From Amphiscolops sp. MND2022 (Eukaryota), in contig OZ076409.1 of NCBI GenBank assembly GCA_964187785.1, positions 43,216,001 to 43,280,000 of the forward strand: 64,000 nt of DNA, read 5' to 3'. The notes under the pieces were generated by a model. That model saw nothing but the letters and a program-made list of their open reading frames with translations, was not told the origin of the DNA and ran no database searches. Position 1 is the first letter of the stretch. Every line of letters starts with the position of its first letter. Made by a program: the position numbers and the translations under genes. Positions 1-64,000 of this stretch are shown piece by piece.

Positions 1-2295
1 TTGCGTAAGGTTTAAACGAAAATGAGAACAGAATCTAAAATGAGCCAAAATGATTTCATACACTTCCGGCAGGACGCTTTGATCACGTCAAAATAGAAAC
101 ATTCGCCACCTGAAAACTTAATTAAGAATACGTCTTGAAACAAAGACCATAGACCGATCTAAATAAAATATATCCAAAATTGTCAATCGGGAAAGAACAT
201 CAATCAGATCTAAAATAGAAAATACATCAAGATGGCACGCTGAAACATTTACGCCTTTTCTAAGAAAGGCAGCTTAATTGCACTTTGAACAGCAATTAAT
301 GTAGAATAGGACGATACCGCGTCGCTGAGCAAACAAATATTAAAGGTACATGCAAATATTACTATAATCGTGATGTCAGCATTCCGCCGCTAACTAGTTA
401 AGGCGGTAGAAAGTATTCCAAATCAGACGTCGGCGTGACGTCACAGCTATAACAGCTAGCTACGTTTCATTCCAAATTTACGTCAATGCAGCGTCCAATA
501 CCAACGGACTAAGGCAAATGCTAATACGTACGTCCACGTTACGTCTAAAATCCATCAAAATAGCTGTTTTAGTCCATCCAGTACAGTGAAATGAATAACG
601 GTATTATAGAAATGACGGAAAGGAAACGTTTAAGGACGATTCCAAGCTGAACTAAGATAAGAACAAAATCTAATAGACTACGTCTAAGCCTCGTCAATTT
701 GAATACTAGCCGATTAAAATCACGTTACAAATAACCTAAATAGGGTTTTTCCTACTCTTTATGACTAAAGTCACCGTTTATTCAAAGAGAGAGTGCTGTT
801 ACTGTACATTTTGTATTAACTATTACAGACTTTGGATACTATTTGAATAACTTGACGTCACTCTGACGTGTTTGTGAAGCAGTGAGATATGAACCGGAGA
901 AAGCTATATTTTTAATAACATAACCATATTTTTGCTAATGCCATGCCCACATTTGTATTTTTCCACTATATCTATGTTCATTGTTGCCTCAATTGTACGT
1001 GAATACCATGTTTAAATACCTCATCATTTGTAGCTACAACCGTGATTAGATGTTTTGTATCGTCGATCTAATTTGACGACATCAGGACGTTAATCTGTAA
1101 TTTCGTGAGATTATGAAGATTTACTTGTGAAGATTTGTACGTCTTGAATTTTCTGATTATCACGTCATATTCCCGTAACCTTTTAGCCAATCTTGTAAAG
1201 GTCAAGTGTTGCAGTTAAATTAATTTAGTATTCTAATGAAAACGTTAATACTCCGTTGACTTGTTCTAATTAGTTAATAATCATCTAAATTGAGTTCAAT
1301 TTAGAAATCGTTGCTAATTCCATAGCTTTCGTTTCCACCACCTTTCCTAGCATCATTGGAAATTCCAAGGCTGATAACATTAGTCATAGCATTTTCTCAA
1401 GTTAAAATTCAAAATCAAGTATTAGTTGTTCACGTCAGCGTCATCTCAGCGTCAATTTCTAACGAACCAAAGCTGTAAAACGGGGAAGCATTTCCGGTTT
1501 GACAGACTGAAGTAATATCTACTTCCTGCTTGGGAGGAAATAAAAAGGACGCCGGGATGAAATGATATGATTATGCTTGATGACTAATATAGGATGAAGA
1601 TCATCGTGTCTCAAAGATTGACGAAAAGTCGACGCAAAATTGGGAAAGAATGATTTTTTCATCGAAAATACAGGAAATGACTAATTGTTCGAAGGAAGTT
1701 AGGATTTTAACTCGTGATCAAATGATGCTAGGAGGGTATATATACGATGATTTTAGTTGGCTGAGGGACTAAGTCTTTTGCAATTGTATTATTCAGTTGA
1801 ATTCTCAATTTCGCTAAACTCTCATTCTTGCCTAATTCTGTTAGAAAATATCTCCGAAAGAAATTCAATTCTTCAAGATAAGCCTTTTCTACAACAAAAT
1901 GTCCACAACAAGAAGCCAGAAAAGAAAGAATGATCAACAAGAAGGTGATAGAAACGTAAGTGAAGGTTTTGTTTCGCCGATAATAATGGAAAACCCCTCT
2001 TCCTCAAACCAGGACGTAGAAGTAGCGGGCCCGTCTAGACCAAAATCTCCCCGAATCGAGAATAGTCTCTTGGAGAGTTTAAGGGTCTCTTTGAAGGAGG
2101 AAATAACTTCCGAGATCAAGAACCTCCTCATTGAGTCTCAGAAGGAGATGTTGAAGCTCCTAAAACCTGAAACAAGAGAGAACGTTAGAGGTAACTTCGA
2201 TGAGGAAACGGAGAACGAAAATAGGGGTTTTTACACTCCGACAAAATCAGTTAGGATAAATTCTACGCAAAACGACACGAATGTATGTCGTAACA
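1..2295 (+). mobile_element. 3' end of a different LTR-retrotransposon family: internal tail plus 3' LTR (~794/797-2295)
   Basis: Purine tract AAAGAGAGAG (784-793) followed by TG(C)TGTTAC; ends TCGTAACA at 2295 (TGTTAC/GTAACA inverted termini); LTR ~1.5 kb; gag-like ORF truncated at the LTR end. Confidence 0.7.
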
Positions 2296-2306
2296 CCTTC
2301 TGCTGA
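1899..2306 (+). pseudogene. gag N-terminal fragment inside the LTR (MSTTRSQKRK...)
   Basis: Basic N-terminus plus coiled-coil similar in layout to MPSTRKQK... at 32349; the ORF ends a few codons past the LTR terminus. Confidence 0.7.
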
Positions 2307-3357
2307 CCATTGAACGTTTTCTGCTCGAAGCCAAGGGCCTGTTTTTTCTTGTTCCAAATTTTCCTTCGGTTACTTTACTGTAAAAGGAACGTGTACACAA
2401 ATACATTTTTCAATCAAATCTAACACGATATTGTTAGAAAACATAGTAATTTAATAAGCAGGTTAAATTCTATCTGTTTTCATTCTTGACAGCCACCAAT
2501 CAACCCCGTACCTGGTACACTACGAAAATTGCCAGTTTGTTCCAAGTTTGAAACTCTTTGTTTAAAACTTTACAACGCTTTGGGTCCGTTTTGTGTCTTT
2601 TTCCGGTTTCTTTCTGCACTTTCTTCTGTTCAGTTATCATGTTTTTCTATGAAATTGTTGAAAATATACTCATTTATCTGTTTTTTTGGTAACGACTTTT
2701 GAAATACAAAGGACCCGACTCTCACGGAGGCATGTTTTCCTGTTTTTTTGTCAGTGGTCACACTTGATGGCCCACTTTTGTTCATAATCAATTGTTTGTC
2801 TCCTGCAATTTGTTCATCTTATTCGAATCTAGACTAGAACACTTCAAAGACTAGAAAGTAGCAAAGTCCCTATTTTTTTGGCACTGTGCGACTTCGTTTA
2901 GAAAAAAACTTGTTTCATCAAACAATCCCCTTTTCAGTTTTTCAACTGTTTTAACTTCGGAAAAATTGTCTACCAAGAAAAGTTCCGCTATTTTAATTTT
3001 TCGGTAATGTGGGAGTTTTTTTAGAATTGTTTCTTCGAAACCTTTTTTTCACAGTTGAGTATTTTTGACTATTTCAGTTAGAGAAAAGCGTTTATCGAGG
3101 CCACAAGGTGCTCTTTTGGATTTTTAAAATGTCTTGAAGTTTCGATAATTTGCTTGAAGCTACTGTGAGCATATTTGGGTTTTTGCGTTTTTTTCAGCAT
3201 TATGCGCTCGATATTTTCTCAGCGGATTCAACTGGTGTGCCTACAATGATCAACTTCCACTGAGAATCAATAAAACGTTTCTGTTGTACATTGTTCAAAA
3301 ACGTGTAAGTTTTCTACAAGCACTATGCTAAGGATCTATAGCTGCAGCTAAAAAACA

Positions 3358-3465
3358 AAAATTTTTGAAAGTTCTCGTGGATATGAAAATCCGCAGAGTT
3401 GAACAAAAACATGTTTTTGTTCAACTCTGCGGATTTTCATATCCACGAGAACTTTCAAAAATTTT
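3358..3465. repeat. 108-bp perfect spacerless palindrome
   Basis: Centre CATG at 3410-3413; arms are reverse complements. Confidence 0.92.
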
Positions 3466-4819
3466 ACAAATTTTGCATAAAATGTTTTTAATGGGCATTT
3501 GAGGCACTTCTTTCTAAATTCTAAAGATCCGTAAAAACAAATGCTCCAGAAATAACTTTCGAAACTGAATAATGTGAACAAACCTTTCATCTTCCAATGA
3601 AAAAAAAAGAAAATGGCAAAAATTAGTTTTAAACACGCAGCTGGAAAATTAATTTTCTTCTAACACAGAATATACGCAGGAAAGAAAGACAAATTGGTGT
3701 TTGAAGCGTTCTTTTTGAGGATTGGAGAAAAAGCTGATTAAATAAGGAACCCACCGCGCTCCAACAGAACGAAGAAAAATGGAACCAACTATTTAAAAAT
3801 CAAAAGAAACAACAAGGTCGAGGAAACATGATAAAACAGAAAGGCGATTAGTGAAGTTAAGGTTCACCCTTTGTTTCTGACAGTTGAAGATGAGATTGCA
3901 TTGTCTGAGAAACACTTGGAAATAAAGATTATTTTGTCTTTGTATACTGAAAAAGACATCAAAGTGAGGATGTAAACAATATTAAGGTAGCTTTGTTGAA
4001 TGCAATTACAAATAAAAGGAAGAAAATTAGCTGTCAGTTTTTCGGTCTTTTTTGCACCTACTGAGATCACACAAAAACCATAAAGACATGCTGCTGAAAT
4101 TATAAAAAAGAAAAAGCTCTGTAGAATTTCTCAAAGAGGATTTTTGATTATCACACAAGGAATTATTGTTTCAAGTAAACCGTTCAACACAGCTTTCGTG
4201 AATCTTGGCTCAAGATACCATCATATGAAAGAAAAGAAAAAATCGAAAAATTCGTTCAAAATCTCAATTTTGATTTTTTGAGCGATTTGAGTTTCACCTG
4301 TAGAAATTGAGGTTTCCTCGAGAAATTGATATTCTCTTTTCATGGTTTCTGATTGAAATAAACTTGCTAGTTGAATTTTTACGCAGCTCTGGTAAATTGT
4401 AACGTTGATGATACCGCAAAAAATTGTCATGTCTGAAAAACCGAGTTAGGTTCTCTGCAGTTAGGTTGTGTTCCATAAAGAATGAAAAACTGTAGGAAGA
4501 AAAACTTCAAAACTACATTCAAGTATCCCTCTAACGGTCTTTTTTTTCAGTAATAAACTTCAAATTCAAAAGGCCCGATTATGAACATCTACAACCAAAC
4601 CTCAAAATGAAGCTCTGAACTTCCATTTGATTCCTCTGTAGAAAACAAAGTAAGGCTTCCAAACACTTGCTTGAAAATTTATAATTCTAAAGACTCCCGG
4701 TGAGCACCAAAAAACTCTTTGCACTGAAATATTTTAGCTACAACATGCTTCAACTATGAAAGTATGACACAACAAAAACTAGCCCAAAAACATGAAAAGA
4801 AGAAAATGAAAAAGATCGC

Positions 4820-5185
4820 TGTTACGACTAGTCATCGGAGAATTTTTATGGGTAGTCGCTTTAGATTTTATTGGTGCTGAGCCTGGTTGTAGGAAAAATG
4901 TTTTTCGTCTCGGACTCCGAGACTTCTATATTACTGTGGTTATCAGATTTTTAGTAACTGGTGCTATTACTTTTAGCATCTTTTGATTTTCAGCGAGAAT
5001 TTTAGTGGGATCTGTCATGATTTCTTTTCTGAGAAACATTCTAATCGCGTTCAGACTTTCAGGATGAATTCTAGCTGATTTACCTGCTACGAGAGTCTCG
5101 ACTTGAACATTCTCAGCTGTAGGAGTTTATAAACTTCTTGAAACTAGCTCTTCGACTGCATTTCTCTTTTGGCCTCCAGTTGTAT
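4820..5185 (-). pseudogene. Degenerate gag N-terminus in LTR
   Basis: Translates TTGGQKRNAVEELVS...VAGKSARIHPESLNAIRMFLRKEIMTDPTKILAENQK, aligning with AGPSRPKSPRIENSLLESLRVSLKEEITSEIKNLLIESQK at 1899-2306. Confidence 0.7.
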
Positions 5186-6918
5186 TTTTTCGGGTGAAAG
5201 AAAGATCTTACGTAAGATTGAATTCTTCAAAGAAAAATAGTTTTGTTTCTGACGTTTGGATAAATACGAATGCTGAACAATTGACTAACTGAAAACTTTA
5301 CATGGATCTACATAATTATATCTTCCTATCATCAATTGTTCCTCATCTAAAAATTCCTAGCTATCACAAAAATCGGTTTTGTTCATCAAAAAACTTCGTT
5401 GATTCATATTATTCCAGTCCCGCTTCTCAAAATCAGGTATCAAAATTCCTAGTCAAGTCGCTTGTCCGTCGACCTTCGTTGAATCAATTTGTTCAAGTTG
5501 ATGTATTTCCTTCAATGTGGCGGTAAAAAAAGAGTGCGCTTGACATTTACTTCGACTAAAGCACGCTGGCATGAACAATTAGTCAATTTCCAAGTTGAAA
5601 ATTTTTGGTAGGAGCAAAAGTATGACTAGCAAAACTAGCAACGTAACCAAAACGGAGCGGATAATTGTGCAAAAAGAAAATGTTCTACATGTTGATGATT
5701 AGGAACCAACGATGTTTGAAAAGTACCTTGGTGGTTACACACAACATTAACTGCCTGGCAACGGCTCAATTCCGATTTCATGTAGCATATTGCAGTTAAA
5801 CAAACGTTTAAGCATATCGGAGCTTTGAAGGTCATAATTTTACCACTATAATCAAATCAATACTAGAATACAAAACTCACGTTCAAACTTGATGATTCAA
5901 ACTAGTTTAACGTTTTAGTTCCAAATTCCAACTCAAGCATTACGTGGAACAGTTTGGTCTAGATTATAAATTTATTACTGCTATAAATGTTACTTGCATG
6001 AAACCTATTGCGAACGGACAACTGGGCATAAATCTTCTGATTATCTGCTCAATTCATTAATGCATCATTTGACAGAGAGCACAGAGGTAAAGATAAGCCT
6101 TTCAAATCATCTTACAACACACCTTTCTATCACATAAGATCACAATCGCGAAAACGTTAGCAAATCGTTACTACTTGAATATTCCTACTGAATTGCGTTT
6201 GAGTCCTTATTTCAAAGATTACAATTTCACAATTGCTCCGTAATATCTCCCATTACTATACATGGGCCGCAAAAGTAAAATTTTATCATCAAGTGTAATA
6301 TGTTTTTATTGTAAACTAGTCTCGAACCGTATTTTAGTCGAGGAGTGTAACGTGTATTAGCTATTCTATTGCGTATTTCAGTCAAGCAGTGTAATGCAGA
6401 TTCACGAATTTCAGCCATTAAGTGTAATTTGTAAAGAGTGTATTCCAGCTAAGAAATTGTGTCAAGTGTAAATCAGTCAAACTTTAACTAGAATTCACTT
6501 TTTAATGAATTTAGAAAATTCACGGCGTCTGTTCTAAAATTAGCTACAGCTAACTAGCGGTGCGACGTACGGACTCGTCAGGCGTTGGTAGAAATCATTC
6601 CAAATCGTTTAGTTGTGACGTCATAAATTGTTCTTATTGGCCCAAGCCCAAATATACCAGCTATGCAGGAATATTATTGGTCTGCTACATATGTAGCTTA
6701 GGATACTAGTTTAACTAGAAGACGCGGTCATTACGTTGTGAATATTTCTTAGGTTACTTCGCTGTTATTTAAGTAATTTCAGACAACTACTCCAAGCTCA
6801 CAACTCCGTTGTACTATTTTTATCCTTGCTCCAATGTTAGGTTGTATGAATTCTTTAACATTACGGGGTCAAATATTGCCTTGAGTATTTTCTTTACAGG
6901 GTGGGAAAAGCCAATATC

Positions 6919-7409
6919 AACAAGTCGGGAACGGCCCAAGTCGGCACAATATCTAAGGCTCAAAAATAGCAAGAGGACTTCAATATGTCAAAGTATTGGT
7001 GAGTTGGGGACCCTCTTTTGAAAAAATATTTTCGGAAAAAAATCACACAGTGCCAAAAAAAGCTAAAAGGGGGGACCCTTAGGGATTTTACAACATCCAT
7101 TCTGTCGCAAAACAGCAAAAAAATGAAGGGGGGCCATTGGGAAAATTTGTTTATCGGAAAAAGTCTCACAATGCCGAAAAAAACTGAAAGGGGGGACCCT
7201 TTGGTCTCGCCCGGTATGGTATGTTACGCGGTAAAACAGGAAAAACCTTTTTGGTTCAGTTCGCTATGCCAAATGGCGCAATTGGGTGCGATAATAATTT
7301 CTAGAACTTTTGTAGAACTATTTTGGTCAGTTCAGGAGGTCTTAAAAAACACTGACGAAAAGCCATGACTATAGTCGACTCTTTTCTAAAGAAAAGCGCC
7401 AACTAAAAA
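6919..7409 (-). mobile_element. DINE-1/HINE-like non-autonomous element
   Basis: Terminal hairpin, subterminal inverted repeat (AGTCGGCGC/GCGCCGACT type), T-run ends and GGGGACCCTTT core repeats; many copies in the window. Confidence 0.65.
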
Positions 7410-9699
7410 TGGGAATTTACTTAGAGTTAGACCGGATGCTTTAGTTTTGGAAGTTCTCTTGGTTCATATTTTACGTTGCGCTTGCTTTAACTTTTTGGTT
7501 TAGAGTTCCTTTAACTTTGTTTAGCTTTGGGGTAAATAGGTTTGATGAACTAACTCTTTTTTTGTGAAGGTAAAACGTTCAATAATTTCTCTGGTAGCCG
7601 TGTCTAGGGCCTCTTGCGAATTAATGTATTCCCTCGTCGCAAGTGGTGCATCTACCGGGAGCGGGCCGTAACAGGGCGCCTCTGCTTTTCGATACTGGAA
7701 TTTCTCTGACAACTCGTATCAGTTGTCTCCTTCATCTCTCTATCTTCTGAGACGCATTTTTTCCCACTCGGCCTGCATGCGAACAGAATTGAGATTCGTG
7801 CTCGAAAGGGATCCCGTAAGTTTCTTCAATCTCTTCAATGCTTGGTTCGTAGAGATCGTTCAGTTTCTCTACCTTCGTAGGTGGCAGAAAGTCGGGAGGT
7901 GAGACCTTTGTACACTTTGTTAGGACTGGGGCGGGTTGCAGAGGACGTAGGCGGCACGGAGAATCCGCTACTTCAAAGTAGCTGCTCTCTGACTCAGGGG
8001 CAGCTTGCCCTTCTACTAAGGAAGCTATTCTTCCTTTGCAGATTGAGGGAAAATGTCGATTCCGACTTTCCTCGGAGAATACTCGGATCGAAATGTGGAA
8101 GCCAAGCTATCTAAGCTCTCTCCACTGCCCTTCGTCGCTTTCGTACACGATCCGCTCAGTTTCAACGCCCTTATCATATTCAGTGGCAATGTTGTTATGG
8201 GGGTGATTTGAACAACATTCTCTTGCTCGTCCAAAGAGATGTCGAATATTGAAATGTTTTCGTTCATTCTGTAGGATTTGCAGAGGTGATTCTTGAAATT
8301 GAATCAACTTTTTTTGATTATTTGGACGACAATTGGAGAGGTCCACTTTCCGTTTGCCGTAGTTTTTGGGGATTTCCTTTGAGTAACTTTCCATGACATA
8401 TCCGTTGGTATCTATTCGGGAAACGTTTGGTTTCCGTGTGTGCTGTGAATGGCTCAGACGAAACAGAATGCTGTTTCCGTTATTCTCAGCTATGTCGTTA
8501 TGACGTCATCAATTCTTTCCCTTCGGAATTATGTCCATATGACGTCACTGTTCCATAGTGGTTTTTTCTTGAGTTTTTCCTGTCTTTTTCGTTCTTCTAA
8601 TTTCTATTTTTTCTTTTAGATTGCCTTCCACGAAGTCTGCATCAGGTTTTGTCAGCGGCAATGAGACGACGTATGCTTAGATTGAAGAAGATTTGCAGCA
8701 GTACGAGGGGGAGATTGGTCACGCAAGAGCCGGCTGGTAATTTTCCTGACTTTCATGAGTAATTGGACTATTGTTTGGTGATCAGCCCTAATAGTCTTAC
8801 CCGTATACCTGACGCGTCTGAATCAGATCTTGATCTTCAGTAACAGCGATTCTAGCTCCAGTGACTGCCGTCTTGGGAGCCTCAATCCCGAGTGATTTTC
8901 TACTCGCCGGTGTTGCATTTTCCTTATCTGGGGCTGATGTTAGATTGGAGCCTCATGGAGATGAGGCTGATCCCCACTCCCAGGGGATTGGAGAAGGCAG
9001 TCCGGAAATTGACGTTTTACTGCAGACAGTGACAGAGAGAAGTTCGTGAGTATTGTTATGGTGCTGTCTTTCATGGGTATGTTGGTTTGTTGTTATAAAA
9101 TTGTGTTCGTATTTGCAATATCGATCCAAGTTACCTTGGTGAAAAGTATCCGTGAAGTTCACTGCTCCGCCTGAACAGCGCGGAGCAGTCCATTACATAC
9201 GTTGCCCGATTTTATGGAAGGCGTTTGGAGTGGTTAGGTATTTTTTCCTCTTGTGGTCTTTCTTTCCTCACTGTCGTCCGTTCTGTTGTTAGCTTGAAGT
9301 TTATTCTGTTGGCGAATGTGGTTGGTGTTGTAACCTTCTGGTTTGTGTAGGTCAGGAGGAGGATTTGGCAATCAGTGCAGTTGGGACTCCGATACGTCCG
9401 CGTTATCTTGTGCACTTTGGTCAGCAGCTACTCGAAGAGGTCGAGAGTCGAGCTTTTCAACGTTTTAAAACAGGTGGGTTGACAATTTTGTTGAGTATTA
9501 CCACGACATGACTTTCCGTAAAATGGGTCTTGTTTTTCGATCTGGTTTTGGTTTTTTTCTCCGCTGTTGTTGTCGTTGTTTTCCTCGATAGTCAGATGTT
9601 GACATGCAGTTTACGGGACTTAGTAAGCTCACAGAGGAAGTTGGAGATCGCTGTCACTGCAGAGTGCGGAAATACAGCAGTCACAATCTGCACAAACGT

Positions 9700-10830
9700 A
9701 TGTTGCGGTTAAATCCTCTCTGCTCCGAGCTTGTCAATGGGTCCAAGTGAGGCAAAGCGATGTTCTTCTTTTGCCTAGTTTGCCATCGGGATGTCTCGGT
9801 AAAAGCACACGGATCAGGCGATTTCAAACAATATTTCTGGTCAGATGGACATCGGTTTCGGGAAGTGTGCTACCGAGTGCACATTGGTCTTCCTGTGTAC
9901 ACTAGGCTTATGGAGCCTATGGAACTCTCACATAATCAAGAGGCAGAATACTGTTCGCGGCCCTTCGTGGACTTGGGTGAGGAATTTCTATTTCCGGAAG
10001 ATTTGGTGTCGAAGCATTCCTGGGTGTAGTCAAAAGCTTTTTTCATGACTTTGGTTCCCTGCGTTTGTGACTGCCTTCGGAGTGGCCGTCACTTTGGTTT
10101 GTTGCGCCCAATGTGGGGCCTTTTTTGCTGTTCTTTGGATGAAAAATTCCCATAATTCACTTTGAGCTGTAGCAGATCGGAGACTGTAGTTACTGTTAAT
10201 TTTGATTTTCCGTCTATTAACTGTGCTTGTGGTATTTGGGACTTTTATGTTGCAGTGTTTGGTAGTCCAGCGAGTGTTATTGACGGTGAGTCCACGGGAG
10301 TCTTTTCATTATTTTTGTTGTTTTGTTTTAGGCTTTGCTGTATCAAGCGCTTGTGCAGCGATTATTGCGACTAGTTCTAGGGAGTAACGCTGCTAACAAA
10401 GAATACAGTGTCCAATTCGAGGAGGATGGTTCGCGAGATCCTTCAATGGTTCGTGAGGCTTGAGGACAATTGCGTTGATGGGAAACGTTTGTTGCGTACC
10501 GTGGGTTCGACGAAGATGTTTTCATTCAGTGTCTGAGGCAGGCCCACCAAGACGTCTTCGGAACCGTCGAGGTGACGAAGCTGGTCGTGTATACCATCCT
10601 CGGGTTGAAGAGCGCGATTTACGAGGAGTGAACGGAGGACGGGGTTCTGTGGTTGAGATGTAATCGTCAGGGCTTCGTCGTTTTCAGGGACCTCCGCGAT
10701 GTACTGACAGACTTAATTGATTTGTGGCTTTCAATTCGCCCGTACGTCCGTTGTACAGGATTGCCAAACGTGAAAGACAAGATTGATAGTCTCAGTCTCG
10801 TTTGTTATTGTTCCTACAATTGCGCATCTA
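9700..10830 (+). pseudogene. Divergent paralogue of the antisense BED/hAT-derived accessory gene (decayed)
   Basis: FFCLVCHRDVSVKAHGSGDFKQYFWSDGH matches FYCQICKGNSSIYGRGAREILRHHATERH; PFVDLGEEFLFPEDLV matches PLVDLGEKLPFYEDYL; after the acceptor TTTTAG| at 10331, ...KEYSVQFEEDG matches GEYSLEFVKQG. Confidence 0.75.
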
Positions 10831-11694
10831 TTTTTTTGGTCGGCGCTTTATCCTCTTGCGGAAAAATGCCCGACTAAAGCAGTGACCTTTTTTAATCGGT
10901 GCTTTTCCTTTAAGGGAAAAATGCCCGACTATAGCAGGGACTGTTTTTTTCAGACTACAATTCTCACACTGATCGGTCCATTTTTTTAATAACAATCCTG
11001 GAACCACCACCTAAGGCCAAGTCCTGCCAAGGCAAACTTAGTCCAAACTTATTCCTCCCTTTCTTTTTTACTTTTTCAAGGAAACGTACAAAACCGGACG
11101 TGCCTAAAGGGTTCCCCTTTGGATTTTCTTTGACACTGTGCGACTTTTTTTGAAAGAAAAAAATTCAAAGTATTCAAGTTTTTTTTCCATAAAAATGTTT
11201 TGCGCTTTTTTGAGCCTTAGAAATGGCGCCGACTTTAGACGTTCTCGTCTAGTTTTTCTTCAGACTACAATCCTCACACTGATCGGTTCTCTTTTTAGAA
11301 ACAATCCTGAAACCATCTAAGGCCAAGTCCGGCCAAGGCAAACTTAGTCCAAAGGTTCCCCCTTTCTTTTTTCACTTTCTCAAGGTAACCTACAAAACCG
11401 GACGGGTCGGGTCTAAAAGAGTCCCCCCTTTCAATTTTGTTTCGGCACTGTGCGACTTTTTTTGTATAAACTTTTAATGTCTCAAAAGAGTCCCCCCTTC
11501 GAGTTTTTTCATATATTGCAACTGAATGTATGTTAACAAAGTCCAAACGGTCCCCCTTTTACATTTTTCGGCACTACGCGACAATTTCCGAAAGAAAAAA
11601 AATTTCAGAAATATCAAGTTTTCCTCCCGAAAAAAATGTTTCTCGCTTTTTGAGCCTTAGATATAGCGGCGACTTTAGAAGTTCTCGTCTTATT
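10830..11694 (+). mobile_element. Tandem/composite DINE-1/HINE-like elements
   Basis: 5' hairpin (A/G)GTCGGCGCTTT...AAATGCCCGACT and 3' GCGCCGACTTTAGACGTTCTCGTCT ends. Confidence 0.7.
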
Positions 11695-11917
11695 AATCTT
11701 TTGTTTTCCATGTTTTGCATCTTCATACAATTTTAAGTTGTTTTCAATTGCTGGTACCCAGGTCCGGGTTTGTCACTTTTCACTTGAGATGCCTTTATGT
11801 GACTGATATCAATGAGAACTCGCAAAGGAACAGGCAAATCACTTTCTAACATACATTTTGGATGCAAAAAAGGCACAGTTGAAATACTTGATATCACCAA
11901 AGGGTGATACAGTGGTT

Positions 11918-12210
11918 AACAAGACGCGAACGTCTAAAGTTGGCGCTATATATAAAGCTCAAAAAGCACAGTTTTTAAACCTGTAAAAGGGGACCCTTCG
12001 GGCTTTTTTAAAATCCAGTTTGTTGCAAAATATCAAATAAATTGAAGGGGGATCCTTTGAAGACAAAAAAAATCGATTTTTTTTTACTTTTCGAAACAAA
12101 ACGAAAAATGAGAATTTTGAACAGTCTCATAGTGCCAAAAAACATAAAAAGGGGAGACCCTTTGGGCTTTTTGGCACTTTAGTTTGCAGCAAAATATCAA
12201 AAAAAAACAT
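11918..12210 (-). mobile_element. Truncated HINE-like element
   Basis: AACAAGACGCGAACGTCTAAAGTTGGCGC terminus and GGGGACCC cores. Confidence 0.6.
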
Positions 12211-12229
12211 GAAATGTTGCTTTTAACCT

Positions 12230-13441
12230 TAGATATATGCAAGTTAGATATATAGCATTAGATATATGCAAGTTAATACGCTACTAGTTTGATGCTATTT
12301 ATATCTCCCCTCCCAAGATGCCGTAATGTCTAGTGCATTAATCTGTTTTCAAAACTGATGATCTAATATTAGGACTAGAGCTATTTTTAGAATGAGTTCA
12401 CCCTAAATTTACCTACCTGACGTACAAAATAATGAAGTTCATGGTGTTTTAGCTACATATACTCGGAATTCGTTTCCAAAACAACCATTGTTGATACTGC
12501 TGATATACAATACACTGTACCGTTTTATCTGTTACATTTCGACTCATCGTCAATTCACGGTTGAAAACGAACTACTGTTTTGTTATCTCTTCGACAAGGA
12601 AACAGAAAGCTAAAGAAAAGCGTTCGAGGCAGTCAGACATATTGCCTGGTCTTGAAAACGTGGATGTTATGCTAGGTAACAATCTAGAAGAAAATTACTA
12701 AGTGCAAAGAGAGAATGATGAAAATGAAATAGACTCAATGTCAAACATACAGGACCAAAAACTAATCAATAACGGTGAAGCATTCAGGTCTTAGTTAAAC
12801 ACTAATCTTAGTTAAAAAGTAGTGGTTCAACCGTAGAACCAAGCAGAGCAATTAACTCTTAACTTTCTTCTCAGGTATCAAGAAGGTCAGATTGTAGAAG
12901 TAATTAACTAAGCTATAACTGAAAAGGTACATCCGTCTATAGAAAATGTTATTAGACCAACTAAAACCACTTTAAATGCAAAATGGGTGATTCGGTCAGA
13001 AGGACTGCATCATAGTGAGTTGGCTCATGTAACTCAGAAGCATGACCTTTGTTCAGACGGACTGCATCATAGTGAGTCTGCTCTTGTAGTTCAGAAGCAT
13101 GACTTCCGGTCAGACGGACTGCATCACAGTGAATTTCCGCAAGCAACTCAGAAACGTGACCTTCGGTCGGACGAACAGCATCACTGTGAGTTTGTACAAG
13201 CAACTCAGAAAAGTGACCTTAGGTCAAACGGACTGCATTCAAACAAAATCAGACCGATAGCTCGGAAATGCGACCCTCGGTCAGTCAAAGAGCATCAAAG
13301 TAAAGTTAGCCAATCAGTCCAGGAGTCTCAGAACGACCTCTCCAGGTTGAATGCAACTAGTAGTAACTAAAATAATCACTGTGTGTTTATCTCTGATTTC
13401 GATCTCTGATTCCGATCTGAGTGACGATGAAGGTTACGACA
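12230..13441 (+). mobile_element. Degenerate, 5'-truncated LTR related to the 31.5-kb family
   Basis: SSTRKQKAKEKRSRQSD...ENVDVMLGN at ~12587; ends GATGAAGGTTACGACA as in the intact LTR. Confidence 0.85.
12987..13330 (+). repeat. 57-bp tandem repeat (~6 units) within the LTR-encoded gag segment
   Basis: GAC(C/T)-NNN-G(G/T)TC cores at 13044, 13101, 13158, 13215 and 13272; encodes DLRSDGLHHSE-type 19-aa repeats. Confidence 0.9.
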
Positions 13442-14421
13442 CATCCATATACGCAAAATAAATTGTCACTCGGCAAACTTTGTAGTCTTTCTGAAGAAAC
13501 TTTCAACAAAAACTATAGGGCGCTGCAGAATGGGGAGAGTTTGGAAAAATGGCGTGCAAATACGATGACTGTAGGAGATTTAGTCGCCTTGCTCCAACTG
13601 AATCCACCGAATATTATGAACCAAAAGCAAACGGTGAAAAGTGGTAAACCTCCCAATACCAGAACAAAACAAAGAACACTCGCAAACATTGGCATTCGCA
13701 ACATTATTCCGAACAACGTCCCGCAATGACACAGGAGAAAAGTCACCTGAAAGTTTGAACAGAATGGCAACACTTCAATTTCGACAGTATTTCATAGACA
13801 AATGAGAGCGTGTTTCAACAACACCGCAATACTTTAGAAATTTGGAGTTCCCAAAGCTCAATAAAGCCAGACAAAAAAATGTCAAATGGGGTGCCTTTTC
13901 TTACAAGGGTTTTTTCTCAAAGTTGTGGAAGGAAATGGAACAATTACTAGTTCTACACGTTGCGGTATTATCCGAGTATTCAATGAGTATGGCAATGCTT
14001 TGTACAAAGAAACAAGCAATCGTGGAACAAGATGGCGCAACTCTCCTTGCGGCAAATGATACAAAACGTTTTTTCTAAAAAACATTTAGCAGGTTTTGCA
14101 GTCTCCCGCTAATTCCCCAGACCTGACGCCTATTTGAAATGCTTGGCACATACTTAAACGACATGTCGAAAAATCTTGCTCAAGGACGAAAGCTGAGTTA
14201 CGAAAATCCGTCTTGGGATCTCAACACATTATTACGTACGATACTAGAAGACATTTGATGACCTCAATTCAGGAACAACTTTCTCAATGTTGCAGTAAGC
14301 AGGGGAATCTAATTTGACTGTAATATTTTTGTTATACTCAATTTTGCTTTGTATACAACTTTCTGCTCTCTAGTATTTTTAAAAGCTGTTTTATTCTGCT
14401 GATTTTTTATCGCGAACTATA
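13442..14421 (+). mobile_element. Tc1/mariner transposon fossil
   Basis: Broken-frame motifs KWGAFSYKG, EQDGA and SPANSPDLTPI*NAWHILK (Tc1 consensus WPxxSPDLNPIENxW). Confidence 0.8.
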
Positions 14422-15583
14422 CATGCATGTACCAGGAATTGACCAGAAAACCCTTGGACGAAAACGAAGAAATGGAAGCCCGAATGATCAACATCAAAGA
14501 ACATGAGCCAACAGAGACTTCAACTCAAGAAACAGACAGGTCGCTGTAGAGAAGGAAGTTGTAGACATCGACAAATCCGCATCGTGGAAAGCAGCAATGA
14601 CACGCAACAAGTGAAAATCACCAGTTAATTCCTCAAAAAAACCGCACAGTGGAAAACTTGGGGCAGAATATTATCCAATGAACAGTTAAAAAGTTGGAAA
14701 AATTCGAATCTTTACAGGCTACATCTCGGTGGGTTATCTCGACATCAGCGATGCAAAGGATGAAATAATTCACCAGGCTGATTACTGGCAAGGCATCGGA
14801 AATACACTCAAAAATAGGCATTACAAAGCTAAATGGGATAAAATTCTCATTTGATCAAAAATCAGTTACTGTCGAAAAATGCAACAAGTCGCTATTTGAG
14901 CGAGATGAGAGTAATTCGTCGAGATCCCACCAGGATCGCACCATGAAAACGTATTACCCATGATGCCAGTACCTTCAATAGTTTTTGGAGACTTCAAAAG
15001 GCGGGACAAAATTTGTTTCATGAAAAGACAGGGTGTGAACCGTGAAAGTAATTACACATTATGCCTGTAGCTTGAATTGTTCCACAACTAATAGTTGCCA
15101 ACTAAGTTCATGTTGGAAAAACATTAAAGTTCCCTATTTCAACATTTTCTGAGTAAGTACACTAGATTAGCAAAAAATTAGAGACACTCTAAAATTTCTA
15201 AAAATGGTCATGCAGTATCACTGAAGATACTGTTCGTAACAAAACCTACCTGCGAAAACCTCTGTACCTTTGATTTAGATCTCTATTTTTTGACGTTAAT
15301 GGTTTTGATGGAAATTCTTTTCTCTAATTTTTACAATGCACATTCATCACAAAATGCTAATTTTTTCAATTTTTACTCTGTGAAATGATTTTTTTGCGGA
15401 ATCACAACTTTTTGGTTGTTCATTTTTTAGGAAAGCATTTTCAGAAAAAAAGTGATATTTATAAAAGTTGAAGAACTGTGTCAAGGTTACAAAAATAATC
15501 GAGGGAAGGTATTCTTCTGACCAATAGTTTATGAGGTATTGCGTTATGAAGTTCAACAGTTTCAGAAGTCCCAAAAACATATT

Positions 15584-15783
15584 NNNNNNNNNNNNNNNNN
15601 NNNNNNNNNNNNNNNNNNNNNNNNNNNNNNNNNNNNNNNNNNNNNNNNNNNNNNNNNNNNNNNNNNNNNNNNNNNNNNNNNNNNNNNNNNNNNNNNNNNN
15701 NNNNNNNNNNNNNNNNNNNNNNNNNNNNNNNNNNNNNNNNNNNNNNNNNNNNNNNNNNNNNNNNNNNNNNNNNNNNNNNNNNN
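15584..15783. other. Assembly gap (200 N)
   Basis: Run of N. Confidence 1.
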
Positions 15784-16679
15784 TTCATGAAACTGCCTCT
15801 TGGAAGATAATTTTCTGTAAAAGAGAATATGCTGTTTTGTTTCTGTATTTCCCAATCATTAAAATACCAAACAGTTTCAATTCTTGGAATCTGCCAAGTT
15901 TTCTTGATTATTTGTCAATTTTTAGGTATATATTTTTACCTCAAAAGTTGAGCAAGCCCTGAATCATGCGCTAAATTGAACCTTTCCAAGTATGTGAAAT
16001 CGAGCATAGAGAAATTTCCCCATTACGTGGGCATTAGAACATAGTTTTACAGCACCTACCAACTTACCAAGTGCAAATTGGTGTACAAACAAAACGGTCT
16101 AGTTTTGCCTACTACCAGAATAACGTATCAAGGACCAATACTAAGACACGCAATTGAAATTTCCGCAAAATCCGCAAGCTTGTTACACACAACGCTTTGG
16201 TTGTTGCAACTTTCTTATCAGTCCAGTAGAAATAGAAGCTTGAAATTCTTTGGTGTAGGTCCCGGCGTTTCACAAGCTTACCTGAATTGGAGTGTATTTC
16301 TAAGTTGATTGTTAGCGCTCGGTTGTGGCCTGAAGTTTGAAGCCGGCGACCAACATTATCTGGTTGCAAAGCGGCGAATGTTGGTTAACAGGATCTGGTT
16401 GTGACCTATGGCGTGGTTGTGGAAGTTGGAATAACTCCATTTCAGTCTTGTAGCCACTCCAAAAGCAAGTCTCCCATTCTGGAGTTTCCTTAAATTAACA
16501 CCATTGACTACTCAATCAACTTTAACCATCGAAAGTGTCTTGTATTATACTGTATCATTTATTGCGCCGCGATCTTTTTGAGGCGTCTCACCTAACATAC
16601 AAACTAACAATTCATTAAAAACCTTTATATTGAACAGCAAAGGATCCTAAGGGCGTGTAACATTATCAGTACTTCAACC

Positions 16680-17187
16680 ATGGTTCCCAAAAAGAAAAAC
16701 ACTGCGACTGGATCTCTGGCTTTGTCCAGCCGGGTAACTCCCTCCGTGGAAAATATGGAGAAAAAGTTGTCGAGACCTTACAGAGAGGTGTTGGAAAACT
16801 GGGAACACGATTACGTAGAAAAAGCCAATGAGCGATGGAAGGAAAACCATCGCAACTTCATCAAGGAACTTTTGTTCCAGCAAGACTTGCTTGATAGCTA
16901 CAAAAGTGTGAAAAACCGAAGAGTTAACTTCAAAGAACAACCAACCGGAAGTTTAGTTGTGAACAAAAAACTGAGCACTATCGAGGAATCGGGGACTTTG
17001 GGAACTATCACCGAGCCGGTTGAGTATGTTATCAGTGGAGGCATTCCCGCTTCGTCTGTTCCCATCAAAAAAATTGTGACCTATTACGGCTTAGTGGATG
17101 ACGTCAATTTGAGTGAAAGGACAACTTACGTGACCGATGACCTTTTGACACAGAAGCAAGGTGGATTAGTAACTGTGGCGCCTTCAG
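16680..17187 (+). CDS. Host gene coding exon (probable first coding exon), unknown protein
   Basis: ATG-led open frame ending at the phase-1 donor TCAG|GTAAAG. Confidence 0.7.
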
Positions 17188-17273
17188 GTAAAGGTTTACA
17201 GAAACTGAAACGAAAATCGAATATTTTTTGCAAGTCTTTAGGAGGATCTTGAAAAACCGAAAACAAAAAAGTG

Positions 17274-18999
17274 CCTGCGGTTGCAAAGTTTAAAACTCAT
17301 TTTATTGTTACTTTGTTCAAACTAAGTACTGAGAGATTTTATTATATTTCAGCGGTAGAAATATTTCTCCCGTTGTCACTCTTGTCAAGTAACTTTTTAA
17401 ATTGACTGAAATTTAACAAAAATATTTTTGTCAGATAACCTTCATAGCTAATAGGGCAACAAAGCGTATTTGCTATTTTTTAGTAAATCCTGCGGTTGCA
17501 AAGTTTGAAACTCATTTTATTGTTACTTTGTACAAATTTAGTACTGAGAGATTTTATTATATTTCAGCGGTAAAAATATTTCTCCCGTTGTCACTCTTGT
17601 CAAGTAACTTTTTAAATTGACTAAAAGTTAGCAATAATATTTTTGTCAGATAGGCATCATAGCTAATAGTGCAACAAAGCGTATTTGCTATTATTTTTAG
17701 TAAATCCTGCGGTTGCTAATTTTGAAACTCATTTTATTGTTACTTTTTTCAAACTTAGTACTGAGAGATTTTATCATCTTTCGCGGTAGAAATATTTCTC
17801 CCGTTGTCACTCTTGTCAAGTAACTTTTTAAACTGACTGAATTCCAACAATGTTCTTTTTGTCAGATAACCTTCATAGCTAATAGGGCAACAAAGCGTAT
17901 TTGCTATTTATTTAGTGAATCCTGCAGTTGCAAAGTTTGAAACTCACTTTATTGATACTTTGTTCAAACTTAGTACTGAGAGATTTTTTTATATTTCAGC
18001 GGTAAAAATATTTCTCCCGTTGTCACTCTTGTCAAGTAACTTTTTGAATTGACTGAAATTTAACAAATAATATTTTTGTCAGATAACCTTCATAGCCAAT
18101 AGGGCAAAAGCGTATTTGCTATTTTTTTAGTTAAATCTTGCGGTTGCAAAGTTTGAAACTCATTTTATTGTTACTTTGTACAAACTTAGTACTGAGAGAT
18201 TTTTATCATATTTCAGCAGTAGAAATTTTTCTCCCGTTGTCACACTTGTCAAGTAATTTTTTTAAGTTGATTGAAATTTAACAATAATATTTTTGTCAGA
18301 TAACCTTCATAGCTAATAGGGCAACAAAGCGTGTTTGCTATTTTTTTAGTAAATCTTGCGGTTGCAAAGTTTGAAACTCATTTTATTGTTACTTTGTACA
18401 ACTTAGTACTGAGAGGTTTTTTTTATATTTCAGCGGTAGAAATATTTCTCCCGTTGTCACTCTTGTCAAGTAACTATTTAAATTGACTGAAATTTAACAA
18501 TACCATTTTTGTCAGATAACCTTCATAGCCAATAGGGCAACCAAGCGTATTTGCTTTTTTTAGTAAACCCTGCGGTTGCAAAGTTTGAAATTCATTTTAT
18601 TGTTACTTTGTACAAACTTAGTACTGAGAGATTTTATTATATTTCAGCGGTAGAAATATTTCTCCCGTTGTGACTCTTGTCAAGTAACTATTTAAATTGA
18701 CTGAAATTTAACAATAATATTTTTGTCAGATAACCTTCCTGGCCAATAGGGCAACCAAGCGTATTTGCTTTTTTTAGTAAATCCTGCGGTTGCAAAGTTT
18801 GAAACTCATTTTATTGTTACTTTGTACAAACTTAGTACTGAGAGATTTTATTATATTTCAGCGGTAGAAATATTTTTCCCGTTGTCACTCTTGACAAGTA
18901 ACTTTTTAAATTGACTGAAATTTAATAATAATATGTTTGTCAGATAACCTTCATAGCTAATACGGCAACAAAGCGTATTTGCTATTTTTTTAGTGAATC
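17274..18999 (+). repeat. Intronic tandem satellite, 8 copies of ~215 bp
   Basis: Unit starts C(C/T)TGC(G/A)GTTGC at ~17274, 17489, 17706, 17921, 18137, 18355, 18569 and 18783; high identity between units. Confidence 0.97.
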
Positions 19000-19078
19000 A
19001 AGATCATTAAAATCATATTTTTAATGAATTCGGTATTTGGTTGCACATTGGATTTTGCACTCTGCATACCTTTATCAG

Positions 19079-19416
19079 GTGATTACACTTACCTGGATAC
19101 TTATTCCAAAACCGGAGCAGCTTTGGCTCTGGCCGGGCGAAACTCCGGACTGGCAGGAGGACGGTCAGATGACGTCTACGAGGTGTTAGAGGAAAATTTG
19201 GTCGGGGATACTGATCCTTTCGGCATTGCGAGACAGAGAAAAGTTGTGAGAGACGGTGCCCATGCCAAGGAACACCATATGGTTGATCTCATCATCAAGG
19301 ACGGGTCACGCTATTACCCGGGGGGTTCAAACAAAGTGACAGCTTTAGATTTAGCAGACGCTAAGGGGCTCAGTCGAGAAGCTTTGAGGAACCGAGTCAA
19401 CAAACGAACTGGTTAG
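19079..19416 (+). CDS. Host gene terminal exon (joins 16680-17187 in frame; ~281 aa total)
   Basis: Phase-1 acceptor TTTATCAG|GT; open to TAG; GC-richer than flanks. Confidence 0.7.
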
Positions 19417-19944
19417 TCAGTTGTATTGTGTTCAATCATAAATTTGAACAAATTAAAACTGCATGAATCAATACCGCTTTAATATACATGTAGTTTCCAT
19501 TGTTCAAATTTTTAGAGATGGAAATTTATAAATTTACAAATGGGAACATTTTGCGTACATTGCATGCATGATTTATAAAAAATCACTTTTCTTTGTATAT
19601 TTAGAAATGAAATCAGCATTATTGTACCTATGAACATTTATAGGTAGGGCACAAGCAAAACAATCGAATCTGCCTATTGGTAAGAAAAAAATTGCTCTCG
19701 CGAACAAATTAATAGCTTAAACAAATACTCATTATTGCAACAAATAGCGCTTGATAAGTTTCTAATGACTTTGCTTTATGATGCTTTTCCGCTTCGCAAA
19801 AGAAAAACTCCTATTTTGCCTTGAAAATTATGATAATTTTGACACATGAAAAAAATCATGAGAATACTTTAGAATCATTTAGAATACTCAAACTTCCAAT
19901 GATTTTCCAATGGTTTTCTTCCATGAGTTAAGATTTTCATTATA

Positions 19945-20251
19945 ACTCGATTTGGCTAACGACAACTGTTTTGGCTAATCAAAGTTTTTTCTTTCAAGAG
20001 TTGAAATTCTTATTATACCAAAGTTTTTTAAACAGCTATCTTTAAAACGGCTGACTTACATGTATGACCGCATTAGGTAACATTTAAATAGCAACATTAA
20101 GCAGATATACACTATAGTCAACAGTCAACAGGATTTGTAAGTCTGCCATTATAAGAATAGCTGTTAAAAAAACTTTGGTATAATAAGAATTTCAACTCTT
20201 GAAAGAAAAAACTTTGATTAGCCAAAACAGTTGTCGTTAGCCAAATCGAGT
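19945..20251. mobile_element. MITE-like foldback element with ~115-bp inverted arms
   Basis: ACTCGATTTGGCTAACGAC... and ...GTCGTTAGCCAAATCGAGT; a similar terminus recurs at ~20280. Confidence 0.75.
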
Positions 20252-20689
20252 GCCTTTAGCTTTTTGGTACACTACAGGCACTAGATTTGGCTAACAGCTA
20301 TTTTCAAAGCGCAATATCTTTTGATATATTCGTTTTTACGAAACAGTCCCAGGTACAAAAATCACTCAAAGTTTGATCAAAATAATAACGTTGTTTTGTT
20401 CCCAAACTAAATCAAAAATGAAAATCTTTTTCAATATAAATTGGGGAAATTTAGTTTTGAATTTTATCATGCAATATCTCAAAGTCAAAAACTACTGGTC
20501 AGAACAAAAACCTCCACCGATCACTTTTGCTTTCTTGACACCGTTCTTCAACGTTAATGTCTCACATATCCTTGAAAAGGTTTCTTTAAAATGGATAGCC
20601 ACAAACAGTTGTTATTCATTCGAAACATTTGTACAGAGCAAAAATTTCATACTTCGCATTTTGTGGTTCAAATTCTCAAGGAGCTCGTG

Positions 20690-21440
20690 TTCAATAAACA
20701 GGTAAATTCAAACGTTGGAGATTGGAATCGAAGGTGTAAAAATATACCCAAGGATTTTTTTGTTCCACGCAACAATTCTGGAGATATTGCAAGATAACGT
20801 ATGAAATTGCTATTATTGAAAAACAATATATTTTTTCGAATCAACAAAGACCCCGTATTATTGATAGGAGTTGGAGAATTTTGCCCCAGGGACTTTTGTG
20901 TCAATCGTGTAAAACATTATTGCGATTTGAATTTCTCGTCAGTGAAATTGAGTGTCTTCGGATTTTTGGTACTACCATAACATGTGTGTCCTTCTTCTGT
21001 ACCGATGTCTAAGATTCATTTTCATTGAAATATATGAAAAGTTTGGATTCAAAAACTTTTGTAGGCATTTTGCTCCAGAGTGGAATAACTAGATTGAAAA
21101 AACTATTTCGAAGGTATTCACTATTCGTTTTTGTTTTGTTCATTTACGTTTCGCTACGAGGAAGATATTTGAATTTGGCGTTCGGTAGTTTCAGCGAGGT
21201 CTTGAATGCTGGTACCAGACTGTTCTGGTATTTCCAAAAGTATGTAACAGACCTATATTCAAGCATTAATTTGATAGGAAAAAACTGTGTTTGATTTTGA
21301 GGTCACTCGAATAGTCAAATTTGTTGCGGTTGAGCCCAACTCAGTTGTTTTTCTAGCGAAGTAATTAGATTTTGTGATATACCATTCAAGAGGATAGCTG
21401 GATGTTGTGATACGCTGAACACAGCACACAAAAAAGACAT
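20690..21440 (-). mobile_element. Decayed CR1/L2-like LINE 3' fragments
   Basis: Minus-strand EYLRNSFFNLVIPLWSKMPT resembles the F-x-x-R-V-x-x-x-W-N-x-L-P C-terminus of CR1/L2 ORF2; LQRLNLP fragment nearby. Confidence 0.4.
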
Positions 21441-23741
21441 TCGCGAATTTTAAAACTCAAAAATGAACAATTCTGACAATTTTCGATGCATTTGATTTTT
21501 CTAATTTATACTTTTACATGTGGCGTCGTTGAGTATTCATTCCGCTCTCGAGCCTCGCTCAGCGGTTACTTCCGTTTCGTCAAAAAAAACACGAAAATAA
21601 TTTGACACATTTACCGACAAAAGTTCTATACCTGCTGAATCACCCTAATTTCTTCAAAACGTTTCAGGCGAAACTGCTTGGAAGTTTGCTCACAGATACA
21701 ATGCCTCCATATCAAAAAAAATATCAAAAATGTTTTGTTATTCCTGCTCCTGCAGAATTCGTGAAGTTATGCAAATTTGCAGTCCACTAATTTCGAAAAA
21801 AATGGAAATTCTTGAGTATAAAACAAACAATACAAGCATGAGAATACGCCTCCGATTCATCTGAATATACCCTCAAAGTGTTTTGAGTAAATAAATTGGA
21901 AAATTTTAAATCAGTTTTCGGAATAATGTTTTCGCTGATTTCTTGCCCTATGCGAAGTTGTCCAAATTGTCAGAAAAATTTCTCAAAACCAAGAGCAGAT
22001 AGTTACTATGTTTTCGCAGAAAGAACCAAGAGCAGATAGTTACTATGTTTTCGCAGAAAGTACGGCAAGAGCCTAAGCCACAATTCGGCAGAAGCATTTA
22101 TGGAAAAATACGTCTTCATGGTTTTTTTCGCGAGCTAAGCTAAAAATTTGCCTTAAAAATTCGGAAAAAATTTATACGTTCTGGAGATTTTTTTCCGGAA
22201 AAGTCATGAGAAAAGAACGAACTTTTCATCAATTTTTTGTGTTTTGGACTCCTATATCTCGGACTTGCAAAATCATTCGATGTCCATGTTTCCGTACACG
22301 GTACTACACAAAGCCAAGGCATTTTTGCGAGCTTTTTTTCGAGAATTATATCTTCACTGTTTTTTTGCAAATAGTATATGAAAAGTTCTAAAATTCCAGG
22401 GTTTTTGAATTTTAGATTCAAGTACTTTTATCTGAGAACGGATCAAATCCGAATATTTTCTAATCTGATGTGCAGAGGCCTTCTAGCGCAACATCAAAAA
22501 AAATTAAGCTTATGTGCTCGAAGCCCAGTGAGAGATTCGTCGCTCCTATGTTTTGTTTTTGTGACATTCCGGAAATTCACGATTTCCAAATTGCCATCAG
22601 TGACGAGGTTTTTGAAGAAAAGAGCTAAAAAAGCAAAAAAAATTAATTTCTGCTACCTTCTAAACGTTTCTCAAAGCATTACAGCAGAAGTTCATGATAA
22701 AAAAAGTGAATAAAATCTTCCTGCAGCCAAAATTTGACATGCAGTTTTTGTTTTCTGACGCTCAATTGATTCTTCAAAAATTATTTTCAGACCATTTGTC
22801 TTTTCCAACTTAACTTCTTTACGGACAGAACTTTTCCAACTACGTGTTTCTATGCATGATCATGGTACAATAGTCATGCTGTTTTTTCGCTTCTAATCGT
22901 GTGCTTCATGCGTGATCTATTCGTTGAATCAAAACCCCTCAAAGCAGAAAGAACTCGAAAAAAGTTTAGAGCCATGGAAAACACGAATTAAAAAACAATT
23001 GATCTAGAAATTCACAATTCTAGACTATGCAAGTTCCAAATCCAACATATTTAAGAGGTTACCTTTTGTGTTATTTAGTCAATTGTGAAACAAATTGCAA
23101 ATCAAAAGATCTAAAACTACTGAATTTGATTTGTAAACATTATAATTTTGTTTCGAAATTCTATAGGTTTCGAAACTCTAGAACCACTAGGAGTTCATTC
23201 ATGTATTTCACTAGACTCACAGTAATCAAAATTACTATTTCGGATTCCATCCACTGGGAAAATGATGTGAAATCGATTCCAGATCATGTTCCTGGCCCAT
23301 GGATTTACCATATACCATGCATGGTTGATTTTGATTCCCTAAATTTACTATCTAACTTGATTTTATTTCCGCGTTTAATCGTCGCCAGAAACCGCAAAAC
23401 TTGAGAAATCCCTTTAAAAACACCGGAAAACCTAAAACAGAAACATTATCCATGTAAAAGTTTTCTTTTTAAACAAGCGAAGCTTCTCAATTTTTTGTAG
23501 TGATGCTGCAACGAAAGTGGAACCCAAAATTAGATCAGTTGCGCTTGAAAATATCTGATTTTCAAAATACTGGGAATCAGTGCATTGTCCAAGCATGATC
23601 ATACATGGAATTACGTGATGGTCATTTCCAATGATCTAACAAAATCTTCCGCACACTCCTAAAATATTTTTTCCTGCAGGCGTAGAGAGAAACAGACAGA
23701 AATAGACAAAAATGAACTGCAGAGAAAAAGAAAGAAAGAAA

Positions 23742-23748
<7 letters not shown>

Positions 23749-23826
<78 letters not shown>
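23749..23826 (+). repeat. (AG)n microsatellite
   Basis: Direct reading. Confidence 0.98.
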
Positions 23827-23828
<2 letters not shown>

Positions 23829-24559
23829 ACACAAGCTGCCCGGTTAAACAAGACTTCGAACTTGAAAAGGAAAAATCAGTCTCTCGATTTGATTTCAGGC
23901 AATGTATGTACCTATAAAAGTCATTTGGGTCATCCAAGCTCTCAAGAAAAACGCAAGAATAGCTTGGGGTTGAACTGTGACCAAAAAATGGAGGAAAACT
24001 ACAACTGTCATTGACGACTAAAAAGCAAGAGTACGTGATTAAGGGTTTTTACGGAAAACATGGCGGAAGTTATATTAAAAGTTGTCCCAGCCTCCGCAAG
24101 GCTGCGAAAACCACAACAACATGAGAGTATCCGACGGAAAGAATTGAAGAAATTGACATGAAGCATCCCAAGAAGCAACATAAAGAACATGAAAGAAACA
24201 TCTGACAAACATTAACTGAAGTACCTAAAATTTCATGTTATTTCCGCGCAAAGTATTAAAACATGACGCGGGAATAGAAAAAAAACACTTTACTGTTCTC
24301 TGAATAAACTGGGCAGTACTTACTGTTTGTACTAATTTGGATCCTAATCAATCTGAAAACGCATTTGCAATCCATATTCGATCTAGTATATTCAATCTTC
24401 CCGGTTTGTTTAACTTTCTTGTTCCTTTCTAACACAAATAACCTTCGATTTTCTTGCATTAATGTCGCGAAGATATTTTGGCAGACCATCACAATTCAAA
24501 AAGAGATTGTGAGGTTAAAGAAACAAGTTACGACACTAATTAACTTCTTATCCTGCTTC

Positions 24560-25339
24560 CGGGGATTTCCTAGATGAGATGCCTGAGAAGACGAATAAGA
24601 GACGACTTAGAAGAGACTAGACTGCCCTGAGAAAACTAGGCCAGAAACCGAGTTCGACAATCGCTACAACGGCGGAAGTTCCAGCCTGTCTGAGAGAGAC
24701 TTTCAGGACATAACCAATAAAATCGAGAAAGCAAAATACAGAGAAGGATTATTACAGAGGAACGCTCAGGAAATGGAAAACAAGCCGGGAACGGCCCAAG
24801 TCTGCGCCATATCTAAGGCTCAAAAATAGCAAAAGGACTTCAATGTGTCAAGTATTCTCTTCTACAGTGCCAGCGTGAGGAAAAAATTAGAAAAAAATCC
24901 GAATTAAAAAAAAATTCTCTCTGGTAAGTCGCATAGTGCCAAAAAATGTAAAAGGGGGCCTTTGGGAGTTTTTGAACAAACATTCTCTTGCAAAATAGAA
25001 AAAATGAAGGGGGACCTTTTGGAGACATATAAAAAATTTGCAAAAAAAGTCTCACCAAGCCGAAAAAAACCTGGACAAAAAATTTTTGGTCATGGACGGC
25101 ACTCGAACCCACGTCCTTCTGCTTGGTAGACATCAAAAACTATCCTAACTAACCTCTATGCTAAGTGGCAGTAGAAGTTACAAGTGTGGCAGTTAGTGGA
25201 CGCAGCTTATAAAGCTTATGAAATCTGTCACTTCGTTGGTCTTAAAAAAAAAGAAAAAAAAGTCACTGCTATAGTCTGCGTTTTCTACGAAAAGCCCCGA
25301 CTAATAACCAAGAAATAACTTCGCAAGACTGTTACGACA
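24560..25339 (+). mobile_element. LTR remnant with gag-like N-terminus, interrupted by a HINE-like repeat
   Basis: MPEKTNKRRLRR... and SLSERDFQDITNKIEK; ends GTTACGACA at 25339 like the other LTR termini. Confidence 0.5.
24779..25305 (-). mobile_element. HINE-like element containing a B-box-like segment
   Basis: Same termini as 6919-7409; GGTTCGAGTGCC on the minus strand near 25100. Confidence 0.65.
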
Positions 25340-26269
25340 AAAATGTCCTAATGAAGAGAAAGATCACGTAGAAAACAGTCTACGTCTGCTGTTCGCTTGG
25401 AATATTTGATGCACAAAATTTTATGTGTAGATCTTTTACGTCTTCATACAAAAACCCACAAGATAAATTTCACCCAGCCAATTCAGATAAAACTGAGTTG
25501 GTCAACAGTTTAGTTCGCAATGAGTAATCACTGACAAGTTCGCCAAGTTTAGATTTCGCAATGGCTACGTTACTTTTTCAAATTAGCCTGGGATATATAC
25601 CTTCAGATGGAATGCCAGTCCCATCGGTACCTACTTAATACTTTAATGACACCTTTCTCTATGATCTGAACACAAACTACAAAAACTCAAACAACAAAAA
25701 TGTGAAGTCAAATTGAAGCAATATATATTAATTGTCTCAAAGATGCTCTTTTCATCAACAAGCCTCTCTGCAGAATATTTTGATATAAAAATTCAACTTC
25801 TGCCCGTACCCGCAAGTTTTACCCCAGTACTTATTACTTTTGTGTATACATGGTTTTTGTCAAAAACAGTTGTAAATCATTTGAAAATTACTTTATACTG
25901 CCATTGATGAAATTACTGAAGAATGATTTTTCCAATGAATGCACTGCTTTGGTTAAAAATCAAAATTTAAACTAAATTCATTCTTTGATGCTGAATATCA
26001 TTACACTGGCTTATTTAAGAATCTGAGAGGAACACTGAATTCGGTAATATGTCGAAGAAAATCTCATTGGGAGCCTAATTTTTAGTCGACGTTTCATTTA
26101 ATATAACACGACTATTATAATACTCTTCGTCGTTTTTTTTCAATCCGGCCAAAGCGAACAAAAAATTCTACAGTAATTCTATATTTATACTAAATTTCAA
26201 ATTGATTGGAAGGATCTACCCTTTCACACTTTGAAATTCATATTGATATTGAAAAGTAATGTGACTGTT

Positions 26270-26634
26270 GTTTTCTCAACTGTGCGATTTTTTCCAGAAA
26301 AATTTCGAATTTAAAAAAGGTTCCCCTTTGTTTTTTTGATATTTTTGGACAGGAAAAGCACTTTTAAGAACAAAGGCTTTTGCGGCATCGTGCGACTTTT
26401 TTGGAAAATTTCGCAAGAGAGTTTTTTGCTCTCCAATGTTTCTGGTGATAAAACAGGAAAAAAGCTTTGGTTTTTTGTATTTCTGGCCGTTTTAGGCCCA
26501 AATGGTCCCGCTTTGGAATTTTTCGGCACGGTGTATTCCAGAATTTTTCCAGGAAGATTCCTTGAGCCTTTGAAGTACTTTTGCTCTTTTTGAGTCTTGA
26601 GCAGGGCGCCAATTTATGCCGTTCCCGACTTATT
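26270..26634 (+). mobile_element. Truncated HINE-like element
   Basis: Ends GGGCGCCAATTTATGCCGTTCCCGACTTATT. Confidence 0.55.
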
Positions 26635-26737
26635 CTCCTTTATATGGATTTCATGTGTAACGTAGAGAATGAAAGTTCTATTTTTCATACAACAATCTTC
26701 TGTTATACTCAGCTTGTTAAAGTTAATTTTTCATCAG

Positions 26738-26906
26738 GTGCACAACAAATTTCTTACCTGTACGAAGGGTACGGAAACAGCAGCAACAACTACGGCAGTG
26801 ACTACACTTATCTACTGCCTGGCACTTACGGAAACTTCCTTCCGGGGGACTACGAGTTTGTGGTCAGACAAGGAGACGACGAGTTTCCCAGTACTCAGTC
26901 AGTTAG
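26738..26906 (+). CDS. Host gene internal exon
   Basis: TCATCAG|GT...GTTAG|GTACGA; phase 1/2; AQQISYLYEGYG...QSV. Confidence 0.75.
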
Positions 26907-27539
26907 GTACGAGGGTGTTCGACTGAAAGAAAATGACAAATTGATAGAAAAATCTCGAAATTTATTTTAAAATAGTTCATGCTGTAGTTTAATGGAGCTT
27001 TCTTCTTCCCGAGGTATATATTTAGTAAGTATACAACTTATATATAACTTAGGTGTACGCAGGGAAACCCATGTAGAACCGTCAAACTAATGTTAACAAA
27101 AACTTGACAGATCTCGCAATGGTTTTGAGTAAGATCTTGTCAACATCTTGGCATTACCAGGACGTCCATGTTTTCAAAACAAATTTGAAAGGAAGCGATG
27201 ATGCAGCCAAAGGTAGAAGAATTATTGGATTTCAGAAATCGTGCACCGACGTGTGGCTCTAAACTTGATTTTCAAAATTGCGCAGAAGTATCTCTTCGTC
27301 AGAAATTTAAATTTTTCTAAATTGTCGTCTTTTGGCAATTGTCTAAAAGTTTACTTCAACTTATTGTCGTATTTACCTCTCTAGTCACTGATCGTCTTTT
27401 CTTTTACAGAGTCTTCCGAACATTTCGAATATGTTGTTAAACTATATGTTGTTAGACTGAAAGTTTATCAAAAAAAGCCGCTTAGTTATTTTTAAAAAGG
27501 TTCAGTTTTTTGGTATTTCATTGAACACCCTGTAATTAG

Positions 27540-27722
27540 GTACCTGGATCTGGATTTGAGAGGCAGCCGCTTCTCCAGATCCGGTGTGGATGGATTGAGA
27601 GCTCTCCCGAGTCCGACGAAGACTTCCAGTCTTCTGACTGGAACCACGTTAGACGAGTCCAAATCAGTGCGAAGGAAGAGGTACAGTGCTAAAGCTACCC
27701 CTGATTACGCTTTAGAAAAAGG
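27540..27722 (+). CDS. Host gene internal exon
   Basis: AATTAG|G...AAAGG|GTAAGT; phase 2/2; open frame YLDLDLRG...ALEK. Confidence 0.8.
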
Positions 27723-28003
27723 GTAAGTTCTTGACGGGTGAAATTGGAATTTATAAAAATAATAAGTGTTTTGCGAAACAATAGCTTCAAAACCTGATAT
27801 ATATTTCTAAGGAAGTTTCATGGGTTCTTGAAGAATGTTTAAATTGTTGTTCCACGAGGAAAGTACTACAAGTAAAAATCTTGAAATACACATTTCAACT
27901 AGAGAAACTTTTACAGCCCTTAGACTAGTCTTTCATCAGATATATTGACTAAATCCAGTTATAGCTATGGTTTTAGTAACTATGACGTTTCTTTTTTCTA
28001 CAG

Positions 28004-28048
28004 GGATGACAAAGATTATTCTTATCTGGATTATTTGAACTTCTCTAG
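28004..28048 (+). CDS. Host gene internal exon (45 bp)
   Basis: TTTCTACAG|G...CTAG|GTATGT; phase 2/2; DDKDYSYLDYLNFS. Confidence 0.75.
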
Positions 28049-30348
28049 GTATGTTAGTCATAATCATATGGTTGTATTCATGTATATGCCAGCAAGTTTT
28101 CCTGTAGCTGTTTGTTGTATGTTTGCTAGTCGAGTGCTTGCTCCAATTTAACTCTCTGAAGGCTTTCGTAAACAGAGTGAAAATTTCGTAACCCTTTCAT
28201 TTAAACTGGCCCATTGAATTTCATTGATTCGAATTGTAGGTTAAAATTCAACAAAATTTATCCTAGGGACCTTTTTCAGTCTTAGAGCATGACAGATCCG
28301 GCCAGTTTTTCTCGATGACCATTGCCAATATTCAGTCATGACCCTTGCCATTAGTCAGACATTAACAAGAAAATTGATGCACTAATCTTGCTTATATAAA
28401 ATTGAAAATCAATAATTTTAAAACAGGAGAGAATGGAATTTGTGGCGTTTGGGTGTGCAATGTTCAAAAATGTGCCACCACTTCATGGATAATAGAATCG
28501 ATAATTTAAAAACATGTGACCTATCATAAATAATTGAACCAGATCGTAAAAGTAAATTTAGATATGAAGAATGTGGTATCTCAGGAGAGACTTGTCTAAA
28601 GAGAGAAAGCAATCGAATCAATTACTGAGCAACCGAATTTTATTTTTTTATTAGGACCGGTGATATCGTTACAAAAACTTGCATGAATTTTTCTAAAGTG
28701 TTCCTCTCATCTTTATCATCTCCCAGTTGTGACATGTTGCGAGTAGTTTATCCGAGAGTGTAACAAGTAATTGAAGTTCCTGTTGCGTTACCAATCATTG
28801 TCTGAAATGAACCCTCACGTTTGCAGGGTCCTTTGTTGTTTAGCCAGCATTCTGTGGTTTTTTGTAGCATGATTGAAATAAAATGGTTTCCAACTTTAAT
28901 GATGAAGACAAAACAGGTAGTCATGCAAAAAGTCATAACTTAGGTGCTAAGGTGCTAAGTGTAAGGCTCGCGAGCAATGTCTTTGATGCCGAGGCTTATT
29001 TAAGGGGCTAACAGCAACAAAAAATCATTGAAAATTCATGATAAAACCAAACTTTCAAAAACACCGCAACGTTTTGGTTAAAAAAGTAAACGTTTTCAGT
29101 TCTTTCGTATCGAAAGTTGTTTGTCCAGACGCTTGTGACATGCCTTATACGCCGGGTTACCAAAAATTTTCACAGCAAATTACCATCAAAATAACGAAAA
29201 ACAACCAGTTTTTAGCAACTTTGTATTCTGCTTTGGCCAAAAAGCACATCTACGACTACGAAACTTTTTTGAAAGCAATCTTCACCCACACACTTGGCTA
29301 ACTGATTTCTGTGGACATGATCACTTCGTCTCTAAAACCAGTTTCGAAATGAGTGGTGTTAGAAAGGTTCGTAGTAGGGAAAAATATGCATTTGAAATTT
29401 TCAAAACATTTTTCGGCCAAAATGTTGCTGAACAAAATTGGTTAAATATTAGTGAAGAGGTACCCATTAGAACGAAAAAATATCAAAATTTTGTTCAGAT
29501 AGATATCAAAATTTTGTTCAGATAGATATACAAGTAATTTTCGCAAGAGAAGAAAGCATGAATACGAACCCCTTTTTGCAAGTGTTCTTCCAGGATGTAG
29601 AAGTCTCTGACATACAGATTAAGTGTACATTGTTGTCACAACTTTCTTCAGCTTGACCTTACTGTGACAAAAGTGGAAAACAATGAAACACTTCGTCTTA
29701 CAAGTTATTACATTTCGCCCGACAAAAGTGCAAAGCGAAAAAGTCAGCAATTTTTGAAAAATGCCTAAAAAAGCGTGATATACTAGTTTTTACAGAAAGA
29801 AAATTTTAGTCATCATCCTCATCTTCGTAATATATGGTTGACGCTATAAACTTTTTCGAACAATTTTTTAGAGTAATAATTTTTTTTAGATATTTGTCGA
29901 AATATTTCTAGAGAAACAAACGCGAACCAATCATAGGTTGGAGGAATAAGGATTCAAAGAAAACATCAAAAATGACACAAGTTTTTGCATAAGATCTCAG
30001 GAAGGCAAAACTGTTAAAAAACGGTCGTTGTTTTGGCTTTGTAACATCATTTGACCTACAAAAAATTCAAAGACAAAGGTATTTTAGGCAATGTTCAACT
30101 TTTTTTTGAAATTTTGTTAGTTTCTCGAAAATCTCCTTCGGTTTCTATGACTTAAGTTTAGAAAAAAATTTTCCTGAGACCAAAAGGTTTTTTTTGAAGT
30201 TTTTTGGAACTGTGACATTCTTGAGATTTTTTTCGGAAACATTTTGGAGCGCAGACCTATGCCGTTCTCGGCTTATTTAGCATACAAAGTTCTTTCGTTT
30301 TTCCGTTGCATGTAGGTTTCTTACAATAACCCGTTGTTCTATATTTAG

Positions 30349-30538
30349 CGATAGCACCTCGAAATCTGGCAGCAAGAAACCTCTGGGTTCTGACTTCTCC
30401 AGACCATTTGGACTGGATGCAGCAGAATTGGACCCACTGAGTCCTGATTACTTCCAGACTGTGAGTGTCGATCTTCGCAGACATAAGCTGACCCAAGGAG
30501 GAAAAGATATTTATCCGAGAATTGTTCTGCCAAAAAAG
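30349..30538 (+). CDS. Host gene internal exon preceding the 21-kb intron
   Basis: ATTTAG|C...AAG|GTAAGA; phase 2/0; DSTSKSG...IVLPKK. Confidence 0.8.
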
Positions 30539-31495
30539 GTAAGATTCTGTTTTCATATTTTCCAATTACCCGATCAAAATTGTCAGTTGACTCCTCCGGT
30601 GACCTTCTAATGCTCTTCTTGAGAAAGACAATTGTCTCTTTCTACTGTTTTGACAAACTTTCCTCATCAAAGATCATCTTTGCCATGTCGCCAAAATAAT
30701 AAAAATTGAAAAATTCCCTATGAAGAGCTGCCGCAGTTTATGATGAGTCTTTCAGATGGATTTTAAAATGCAAAAAGTTATCTGAAATTGCGTTGAACTG
30801 TGTTAATGAAAATTGCCAAAAAGTCCGTGGATTAGATGGCACCGCATTGTTATCAGGGAAATCGCAAGTAAACTGTGCGTCTTGTCACTAATGCTTCATG
30901 AATGAGAATGGAAAAAAACAATCTGAGCTGCCATTTTGACCCCTGTTCTTTCAGAAACTATTTTTCACTGCTTGTAAACTCTTAAACACTTGAAGCGTCA
31001 AGCAGGCGTTTACTGAATGAAAAACAGTCGCTTAAAACTAATTGTTCATCTTGCTCGAGAGTTTCACGAGTCGTTTGAAAGCACTGGTTGATTAATATGT
31101 GTTGATTATCAATTTGCCTGAAATATCCCAATAATGAATTATTAGTACATAATATATTGATTGCTACACACAAGTTTTCATCAAAAGACGTCCGTTGAGT
31201 ACCGGGATACTTTTCGCCCAATATTTTCCAAACAACATGTCTTTAGGGCTCAAGAGAGTTTGAAAATAGCTCAATTTTTCAAATTGGAGATCACATGTGA
31301 CACTTCTCTTTTGATGAAGTTGTCCTGATTTTTTGAAACAAAGAAGAGTTGCTTGAGTATCAAGAACGTAGCCCAAGTAATCAATCATTCACAATATCAT
31401 TATTGTGGAAAAGTTTACTTCCATTTTAAAAACTAACGTAATATAAAACTGCAAAAATAGGTTCAAAAAGTCATTGAATGAGTTAAGTGTATTAA

Positions 31496-31500
31496 TGAGA
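31496..31500 (+). other. Target-site duplication TGAGA (partner at 47502-47506)
   Basis: Identical 5-mer immediately flanking both ends of the element. Confidence 0.95.
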
Positions 31501-32994
31501 TGTCGGAGGCTGCCGCCTGCGACGGTCTACTATATCAGATCACCCCTGAAGATGACTCAAACGCTCCCGGCCCAGGTGTCCTTCCAATATAGGCAGAACT
31601 CAGAACTCAATTAAAACATTCACGAATACCATTATTTTAATATACATGTCAATATCTTACTGTTTCGTTGCTTAATTTAGTCACTGTGCGAATTTACTTT
31701 ATATGTTGTGACCTAAGGTCAGCCCGACGGCAAACGCCTACTTGTATTTTACCGTCATAAATGGCATGTAGCATTACTCACGATAAACCCCACCTGTTGT
31801 GAACTAGTATTTCACGCAGACCTGTAGTAAATTGTTTGTTGCTATTGATAAAGTTGGATTAATGATTAATCGATTGATGCTGTAAGCTGACAATGTACAG
31901 GAAACGCGTTCAACTGGTACAGCGTTGCCGTCAAGTTGACGCGTGGTCCGAACTACTTTTGACCAATCATATTGCAGTAACCAGTATTATACTGCCGCCA
32001 CAATGACCATTGGTCCATTCAGCTTAATATCATTTTGGACGCATGTATTGTTGCTGTTAACATGTAGCTATTAGAATCAAATTGTTGTTGTTGCTATTTA
32101 TAGTTAATAGGGCAAATGACGTAAGGTTAATTTGACCCTATTAGTCTATTTTTAGAAGATGCTATTTTAGACAATGACATCATGACTATTTTTGATAAAT
32201 GACACCCTAAATATTGAGCGTCATGCAGTAGTTAGTATATATATGTACGTTTCCAATAATAGGGGATTCATTCAATACACTTACAATCACACCGTTCACA
32301 TTACCGCGATATCCAATTCATTGTTGAAATCTGAAATTCTTTATTGCTATGCCTTCAACAAGAAAACAAAAGGCAAAAGAGAAACGCCCCAGACACTCTG
32401 ACGTAATGTCAGATATTGAAAATTTAGGCGTAATGCTGGGAAATTACACCCATGATGAAAATAGAGATCAAGAAGCCATTGATCAGAGAGGAATTGACCC
32501 TGAGTCAGAAAGACGGCAACAGACCTTAGATCAAAGTGAGACAAACTATAGATCACTCCTAAACACTAATTTGAGTGAAAACAGTGAAATTACCGCTGAG
32601 ACTAGTAGAATGATAAACTCAGAAATTTCATCACAAATGTCAAGGAAAATAGAGGAGATGAAATCAGACTTAAATTCCCATATTTTGGAGGTTATAAATT
32701 CAGCAATTGAGGAAAGGATATTGCCAAGCATTGAAAACGTGATTTCAAGCAATAGGGAAGCTAAAAATACAAAATGGGACCTTTGGTCAGATGGACGGCA
32801 TCCGGATAGAAACATTCAGATGACTCAAAATTCAGACCTTGAGTCACACGGACGGCATAAAAGTAAATTTTGCCAACAGGTCCAGGACTCAGGTGAGGAC
32901 TTTCCTAAATTAATCGGAACTTCTAGTAACCAGAATAATCACCGTAGGGAGAATTTAGTAGATTTTGAACAAAGTGATGATGAAGGTTACGACA
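31501..32994 (+). repeat. 5' LTR (1494 bp)
   Basis: TGTCGGAGG...GGTTACGACA. Aligns with 46015-47501 with roughly a dozen substitutions and two small indels (5 and 2 bp) by eye. Confidence 0.97.
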
Positions 32995-33006
32995 TGGTGA
33001 CAGGAG
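32995..33006 (+). promoter_or_regulatory. Primer-binding site, probably tRNA-Leu-like, lying inside the gag reading frame
   Basis: TGGTGACAGGAG directly after the LTR-terminal CA. TGG is complementary to tRNA CCA, and the site resembles TGGTGTCAGGAG, the complement of metazoan tRNA-Leu 3' ends (from memory). Confidence 0.75.
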
Positions 33007-34133
33007 CCAACCTTACCCCACATTTGGTCCCCGAATTCCTGACCGGACGGCCCATGCAATCTCGAAACACTATTCCCCTTCCAAATCCTAGCACTGACGA
33101 TACGCTGGAAACAACCCTCCCAGCTCAGCAAAATCCGATTTCAATCAACACTCACGAGAACACTCCGCCAACCTCCAGTCGACCCCATCAACCGTCTTGC
33201 AGATGTCATTATGGGGATGAACACGAAACAACCATCACAAACTCTGATGGTACGCCCAGTCAGTACGACCACACTGACGTTTGACGGGAAATCTGAAAAG
33301 TTCGAACTGTTCGAAGATCTTTTTCACACGATGATAAAGATGCAACCGGACATGACGGAAACAATGAAAATCAACCATTTTCACTCTCTGTTGCGCAAAA
33401 ACGCGCTACAGACCTTTCGCAACATCAATTCAACCAACAGACAAACCCTAGAGGACATACTAGCAGTCTTCCGTAGGAAATATGTCAAACCCGAATCTCA
33501 GGCAACTGCCAAACACAAATGGCACAAATTGGTATTTGATCCAAATACCATGAAATTGCCTGATTTCCTCGAAGAACTTAACCAAGGTGCTGAAAAAGCC
33601 TTTGGGGAACATGCCCAAGCACAGATTGATAGTTTGCTCTATGCTAAACTACCACCTAAACTGAAACGTTCAGTTAACATGGCGCGACTTGAAAACGCCA
33701 CGTATGAAGAGATTGTCACACATCTCGAACGAGAATTAGAACTGAATGGACTTGAGGAAGGTGACGACATTCACGTCCCCACAATGTCCACTGCCCCCAC
33801 AGCAACACGACCGGGAACTGGTCTCCTTTCATCCGGCATCGACCCAAACATTACTTGCAATTATTGCAAAAAACCTGGGCACGTCAAAGATGACTGCCGC
33901 AAACTCAAAAGAAAGGAGGAACAAAAGCGCAACGGCGGACACGATACGAAGGAAGAATATCCCAAATGTCCAACTTGCGACAAAACGAATCACCCGGCGG
34001 AACGGTGTTGGAAAGGCACTGGAGCCCACCTCAAGCCCAAAAACCTCAAATTGGATAATTCCAAAACCGAGGAAACTCCCATGAGTCAAGATGACTCCAA
34101 TAACAAACCCACTACTTCTTTTCTCAAAAATTC

Positions 34134-34140
34134 AAAAAAC
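34134..34140 (+). promoter_or_regulatory. -1 ribosomal frameshift slippery heptamer A AAA AAC at the gag-pol junction
   Basis: X XXY YYZ heptamer in gag phase directly before the gag TAG. pol continues in the -1 frame (CTA GAT TTG CCA...). Confidence 0.8.
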
Positions 34141-37100
34141 TAGATTTGCCACGATTCCAGATTAATGAAAAACTACGCGTCAGACAATATATCATATCTG
34201 ACCCTCCTACTACCTATTATACAGAATATTATTCCTCCATTAAAGAAAATTCATCAGCTGACTGGCAGCAGCAGGTGAAACAAACTCCTACCAATTTACA
34301 CAATTTGGACCTTCAGTCCAATAGACAGCACTCTCACACTATGACTATCCGCACTCTTCCCCTCATAGATAACTATAATGCCTATTATCCCGACCCAGAC
34401 TTTGGTTTCGACCCCTATTGGGACGTTCAAATCTACAACCAACATCATCTACACTTCTACAAAAACTTCACCAAAAATGCTGCAGATATCGAACCTGATC
34501 AACATCATATTGATCAATTACTGCATACCAAACTATCCATGGCCTCTGTGGGCCCCTGGCAAAAGGGGCAAACTAACAACCACCCACCAATCCAGGAAGA
34601 TATCACACAAGAACTTCCACACCACGGACCTTTGGTCACATTGACGGCAACAGTGGAAGAACGCTATGTGAACACACTGATCTCACGAAATGGTGAACCT
34701 GACTATGTCCCGTTGACAACCAACTTGGGGCTCAAATATAAACGACGCATGCTCTACTTTCCAATGGATTTCGGCGAACTAACATTAGATGGCCTTGTAG
34801 ACACGGGAGCCCTATCTAGCGCGATCCCAGAAGCTGATCTACGTAAAATCCGATTACTAGCCCCTCGGTCCATAATTAAAGAGGGCCCAGCACCCAACTT
34901 CCAAATTATGGTAGCTAATGGACAGCTGGAGAATCCAAAGAGCACCGTTGAACTCAAATTCGAGGTTGGGGACATCGATTTCCATGAGATCTTCATTGTT
35001 ATGGAAAAACTTACAAGTCCGCTCATTGGTCTCTCGTTCCTGCAACGGAACAATACCATATTGGACATGCGACAGGGAATCTTAAACTTTCCATTCTTTT
35101 CCATGCAATTAAAAACAGCTGACCATAAGTACACCAATGTCATGGAACCTATCTGTGCCCGGGAGGATATAACTATTCCCCCCAATGACAGACATATGGT
35201 CTCCATGTCCTCACAACTATATGACGACACAAACGTCACCGGAATCCTTCAACCGAGCAATGACCTCGCAGAAGATGGTGACATAACCTTCTGCGCTGCT
35301 CTCGTCACACTGACCCAAGGTCAGGTATCGATCCATGTCAACAATTTCACTGACCAGCCATACACCATCAAAAGAGGTTCGCACATTGCAAATTTCTCTG
35401 TTCTCACCCCAGAACAAATGAAATACGTCAAACCCATTGACCCAGTAACCACCTGGCACTTTTTGAAAGATAATCCGGAAAATGCTGCATACTATGCCAG
35501 TAGCCTCATCAAATCCCCGAAAAATAGCGAAGACAGTGAGAACTATTGGTTCCCGACTCCAGAAGAACCAGGGGACCCTCAAACGCATACACCAATACAA
35601 CAAAGAATCCTCAGGGAATTACGAAGCCTCCAGGATTTAGAGAAACTCAACCCCCAGGACGACCCTGAGTCCAGGAAACAGTTTCTTGCTAACTTTGACT
35701 GGACTGACTCAACGCTAAATCCGGTTGAAATTGCCCAAATTGAGGAATTACTCGTCGAAATTCACGACATTTTTGCAAGGCACCGCTTTGATATAGGAAT
35801 GAGCGAGGACTTCAAAGTCACATTGACCCCAAAAGACGACTCTCCCGCCTACAGTCAAAGCCTACCTACCCCTATCAACCTCAAAGAAGACATTCTTGTT
35901 GAATTAGCATTACTCCACCGCTATGGGATCATAACAACACTTCCGTTTTCCAAATATGCGAGCCCCATTTTTGCCCAGAAAAAACCTAATGGCAAATTAC
36001 GACTTTTGGTTGACCTCCGAAAAATCAACAATTTGATCTCCGACGATTATATCAACAACAACCATCCTGTCAGCACATTAACGGATGCAGCGCAACACAT
36101 GGCAGGCAAACGATTATTTTGCAAGCTCGACTGTTCTCAGGCATACCACTGTCTGCAGATGGCGGACCAAAGGTCCATAGAGATGTTGGCATTCAATTTC
36201 GCCAGTAGAACCTTTGCCTATCGCCGACTTGCGCAAGGTCTGAGCCGAGCCCTATCAGCTTTCTCTAGTTTTATGCGTGAATACCTGGATAAAGTGATTA
36301 AAGCGGATCAATGGGCCCAATATGTCGATGACATTGGGATTGCCGCCAACAGTGCCACTCAACTCATCAACAACTTGCGAGCAACATTTGCATGCATCAG
36401 GACCGCGGGTCTCAAATTAACGATGCACAAATGTCACTTCGGAGCCAAATAAATTGACTTCCTGGGACGCACCATCACTCCTGAGGGAGTGCGGCCGCAA
36501 CGACCCAGAGTCCAAAACTTTCTGGAGAAAACGAAATTTCCGAAATCCAAAAAAGCTCTACAACGATATTTTGGATTTTTAAACTACTACCGCAATTACA
36601 TTCCACGGCTCTCTGAAAAGCTAACACCATTCTTCAAGCTGTTGAAAAATGATGCCAAAGTCATGGTGACCCCTGAACTGTTAGAACAATTCATCGAGAT
36701 CAACAAAGCTCTTGACCGATGTTGTGAACTCGCACTCAAACAACCTCTGCCCAACAAACAGATAGCCCTGATGACTGATGCTAGTTTTTCGGCAGCAGGT
36801 TATGCAGTTCTCATCGAGGATGATCCAATGGAAAAATATAGTTCAACGCGCAAAGCCTTTGCACCAGTAGCATATGGATCCAAGACCTTTAGTCCCGCCC
36901 AGCTGAAAATGTCCATCTATGCGAAAGAATTCTTAGCAATATTCTTTGCCTTCAAGGAGTTTGGACACATCTTCTGGGGGACCCCGACACCGGTGATCAT
37001 TCTAACAGACAACAAATCAGTCAATCGCTTTTTTCAGACGAAAATTATTCCACCAACGCTATGGAACGCGTGTGACTATGTTATTCAGTTCAGCTTCACG

Positions 37101-39307
37101 ATTGACCATATACCAGGGAAAAACAATACTGCTGCAGATTATTTGTCCCGTCTCGAAATCTGTCCTAAAGAAAAACTTGTACTCCGCATACGAGAGGACA
37201 TTCCAACTACACCCATTGAACTCAATGTCCAATCAGCGGGAGTGACCGAAGAGGACCAGATATTCTACACGGACGACGAAGAAGAAACTGAGGAACAATT
37301 ATGGCAACGAAAAAAGGAAGCCAGGTCAAATCCTACAAACCAACTACCTGATATTACATTGGACAAACTCAGTCTACATAAAAGTACCCAAATCCAAACA
37401 CCAACTTTGCAAAAACTAGCGAAACCAATCACCATGGCTATTGAACAAAACAATGACATCACATTGCAACAACTACGCCTCAAATTACAAAAAGAAGAAT
37501 ACTCTGAAACCATCTTACAGCAGGATCCACGTTACCGACATTACTGCCGTCAACTTGACCGTCTGTCCGTTCATGAAGATATCATCTACAGAGACTATTA
37601 TGACGAAACCGGCAATGTCCAATTTCGCCAAGTGCTATTACCGAAACACCTTGTCACTGAATTACTTCAATCCTTACACGGCACTGCAAACAAACATCCA
37701 GGAATTTCCAAAATGCTTCATGAGATACGTCAAAAATACTTTTACCCTGGCGTTGCAAAAATTGTCAAAAAATGGGTCCAAGGGTGCGAAATCTGCATCC
37801 GAGACAAACGAATTGCCAACGCATCAATAACACCCGAATTACTGAATTTGCCAGAATGGGACCTAGGTCCGGAAGACGCCTTACAAATAGACCTGTTACC
37901 GAACCTCCCACCCAGTGGAGGATATGAAAACATCATAACAGCTTTAGACGTCTTCTCCCGATACCTTTCTGCATATCCTGTAACGGACGCGTCGGCAATC
38001 AGTACAGCAAAAGTTCTCATTGACATTATGACCCGACACACGTATCTACCAACGACACTTATCACAGATAAAGGAACGGCTTTTACGTCTCGCGTAGTAA
38101 CAGAAGTAGCAAAAATTTTGGGCATAACACTTCAATGTGCGACCACAAAACATCCTCAGACCATAGGTAAACTAGAGAGAACCCATGCCAGCCTTAAAGG
38201 AAACCTCAAAATGGCATCAGGAGAGTACAGGCGCCAGTGGCATAAATACCTCCCTCTGGCTGTCCTTAATTACAATACAACCTACCACTCTAGCCTAGGT
38301 TGCGAGCCATCTAGAATTTTTCATGGCAGAGTGCCTTATAACATCCTGGACCATCGGTTAGGTTTGAACCCCAATCCAAAAATCATACCAACAACCGACT
38401 TTGCTGAAGAACTACAACGTCGCACTCAAATCCTTATTGATAAAACAAAGAAAACATTATGCAATCATACTTAAAGTACAAAGACTATTACGATCGGAAG
38501 GCTAAAGCAGCTCCCCTACAACAAGGAGATTTTTGCTTCATTTTACAGCCACTAGCAGATCATCAGGGTTCTAAAATCCCATTTCGAGAATTTCGATGGA
38601 TCGGACCATATGTCATCGAAAAAGTCCTTCCTAACGAGAATTACATAGTGCGCAAACTTAATTCTAACAAAACGCAGATTTTACACCGCATACGCCTTAG
38701 GAAATATACTCCAAATACTACATTACAAGATACTCGCCCTGAAGGAAATTTACAAGCCGATGATGAAATTATTATCCCACAAGACGACCTGTACGTTATT
38801 TCTTGGGAAAGCAATTTTGATGATTTCCCTCCTACTACTGAACAGCAAATCATTCCTAACGATTCTCCTACTAATTTTGATGAACAAGACGCTATAATCA
38901 CAGATTTGGACCTTCGGTCCACGCGGCGGCAAGAAAATACTGACGTTGCGGATTCTGACTCACACTCGCGTGAAGTAGCTGACGCGGACCTTCGGTCCGC
39001 GCGACGGCAAACCAATACTGAAGCTGACACTTCTGAACAATGCTCGCGTGACCTAACTAATAATGACCGTCAGTCCACGCGACGGCAACAAAGTACTGAA
39101 TTTGAAAACGATGAAATAGTTAACCAAGACTCGCCTGTTGATGAAAATTCTGATTTTTCAACTTATAGGGGCAGTGATACAACCGTGCCCGGTGTATTAA
39201 ACGAAGAAACTGATGATTGTGTTGTAGAAAACGAAAGTCCTAGGGGAGGGAAATATAACCTACGCCCCAATCCTACCCCCAACTTTACTGATGAATACAG
39301 ATACTAG
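34140..39307 (+). pseudogene. pol: pol polyprotein (PR, dUTPase-like insert, RT, RNase H, integrase, GPY/F); in-frame TAA at 36450-36452 and frameshift near 38455
   Basis: PR: LVDTGA. RT: LRLLVDLRKIN, LDCSQAY, QYVDD. RNase H: TDAS, EFLAI, TDNKS, ADYLSR. INT: H-x5-H...CEIC, LQIDLL, ITDKGTAF, GKLERTH. GPY/F: RWIGPYVI. Confidence 0.96.
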
Positions 39308-39492
39308 ACAGAAAATGTAAATTCACTGGCCTGACATATCTTTTCTGATGTTTTAATCATTTGCTAGGCCCAGACTGTCTTTTTACCTTGGTGTCACAAA
39401 ATGACACGATTATATAAATAGAAAGACTCAAAACTGCTAACAAACGAAAGATTATATAAATACAACTAAGAACAAATGTACATATGGTACAA

Positions 39493-40622
39493 TTAAATGT
39501 CTTTAATACCAGAAGAGGAAGGCATCTCACTGTCTGATGGTCGCTTAACAGGCGAATTTTTGGCGCTAGAGGAAGGAAGGCTCTTCGTAACATTGCGGCA
39601 CTTAGGGTCCTTGAACCGTAACCTGCGACTGTCTGACTTTTGGACATCTCGCTTGGGCTTCAAAACGGAAAGAATCTGAGACCGATTAAAATAGTCCAAG
39701 CCATCCCACAGACCATAAGTATCGGAAAAGGCAGTGCCACCAAAAGTGGGTTCAAAGGCCAAGAATTCTGATATCGACGAGGAGGATGTCAAGATGTCAA
39801 TACTGTGCCCCACATTCATGAAGAAGGATTGCACAGGAAGGATGGTGTCGACTAGTTTACTCTTTGGATCGTCAGTACGTATTGGACCAAATTTAACTGG
39901 GTGCATACTGGTGAAATCCTCGTACAGACACAGGCAGCTCAATCTAAAGATTCGGACAAGATGGGGACGAGTTCGCAATCCCTCGTGGGTGGAAATAAAA
40001 GAAACGGCGTCAATAATGATCACCCTAGGTTGATCCAATTCAGGCAGCTCCTTCCTTAGTTCATCCAAAAAGGATAAATATTCCTCAGTGTACAGAGATT
40101 CCTCGTCAGGCTGAAAGTACCCGCGAAGTTGGAAACTTCGGAACAATTGTTTGTAGCAATAAAGGGCTTGACTGAGGGGACACCTAAACATAACGGCTAA
40201 GTCGAATGACCCAAGGCCTTTTACGATGTCGGACGTAAGCTGGAGGTTGCTCTGTGCAGTTTGAAACAAATAGGCAACGTATGCCCTTCCAAGTCTGCCG
40301 AAATCTTCTTTTGCTTCCTTCACCAGCTTCGGGAGGTTGGCTCGGCTTCCCTTCTTATCGCTTAGTTCTCTCTCAGCCTTGACTTTACAGGCGACGTTGA
40401 GTCTTTGTTCCAATTTGGATCGTACTATGAAGTCTGTGATTGATAAGGCCCTGGTGTCAGAAACGGCGATACCCAATATTGCTGACAAATCATTCTCTTG
40501 TGGGAGACTCTTAGGCCGCATGCAACGCCTCCCAAGCTTGAGCAAGAACTGACATAGCTGCCGATAAATGTGGAACCCGTGGTCCCGTCTCTCCACGAGG
40601 TGCGGCACGAAACTAGTGGTAT
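39493..40622 (-). CDS. Antisense accessory gene, exon 5 (hAT insertion/C-terminal-like region, basic tail)
   Basis: Phase-1 acceptor TGTTTAG|AT restores Tyr and joins the 386-aa ORF frame; contains RPHLVRIFRLSCLCL; stop at 39493. Confidence 0.85.
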
Positions 40623-40693
40623 CTAAACAAGATGCATTATAACATCCATGCAATTCAGAATCACACTATGCTAGGTAAACAAATCTCACTAAC

Positions 40694-40775
40694 AATCCCT
40701 GACAACTCGGTAGAAAAGTTCAAGGCGGCAGAGGAACAGTTCGTCGCTAAGCATAGCTCTCTCCAAATTCTGTGG
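40694..40775 (-). CDS. Antisense accessory gene, exon 4
   Basis: Acceptor GTTTTAG|CCA; PQNLERAMLSDELFLCRLELFYRVVRD; phase-1 donor T|GTTAGT. Confidence 0.8.
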
Positions 40776-40844
40776 CTAAAACACCAGCGTCCCTTAAGAG
40801 AAGTTCAAATTAGACTTAAGGTCAGGGTGACAGCAGGCACTCAC

Positions 40845-40979
40845 CTGTTTCTTGACTCCCATCATTGCGTGGGGAGGAGCATGAGCCTCGAGGTAGCTGG
40901 ATACACTGGGCCAGTGGGAAAGAAGTTCCTGACAGAGAGTGGGCAAAGTGCTCAATTCGATCTGACATGATCTCACAGC
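40845..40979 (-). CDS. Antisense accessory gene, exon 3
   Basis: Acceptor TTTCTTCAG|GCT; AVRSCQ...ELLSHWPSVSSYL...KKQ; donor CAG|GTGAGT; phase 0/0. Confidence 0.85.
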
Positions 40980-41053
40980 CTGAAGAAATCAGTCGATTAA
41001 GATGCAAAACAATGAGGATCCCTAGGAAGCAAGGAAAACTGAAATTAACTAAC

Positions 41054-41539
41054 CTTCGATAAGACTGGTGTCAGAAGAGTCCAATCACAATCGAGACAAC
41101 CTCCAAGGAAGATAATCAAGTATTGCAGAACCGAATGGAAGTCTATCCGCCCAAAGACACTGTAACTCTCTTTATGCATAAGTCTTGCAATGGAAAAATC
41201 AGCGAAACGTAGTGGGCGCTGAAGTCCGTGCTCACTAAATGGGGAGTTGTCCACAGCTTGAATTGTCTCCAGTGTGCTTCCGGAACAGCAGACAATATTG
41301 GGGGAAGTTGAAAACACGGCCTTGACGTCACTGATGAGTTGAAGTTCAGCTGCTGATTGCCCCAGTACACGGCCAGTCCGTTTGAGGAAGACGCGGCACA
41401 ATTCGTTTTTTCGCCAGAATCGGATGAATACCAATAAGAAGACACCTTGTTTGACAAACTCCAGGGAGTATTCACCAGACTCCACCACATGCGTTCCAAT
41501 GTCTTTCATCGTTTGCAAGAATAGATGATGAAACAGAAC
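41054..41539 (-). CDS. Antisense accessory gene, exon 2 (degenerate RNase H-like region of a hAT-type transposase)
   Basis: Acceptor TTTTCCAG|GTT with CTAAC/CTAAT branch-like motifs upstream; open phase-0 frame VLFHHLFLQ...PVLSK; donor AAG|GTTAGT. Confidence 0.85.
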
Positions 41540-41627
41540 CTGGAAAACATCAACGTTTTGTTAGACATTATTAGACAATAATTCAGCGATGGACGCAAGG
41601 TCAACGTGACGGCAATGAAGTACTTAC

Positions 41628-43744
41628 CGACAAACGTTCTTTACTCCAGTCGAAGTCTGTGAACAAGGCTTGGTGATTGACAACGACGCCCACATCTCGC
41701 CACAGGTTTCTCAAGGCACTGATATCACCATGGGTACGCAAGTAGTGTCCAAGGACTGACACCTGGACCCTTGTTCTGTTTTCTGAAGAGGACGTCATGT
41801 AATCAGTGCCACGCAAGTAATCCTCGTAGAAAGGAAGTTTTTCCCCAAGGTCCACAAGTGGCACATCTATGAATTTCGGTAACTCAAGCTGCAACTCATA
41901 AGGAGTCAGAAGTTTGCCATCCTTGCCACGCACGTAGTGTTTGACCATCTTTGTCACAGGGTCCTCGGTGACAAGATGCTCGTAACGCCACCTTTGATCC
42001 TTCCGCAGATGACGTTCAGTTGCATGGTGACGCAAGATCTCCCGGGCCCCACGGCCGTAAATTGAACTATTGCCCTTACAAATTTGGCAATAGAATTTGT
42101 ATGGGTTCCAACGCGGGTCGACTTGCCCAGACACAAAAGTTTTCGTCCACTCCATGCCCTTGAAATACGCCTCCTTCATAATCTTGCAGGCACGAGGGAC
42201 CCTATGGCGGTTGACAGAACTATTTGATGTTGTCTTCTTCCTTGGCCTCTTGCGAGAACTGGCCTTCGACCTTTCTGCAGCAGCTTCAGCCTTGAGGACC
42301 GCAAGAGTTTGGGCTCCTGGACTATCTACTTGGAACTCCACTTCAGCTGACCCTGGGTCAACTCGACTGCAACTGGGTAGAGCAACCGGAGGCGAAGCAA
42401 ATGGTTGGCTTTCAAGGTCGGAATGTTCGTACGCGTAACCAATGCTCTCAAAATCGTCAGAACTTCTTAATGCCCCACTTGTGTCGCTTGCTTCTCCTGA
42501 TGTCATTCCAGATTGTGGCCCTGGCGTAGGAGCTCGGTAGCCAGGTTTATTTGTAGTCACTCGGCCACCATGAGGCAATTGGGACGTCCCGAGACTCAGT
42601 CTACTCGCACGCTCCACCAAACTTTCCATCATCTTAAGAGAAGTTTTCACTGCTTCTTCTGCCACGGCCTTGACAATACAATTGACTTGGCCCTCGTTGA
42701 GCGCTAACGTTGTGTGTCCTGCTGGGAGATTTACGGGGGAAACTTTGTCGAAACATTCTTTATGAGCACACGACTGCTTGCCGATAACTGGGGCCCCCTG
42801 GTGATCTCTTCAGGGAAATCGACAGAGGTAACACTGCCTGTATCGCCGACTCTGTGTCTACTTGTACCCACTGGGGCATATATAGCGTCTGCCACTGTCG
42901 AGCCTACCGGTCCAGCGGACTCTTGTCCAGTGTCACTGGCAGACCTATCTATGGTAGCGTGAGGAACAATGGTGTGTGGGCTGTCCATTCCAAACTCATC
43001 ACCAGTAGTTGAACCCCCTTCAGCATTCGACAGACCTTCAGTATCGGATGCAGAAACAGAAAACTCTCTTCTAGTGTCTCCGATTTTGACACACAGTTTT
43101 TGAATCTTTGGTTCTGTTGGCCTATACATTGACTTCAGTTTACTCTTGATTGGATTAGTGGTAGGTTCAAGGAAAGCTACACTCGGTACAGAATCTGATT
43201 CGGATTCAATTTGACCTAGGGAATTTTGGGTCGGAGCCAACTCCAATGCCGCGCTCTCGCTGACTTTTCCGATGTTGCCGTCGCTCGGACCTTGAGTCTC
43301 GTTTTCTGGAGAGGTGCCTAACTGCTCCCATTTTCGGGCGATGTATGCCCCGCAACTTTCGTCTGTGCTACTGCTCTCTACATTAGCGTGCCTTAACGTG
43401 GATTGGGGTGTGGCAGTAGGATCATGTAGACCAACAGGCAGAGTTTGTGGCAGGTCGTTCTGAACCACTTCTTGCATCTGGGATTCTTCACCTTGGACGT
43501 GAGGACTAACAGCAGGATCAATGACAGTTGGTAAGACAGCTCCAGCGTCCATCTCCTCCTGTCCGGGTTGAGAGTCACACACTAAAGGGGGACTTGCAAT
43601 GTGAGACGAAGCAGTTATGTACGACTCACTAGTGTCCATTCTTTCTTCTCCTTCCGTGTTCAATTGGATAGGTTGGCCATTTGACTCATTATCTAAACGA
43701 AATGAGATAAATAAGCGCGGTTGACTTCCTGAGTACAAATCCAT
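41628..43744 (-). CDS. Antisense accessory gene, exon 1: acidic/disordered N-terminus plus BED-like zinc finger; one frame break near 42730-42760; 5' end uncertain
   Basis: ORFs 42731-43744 and 41601-42665 overlap in different frames. Contains W...KFYCQICKGNSSIYGRGAREILRHHATERH (C-x2-C...H-x4/5-H). Ends at the donor TCG|GTAAGT. Confidence 0.8.
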
Positions 43745-44530
43745 CTCACCGCATTAAAATTCTTCCGGAAGTTCTTTGACACAATGTTCATGCTTTATGC
43801 AAACATTTCACGATGCAGGAAGTTACTTTGTTAAATTTAGAGCCCTGATCAAGCCTAGTTTAACACCTTTTAAAAGAACCAACCTGATGCAGATTCCATG
43901 ATGGGTTTGCGGAATTGATGTGATCCTTTTGAAATACACGAATTTGTCTGGGTATGACGGATCGACAGGTAGTCTCTCAATTGCGATAAACAAACAGTCC
44001 ACTCTAGTACGTAGTGCATTTTCCCAAATAAAGGCCTACAAAGGAGGTAACAGGAGATACTGTGGAGAAAATGAATTGATAGTATTACGAATGGCAGTTG
44101 ACAATAGGTAGAGAATTAATTACAAGGAAGTAATTAAAAGGATTTTCAAAAATCACTAATAGGCAGAAACAGAAGATCAGAGTACAACCCAAGGTCAGAG
44201 AGACTATACAGATTACGGAGTAATGCAGTATAGCTCAAGTGATACTACTTGAGAAGACAATAATAGACTGAAAGTAAAATTAGCGAGGAGTATTGTCTGA
44301 AATGGGACGCAACGTCAGCTGGACGGCAGTGTATTACTAGTTCACAATCAAGTATTACTCGACCAGTGCTTATGCATTGGACGATGAGTCATCCTGACGG
44401 CAAGACATTAATTGTTACCAAATGTATTTTTGTTCTTCTTCCCCTACCTTTTCTCACCCTACTGACTAATTATTAATTCGTACTGTCAAGTTAACGCCAC
44501 AACTTAGTCTTTTTTAATCTATTTCGTCCA

Positions 44531-44532
<2 letters not shown>

Positions 44533-44594
<62 letters not shown>

Positions 44595-44625
44595 TTTATT
44601 ATTCTTATTATTATTATTATTATAT
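44533..44625 (+). repeat. (ATT)n microsatellite in the element's internal non-coding spacer
   Basis: Direct reading. Confidence 0.95.
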
Positions 44626-45113
44626 TACTAGTATTAATATGATAGTTGTTATTATTACCGACTGGACGTCGTGGCTACATATAAAACGTTCTCTTGTTAC
44701 CATCTCATCTGCACTAATTAGATTTCATCATTACTAATCCATGATATGGAACCTGCCAGTGAAATGTTCATGGACTTCCCTGTTATTTTATTTCACTATT
44801 CTTCCCTAAAAACGCATCAAATTAATTCCTTCATTTCATACTTAGGAAATTATTCATCATCTTTCTTCATTCAAATTACCGTCACCTGATTGGTTGTCAT
44901 CATTAGTGCCGTCGCATGGACCGACGGTCTTTCAAGTTAATTGTTGACAGAGAATTAAGAGGAACGACACTTAAATTGTCAAGTGACGCCTTTGAAGAAT
45001 AAAGTAAAACAACTTGAAGAGGCTATTTATAAGCTTCTCAGATAAATTGCTCAAAAACTATTTGAGACTCTACTCTTAATCAAATCCTAAAAAGGAAAAG
45101 TTGAAACTATGAT

Positions 45114-46106
45114 TTGGGAGAAACCTCGCGCCGTATTCCCGCCAAAATTGGGGTTGGACCCAAAGTCAGGCGGACGGCAAAAGTTTACTTCTCATCCTAC
45201 CCTTCTGAAAATCAGTTGCCAAAAATTCAAGCTAGCAAAATTGCGAAAAGGATATTCCTCAATCGATACAACGCAGAGATGGCTCTACAATTCAACTGTG
45301 AATTACTTCCCAGATCGCTAGTGGATTCAAGCTACCAGTCGTCAGATGAAGATATGGACGTCGACTCCATAAATTCCGCTGACGATATTCTAGATGCTCC
45401 CGGCGAGGACGACGATATACAAGTTTTGGCTTGCTACCGATACAATACTGAATTCCCTCCACAATTAGCGGCAGGAAGGGCTATGACAACCGAGCTAACC
45501 GAATGTCTCAACGATCTTAACTTGCCCATCAGTGAACCCACTGAATCGGTGAGTACGTTTACAGAACCCTCAAATTCATTGATTGATTGGTTCGTTGGGA
45601 ATCCACCCCCCACATATTATGGGCAACCTGCTAGCGACCACCCAATAGCCCAATGTAGCCAATTCAACCCAATCCTAGAATCCCCTCTGTCTCCTCCATT
45701 AATTGACCAGAGACCAGCTTATGATGATGCGCGAGAAACCCACTTGCCACCTCAAGATGACAATTGGATTAGCAACCCCCACATTACGGTATTGGCAATA
45801 AACATCAGTAGGACTTGTGGGCAGCCAAATGATGTCTATTACACGGGATGTGTAGTGTGCGGGAAAGACTACGCTGCAATCAAAGAGGAAATTACACTTG
45901 GCTACTTAGAACGTACACACGTTGCAGGCGAATCCTACGAAACAAGGATTGCAAAAAGAGATGCCTTCGAAGCCGGAATGAAGGCGGGATCCTTCATTCT
46001 CATCCCCAGGGGAGTGTCGGAGGCTGCCGCCTGCGACGGTCTACTATATCAGATCACCCCTGAAGATGACTCAAACGCTCCCGGCCCAGGTGTCCTTCCA
46101 ATATAG
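45114..46106 (+). CDS. Extra 3' sense ORF of the retrotransposon, unknown function (likely ATG at ~45279, MALQF...)
   Basis: 330-codon intact ORF, acidic and Pro-rich, with a CVVC motif. It crosses the PPT and stops 92 nt into the 3' LTR. No signal peptide or TM helix evident. Confidence 0.75.
   Translation: MGETSRRIPAKIGVGPKVRRTAKVYFSSYPSENQLPKIQASKIAKRIFLNRYNAEMALQFNCELLPRSLVDSSYQSSDEDMDVDSINSADDILDAPGEDDDIQVLACYRYNTEFPPQLAAGRAMTTELTECLNDLNLPISEPTESVSTFTEPSNSLIDWFVGNPPPTYYGQPASDHPIAQCSQFNPILESPLSPPLIDQRPAYDDARETHLPPQDDNWISNPHITVLAINISRTCGQPNDVYYTGCVVCGKDYAAIKEEITLGYLERTHVAGESYETRIAKRDAFEAGMKAGSFILIPRGVSEAAACDGLLYQITPEDDSNAPGPGVLPI
46008..46014 (+). promoter_or_regulatory. Polypurine tract (short)
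   Basis: AGGGGAG abutting the TG start of the 3' LTR. Confidence 0.75.
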
Positions 46107-47501
46107 GCTCAGAACTCAATTAAAACATTCACGAATACCATTATTTTAATATACATGTCAATATCTTACTGTTTCGTTGCTTAATTTAGTCACTGTGCGA
46201 ATTTACTTTATATGTTGTGACCTAAGGTCAGCCCGACGGCAAACGCCTACTTGTATTTTACCGTCATAAATGGCATGTAGCATTACTCACGATAAACCCC
46301 ACCTGTTGTGAACTAGTATTTCACGCAGACCTGTAGTAAATTGTTTGTTGCTACTGATAAAGTTGGATTAACGATTAATCGATTGATTCTGTAAGCTGAC
46401 AATGTACAGGAAACGCGTTCAACTGGTACAGCGTTGCCGTCAAGTTGACGCGTGGTCCGAACTACTTTTGACCAATCATATTGCAGTAACCAGTATTATA
46501 CTGCCGCCACAATGACCATTGGTCCATTCAGTTTAATATCATTTTGGACGCATGTATTGTTGCTGTTAACATGTAGCTATTAGAATCAAATTGTTGTTGT
46601 TGCTATTTATAGTTAATAGGGCAAATGACGTAAGGTTAATTTGACCCTATTAGTCTATTTTTAGAAGATGCTATTTTAGACAATGACATCATGACTATTT
46701 TTGATAAATGACACCCTAAATATTGAGCGTCATGCAGTAGTTAGTATATATGTGCGTTTCCAATAATAGGGGATTCATTCAATACACTTACAATCACACC
46801 GTTCACATTACCGCGATATTCAATTCATTGTTGAAATCTGAAATTCTTTATTGCTATGCCTTCAACAAGAAAACAAAAGGCAAAAGAGAAACGCTCCAGA
46901 CACTCTGACGTAATGTCAGATATTGAAAATTTAGACGTAATGCTGGGAAATTACACCCATGATGAAAATAGAGATCAAGAAGCCATTGATCAGAGAGGAA
47001 TTGACCCTGAGTCAGAAAGACGGCAACAGACCTTAGATCAAAGTGAGACAAACTATATATCACTCCTAAACACTAATTTGAGTGAGAACAGTGAAATTAC
47101 CGCTGAGACTAGTAGAATGATAAACTCAGAAATTTCATCACAAATGTCAAGGAAAATAGAGGAGATGAAATCAGACTTAAATTCCCATATTTTGGAGGTT
47201 ATAAATTCAGCAATTGAGGAAAGGATATTGCCAAGCATTGAAAACGTGATTTCAAGCAATAGGGAAGCTAAAAATACAAAATGGGACCTTTGGTCAGATG
47301 GACGGCATCCGGATAGAAACATTCAGATGACTCAAAATTCAGACCTTGAGTCACATGGACGGCATAAAAGTAAATTTTGCCAACAGGTCCAGGACTCATG
47401 TGAGAACTTTCCTAAATTAATCGGAACTTCTAGTAACCAGAATAATCACCGTAGGGAGAATTTAGTAGATTTTGAACAAAGTGATGATGAAGGTTACGAC
47501 A
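46015..47501 (+). repeat. 3' LTR (1487 bp)
   Basis: Same termini as the 5' LTR; preceded by the purine tract AGGGGAG and followed by the TSD TGAGA. Confidence 0.97.
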
Positions 47502-47605
47502 TGAGAGAAAACGTTTTCTTTCGCAAACTTATGGGAAACAAAGTTTGCAATACCCTTGCGCATAGTGAATTTTCACGAGATCCTTGCAAAAAATTCGTTC
47601 CCTAG
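46856..47605 (+). other. Truncated gag N-terminus in the 3' LTR, reading into flanking host DNA
   Basis: Near-identical to the gag N-terminus up to EGYDM; it diverges at the LTR end/TSD. Confidence 0.9.
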
Positions 47606-47848
47606 AAGATCAGCGTTCACCTAGAAGTGTGAGAAAGTTTCTCGTAGTTGCAAATCTAGAAATTTCGTCGTATTTCTAACAGCGTCCCATTATTAGGTAT
47701 CTATTCAATCAACAAATTAAGTAACTAATAGTTTCAGATATCACAAATAGGTGTCATTTAGACACCTAATGTGCACAAGTTTTACCAGCAGTTACGGCAA
47801 AACTTATTTGCATTCAATGCCCGCTCAACAAGATGCTAAAAAGGTAAC

Positions 47849-47920
47849 GCATCAGCAGAGGTCCGAACCCAGGACCTCGTGTCTGCAAGGCAGACGCACT
47901 ACCAACAGCGCCATGCTGAC
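47849..47920 (-). pseudogene. tRNA-derived sequence (SINE head or tRNA pseudogene)
   Basis: Minus-strand A-box TGGCGCTGTTGG and B-box GGTTCGGACC with tRNA-like spacing; cloverleaf imperfect. Confidence 0.55.
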
Positions 47921-50900
47921 TAGACTTTACTAGCTACCCTGGTTGGAACTGCTTAAACTTTTTACAAGTTTTTGTAGGTTACCAAGCTAATTTTTCATGA
48001 TTTTATAAAACTCTCAAGGAAACCTCCATGCATTAAAACTTCACTGATGCAATTTAAATTTATCAAGCAGCCCATAAGATGCATCCTAAATTTGGCGGCA
48101 ATTCTGAGCCGCGAAATTTTGCAGGTTTCATAAAGACGCCATTCTAATTTTGAAAGCAGCTGGGACCTTCGAGGATTTTACCGCGGTTTCAATGCAAATA
48201 AGTTTCAGACGCATTATAAGTTTCAAAGTGCGTCATATTCAGCGTGCTATTTGATCAACGGTGTTTACATAAGGTACTTACTTGAGAAACTTACGCGTGA
48301 AAACAAAGTGACCGCGGTAGTGAAGGAGTGGAAATGTTTTCAGTTTTAACTTAAATAGTGAAAGCTGCATAGTAATCCTAGAAAATGTTTCCATGCACGG
48401 TCCCTGAATTTTCCATGTTTTATAAAAAATTAGCCGGCATTTTTTGAACGTGCCTGTGAAACTTCGCGGCAACTTCGACTAGGGTAAAGGGAGTAATAAA
48501 ATGGAGATTTGGCAGAATTTGGAAAAAAAACGCAACACAGATTATGATTTTCCTCCCCATTATATGTGGGCGGAAAATAACAAGAAACTTACTGGGCAAA
48601 ATATTTTCCGCCCTGAACTTTTTTCTAGACGTTTTTCAGTATTTGCAGAAATATGGGGAAAAATTATCAAATATATCACTTTTGGCACAAGTAATGACAC
48701 GTTTTGCAATCCGTACACTACTGTGATTTAAAATCCCATGTTGAGCACTCCCAGCGAATTTGTACACATCCTGGCAGATATTCCAGGATTTGTCGAAAAC
48801 TAAGTAGTCATACAAACAGTTTTGAAATTAAAATAGTTGATTAAGAAGTGCTCTATAAGACAAACACGCCTCTTAATTGAAGTTTTTAAAAGAATTAATT
48901 CGGTGCAAATCTGTACATATCTGTACAAAGTCTGACAAATATTGCAGGATTTATCGAAAATCAACGATGCGAAAAAGACCAATAAGATACTATAACGTAT
49001 TCCATGTTTTCACCAATTACTGAAACTACTTCAGCAAACCATGTTACGGAAATATTAAAACAATATAACTTTATCAACACCTCCACCAACCCAGACGGTG
49101 GCCATATGTCTAATTTGATCAGCCAAAACGGAGTCAGTAAAGTCGTGGAATTTTTCGTTTTCGGGGTTTAACAAAAAGCTTATTTGGTTGAGCAAACAAG
49201 AAGTGATGTCAACAATGAAATTGTTTGAATCAGCGAAGTAAGAACGCATTGCCTCGAGCCAATATACTAAGTTCTTCTTTCGTACGAAAAAGTTTTTTTA
49301 CGATGGGAAAATCACCACCCCCGTCCCGAAAAACTACCGAACCGATCCCGCTGAAATTTGGCACAAGGATACCAGAACTGTTTTGCAACTCGCTTATGAA
49401 GTGCCCACGACAAGAAGAGCACCAGGACCGGAAGTCCACTAGGAACGCTACGACGCCTGTATGAGAAGCAACCCTATGTAAACAAGCACTGATTCTTAGG
49501 TAAATCGCCACCAGGTGACGAGAGGATCATGAAACTTACCTACGATGTTCACCAGCCAACCCTAAGTAACAAACAAGAAATATACATTGATCGGCCTATG
49601 TAGTGCGTAGTATTGTTCTTTCATTCATGGCACGCGGGTCCGGACGCGTGGACCCGGTAGAAAAATGATGTTTGATCTTGGCTTGTAAAACTTCAAACGA
49701 CACGCAATAACAAATGTAGTCGATTTTTACCTTGAATGAAAGTGTTTTCGTAATCTGCGGGGGTAACAGCTTCAAGTAAACAAATCATACGAGCACATTG
49801 TAACTCAGGGTCCATCGACACTAGAACCATATAGATTGGATTGTAGCAACTTTGGAGGAGGGCAAACAATGTAAATCAGCGTCTTTCAGCGATAATTTAT
49901 GCACTTCAGTCAGGCGAAAAGATTCACGATGCACCGCACTTAGAATGAAGGAAAAGCATTACGTAAGTTCGGAGAGTCACAACAATTGGGCAGATAGCGA
50001 GTTGAGTGTCGTGAAGAAAAGGTATTTCTCTAGACGTTTGTGTTGTCTGTAGCTCCACGAGCTAAATTATGGATATAGAAGAGCCAGTTCGGGAGTTGCG
50101 ATAGAAGTGATCTAGTGTCTGAAACTGACTTAAGAAACTGTGATACAGCCATATTTGAACTTCTGGATCTTGCGAGTGACTGTTACCGATCTTAGGCAGT
50201 TTAGTTTTACTCGATTAATGGTTATAAAGAAGTTAAGTCATTATCGCTATTAGTAGTAATTATATTATTCAATCTATTTTTGATCAATCGTGGGAAGCCG
50301 AAGAGCATAGTGGAGAGAAATCTAGCTGAGCTAGTTCTTTAAGCAGAAGTTTATCCACCAAAAAACTTTTTCTGTTAGAGTTAGATACTTGAGAAATCTC
50401 TCCAACCGCGATATCTAATTTTTCTACAATAGTAATTGAGCCTCTCGAAGCTGAAGAACCACTACTGGAAAGTGAAATGGATAAATTACCGTGTTTCACC
50501 AATACCGAACGTTCTCAAGACACCAAAATTACCGTGATGGGGACAAGACTTTTGAGTGATGGAGAATTTCAACATGACTGTCCCTTGGTCAGCTAAAATA
50601 CTTTGAAATACTAAATTTGTTGAAGAAGCCCGAAAATCTCCCAACAAATTTCCTGAAAAATCTACAGAATATTTGAACATTTGTAAAGATCCTTGCAGAT
50701 CTGCGCAGATGTCCTTACGTAGCAGTGGCACAATCTTTACAGATCCTCAAAGCAAAAAGGCTCACAGATCTGTACAGATTCTGAAGGAAAGCTCAACATG
50801 AAAGATGGCTTCGAAGTTCTAGGAGCACATACGTTCGACGCATCAATCATGCATGGATATGCCCCCGTTGTATGAATTAGCAGGCAGATATAGTTAATGT

Positions 50901-51527
50901 TTCTATGGAATCCTACTTTTCTACCCTGTTAGAAGCATCCTGTCAAAAATGATTGTGTTTTGTGAAATTTAGAGTGTTTTTCTTAATGTTTACATGCAGA
51001 AACCCAATAACTGGTTTTCGACAACGTTTCCAGAAATATAACCACCGTAGAGCTAGAGAGGAATTTTAAAGCCGGCAATCCAGATCTATTGTTTCCCCAA
51101 AAACAACCTCAAAAATAATGTCGTCAAGCACATTAAAAGTTGCAACGCGACATCTTGACTTTAGTAATCACAGATGCCCATATTGACAATTTTTGAAACG
51201 AAATACCCGAACAACTACTTCAGAATATTTTTGACTTTCGCTTAAAACAAGAATATTCAACAGTCATGAAAATCATATAGGAAAGTACTGTTGAAGAAGA
51301 GTTGCTCATTAATTTTTTTTTCATTGTGTTCAGCACAAATTTAGTTGTCAAAACTTGGAGAACATTTTTGATTGTTTTTGTCCTTGAAAAAATTGCGCGG
51401 AAACCTCATATTCATTGAAGCACATACTGAATTTCAACACAGGGTGTTTTATGAAAAGCAGTCTGCTGCCGAGTAAGTCTTGTTACTTTGTGAGAAATTA
51501 AACAATCATTGCTTTTTGTTTTGACAG

Positions 51528-51895
51528 GTGTTCATGGATGACATCGTGGTAAGGAGTCCAAACTTCGGTGGAGATGGATTGAGGAGAAGTCGTCTTTCTG
51601 GCTCTGGTGGATGGGTGACCATCGGCGACAACACTAAGAGGTACCAAGTGCATCGATCGTCCTCTCTGGATGATTTTCTGGATGAAGGCAGGCCCCGTCG
51701 CTATGCTACGGTTCCAGGGATGGCCACACATCTGGCAGGGGCCATTGTGAATGATGCCCTGGATAGGTTGTTCGGTTATGGCCCCCAAAAACCAGTCGTT
51801 GGTTACGGCTCCTATATTCGTGTCCGAAGTAGAAGTCCATCCCCTCCGCCCCCACCCCCGTTGACGCTGCACAAGCCGCCATCACGTCATTACCG
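51528..51895 (+). CDS. Host gene internal exon (Ser/Arg/Pro-rich)
   Basis: TTTTGACAG|GTG...CCG|GTAAAA; phase 0/2, compatible with the exon ending at 30538. Confidence 0.8.
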
Positions 51896-53051
51896 GTAAA
51901 ATATAGACACTAAACCCCGCGTTTACACCTGTCTGCGTTGGTTGATTGTGAAGTTAACTGCTGTTAATGTATAGCACTGACTGTTTTGTGAACATAACCT
52001 CGAAACAACAGCAACAAGAACTAGCATTGAATGGATCCGTAAAGGTCATGACCTGGGCTGTATGCATCTCAAAGAGCTATTGAACTACACTGCCGACTAA
52101 TATTATGTAACTTCAACCGAGCAGCCATCTAGACTGAAACGTCTGGTTCACGCAAGCATGAACATGCTGCACGCATCCATAGAAACGAATTGACCGCATT
52201 AACTGATTTCATCGCGGCTACAACACCAGCATGGACAATGCTGTGATACCGTGACCTGAAAACAAGTGGGTGAATTTTCTGATCACTGTACTGGTTTGCA
52301 ACTGTATCAATCCTGAATGGAAGTTATTATGGCTGTAAAGCAACGTACGTGAGTGACTGTGGAACTGATCTTGCTCTGAATCCATTGACATTGTGGGTTT
52401 CTTGTTTTTGATGACCGTGGCGTGGAAAAGGTCATTCACTTGCCCAACGTTTGACTACACTGACACTACTTCTGTTGAGCAATGATTCGTTTGCTTTGAG
52501 AACTCCAAGTGAAGCATGCTCAAATCGTGACGTGTCCTTCCCCTAATAGTCGCACGTCCTAATATTAGGGGGGCACCTCCCTAATAGTCGCACGTTTATT
52601 TATGATACAACTGTAGCTCTTTATGATGTAGATGTAGTTGTTTTGCAGTAGCAAATCATATCCTTTCACAGCATTGCTAAATCCCTACCCTTTCAGGTGT
52701 GTAAATATCACAAGATGCACGTGCTGGCCTTTCCCTAAAAAACACCAACTGATCATCCATAAAATCTTGAAAATATGTATCATGGATTTTTCATTCCCAA
52801 ATCTCGGTTTCAACCCCAACGGGTTTTATGGAATAGAAAAATCATAAATGAAGAAAAATATAGATTCGAATAGAAATAAAGATTGAAATCTGGTTTTCGA
52901 GTTCTTGTGCATTGTTGAGGCCTTTTAAAAATATTTTTTCTTTGAAAAAAGTAATTTCCCAATCCCGCATTTGTTGTTAGTTGAGTGTAGATGTATGTAA
53001 CAGCAGCAATGACCAATTGCATTCAACGCTAATTGGATGATTTGTGACTAG

Positions 53052-53258
53052 CCCCGTGGATATGGGAGACTCGTTCAAGAGCCGAAGAGACGACGAGAGA
53101 AGGAAGAGGAAAGAGCTGCAAGACGAGTTTGAGAGAGACGAGAAGGAGAGAGAGCGCAGGAAGAAGGACCGGGAGGCAGACAGACAGAGACAACTCAGAA
53201 AGATGGAGGACGACTACGAGAAGGAGAAGCGAGACAGGGAGAGGCGTCAGGATGACAG
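53052..53258 (+). CDS. Host gene internal exon (charged R/E/D/K helix)
   Basis: GACTAG|C...GACAG|GTTAGG; phase 2/2. Confidence 0.75.
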
Positions 53259-53309
53259 GTTAGGTATCAAATTTTGATTATCCCCCTCTGGTTAGGAACC
53301 AACCATTTA

Positions 53310-53640
53310 TGACGAGAACGTCTCAAGTTGGTGCCTTAAAATTAAAAAATCGTATTTATGTATCGAATATATGTGTCATATATGCTCAAGGGCTTCAAAC
53401 AAATTCTCTTTTAAGGTTTCAAAAAACCCAAAGGTGCGCCCTGTAGCTTCGAAGACAGTTTTAGTGAAAAATACTTTTCGAAAGATTGTTTTCCTGAAAA
53501 GTCTCACAGTGCCGAAAATCTCCATAGAGAAGACCCTTTAGGCTCGTTAAATGACTTTTCCGAAGTTGAAACGGTGTAAAAATCGAAGAGAGGACCCTTT
53601 GTTGAAATTTTAAAAATTAAAAAATCCGAAAAAAGTCGGA
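53310..53640 (-). mobile_element. Degenerate HINE-like fragment
   Basis: GACGAGAACGTCTCAAGTTGGTGCC start and GACCCTTT cores. Confidence 0.5.
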
Positions 53641-54568
53641 AAATAATCAGCAGCTATTTTAGTTTGTTCTTCTCTGTATTGCTCCGGTATTTGATTTTCC
53701 TGTACTTCTACTCAAGGATAGTGTTGTGGTTATTTTAGATTCAGTATCGGTTAATTTCTTCGCAAGTTTTCTTCTTTAGTATATTTCATCTAAATATGTC
53801 AGTAGCATGAGTTCGGTACCTGTCAGAGTGTAACTTGAAGCCGACGCTAGAATTTGAATCTATAGCGGCAGATGCTTTTCGTTTAAATGGTTGATGTTTT
53901 ATTGAAAAGTATGCTAATCTATCCAAACATCGATTACTGGAATTTGTTGACGAAACTTTCCTGAACCTCAAAACTGTTAGTAATTTATCTCACATTTGTA
54001 TCTGAGAGGTTTCTGATGGCGAGTGCTGTCGGTTTCAAATTTTTGTTTGTCTATTTTTCAGTTTCGTCTGGATTTTGTCTAGAATGTTGTTGGCATATCT
54101 GCAAAACTGTATCAATTGTGTAAGAAATAATTGTAACGGCTAAAATAAAGATTGTGCTGTTCTGTTTTGACTTAACCGTGAAATGAATTGTAAAAAAACA
54201 ATCACAGATCAGCAGCTTAAAAATGTTTCAATTAACTCGTTTACAATCATAGTAGGCTACAGTTATAGTTTGTAATCATAGTCTGCTTGATGCCTCGCCT
54301 GCTTTTTGGCCGGTCTGCTCGAAACACTACCTCCTCACTACTGATAAATAGAGAAATTGTTCGCCAAAGAAATTGTTCGCCAATTGTTGATAAACAATCA
54401 ATACTAAAAAATCATTATCGACAATCAAAATATCATGACGCACAGAACGTCTTTCATTATGTCATACCTTTCATGTTTACTTACTCCCCCTTTGCTATTA
54501 CAACTTGTAGGCGTCTATTGCAAAGGATAGTAGTAAGTTCAAAAAACAAAAAATGCAGTGTAATTCAG

Positions 54569-54742
54569 GAGGCGTGAAAGGGAGCAGGAGAAGAAACGGC
54601 GGGAGTTGGAGTGGGAGCAACAGCAAGCGGAGTGGGATAGGCAGAAGAGACAGAGGGACCGCGAGAGGGAGCAGCTAAGACAAGAGCGGGAGCGACTCGA
54701 TGAAGAAGCCAGACAAAAGGCCAAACTCAAATTCGACCCAAG
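54569..54742 (+). CDS. Host gene internal exon (charged R/E/Q helix)
   Basis: ATTCAG|G...CCAAG|GTCAGA; phase 2/2; RREREQEKKRRELEW...KFDP. Confidence 0.75.
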
Positions 54743-55419
54743 GTCAGACTAAACGAGGATATGGATACTCTATTGAATTAATTTGGCTTTCAAACTAATA
54801 AACTTGGATGGGTCACTTTACAAAAAAAAAACGAGTTTGGAGCTTTTACTGGAATAATTTGTCGAGTTTTGTGTGTTTTTGAATTTATCATTTTTTCAAT
54901 AAGAATCCCTCTGTATATTCGCTAATCCGAACTGAAGATTTTACACGCTGAATGAATGCATGAAGAGTAGTTTTTCGAAAATTTACTCTTCATGCATTCA
55001 TGCAGCGTGTAAATAACTTCAATTCCGATTAGGGAATATTCAGAAAGATTCACATTGAAAAGACGATAAATCAATAGAACAGGACGGGAACGTCTCAAAT
55101 AATGTTTCGGGATTTTTGTCTTTAGTCGGCACATTTTACATTACAGTGGCAATTTTTTGTCAGATGACAATCTCACTCCGAATGGTCCACTTTCACAATC
55201 TCCGTCACACTCCTGCGACCGCCGTGGCCCAGCACACTATTTATATTTTTGACGTTATATTCCAAGTTTCACGAAGGAGGAGGCCGCCATTCAAAAATAA
55301 TGCGCTATATCCGAATTTTAGACGTTATATCCAAACTATGTAGCGTTTCACTAAGGAGGAGGCGGAGGTTCCACTTAAAGCTCAAAAAACGCAAGGTTTT
55401 AAAATATGCTCAGGGTGTT

Positions 55420-57655
55420 TTTAGTCGGCGCTTTTCCTTTAAGGGAAAAATGCCCGACTATAGCAGTGCCTGTTTTTAGTCGGCGCTTTATCCTTTTAAG
55501 GAAAAATGCCCGACTATAGCAGTGACCCTTTTTTTCTTCAGACTACAATCCTCACACTGATCGGTCCACTTTTTAGAAACAATCCTGAAACCAACTAAGG
55601 CCACGTTCGGCCCAGGCAAACTTGCAAACTTAGTCCAAAGGGTCCCCCCTTTCATTTTTTACTTTTTCAAGGAGACATACACATCCGGACGTGCCTAAAG
55701 GGTCCCCATTTTGGATTTTATTCGGCTTTGTGCGACTTTTTCCGAAAACTTTTCTTGTCTCCAAAGGGTCCCCCTTTCATTTTTTACTTTTTTTAACGTC
55801 CCCTACAATACCGGACGTGCCTCAAGGGTCCCCCCTTTGGATTTTTTTCGGCACTGTGCGACTTTTTTCAAAAATTTTAAATGTCCCAAAGGGTCCCTCC
55901 TTCGAGTTTTTTGATATTTTGCAACGGAATGTATGTTAATAAATCCAGAAGGGTCCCCCTTTTACATCTTTCGGCACTATGCGACGTTTTCTGAAAGAAA
56001 AAATTCAAAAATTTCAATTTTTTTTCCAAAAAAATGTTTTGCGCTTTTTGAGCCTTAGGTATGGCGCCGACTTTAGACGTTCTCGTCTTGTATTTTCTTC
56101 AGACTACAATCCTCACACTGATCGGTCCACTTTTTAGAAACAATCCTGAAACCACCTAAGGCACCAAGTCCGGCCAAGGGGCCAAAGCAAACTTAATGCA
56201 AAGGGTCCCCCTTTCATTTTTTACTTTTTTAACGTAACCTACAAAACCGGCCGAGACTAAAGGGTCCCCCCTTTTGATTTTTTTTCGGCACTGTGCGACT
56301 TTTTTTCGAAAAATTTTTTTTGTCCCCAAAAGGTCCCTTTCGAGTTTTTTGGTATTTTGCAACAGAATGTATGTTATTAAATCCAGAAGCACTGCATAAA
56401 GCACTTTACTGGATATAGCAGTCGGATAAAGCACCTCACTTCGGATATTACGAGGGGATTCAATAAAATCGAAGGGACCGTTTGGAGACAAAAAAATTCA
56501 GAGAAAAAAGTCTCAGCGCCAAAAAAAAATTGAAAAGCGCACCCTTTACTCTCGTCCGGTTTTGTGGTTACCTTTAAAAAGTAAAGAATGAAAGGGGGGA
56601 CCTTTTGCACTAAGTCTGCACTGGCCGGATTTGACTTTAGGGAGTTTCAGGAGTTTCTCTAAAAAGTGGACCGATCAGTGTGAAGTCTGTTGTCTGAAGA
56701 AACAAGACGAGAACGTCTAAAGTCGGCGCCATATCTAAGGCTCAAAAAGCGCAAAACATTTTTTTTGGAAAAAAAACTTGTAACTTTTGAAAAAAAATTC
56801 TTTCGAAAAAAGTCGCATAGTACTAAAAAATGTAGAAGGGGGGACCCTTTGGGATTGATTAACATACATTCAGTTGCAAAATTTGAGAAAACTCGAAGGG
56901 GGACCCTTTTGAGACATTAAAAATTTTTTTCGAAAAAAAAGTCTCACAGAGCCGAAAATACTGTGAGGAGGGCGTACCCTTTGGTCCCGTTGAGTTTCTT
57001 AGATGATGTAAAAATACTACTTCGCAAGCTTTTGCGCCAGTATTTTAAATTTGCTAAGTAAGAATTGTAAGATTTCAAGATTGTAAGAATTGTAAGAAAA
57101 GTGGACCTTTCAGTGTGAGGCTGAAGAAAAAAAAAGGTCACTGCTATAGTCGGGCATTTTTCCTTAAAAGGAAAACGCGCCGACTAAAAAAGGTCACTGT
57201 AAGAGTCGGGCATTTGGAGTCGGGCAAAAGGGGACCCTTTGGAGACTAAAAAGTTTTTGAAAAAAAAAACAAAAATGAGAATTTTTTGAACAGTTTCGTA
57301 CTGCCAAAAATGTGAAAGGGGGACCCTTTGGGCTTTTTCAACATCCATTCAGTTGCAAATAACAAAAAATTGAAGGGGGCCCTTTGAACTTCTCAGTGCC
57401 AAAAAAGGAAAGGGGGACACTTCTTTCTGCTTTGGAATAGTTTTTTATTGGCTTTTGGATGCGTTTAGAATCAAGTACTCAGTACTTTTGGTTTAAAAAG
57501 CACAAAAATTGGCACATACAGGGTGAGGTCTGTGATCTGACGAAAAAAACTAGCTGCTGTAATAGTCGGGCACTTTTCACTAGAAAAGCGCCTACTTAAA
57601 AGGGTCACTGTAAGAGTCGGGTGTTTTTTGCTTAACAAAAAGCTCCGACTAAAAA
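55420..57655. mobile_element. Cluster of HINE-like elements in both orientations (plus ~55420-56380, minus ~56440-57655)
   Basis: Repeated hairpin termini and the AGACGTTCTCGTCT stem-loop; large imperfect inverted arrangement. Confidence 0.75.
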
Positions 57656-58277
57656 CGCATATCCGATAAAAGCGGAAAATGAGAATTATGTTATTATTAC
57701 TCATTCTGTGTCTTTATTGGACACGAGAAATACATACAATACAACTTTTTGAAACTTTTTCAAGTCATTTCGATTTCGTAGGAATGTAAAAACGTGACAA
57801 AATTTCTACATTCCTTCTATACAAATTTTTTATTATCTAATCTTCAATTGTATCAGTGATCAAAAACGAAACAATAGACTACTTGCGCTGCGACATTTTC
57901 GATGTTTTTGAAAATATGTGCTTTTTCGCGGCCTTTTCGCGACCATGGCTAAATGGTCCTACCATTGAAAAACGACATGGAAAATTCGCTAAATCATTTT
58001 GCCCGATTATGAAAATGTTTGCCAAAAAATGTATACAATGAAACATAGAACAACTAAAATTCAGCTACCATGCTCGTTTATGCAAGTTTGAAATTATGCA
58101 CTAAAAACCACAACCTAACTGAATTTCTTGACTATTTGGAAACTTTGCAAGAATATGAAAGCACTGTGACACTTTTCCATTTTTCTGCAAGAAACACCCA
58201 TTTGAAGAATTTGAAATTTCGTGATAAATGACTGGCATAAATTGTTTCAATTCCATAGTAAACAATTTGTATTGCAG

Positions 58278-58478
58278 AGTGCACACCGTAATCACTGACG
58301 ATGCTCCCCCCAAAGCAGACAGTGGGGTGAAGGCGACCCCCCATGAGGTGGTTCACCCAGTGGCCGAGGCCAAGTCACCCAGTGACCCCCCACCGCAGAG
58401 GAAAAAGATGCTGGCAGAGGCTGCCGAACACGACCCTGGAGAAGTCAGGAACCAGCAGATGGGCCACTGGGAGGGACA
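58278..58478 (+). CDS. Host gene internal exon
   Basis: TTGCAG|A...GACA|GTATGT; phase 2/2; VHTVITDDAPPK...GHWEG. Confidence 0.75.
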
Positions 58479-58509
58479 GTATGTATCAATTACCATCGTG
58501 CAGGAAAAA

Positions 58510-59540
58510 ATAAGACGGGAACGTCTCAAGTTGGCGCACAGCTTAAGGCTCAACAAGCGCAAATTTTTAAATATGCTCTGGACTTTTTAAAGTAAAATCT
58601 CAAACATAACAGTGGTGCCAAAAATACACAAAAGGGGCCTTTCGTGTTCAGCAAACGTTCGGAATTAGCACAGTGACAAAAACTAAAGGGAGACTACGTT
58701 CAACGTAAACAAAAAAGTTTTTGAAACGAATCTCCTCAACTGAAAACATGAAAAATCGAAGAGGGACGGACCTTCTGGTGGAAGAAATTTTTCGAAAAAC
58801 GTCGCACCTTTCAAAAAAAGTCACACAGTGCCGAAAACGACGCTAAGGTGGAATATTCCGGTCCCAATTAGTTTCGAGTATACAATGAATTTTAGCCCCC
58901 CCCCCTTTCAGCCCAGGGCTACTTGCGTACCTTTTAGAACTTAGACGTAAAGTCTGCAAAAAAATGACTATTTAGTGCTTGCCATTCAAAAACTGTCCAC
59001 TGTAAGAGTCCACTGTTTCAAGTCGGCGCTTTTGAAGAAACGTGCCCACCAACTCTTGCAGTGGAGGATCAAACTACGCAGGTTCAAAACACTCGAAACC
59101 TCAGAAGCTCGTCCAAAACGAAAAGAAACAAAACCAACGTCCAGAACCTCGAAAACATACTAAGGATCCCCCATTGGCTATCTTGGTGTTTTTTCACTTA
59201 GATTTTTTTCGGCACTGTTAGACTTTTTTGAAAGTTTTTGGATTGCACCAAAGGGTCCCACCTTCATTTGTTTCGATATTTTGCAACAGAATGGATGTTA
59301 AAGAATCCCAAAGGGTCCCCCTGTACATTTTTTGGCACTGTGACACTGTTCAAAAATCTCATTTATGATTTTTTTGAACTTTTTATAACGTCTAAAAAGG
59401 GTCCCCCTTCAATTTTTTTCATATTTTGCAACAAACTGGAGTTTCAATAAGCCCAAAGGGCCCCCCTTTTACAAATTTGAAACCTTTCGCTTTTTGAGCT
59501 TTAGATATAGCGGCGACTTTGGCAGTTCCCGGCTTGTTAC
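58510..59540. mobile_element. Two HINE-like elements (minus ~58510-59040, plus ~59200-59540)
   Basis: AAGACGGGAACGTCTCAAGTTGGCGC start; GGCGACTTTGGCAGTTCCCGGCTTGTT end. Confidence 0.6.
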
Positions 59541-59554
59541 AAGAAGCGCAGACT

Positions 59555-59621
59555 CGTTTTGAATGTCACACTCTTGCTGTTTTAGTCGGACTAAGACAGC
59601 AAGAGTGTGACATTCAAAACG
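59555..59621. repeat. 67-bp near-perfect palindrome
   Basis: CGTTTTGAATGTCACACTCTTGCTGT...ACAGCAAGAGTGTGACATTCAAAACG; 1-nt loop and one mismatch. Confidence 0.9.
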
Positions 59622-60187
59622 CTAGCTCGTTGAAAGACTGATTAAATCTAATTCATGCTCTGACTTTGTCCAAAGTGGGAGCAAATGGCAAACTTTGGAT
59701 GACTAATTAGGCTGAATGAAGAGGTTGTTTATCGATTTTTAGTTTTAGTAAACGCCCTTGAGAAACACTTTTGAAGGCTCGAGCTTTTAAAATTGATCAC
59801 TTTTTAAAATTTAATTGAGTACTTTCTGTTCTCGGATCCAGCAAAGACTCCCCGTCACTCACATAAAAAACCCTCGAACTACGTTAACATCAGCTAGTTT
59901 TCGATGCAACTTAATTAACAGAGCACAAAAATCAAACCGAAATCTTGCGGAGCAAACATACAACGCCAAAGAAATTACATGCCAAACTCGAAGCATAGTA
60001 GTCGTTGCAGTGAACTAGGAACTCCATGATTACCAATGAATCATCCAGTTACAGGTATTTTCGTGGAGTGAAAAATCCAAAGTGGCATTTTCAGTCGGTA
60101 CTTTTAGTTAAAACCGACTATTAGTTACGTCTTTTTTCTTCCAAGACAGACACAAATGCCACAAATTATATGAGCGGCTGTTGAGGA

Positions 60188-60258
60188 TGGCAGTTGGTCG
60201 AGTGGTGAGAGCGTTGACATCCGAAGCAAGCAGAGGGGTTTCAAACCCCGATAAGATC
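60188..60258 (+). pseudogene. Degenerate tRNA-derived sequence
   Basis: A-box-like TGGTCGAGTGG and B-box-like GTTTCAAACC. Confidence 0.4.
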
Positions 60259-60819
60259 CAATTTTTTGCATTTTTGTTTGATTGACAAAGTTTTTCATGA
60301 GTCCAAGGGACTATTCGATTTTTTTCAAGTTTGACTTAACCCTTCTCTTCAAAATAGCATACTTTCTTCGAAAAGTTTCTTCAATCTCGCAAAACAATCT
60401 CGCAACTTTCTTCAAAATAGCATATTGCATAGCTAGCTACTTCGTTTTTGAGTGTTTTGAACTTTCCTAGTCACAAAAACTTTCAAAATGTGAACACAAA
60501 CTGCAGGAAAAGCTACAAAATTGAAGTATTTCTTATGTAAAGCACTGTAATTTTCTCATCAAGAAGGGAAACTACATACCTGATTCTATCGCCTTTGATT
60601 GTATTGAACCATCTAACTCGACAATTTCTTAAACATTGTACTCAAATAACATGAAGAACCTACATAAACTGGAAAATTTTTTGAGTTTTCGACTATTTTT
60701 GAGTCAAATTAAAGCACGTTTGTTATCAGAAACTGGCACTTATCCCATCAAAAGCCCATCGGACAACGCCTTCAGTTGTTGTTGAATCGTTTCAGAGTTC
60801 TAATCCATGAAAAGGTTGA

Positions 60820-61600
60820 AACTTTTACAAAAATTGCGTAGTAAAATACAAAAATGTAAAAAAGGTAAGATTTTCCTTGTGGCAATTCTTTTTTAAGGTC
60901 ATTTCTGGTCGCCAAATGTGTGTTTTTTTCATTACAAAACTTCGTTTATTTCCTAAAACAAGCCTTCCTGACAAAAAATTTGTTCTTTGTTGAACGTCTT
61001 TGAAACTCGAAGCCACCAAAACTTTCCAAAATTCTACAAAAACTGCATAAAATTTTCAAAATTTGATTTGTTTTGTGCTTTTGTCAATTTCGGTCAGAAT
61101 TTGATGCATTTTTTCAACACCAATTGCTTTTTTCTCTCCAAAGAAACAACCACGACAACGAATTTGTTCCCAACTGAACGTCTTGAACATTCTAAGCCAC
61201 CATGTTTTTCGAAAAGTACACAAAAATTGCATAAAAGTTTCAAAAATTTTTAGTTTTCAAGTTTTTTTGTCAATTTAGGTCCAAATTTGATGCATTTTTT
61301 CAACACAAATTGCTTTTATCTCTTCAAGGAAGCCTCCAGGACAACGAATCTTTTCCTTGCTTAGCGTCTTTGACATTCTAAGCCACCAATTTTTTCGAAA
61401 AATAGACAAAATTTGCATAAAATTTTCAAAATTCTGAATTTTCGAAAATTTTTGTATTTTTGGGTCTGAATTGGAGGCAATTTTTCATTCAAAAATTCCA
61501 TTTATTTCTTTGAAAAAGCCTCTTGGATAACAATGTTTTTCTCTTTGGATCATCGATAATTTGACAAAAATTGCATAAAATTGGAAAATTTTGCAGTTTT
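60820..61600 (+). repeat. Degenerate ~170-200-bp tandem repeats
   Basis: Recurring ACAAAAATTGCATAAAATTTTCAAA / TTTGATGCATTTTTTCAACAC / AAGCCACC blocks. Confidence 0.6.
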
Positions 61601-62691
61601 TATTATTTCTGGGGTCATTTTTGGGTCATTCTGGGGTCTTTGGGGTCAACCAAAAAAGTCCAAAAATCTCGATAAATACATACCGCAAGATACTAATTTT
61701 TACATCAGTTGAATTCTATGGGTGAAACACTTTAGCTAGGATATAAATTATAAATTTAATTCTTGGCACATTTTGTAAAAAAACCGTTTGATTCAAATAT
61801 TTTCCTTTTCCATTTGAAGTATGGACGGAAAATAAAAAGTGAAAATCATACTAAATTTGAAATATCTTTCCATGATGATGGAATAATTCTCGGCACGGCG
61901 AATCCATGAATCATGGGTGGAAATCCATGGCCTGCAAACCTGGAAAAAACCGCCTTTGAATGATTTGTCAAGTCAATGACGAGTTTTAACAAAGAGTGAA
62001 TTGATTTTAGCGGGTACTTCAAAGACGAGCGTGTAATTTTCAACTCTGACGAGGGATACATCCATTGGACGAAACCAAAAGGATCACTTGAGGTTATCTT
62101 TAAAAGTCCCGAAGGTCATCTCGACTTCAGGTCAGTTTCTCTCAAGAAAGCGAAAATTCTGAAGTTTATATTTTATTCACTTCGTGAAGATAAAAGCTTG
62201 CCGTTCCAATTTTGGAGCCTGTCATTACAAAATCAAACCCATAAACTTCATTTTCCTGCTTCTTTAAACCAAACTTTGAATAATCAAGGTTTACGAAACG
62301 TATTAAGCTTGAAATTCAGGCGTATATCAATTTTTTATATCAATTTTTTACAGGTTGCATGGATGCATGCAGGGATTTTTTTGAAAAACCTAGATAATTC
62401 AGGAACTCTACAGAGAAAAATCTTGTAAACCTTTTGTGCATCTTGCTAAATCTTTGACGTTTTTCATTGCACTTTCAAAAAAGTTCCCATCAAAAAATCC
62501 AATTTCCCCATAAATTTTTCTTTAAAAAATTCATTTTAATGAAATGTTACATATGTGCAAATTTATTGTAATGAATTCATACTGAGCTGGATAAGCCAGT
62601 CAATATTAAAAAGTATGACTGAATTCACCTGATAAAATCGTCAAAATTGCGAGGAATCTTCAACACTTATGTAATTTTTTCATGCTTGAAG

Positions 62692-62882
62692 CTGCAAGGT
62701 TGAGCCGAAGCACGAGGGCATGAAGATCTACGAGGTGCGTGAAGACGCGGAAGTGCTCATCTCCAACGGTAGAGGGCCAGGTTCCCTGGAGACCCTGGAG
62801 TTCTCGGCTATCGATGGGGTAGTCGTCATAGTGCTGGAGACTTACGAAGAAGAAGAGCAACTGCCCCCTGAGTTCAAAATGG
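62692..62882 (+). CDS. Probable host gene internal exon (boundaries less certain)
   Basis: GC-rich open frame CKVEPKHEGMKIYEVRED...PPEFKM; phase-2-compatible acceptor CTTGAAG|C; donor ATG|GTGTGG. Confidence 0.6.
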
Positions 62883-63445
62883 TGTGGGGGCTACACATGT
62901 AACAAAAACTATTTCTCAACAAAAATGTTACAATCTTATCGGTCGGTATATGTTCAGAAGGATCCGAAAATTATTCTAAGAGTTTTTCCTTTTCAATCGA
63001 CGAGTACTGAACGTTCAAACTTTTTGCTTCAGTTTTTTTCAACGTTTTTCTAAAGACTTACGATGAAATTTTAAAACAGCTTATCTCTTGAATTTTGATT
63101 TATCAGTCTTTTGAACATATATCGCCCATTTATAATTACCCATTTTGGAATCTTCTGTTGTAGCCGCGGAACTTCGAACTGAGTGTCATCTGTTGGCTCA
63201 ACAATCACCACACTCTGTGAATTCGGTGTAAAACGTACAATGCAGAAATAATGACTGGTGAATATTTTAACTCAGCAGATGACTCGAATTTCGAGTTCGA
63301 GTTTTTAGCTGTGAAAGGCAAGCTTTTATTTGACAACTGATGGTCTTTCTGATTGTTGATGTTGGAAATTACACAATGTTTTACTGATGCACTAAATCAA
63401 TTTAACTTTAATTTGTTTTTTTTCTTCATTTGAGCTATTCAAATG

Positions 63446-63549
63446 AAAAATTCGAGCGATGACAGGTAAAAATTTCCTGTTTGGGCGCAATGTTTACGTA
63501 AACATTGCGCCCAAACAGGAAATTTTTACCTGTCATCGCTCGAATTTTT
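63446..63549. repeat. 104-bp perfect spacerless palindrome
   Basis: Centre TACGTA at 63495-63500. Confidence 0.92.
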
Positions 63550-64000
63550 GCTTCAAAGAAACGTCAACTTTTAGGCAAAAGCTGAAATACAAGAATACCT
63601 GCACTTGATTTGAGTTGGTTTTATCCTAGAAGAAACGCAACTAACATTTTTCAAAATTTTCCTACTTTTTTTTCTAATTAGTTTATGTTTTCCATTATCA
63701 GCAGCTCTCAGAAAATGCAGATTTTTCTTTTGTTTAATTTGTGTTTTCTTCCATGGCTTCACTGAATGCCCTCAATATGTAGAGTAGAAAGGAAAGGAAA
63801 CCCAATTGCAGACATATTTGACACCCATTTGTGACGTCAATAATTAAAACATCAAGATAGAGTGGGAAACTGTTTTACCTCTCAATTGGTGTAAGTACTC
63901 CAAGTTAATTTGCGAAAGCCTTGAAGATTGGAAACATACGTCACTATTTTTGCCTGAGCATCGCAATGACCCTTTTACATGTCATGTAAGTATCATCTAA

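Follow-up and report, generated by a model that had tools for sequence, protein, structure and literature searches.

Why would one retrotransposon carry the same spaced sequence about twenty times, and which protein would read it? The element lies in a window of 64,000 nucleotides (the whole stretch of DNA analysed here) from Amphiscolops sp. MND2022 (contig OZ076409.1, assembly GCA_964187785.1), and all positions below refer to that window. A sequence-only reading had described repeated GACC-NNN-(G/A)GTC palindromes in the element and proposed that they serve as dimer sites for the product of a gene on its opposite strand, by analogy with VANDAL/VANC. The locus bears on two wider questions: how retrotransposons escape silencing, and what antisense accessory ORFs do. 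For the antisense ORF of plant Retand elements, the consulted part of one source states the function as unknown (PMC11963269).

The element and its antisense gene

31501..47501, plus: Ty3/Gypsy LTR retrotransposon, ~16 kb, with TGT...ACA ends and a 5-bp target duplication, TGAGA
31501..32994, plus: 5′ LTR, ~1.5 kb
32350..34143, plus: gag, starting within the LTR; zinc knuckle
34104..39307, plus: pol, with protease, dUTPase, RT, RNase H and integrase (Pfam)
38908..39100, minus: tandem repeat of 78-bp units in the tail of integrase, each unit with a motif site (38908, 38986, 39064)
39493..40622, minus: predicted last exon of the antisense gene; no family match, taken by position as hAT insertion plus C-terminal region
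40694..40775, minus: predicted antisense exon 4; GT-AG ends and phase
40845..40979, minus: predicted antisense exon 3; GT-AG ends and phase
41054..41539, minus: predicted antisense exon 2; RNase H-like core, no acidic residue ending strand 4
41628..43750, minus: predicted antisense exon 1; N-terminus of ~500 aa, acidic and rich in S/T/P, then a basic stretch resembling an NLS, a putative BED-type zinc finger and a helical region
45105..46106, plus: second accessory ORF (U3-ORF), extending into the 3′ LTR; conserved CxxC
46015..47501, plus: 3′ LTR, with six duplicated motif sites

By structure the carrier is a Ty3/Gypsy element: paired LTRs that begin and end in TG...CA, a short target-site duplication, gag upstream, and a pol ordered PR-RT-RH-INT with dUTPase between PR and RT. 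Alignment of the two LTRs gives 1479 identical bases out of 1492. Three genes are broken in the window copy: gag by a frame break near 33.1-33.2 kb, pol by an in-frame stop near 36.45 kb and a frame break near 38.45 kb, and the antisense gene by a frame break in exon 1 near 42.75 kb. In several other copies gag is a single open frame of 603-610 aa. The U3-ORF, a rival binder candidate that the sequence-only reading did not consider, is conserved and under purifying selection; searches, Pfam among them, found no DNA-binding family for it.

The antisense gene occupies the same position in all families that we fetched. Its dN/dS of 0.02-0.11 indicates purifying selection, and GT donors at matching places across families suggest that it is spliced. 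Its earlier description as BED/hAT-like finds support in the protein alignment, a finger model and a Hermes-like model of a homologue. The alignment displays a BED-like W..F..CxxC..H..H pattern. The finger model retrieved ZBED1 and ZBED3, weakly, as its top two Foldseek rows (E 1.7-2.3) and nothing with Z of 5 or more in a wide fold search; Pfam zf-BED matched one of 59 family members (E 0.0099). For the homologue P0017, modelled at pLDDT 70 and pTM 0.46, the top nine Foldseek rows were Hermes (best E 2.1e-3, prob 0.97, none at E<=0.001), and comparison with Hermes (VIA) gave Z 6.5 and rmsd 5.3 over 117 aligned residues, tied with unrelated RNase H-like folds. This homologue model lends moderate support to a Hermes-like arrangement of helical region plus RNase H-like core, and points to a hAT transposase origin. 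The last exon returned no Pfam or PDB sequence match for the insertion domain or hATC region, and the later exons nothing named in PDB, Pfam or longer-protein searches (best Atlas values 0.81 and 0.79, leads only).

We did not find the DDE triad of an active hAT transposase. In all nine alignment rows shown, strand 4 ends without an Asp or Glu, and the residue ending strand 1 is variable in the same alignment, with strands assigned from the model. We take these positions to correspond to the Hermes acids by fold topology and known motifs rather than by residue-level superposition; so mapped, the catalytic acids appear to be lost. The gene looks like a disabled cut-and-paste transposase on the element's opposite strand. 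As to a hAT transposon's own TIRs, no inverted repeat of at least 60 nt was seen inside the element. The homologues retrieved were, as far as their sources were given, all unnamed ENA proteins, and no intact donor transposase turned up. Because the divergent homologues P0027, P0017 and P0148 have no close match in this genome at the thresholds used (P0008 reaches 56% at best), all four may stem from other genomes.

A three-part motif and the selection on it

All 23 palindromes listed in the sequence-only reading are present as described, and sites do fall in all three codon phases. The palindrome makes up only two-thirds of the signal: four bases off it stands a third arm, TGCCGYC, at 19 of the 23 sites, the exceptions (35661, 36165, 36401 and 36502) all being in pol. 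The full motif, TGCCGYC-N4-KGAC-N5-GTC, is an asymmetric 23 bp of rigid spacing, with the 4/5 spacing in 104 sites and any other in one across seven elements. The proposed simple dimer site is ruled out by this third arm at fixed spacing; three parts suit three DNA-binding domains. Since the palindrome's inner C/G is only a preference, five additional sites in the unique part (31926, 37545, 41591, 44305 and 44379) had been overlooked. The element, 31501-47501, holds 21 sites, 15 minus and 6 plus, with the TGCC arm in 17. Besides the three in the integrase-tail repeat, they are:

31709..31732, minus: upstream part of LTR
31926..31949, plus: upstream part of LTR; new
31993..32016, plus: upstream part of LTR
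32495..32857, minus: three sites (32495, 32777, 32834), LTR portion of gag
34307..34649, minus: two sites (34307, 34626), pol
35300..35323, plus: weak site, dUTPase region of pol
37545..37568, plus: pol; new
40812..40835, minus: predicted intron 3 of the antisense gene
41591..41614, minus: predicted intron 1 of the antisense gene; new
42348..43299: two sites in antisense exon 1, 42348 minus and 43276 plus
44305..45179: four sites upstream of the antisense gene, 44305, 44379 (both new) and 45156 minus, 44907 plus

The sites are concentrated near the LTR promoter and in the DNA preceding the antisense gene. A TATA-like word at 32236 divides the six of the 5′ LTR into three upstream and three downstream, the latter within the start of gag.

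Across 3,328 gapped palindromes, GACC-N3-GGTC ranks first in the 5′ LTR and internal DNA (11 observed versus 0.18 expected). Coding DNA holds eight copies, whereas synonymous-codon shuffles average 0.66 and none of 1000 attains eight; it also holds ten full three-part sites, against a shuffle mean of 0.12 (0/1000). In non-coding DNA the fixed motif bases are conserved at 538 of 568 positions and the spacers at 255 of 432; at fourfold positions the figures are 115 of 120 for fixed bases and 985 of 1857 nearby. Because fixed bases are thus conserved above their neighbours (95-96% versus 51-65%) at both non-coding and synonymous positions, selection acts on the nucleic acid, as the sequence-only reading had argued. 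Both orientations of the motif are conserved.

Genome-wide, the outcome depends on the form of the motif. The strict three-part motif has 3,831 matches versus 2 in the control, and each of the 16 clusters checked comes from this element group; it is element-specific wherever checked. The short palindrome KGACCNNNGGTCM is not, being common elsewhere in the genome: it has 11,034 matches versus 1,804 in the control, and 9 of 14 single-site probes lack similarity to the element group. A metagenome scan yielded 81 pattern matches, none of them confirmed.

Motif versions and candidate binders

Sister families with diverged antisense genes carry other versions of the motif, switched in concert at homologous sites, as had been predicted for different antisense paralogues. 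Where the sites of one sister family align to 11 TGCC arms of the window, none keeps TGCC; eight read TGCA, two TGCT and one TCGT. CpG decay was considered as the cause and rejected, C to A not being a deamination; the TGCT arms could be. Bases and spacing change in concert among families in one genome, and one family's version is a direct repeat, GGAC-N7-RGAC. Motifs of distant families are weaker (5-15 sites versus 0.5-2 expected, partly read by eye), and further families were sampled from already listed loci only. The top motif-finder scores for L025-26, L027-28, L063-64, L065-66 and L073-74, 44-59, are not significant alone, the finder scoring shuffled DNA up to 59, and their motifs rest on fixed-pattern counts chosen post hoc.

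We compared proteins by how well they follow the motif. On the antisense tree the TGCC group forms a single clade (support 100), whereas it requires two changes on the integrase tree and three on the U3-ORF tree; total motif-label changes on the three trees are 8, 9 and 8. Motif class is tracked at AUC 0.99-1.00 by the antisense protein versus 0.97-0.98 by RT and integrase (non-independent pairs), and worst, at 0.70, by the U3-ORF. In L099-100 the integrase groups with TGCC elements and the U3-ORF with the window, the antisense gene is of the other type, and TGCC arms occur at 3 of 19 sites versus 17 of 21 in the window. The correspondence is loose in places. L025-26, L027-28 and L091 form a mosaic clade that shares pol and GGAC-N5-GTCC sites and carries three different antisense genes, and one finger loop, YSKGARE, accompanies two motif types, so there is no strict one-to-one lock and no simple residue code; a code read from the finger loop is ruled out by that shared loop. 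An old element (L034+L095) has kept its sites, and no antisense gene was found in it. In three recombinants the U3-ORF travels with the upstream LTR part, and the arms match its donor family; because these recombinants are recent, they do not settle the binder question either way. Pol-less repeats, with no U3-ORF, gag, pol or LTR, contain open antisense frames and arrays of 12-26 copies of their own family's motif.

We surmise that the antisense protein probably recognises the motif in multimeric form and serves its own family as activator or protector, much as VANC, TnpA or foamy virus Tas do; its expression, binding, stoichiometry and activation are what we infer. The element would have captured a hAT DNA-transposase gene in antisense, which would have lost its cutting chemistry and been retained as a sequence-specific regulator. 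A multimer would set three BED fingers on the half-sites GTC, GAC and GTC, at 8-bp steps along double-stranded element DNA, and with ~20 sites over the LTR, gag-pol and the antisense gene the protein would coat copies of its own family. Coated copies may stay transcribable through activation by the acidic, disordered N-terminus or through exclusion of repressive chromatin. Protein and sites would drift together, leaving one key per family, and the motif with its family-matched protein would provide the element with an on-switch or shield of its own.

The same protein might instead bind without activating, repressing the element or limiting its copy number, or looping and escorting new cDNA (nuclear entry, integration complex) through hAT multimerising and bridging. 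Selected sites deep in pol exceed the needs of a promoter switch, no CpG-methylation footprint needs counteracting, and the Hermes ring of dimers engages several sites, as described in part of PMC10368747. We nevertheless regard such a role as unlikely, given how the sites gather at the LTR promoter and ahead of the antisense gene, and given the report, in the available text, of catalytically dead transposases as transcription regulators (10.64898/2026.08.24.746577). The LTR-less, pol-less repeats, which keep open antisense frames and amplified sites, are more easily reconciled with a role in chromatin or transcription than with one in cDNA. It seems improbable that the motif is bound by some other protein of the element, be it the product of the U3-ORF with its CxxC, Gag or integrase. 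RT and integrase identity track motif class well, and the U3-ORF, conserved under purifying selection, moves with donor-family arms in the three recombinants; it is also the poorest tracker, belongs to no DNA-binding family found, and pol-less repeats amplify the motif with neither U3-ORF, gag nor pol.

Slightly less probable still is a host transcription factor, perhaps of nuclear-receptor type, with the antisense gene as unrelated cargo. Nuclear-receptor-type factors favour TGACC/GGTCA half-sites, and the short palindrome, six-fold over control genome-wide, is present in unrelated repeats. One shared factor leaves the concerted switches of base and spacing within one genome unexplained, the full motif maps to the element group in every cluster checked, and the interior of a distant Gypsy without the antisense gene has none of the motif variants. 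A hairpin or packaging signal in RNA strikes us as very improbable, although KGAC-N5-GTCM could form a 4-bp stem and the sites favour the minus strand. Both orientations are conserved, two sites lie in predicted introns, and the version in one family is a direct repeat. Flanking stem positions covary no more than by chance (30 versus 28.3 and 27 versus 22.2 of 68), and the one inner pair in excess (28 versus 17.3) would enclose a loop of a single base, which is impossible. An origin by chance, codon bias or protein constraint retains next to no weight: several of the sites, read in phase 0, specify D-L-x-S-type peptides, and such an origin is possible for the four arm-less pol sites, but for the three-part motif it is refuted by the shuffles and by conservation at non-coding and fourfold positions.

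With regulation by the antisense protein as the preferred reading, we lean, by a little, towards a broader view: that a class I element turned a domesticated class II transposase into a sequence-specific regulator of its own, in a lock-and-key cassette (protein plus ~20 three-part sites) with at least six motif versions in one large genome, swapped by recombination and carried on by site-amplifying pol-less repeats.

Relation to known systems

The sequence itself reveals both partners of the candidate system, namely a protein whose ancestry makes DNA binding plausible and a long site that is under selection and specific to its family. Proteins and sites pair up from one family to the next, a series that could teach how BED multimers come to differ in specificity and spacing. 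If true, the evolution of transposases into regulators would include domestication by a transposon of another class as well as by hosts, LTR-retrotransposon self-recognition would exist outside plants and independently of DNA methylation, and the families would amount to a natural collection of BED proteins, each with a 20-bp specificity of its own. In the searchable literature we found no report of an LTR retrotransposon with such an antisense protein and motif arrangement; searches directed at acoels, whose repeats it may resemble, yielded nothing on elements of this kind.

The parallel with Arabidopsis VANDAL/VANC stands in its logic. Both systems pair a TE-encoded accessory protein with a family-specific short motif enriched only in cognate copies (here, where checked), and in both, motifs diverge between families and sites are amplified in tandem repeats (PMC5735166, consulted in part). 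VANDAL is a Mutator-like DNA transposon of plants (PMC5735166), whereas the carrier here is a Gypsy LTR retrotransposon and the protein model matches hAT; VANC itself resembles the cellular protein MAIN (PMC13547354). VANC sites are 8-9 bp and non-coding, and VANC binding is demonstrated (PMC5735166), whereas the sites here are 23 bp, three-part and found in coding DNA too, with a predicted hAT/BED-derived binder. Demethylation is where the parallel fails: VANC strips DNA methylation (PMC5735166), whereas no methylation footprint is seen here. CpG transitions between paired LTRs are not in excess (29/1133 versus 156/6219), flank CpG o/e is 0.91, and there is little sign in the sequence of germline 5mC available for removal; DNA demethylation by the antisense protein is unsupported.

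Hermes has a BED finger followed by a helical region and an RNase H-like core (PMC10368747, in the part available), and the antisense protein, with its putative BED finger, is predicted to follow the same order. Hermes BED fingers bind a quasi-palindrome cooperatively, with three BEDs per DNA end, and an Arg just before the zinc histidine reads bases (PMC10368747); an Arg there is near-invariant in the antisense family. Hermes cuts and pastes, and binds subterminal repeats adjoining its TIRs (PMC10368747), whereas here the sites spread through an LTR element, the acids appear lost, and neither TIRs (inverted repeats of at least 60 nt) nor an 8-bp duplication was seen. Spm TnpA and other transposase-derived regulators have a transposase origin, lost catalytic residues and activated cognate sequences, as proposed here; they serve DNA transposons or the host, whereas here the domesticator would be a class I element, and the main text of that source, as available, contains neither 'retrotransposon' nor 'LTR' (10.64898/2026.08.24.746577).

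The plant Gypsy elements Retand and Grande also have an antisense ORF between pol and the 3′ LTR with predicted DNA binding, along with family-specific tandem repeats and a proposed regulatory role; they are confined to plants, and we encountered no cognate motif in the available part of the source (PMC11963269). Their TRP28 domain (PF04195) had no match among the element's proteins in Pfam searches. We know of no link between foamy virus Tas/Bel1 and transposases. Tas/Bel1 differs further in being a sense-strand protein of vertebrate retroviruses with promoter elements as its targets, and is like the proposed regulator in that a retroelement encodes a protein which binds DNA elements of the LTR and internal promoter and activates them (PMC517496, PMC4929722, both in part).

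A three-part motif spread along a Gypsy element

The element in the window is an LTR retrotransposon with the coding order gag, then PR-dUTPase-RT-RH-INT. Both an antisense gene and a sense open reading frame, the U3-ORF, occupy the stretch that separates pol from the 3' LTR. The window copy carries breaks in gag, in pol and in the antisense gene. Since gag starts within the LTR, solo LTRs carry about 215 gag codons and three motif sites.

Features of the window (coordinates, strand where assigned, description)
31501-47501, +, Gypsy LTR retrotransposon; LTRs 99.1% identical, TGT...ACA ends, TGAGA duplication
32350-33000, gag start inside the LTR, reading through the primer-site region
41628-42260, -, stretch encoding the putative BED-containing region of the antisense protein
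42590-42770 (about), -, short, probably helical block inside the otherwise low-complexity N-terminus of the antisense protein
44533-44657, (TTA)42 microsatellite, flanked by motif sites and upstream of the antisense gene
45105-46106, +, U3-ORF; conserved CxxC, helical C-terminal part, extends into the 3' LTR
1845-2306, ORF resembling another solo-LTR gag remnant
12287-13370, sister-family LTR remnant; TGCAGTC-type arms in a 57-bp tandem repeat
17274-18999, tandem array, 214-bp units, 8 copies
19945-20251, MITE-like 116-nt inverted repeat with 95% complementarity and a 75-nt gap
60924-61522, tandem array, 186-bp units, 3 copies
Throughout, a GGGGACCCTTTGGG-containing repeat dispersed in many copies

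A sequence-only reading had listed 23 sites of the palindrome GACC-N3-(G/A)GTC, and all 23 read as claimed. GACC-N3-GGTC ranked first in excess among 3,328 gapped palindromes, with 11 occurrences versus 0.18 expected in the 14.5 kb of 5' LTR and interior. Linked words such as GCCG-N6-TGAC surfaced in the same gapped-word scan because the palindrome comes after nearly every GCCGTC within the element (all GCCGTC listed). The true motif is TGCCGYC-N4-KGAC-N5-GTC(M), longer than the palindrome, which it extends by a third part, or arm. An exact GAC...GTC follows 138 of 168 TGCCGYC words in nine related elements, and spacing is rigid: the 4/5 arrangement occurs at 104 sites in seven elements, versus 1 at any other. 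A matrix trained on six other element copies scored 21 sites in the element's unique part, of which 15 are on the minus and 6 on the plus strand, together with 6 in the 3' LTR and 4 belonging to a solo LTR at 13.0-13.2 kb; all 20 shuffles yielded none. Of the 23 listed sites the matrix recovered 19. The original observation is confirmed and extended, and its interpretation partly supported and sharpened.

Conservation was judged against six related copies that are not mutually independent. At non-coding sites, fixed bases were conserved at 538/568 positions, versus 255/432 in spacers and 1294/1993 in flanks. Fourfold-degenerate positions within fixed bases were conserved in 115/120 comparisons (20 positions) versus 985/1857 nearby, a level matched in 0 of 100,000 draws. 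Coding DNA also holds 10 full sites where 1000 synonymous shuffles average 0.12, and selection is thus seen at the nucleic-acid level. Sites are retained in either orientation, with stem covariation largely lacking, so the simplest reading is that the motif acts as a double-stranded DNA site.

Across the 1.07-Gb genome, the strict three-part pattern had 3,831 matches versus 2 for a reversed control, whereas the shorter form first proposed was less specific (11,034 versus 1,804). The first 100 of the 3,831 matches form 16 clusters, every one of which was traced to this element group: fetched DNA linked 12 (one through a short match only), and coincidence with antisense-gene hits linked the other 4. 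Nine of 14 single-site probes of the short palindrome lacked similarity to the group. Of the four perfect palindromes that the window holds beyond the element, three are accounted for by the LTR remnant at 12287-13370.

Related loci vary in what they retain. Pol-less repeats hold long open antisense frames in six copies; two copies examined closely have arrays of their own family's site and no U3-ORF match. Loci L051-L062 and L067-L068 (for example, G000:C2 about 29.31-29.33 Mb) are repeats at least about 20 kb long that are 90-99% similar to one another and occur on six chromosome-size contigs. The stretches examined have no gag, pol or LTR, but do have open antisense frames together with 88-bp arrays that stem from the integrase-tail repeat bearing the family motif. 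At L036-L037, 3.1-kb direct repeats flank a distant Gypsy (RT about 39% identical); part of this group's LTR, motif sites included, falls within those repeats, a sign of either site capture or insertion into a solo LTR. At L094 and L096-L098, the integrase of one family's element holds a nested element of another family; the inner element has about nine GGCC-N6-GGCC-type sites per LTR and no detectable antisense gene. Two other repeats (L082, L086, L089 and L081, L085), neither similar to the element group, carry the short palindrome in a shared context.

The antisense gene and its product

The antisense gene has five predicted exons and four GT-AG introns of 69-88 nt with consistent phase, the predicted junctions being 41627/41540, 41053/40980, 40844/40776 and 40693/40623. 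Splice donors fall at corresponding places across families, and exons 1 and 2 read in a single frame in the divergent homologue P0017. At least 150 genome copies match the finger region at 76-100%; in many of them the first frame is open over about 700-750 residues. Wherever dS can be measured, dN/dS is 0.02-0.11. Predicted introns contain two motif sites, and four more lie upstream of the gene.

About 500 acidic, S/T/P-rich residues are followed by a basic stretch and a W..F..CxxC..H..H finger. The block at about 42590-42770 appears by eye to be conserved in distant homologues (P0017, L053-54) and is a candidate interaction surface. The finger model (pLDDT 84) had BED domains as its two best matches, both weak. 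With a P0017 model spanning finger through exon 2 (pLDDT 70, pTM 0.46), Hermes transposase occupied all nine leading Foldseek rows, with a best E of 2.1e-3, and scored Z 6.5 in a wide fold search, amid other RNase H-like folds. Database matches gave no family assignment for the last exon. In none of the families shown does strand 4 end in an acidic residue, and the residue ending strand 1 is variable; from the established positions of DDE acids we infer a catalytically dead enzyme. The U3-ORF, which has no family match, is present in all families with LTRs and recombines independently of the antisense gene.

Protein and motif across families

Motif counts in the unique part of each element (shuffle expectation near 0 unless given; patterns of distant families picked after inspection)
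Window, L007-8, L017-18: 17, 13 and 17 TGCCGYC
L021-22: 0 TGCCGYC, 8 TGCAGTC
L069-70: 6 TG(A/T)RGYC
L071-72, L043-44, L047-48: 12-15 GCC-N6-GGC (1.6-2 expected); 0-3 KGAC-N5-GTCM
L065-66, L073-74: 5-6 GGAC-N7-RGAC (0.5 expected)

By sequence comparison, antisense protein and motif vary together across families. RT is 83-99% identical among these families and the last antisense exon only 27-58%. Arms switch in concert at homologous sites: 11 window TGCC arms have aligned counterparts in L021-22, none of which retains TGCC. No motif version is in excess inside a distant Gypsy that lacks the antisense gene. In trees of 21 elements, the TGCC group forms a single clade on the antisense-protein tree only; it requires 2 changes on the integrase tree, where just 1 is imposed by starred branches, and 3 changes on that of the U3-ORF. 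Element L099-100, which groups with TGCC elements by integrase and with the window by U3-ORF, has the other antisense type and TGCC arms at 3 of 19 sites.

Other comparisons argue against a clean lock-and-key pairing. The three trees need 8, 9 and 8 label changes in total, and motif class can be predicted from RT or integrase almost as well as from the antisense exons, because families are mostly inherited as whole units. The expectation that different antisense paralogues accompany different motifs held for the family-specific versions. L025-26, L027-28 and L091 have pol and GGAC-N5-GTCC sites in common but three different antisense genes. L027-28 bears two motif types, and one finger loop occurs with two motifs. 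Three recombinants acquired both the upstream LTR part and the U3-ORF from a different family, and in that part mostly retain donor-type arms, a pattern compatible with either the antisense protein or the U3-ORF product as binder.

Proposed action and known systems

The antisense protein is a strong candidate, quite probably the binder. The BED helix of Hermes reads bases through the major groove; a pair of fingers binds cooperatively to a quasi-palindrome, and a single multimer uses three fingers to engage one DNA end (PMC10368747). A palindrome with a third half-site at fixed distance would suit such a multimer, and we therefore propose, with moderate confidence, that the antisense protein coats copies of its own family through the three-part sites and promotes their transcription. 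DNA-methylation removal is an unlikely means of action, since paired LTRs show no CpG transition excess (2.56% versus 2.51%) and flanking DNA has a CpG o/e of 0.91.

In open-licence PubMed Central and bioRxiv, our search turned up no case of an LTR element carrying a captured hAT/BED gene together with its cognate motif; a prior description may exist in supplements, repeat databases or subscription journals, which lay outside its scope. Nor do the parts of PMC13547354 and PMC6431247 consulted describe this arrangement. There is a good chance that capture across transposon classes is undescribed so far. Rotifer LTR elements have captured enzymes as extra ORFs (PMC5408684), and plant Retand elements also have antisense ORFs, with predicted DNA binding and function unknown there (PMC11963269). 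The present system would work in the manner of VANC (PMC5735166) and of transposase-derived regulators (10.64898/2026.08.24.746577), but is a member of neither: its carrier is a retrotransposon and its protein is hAT-like.
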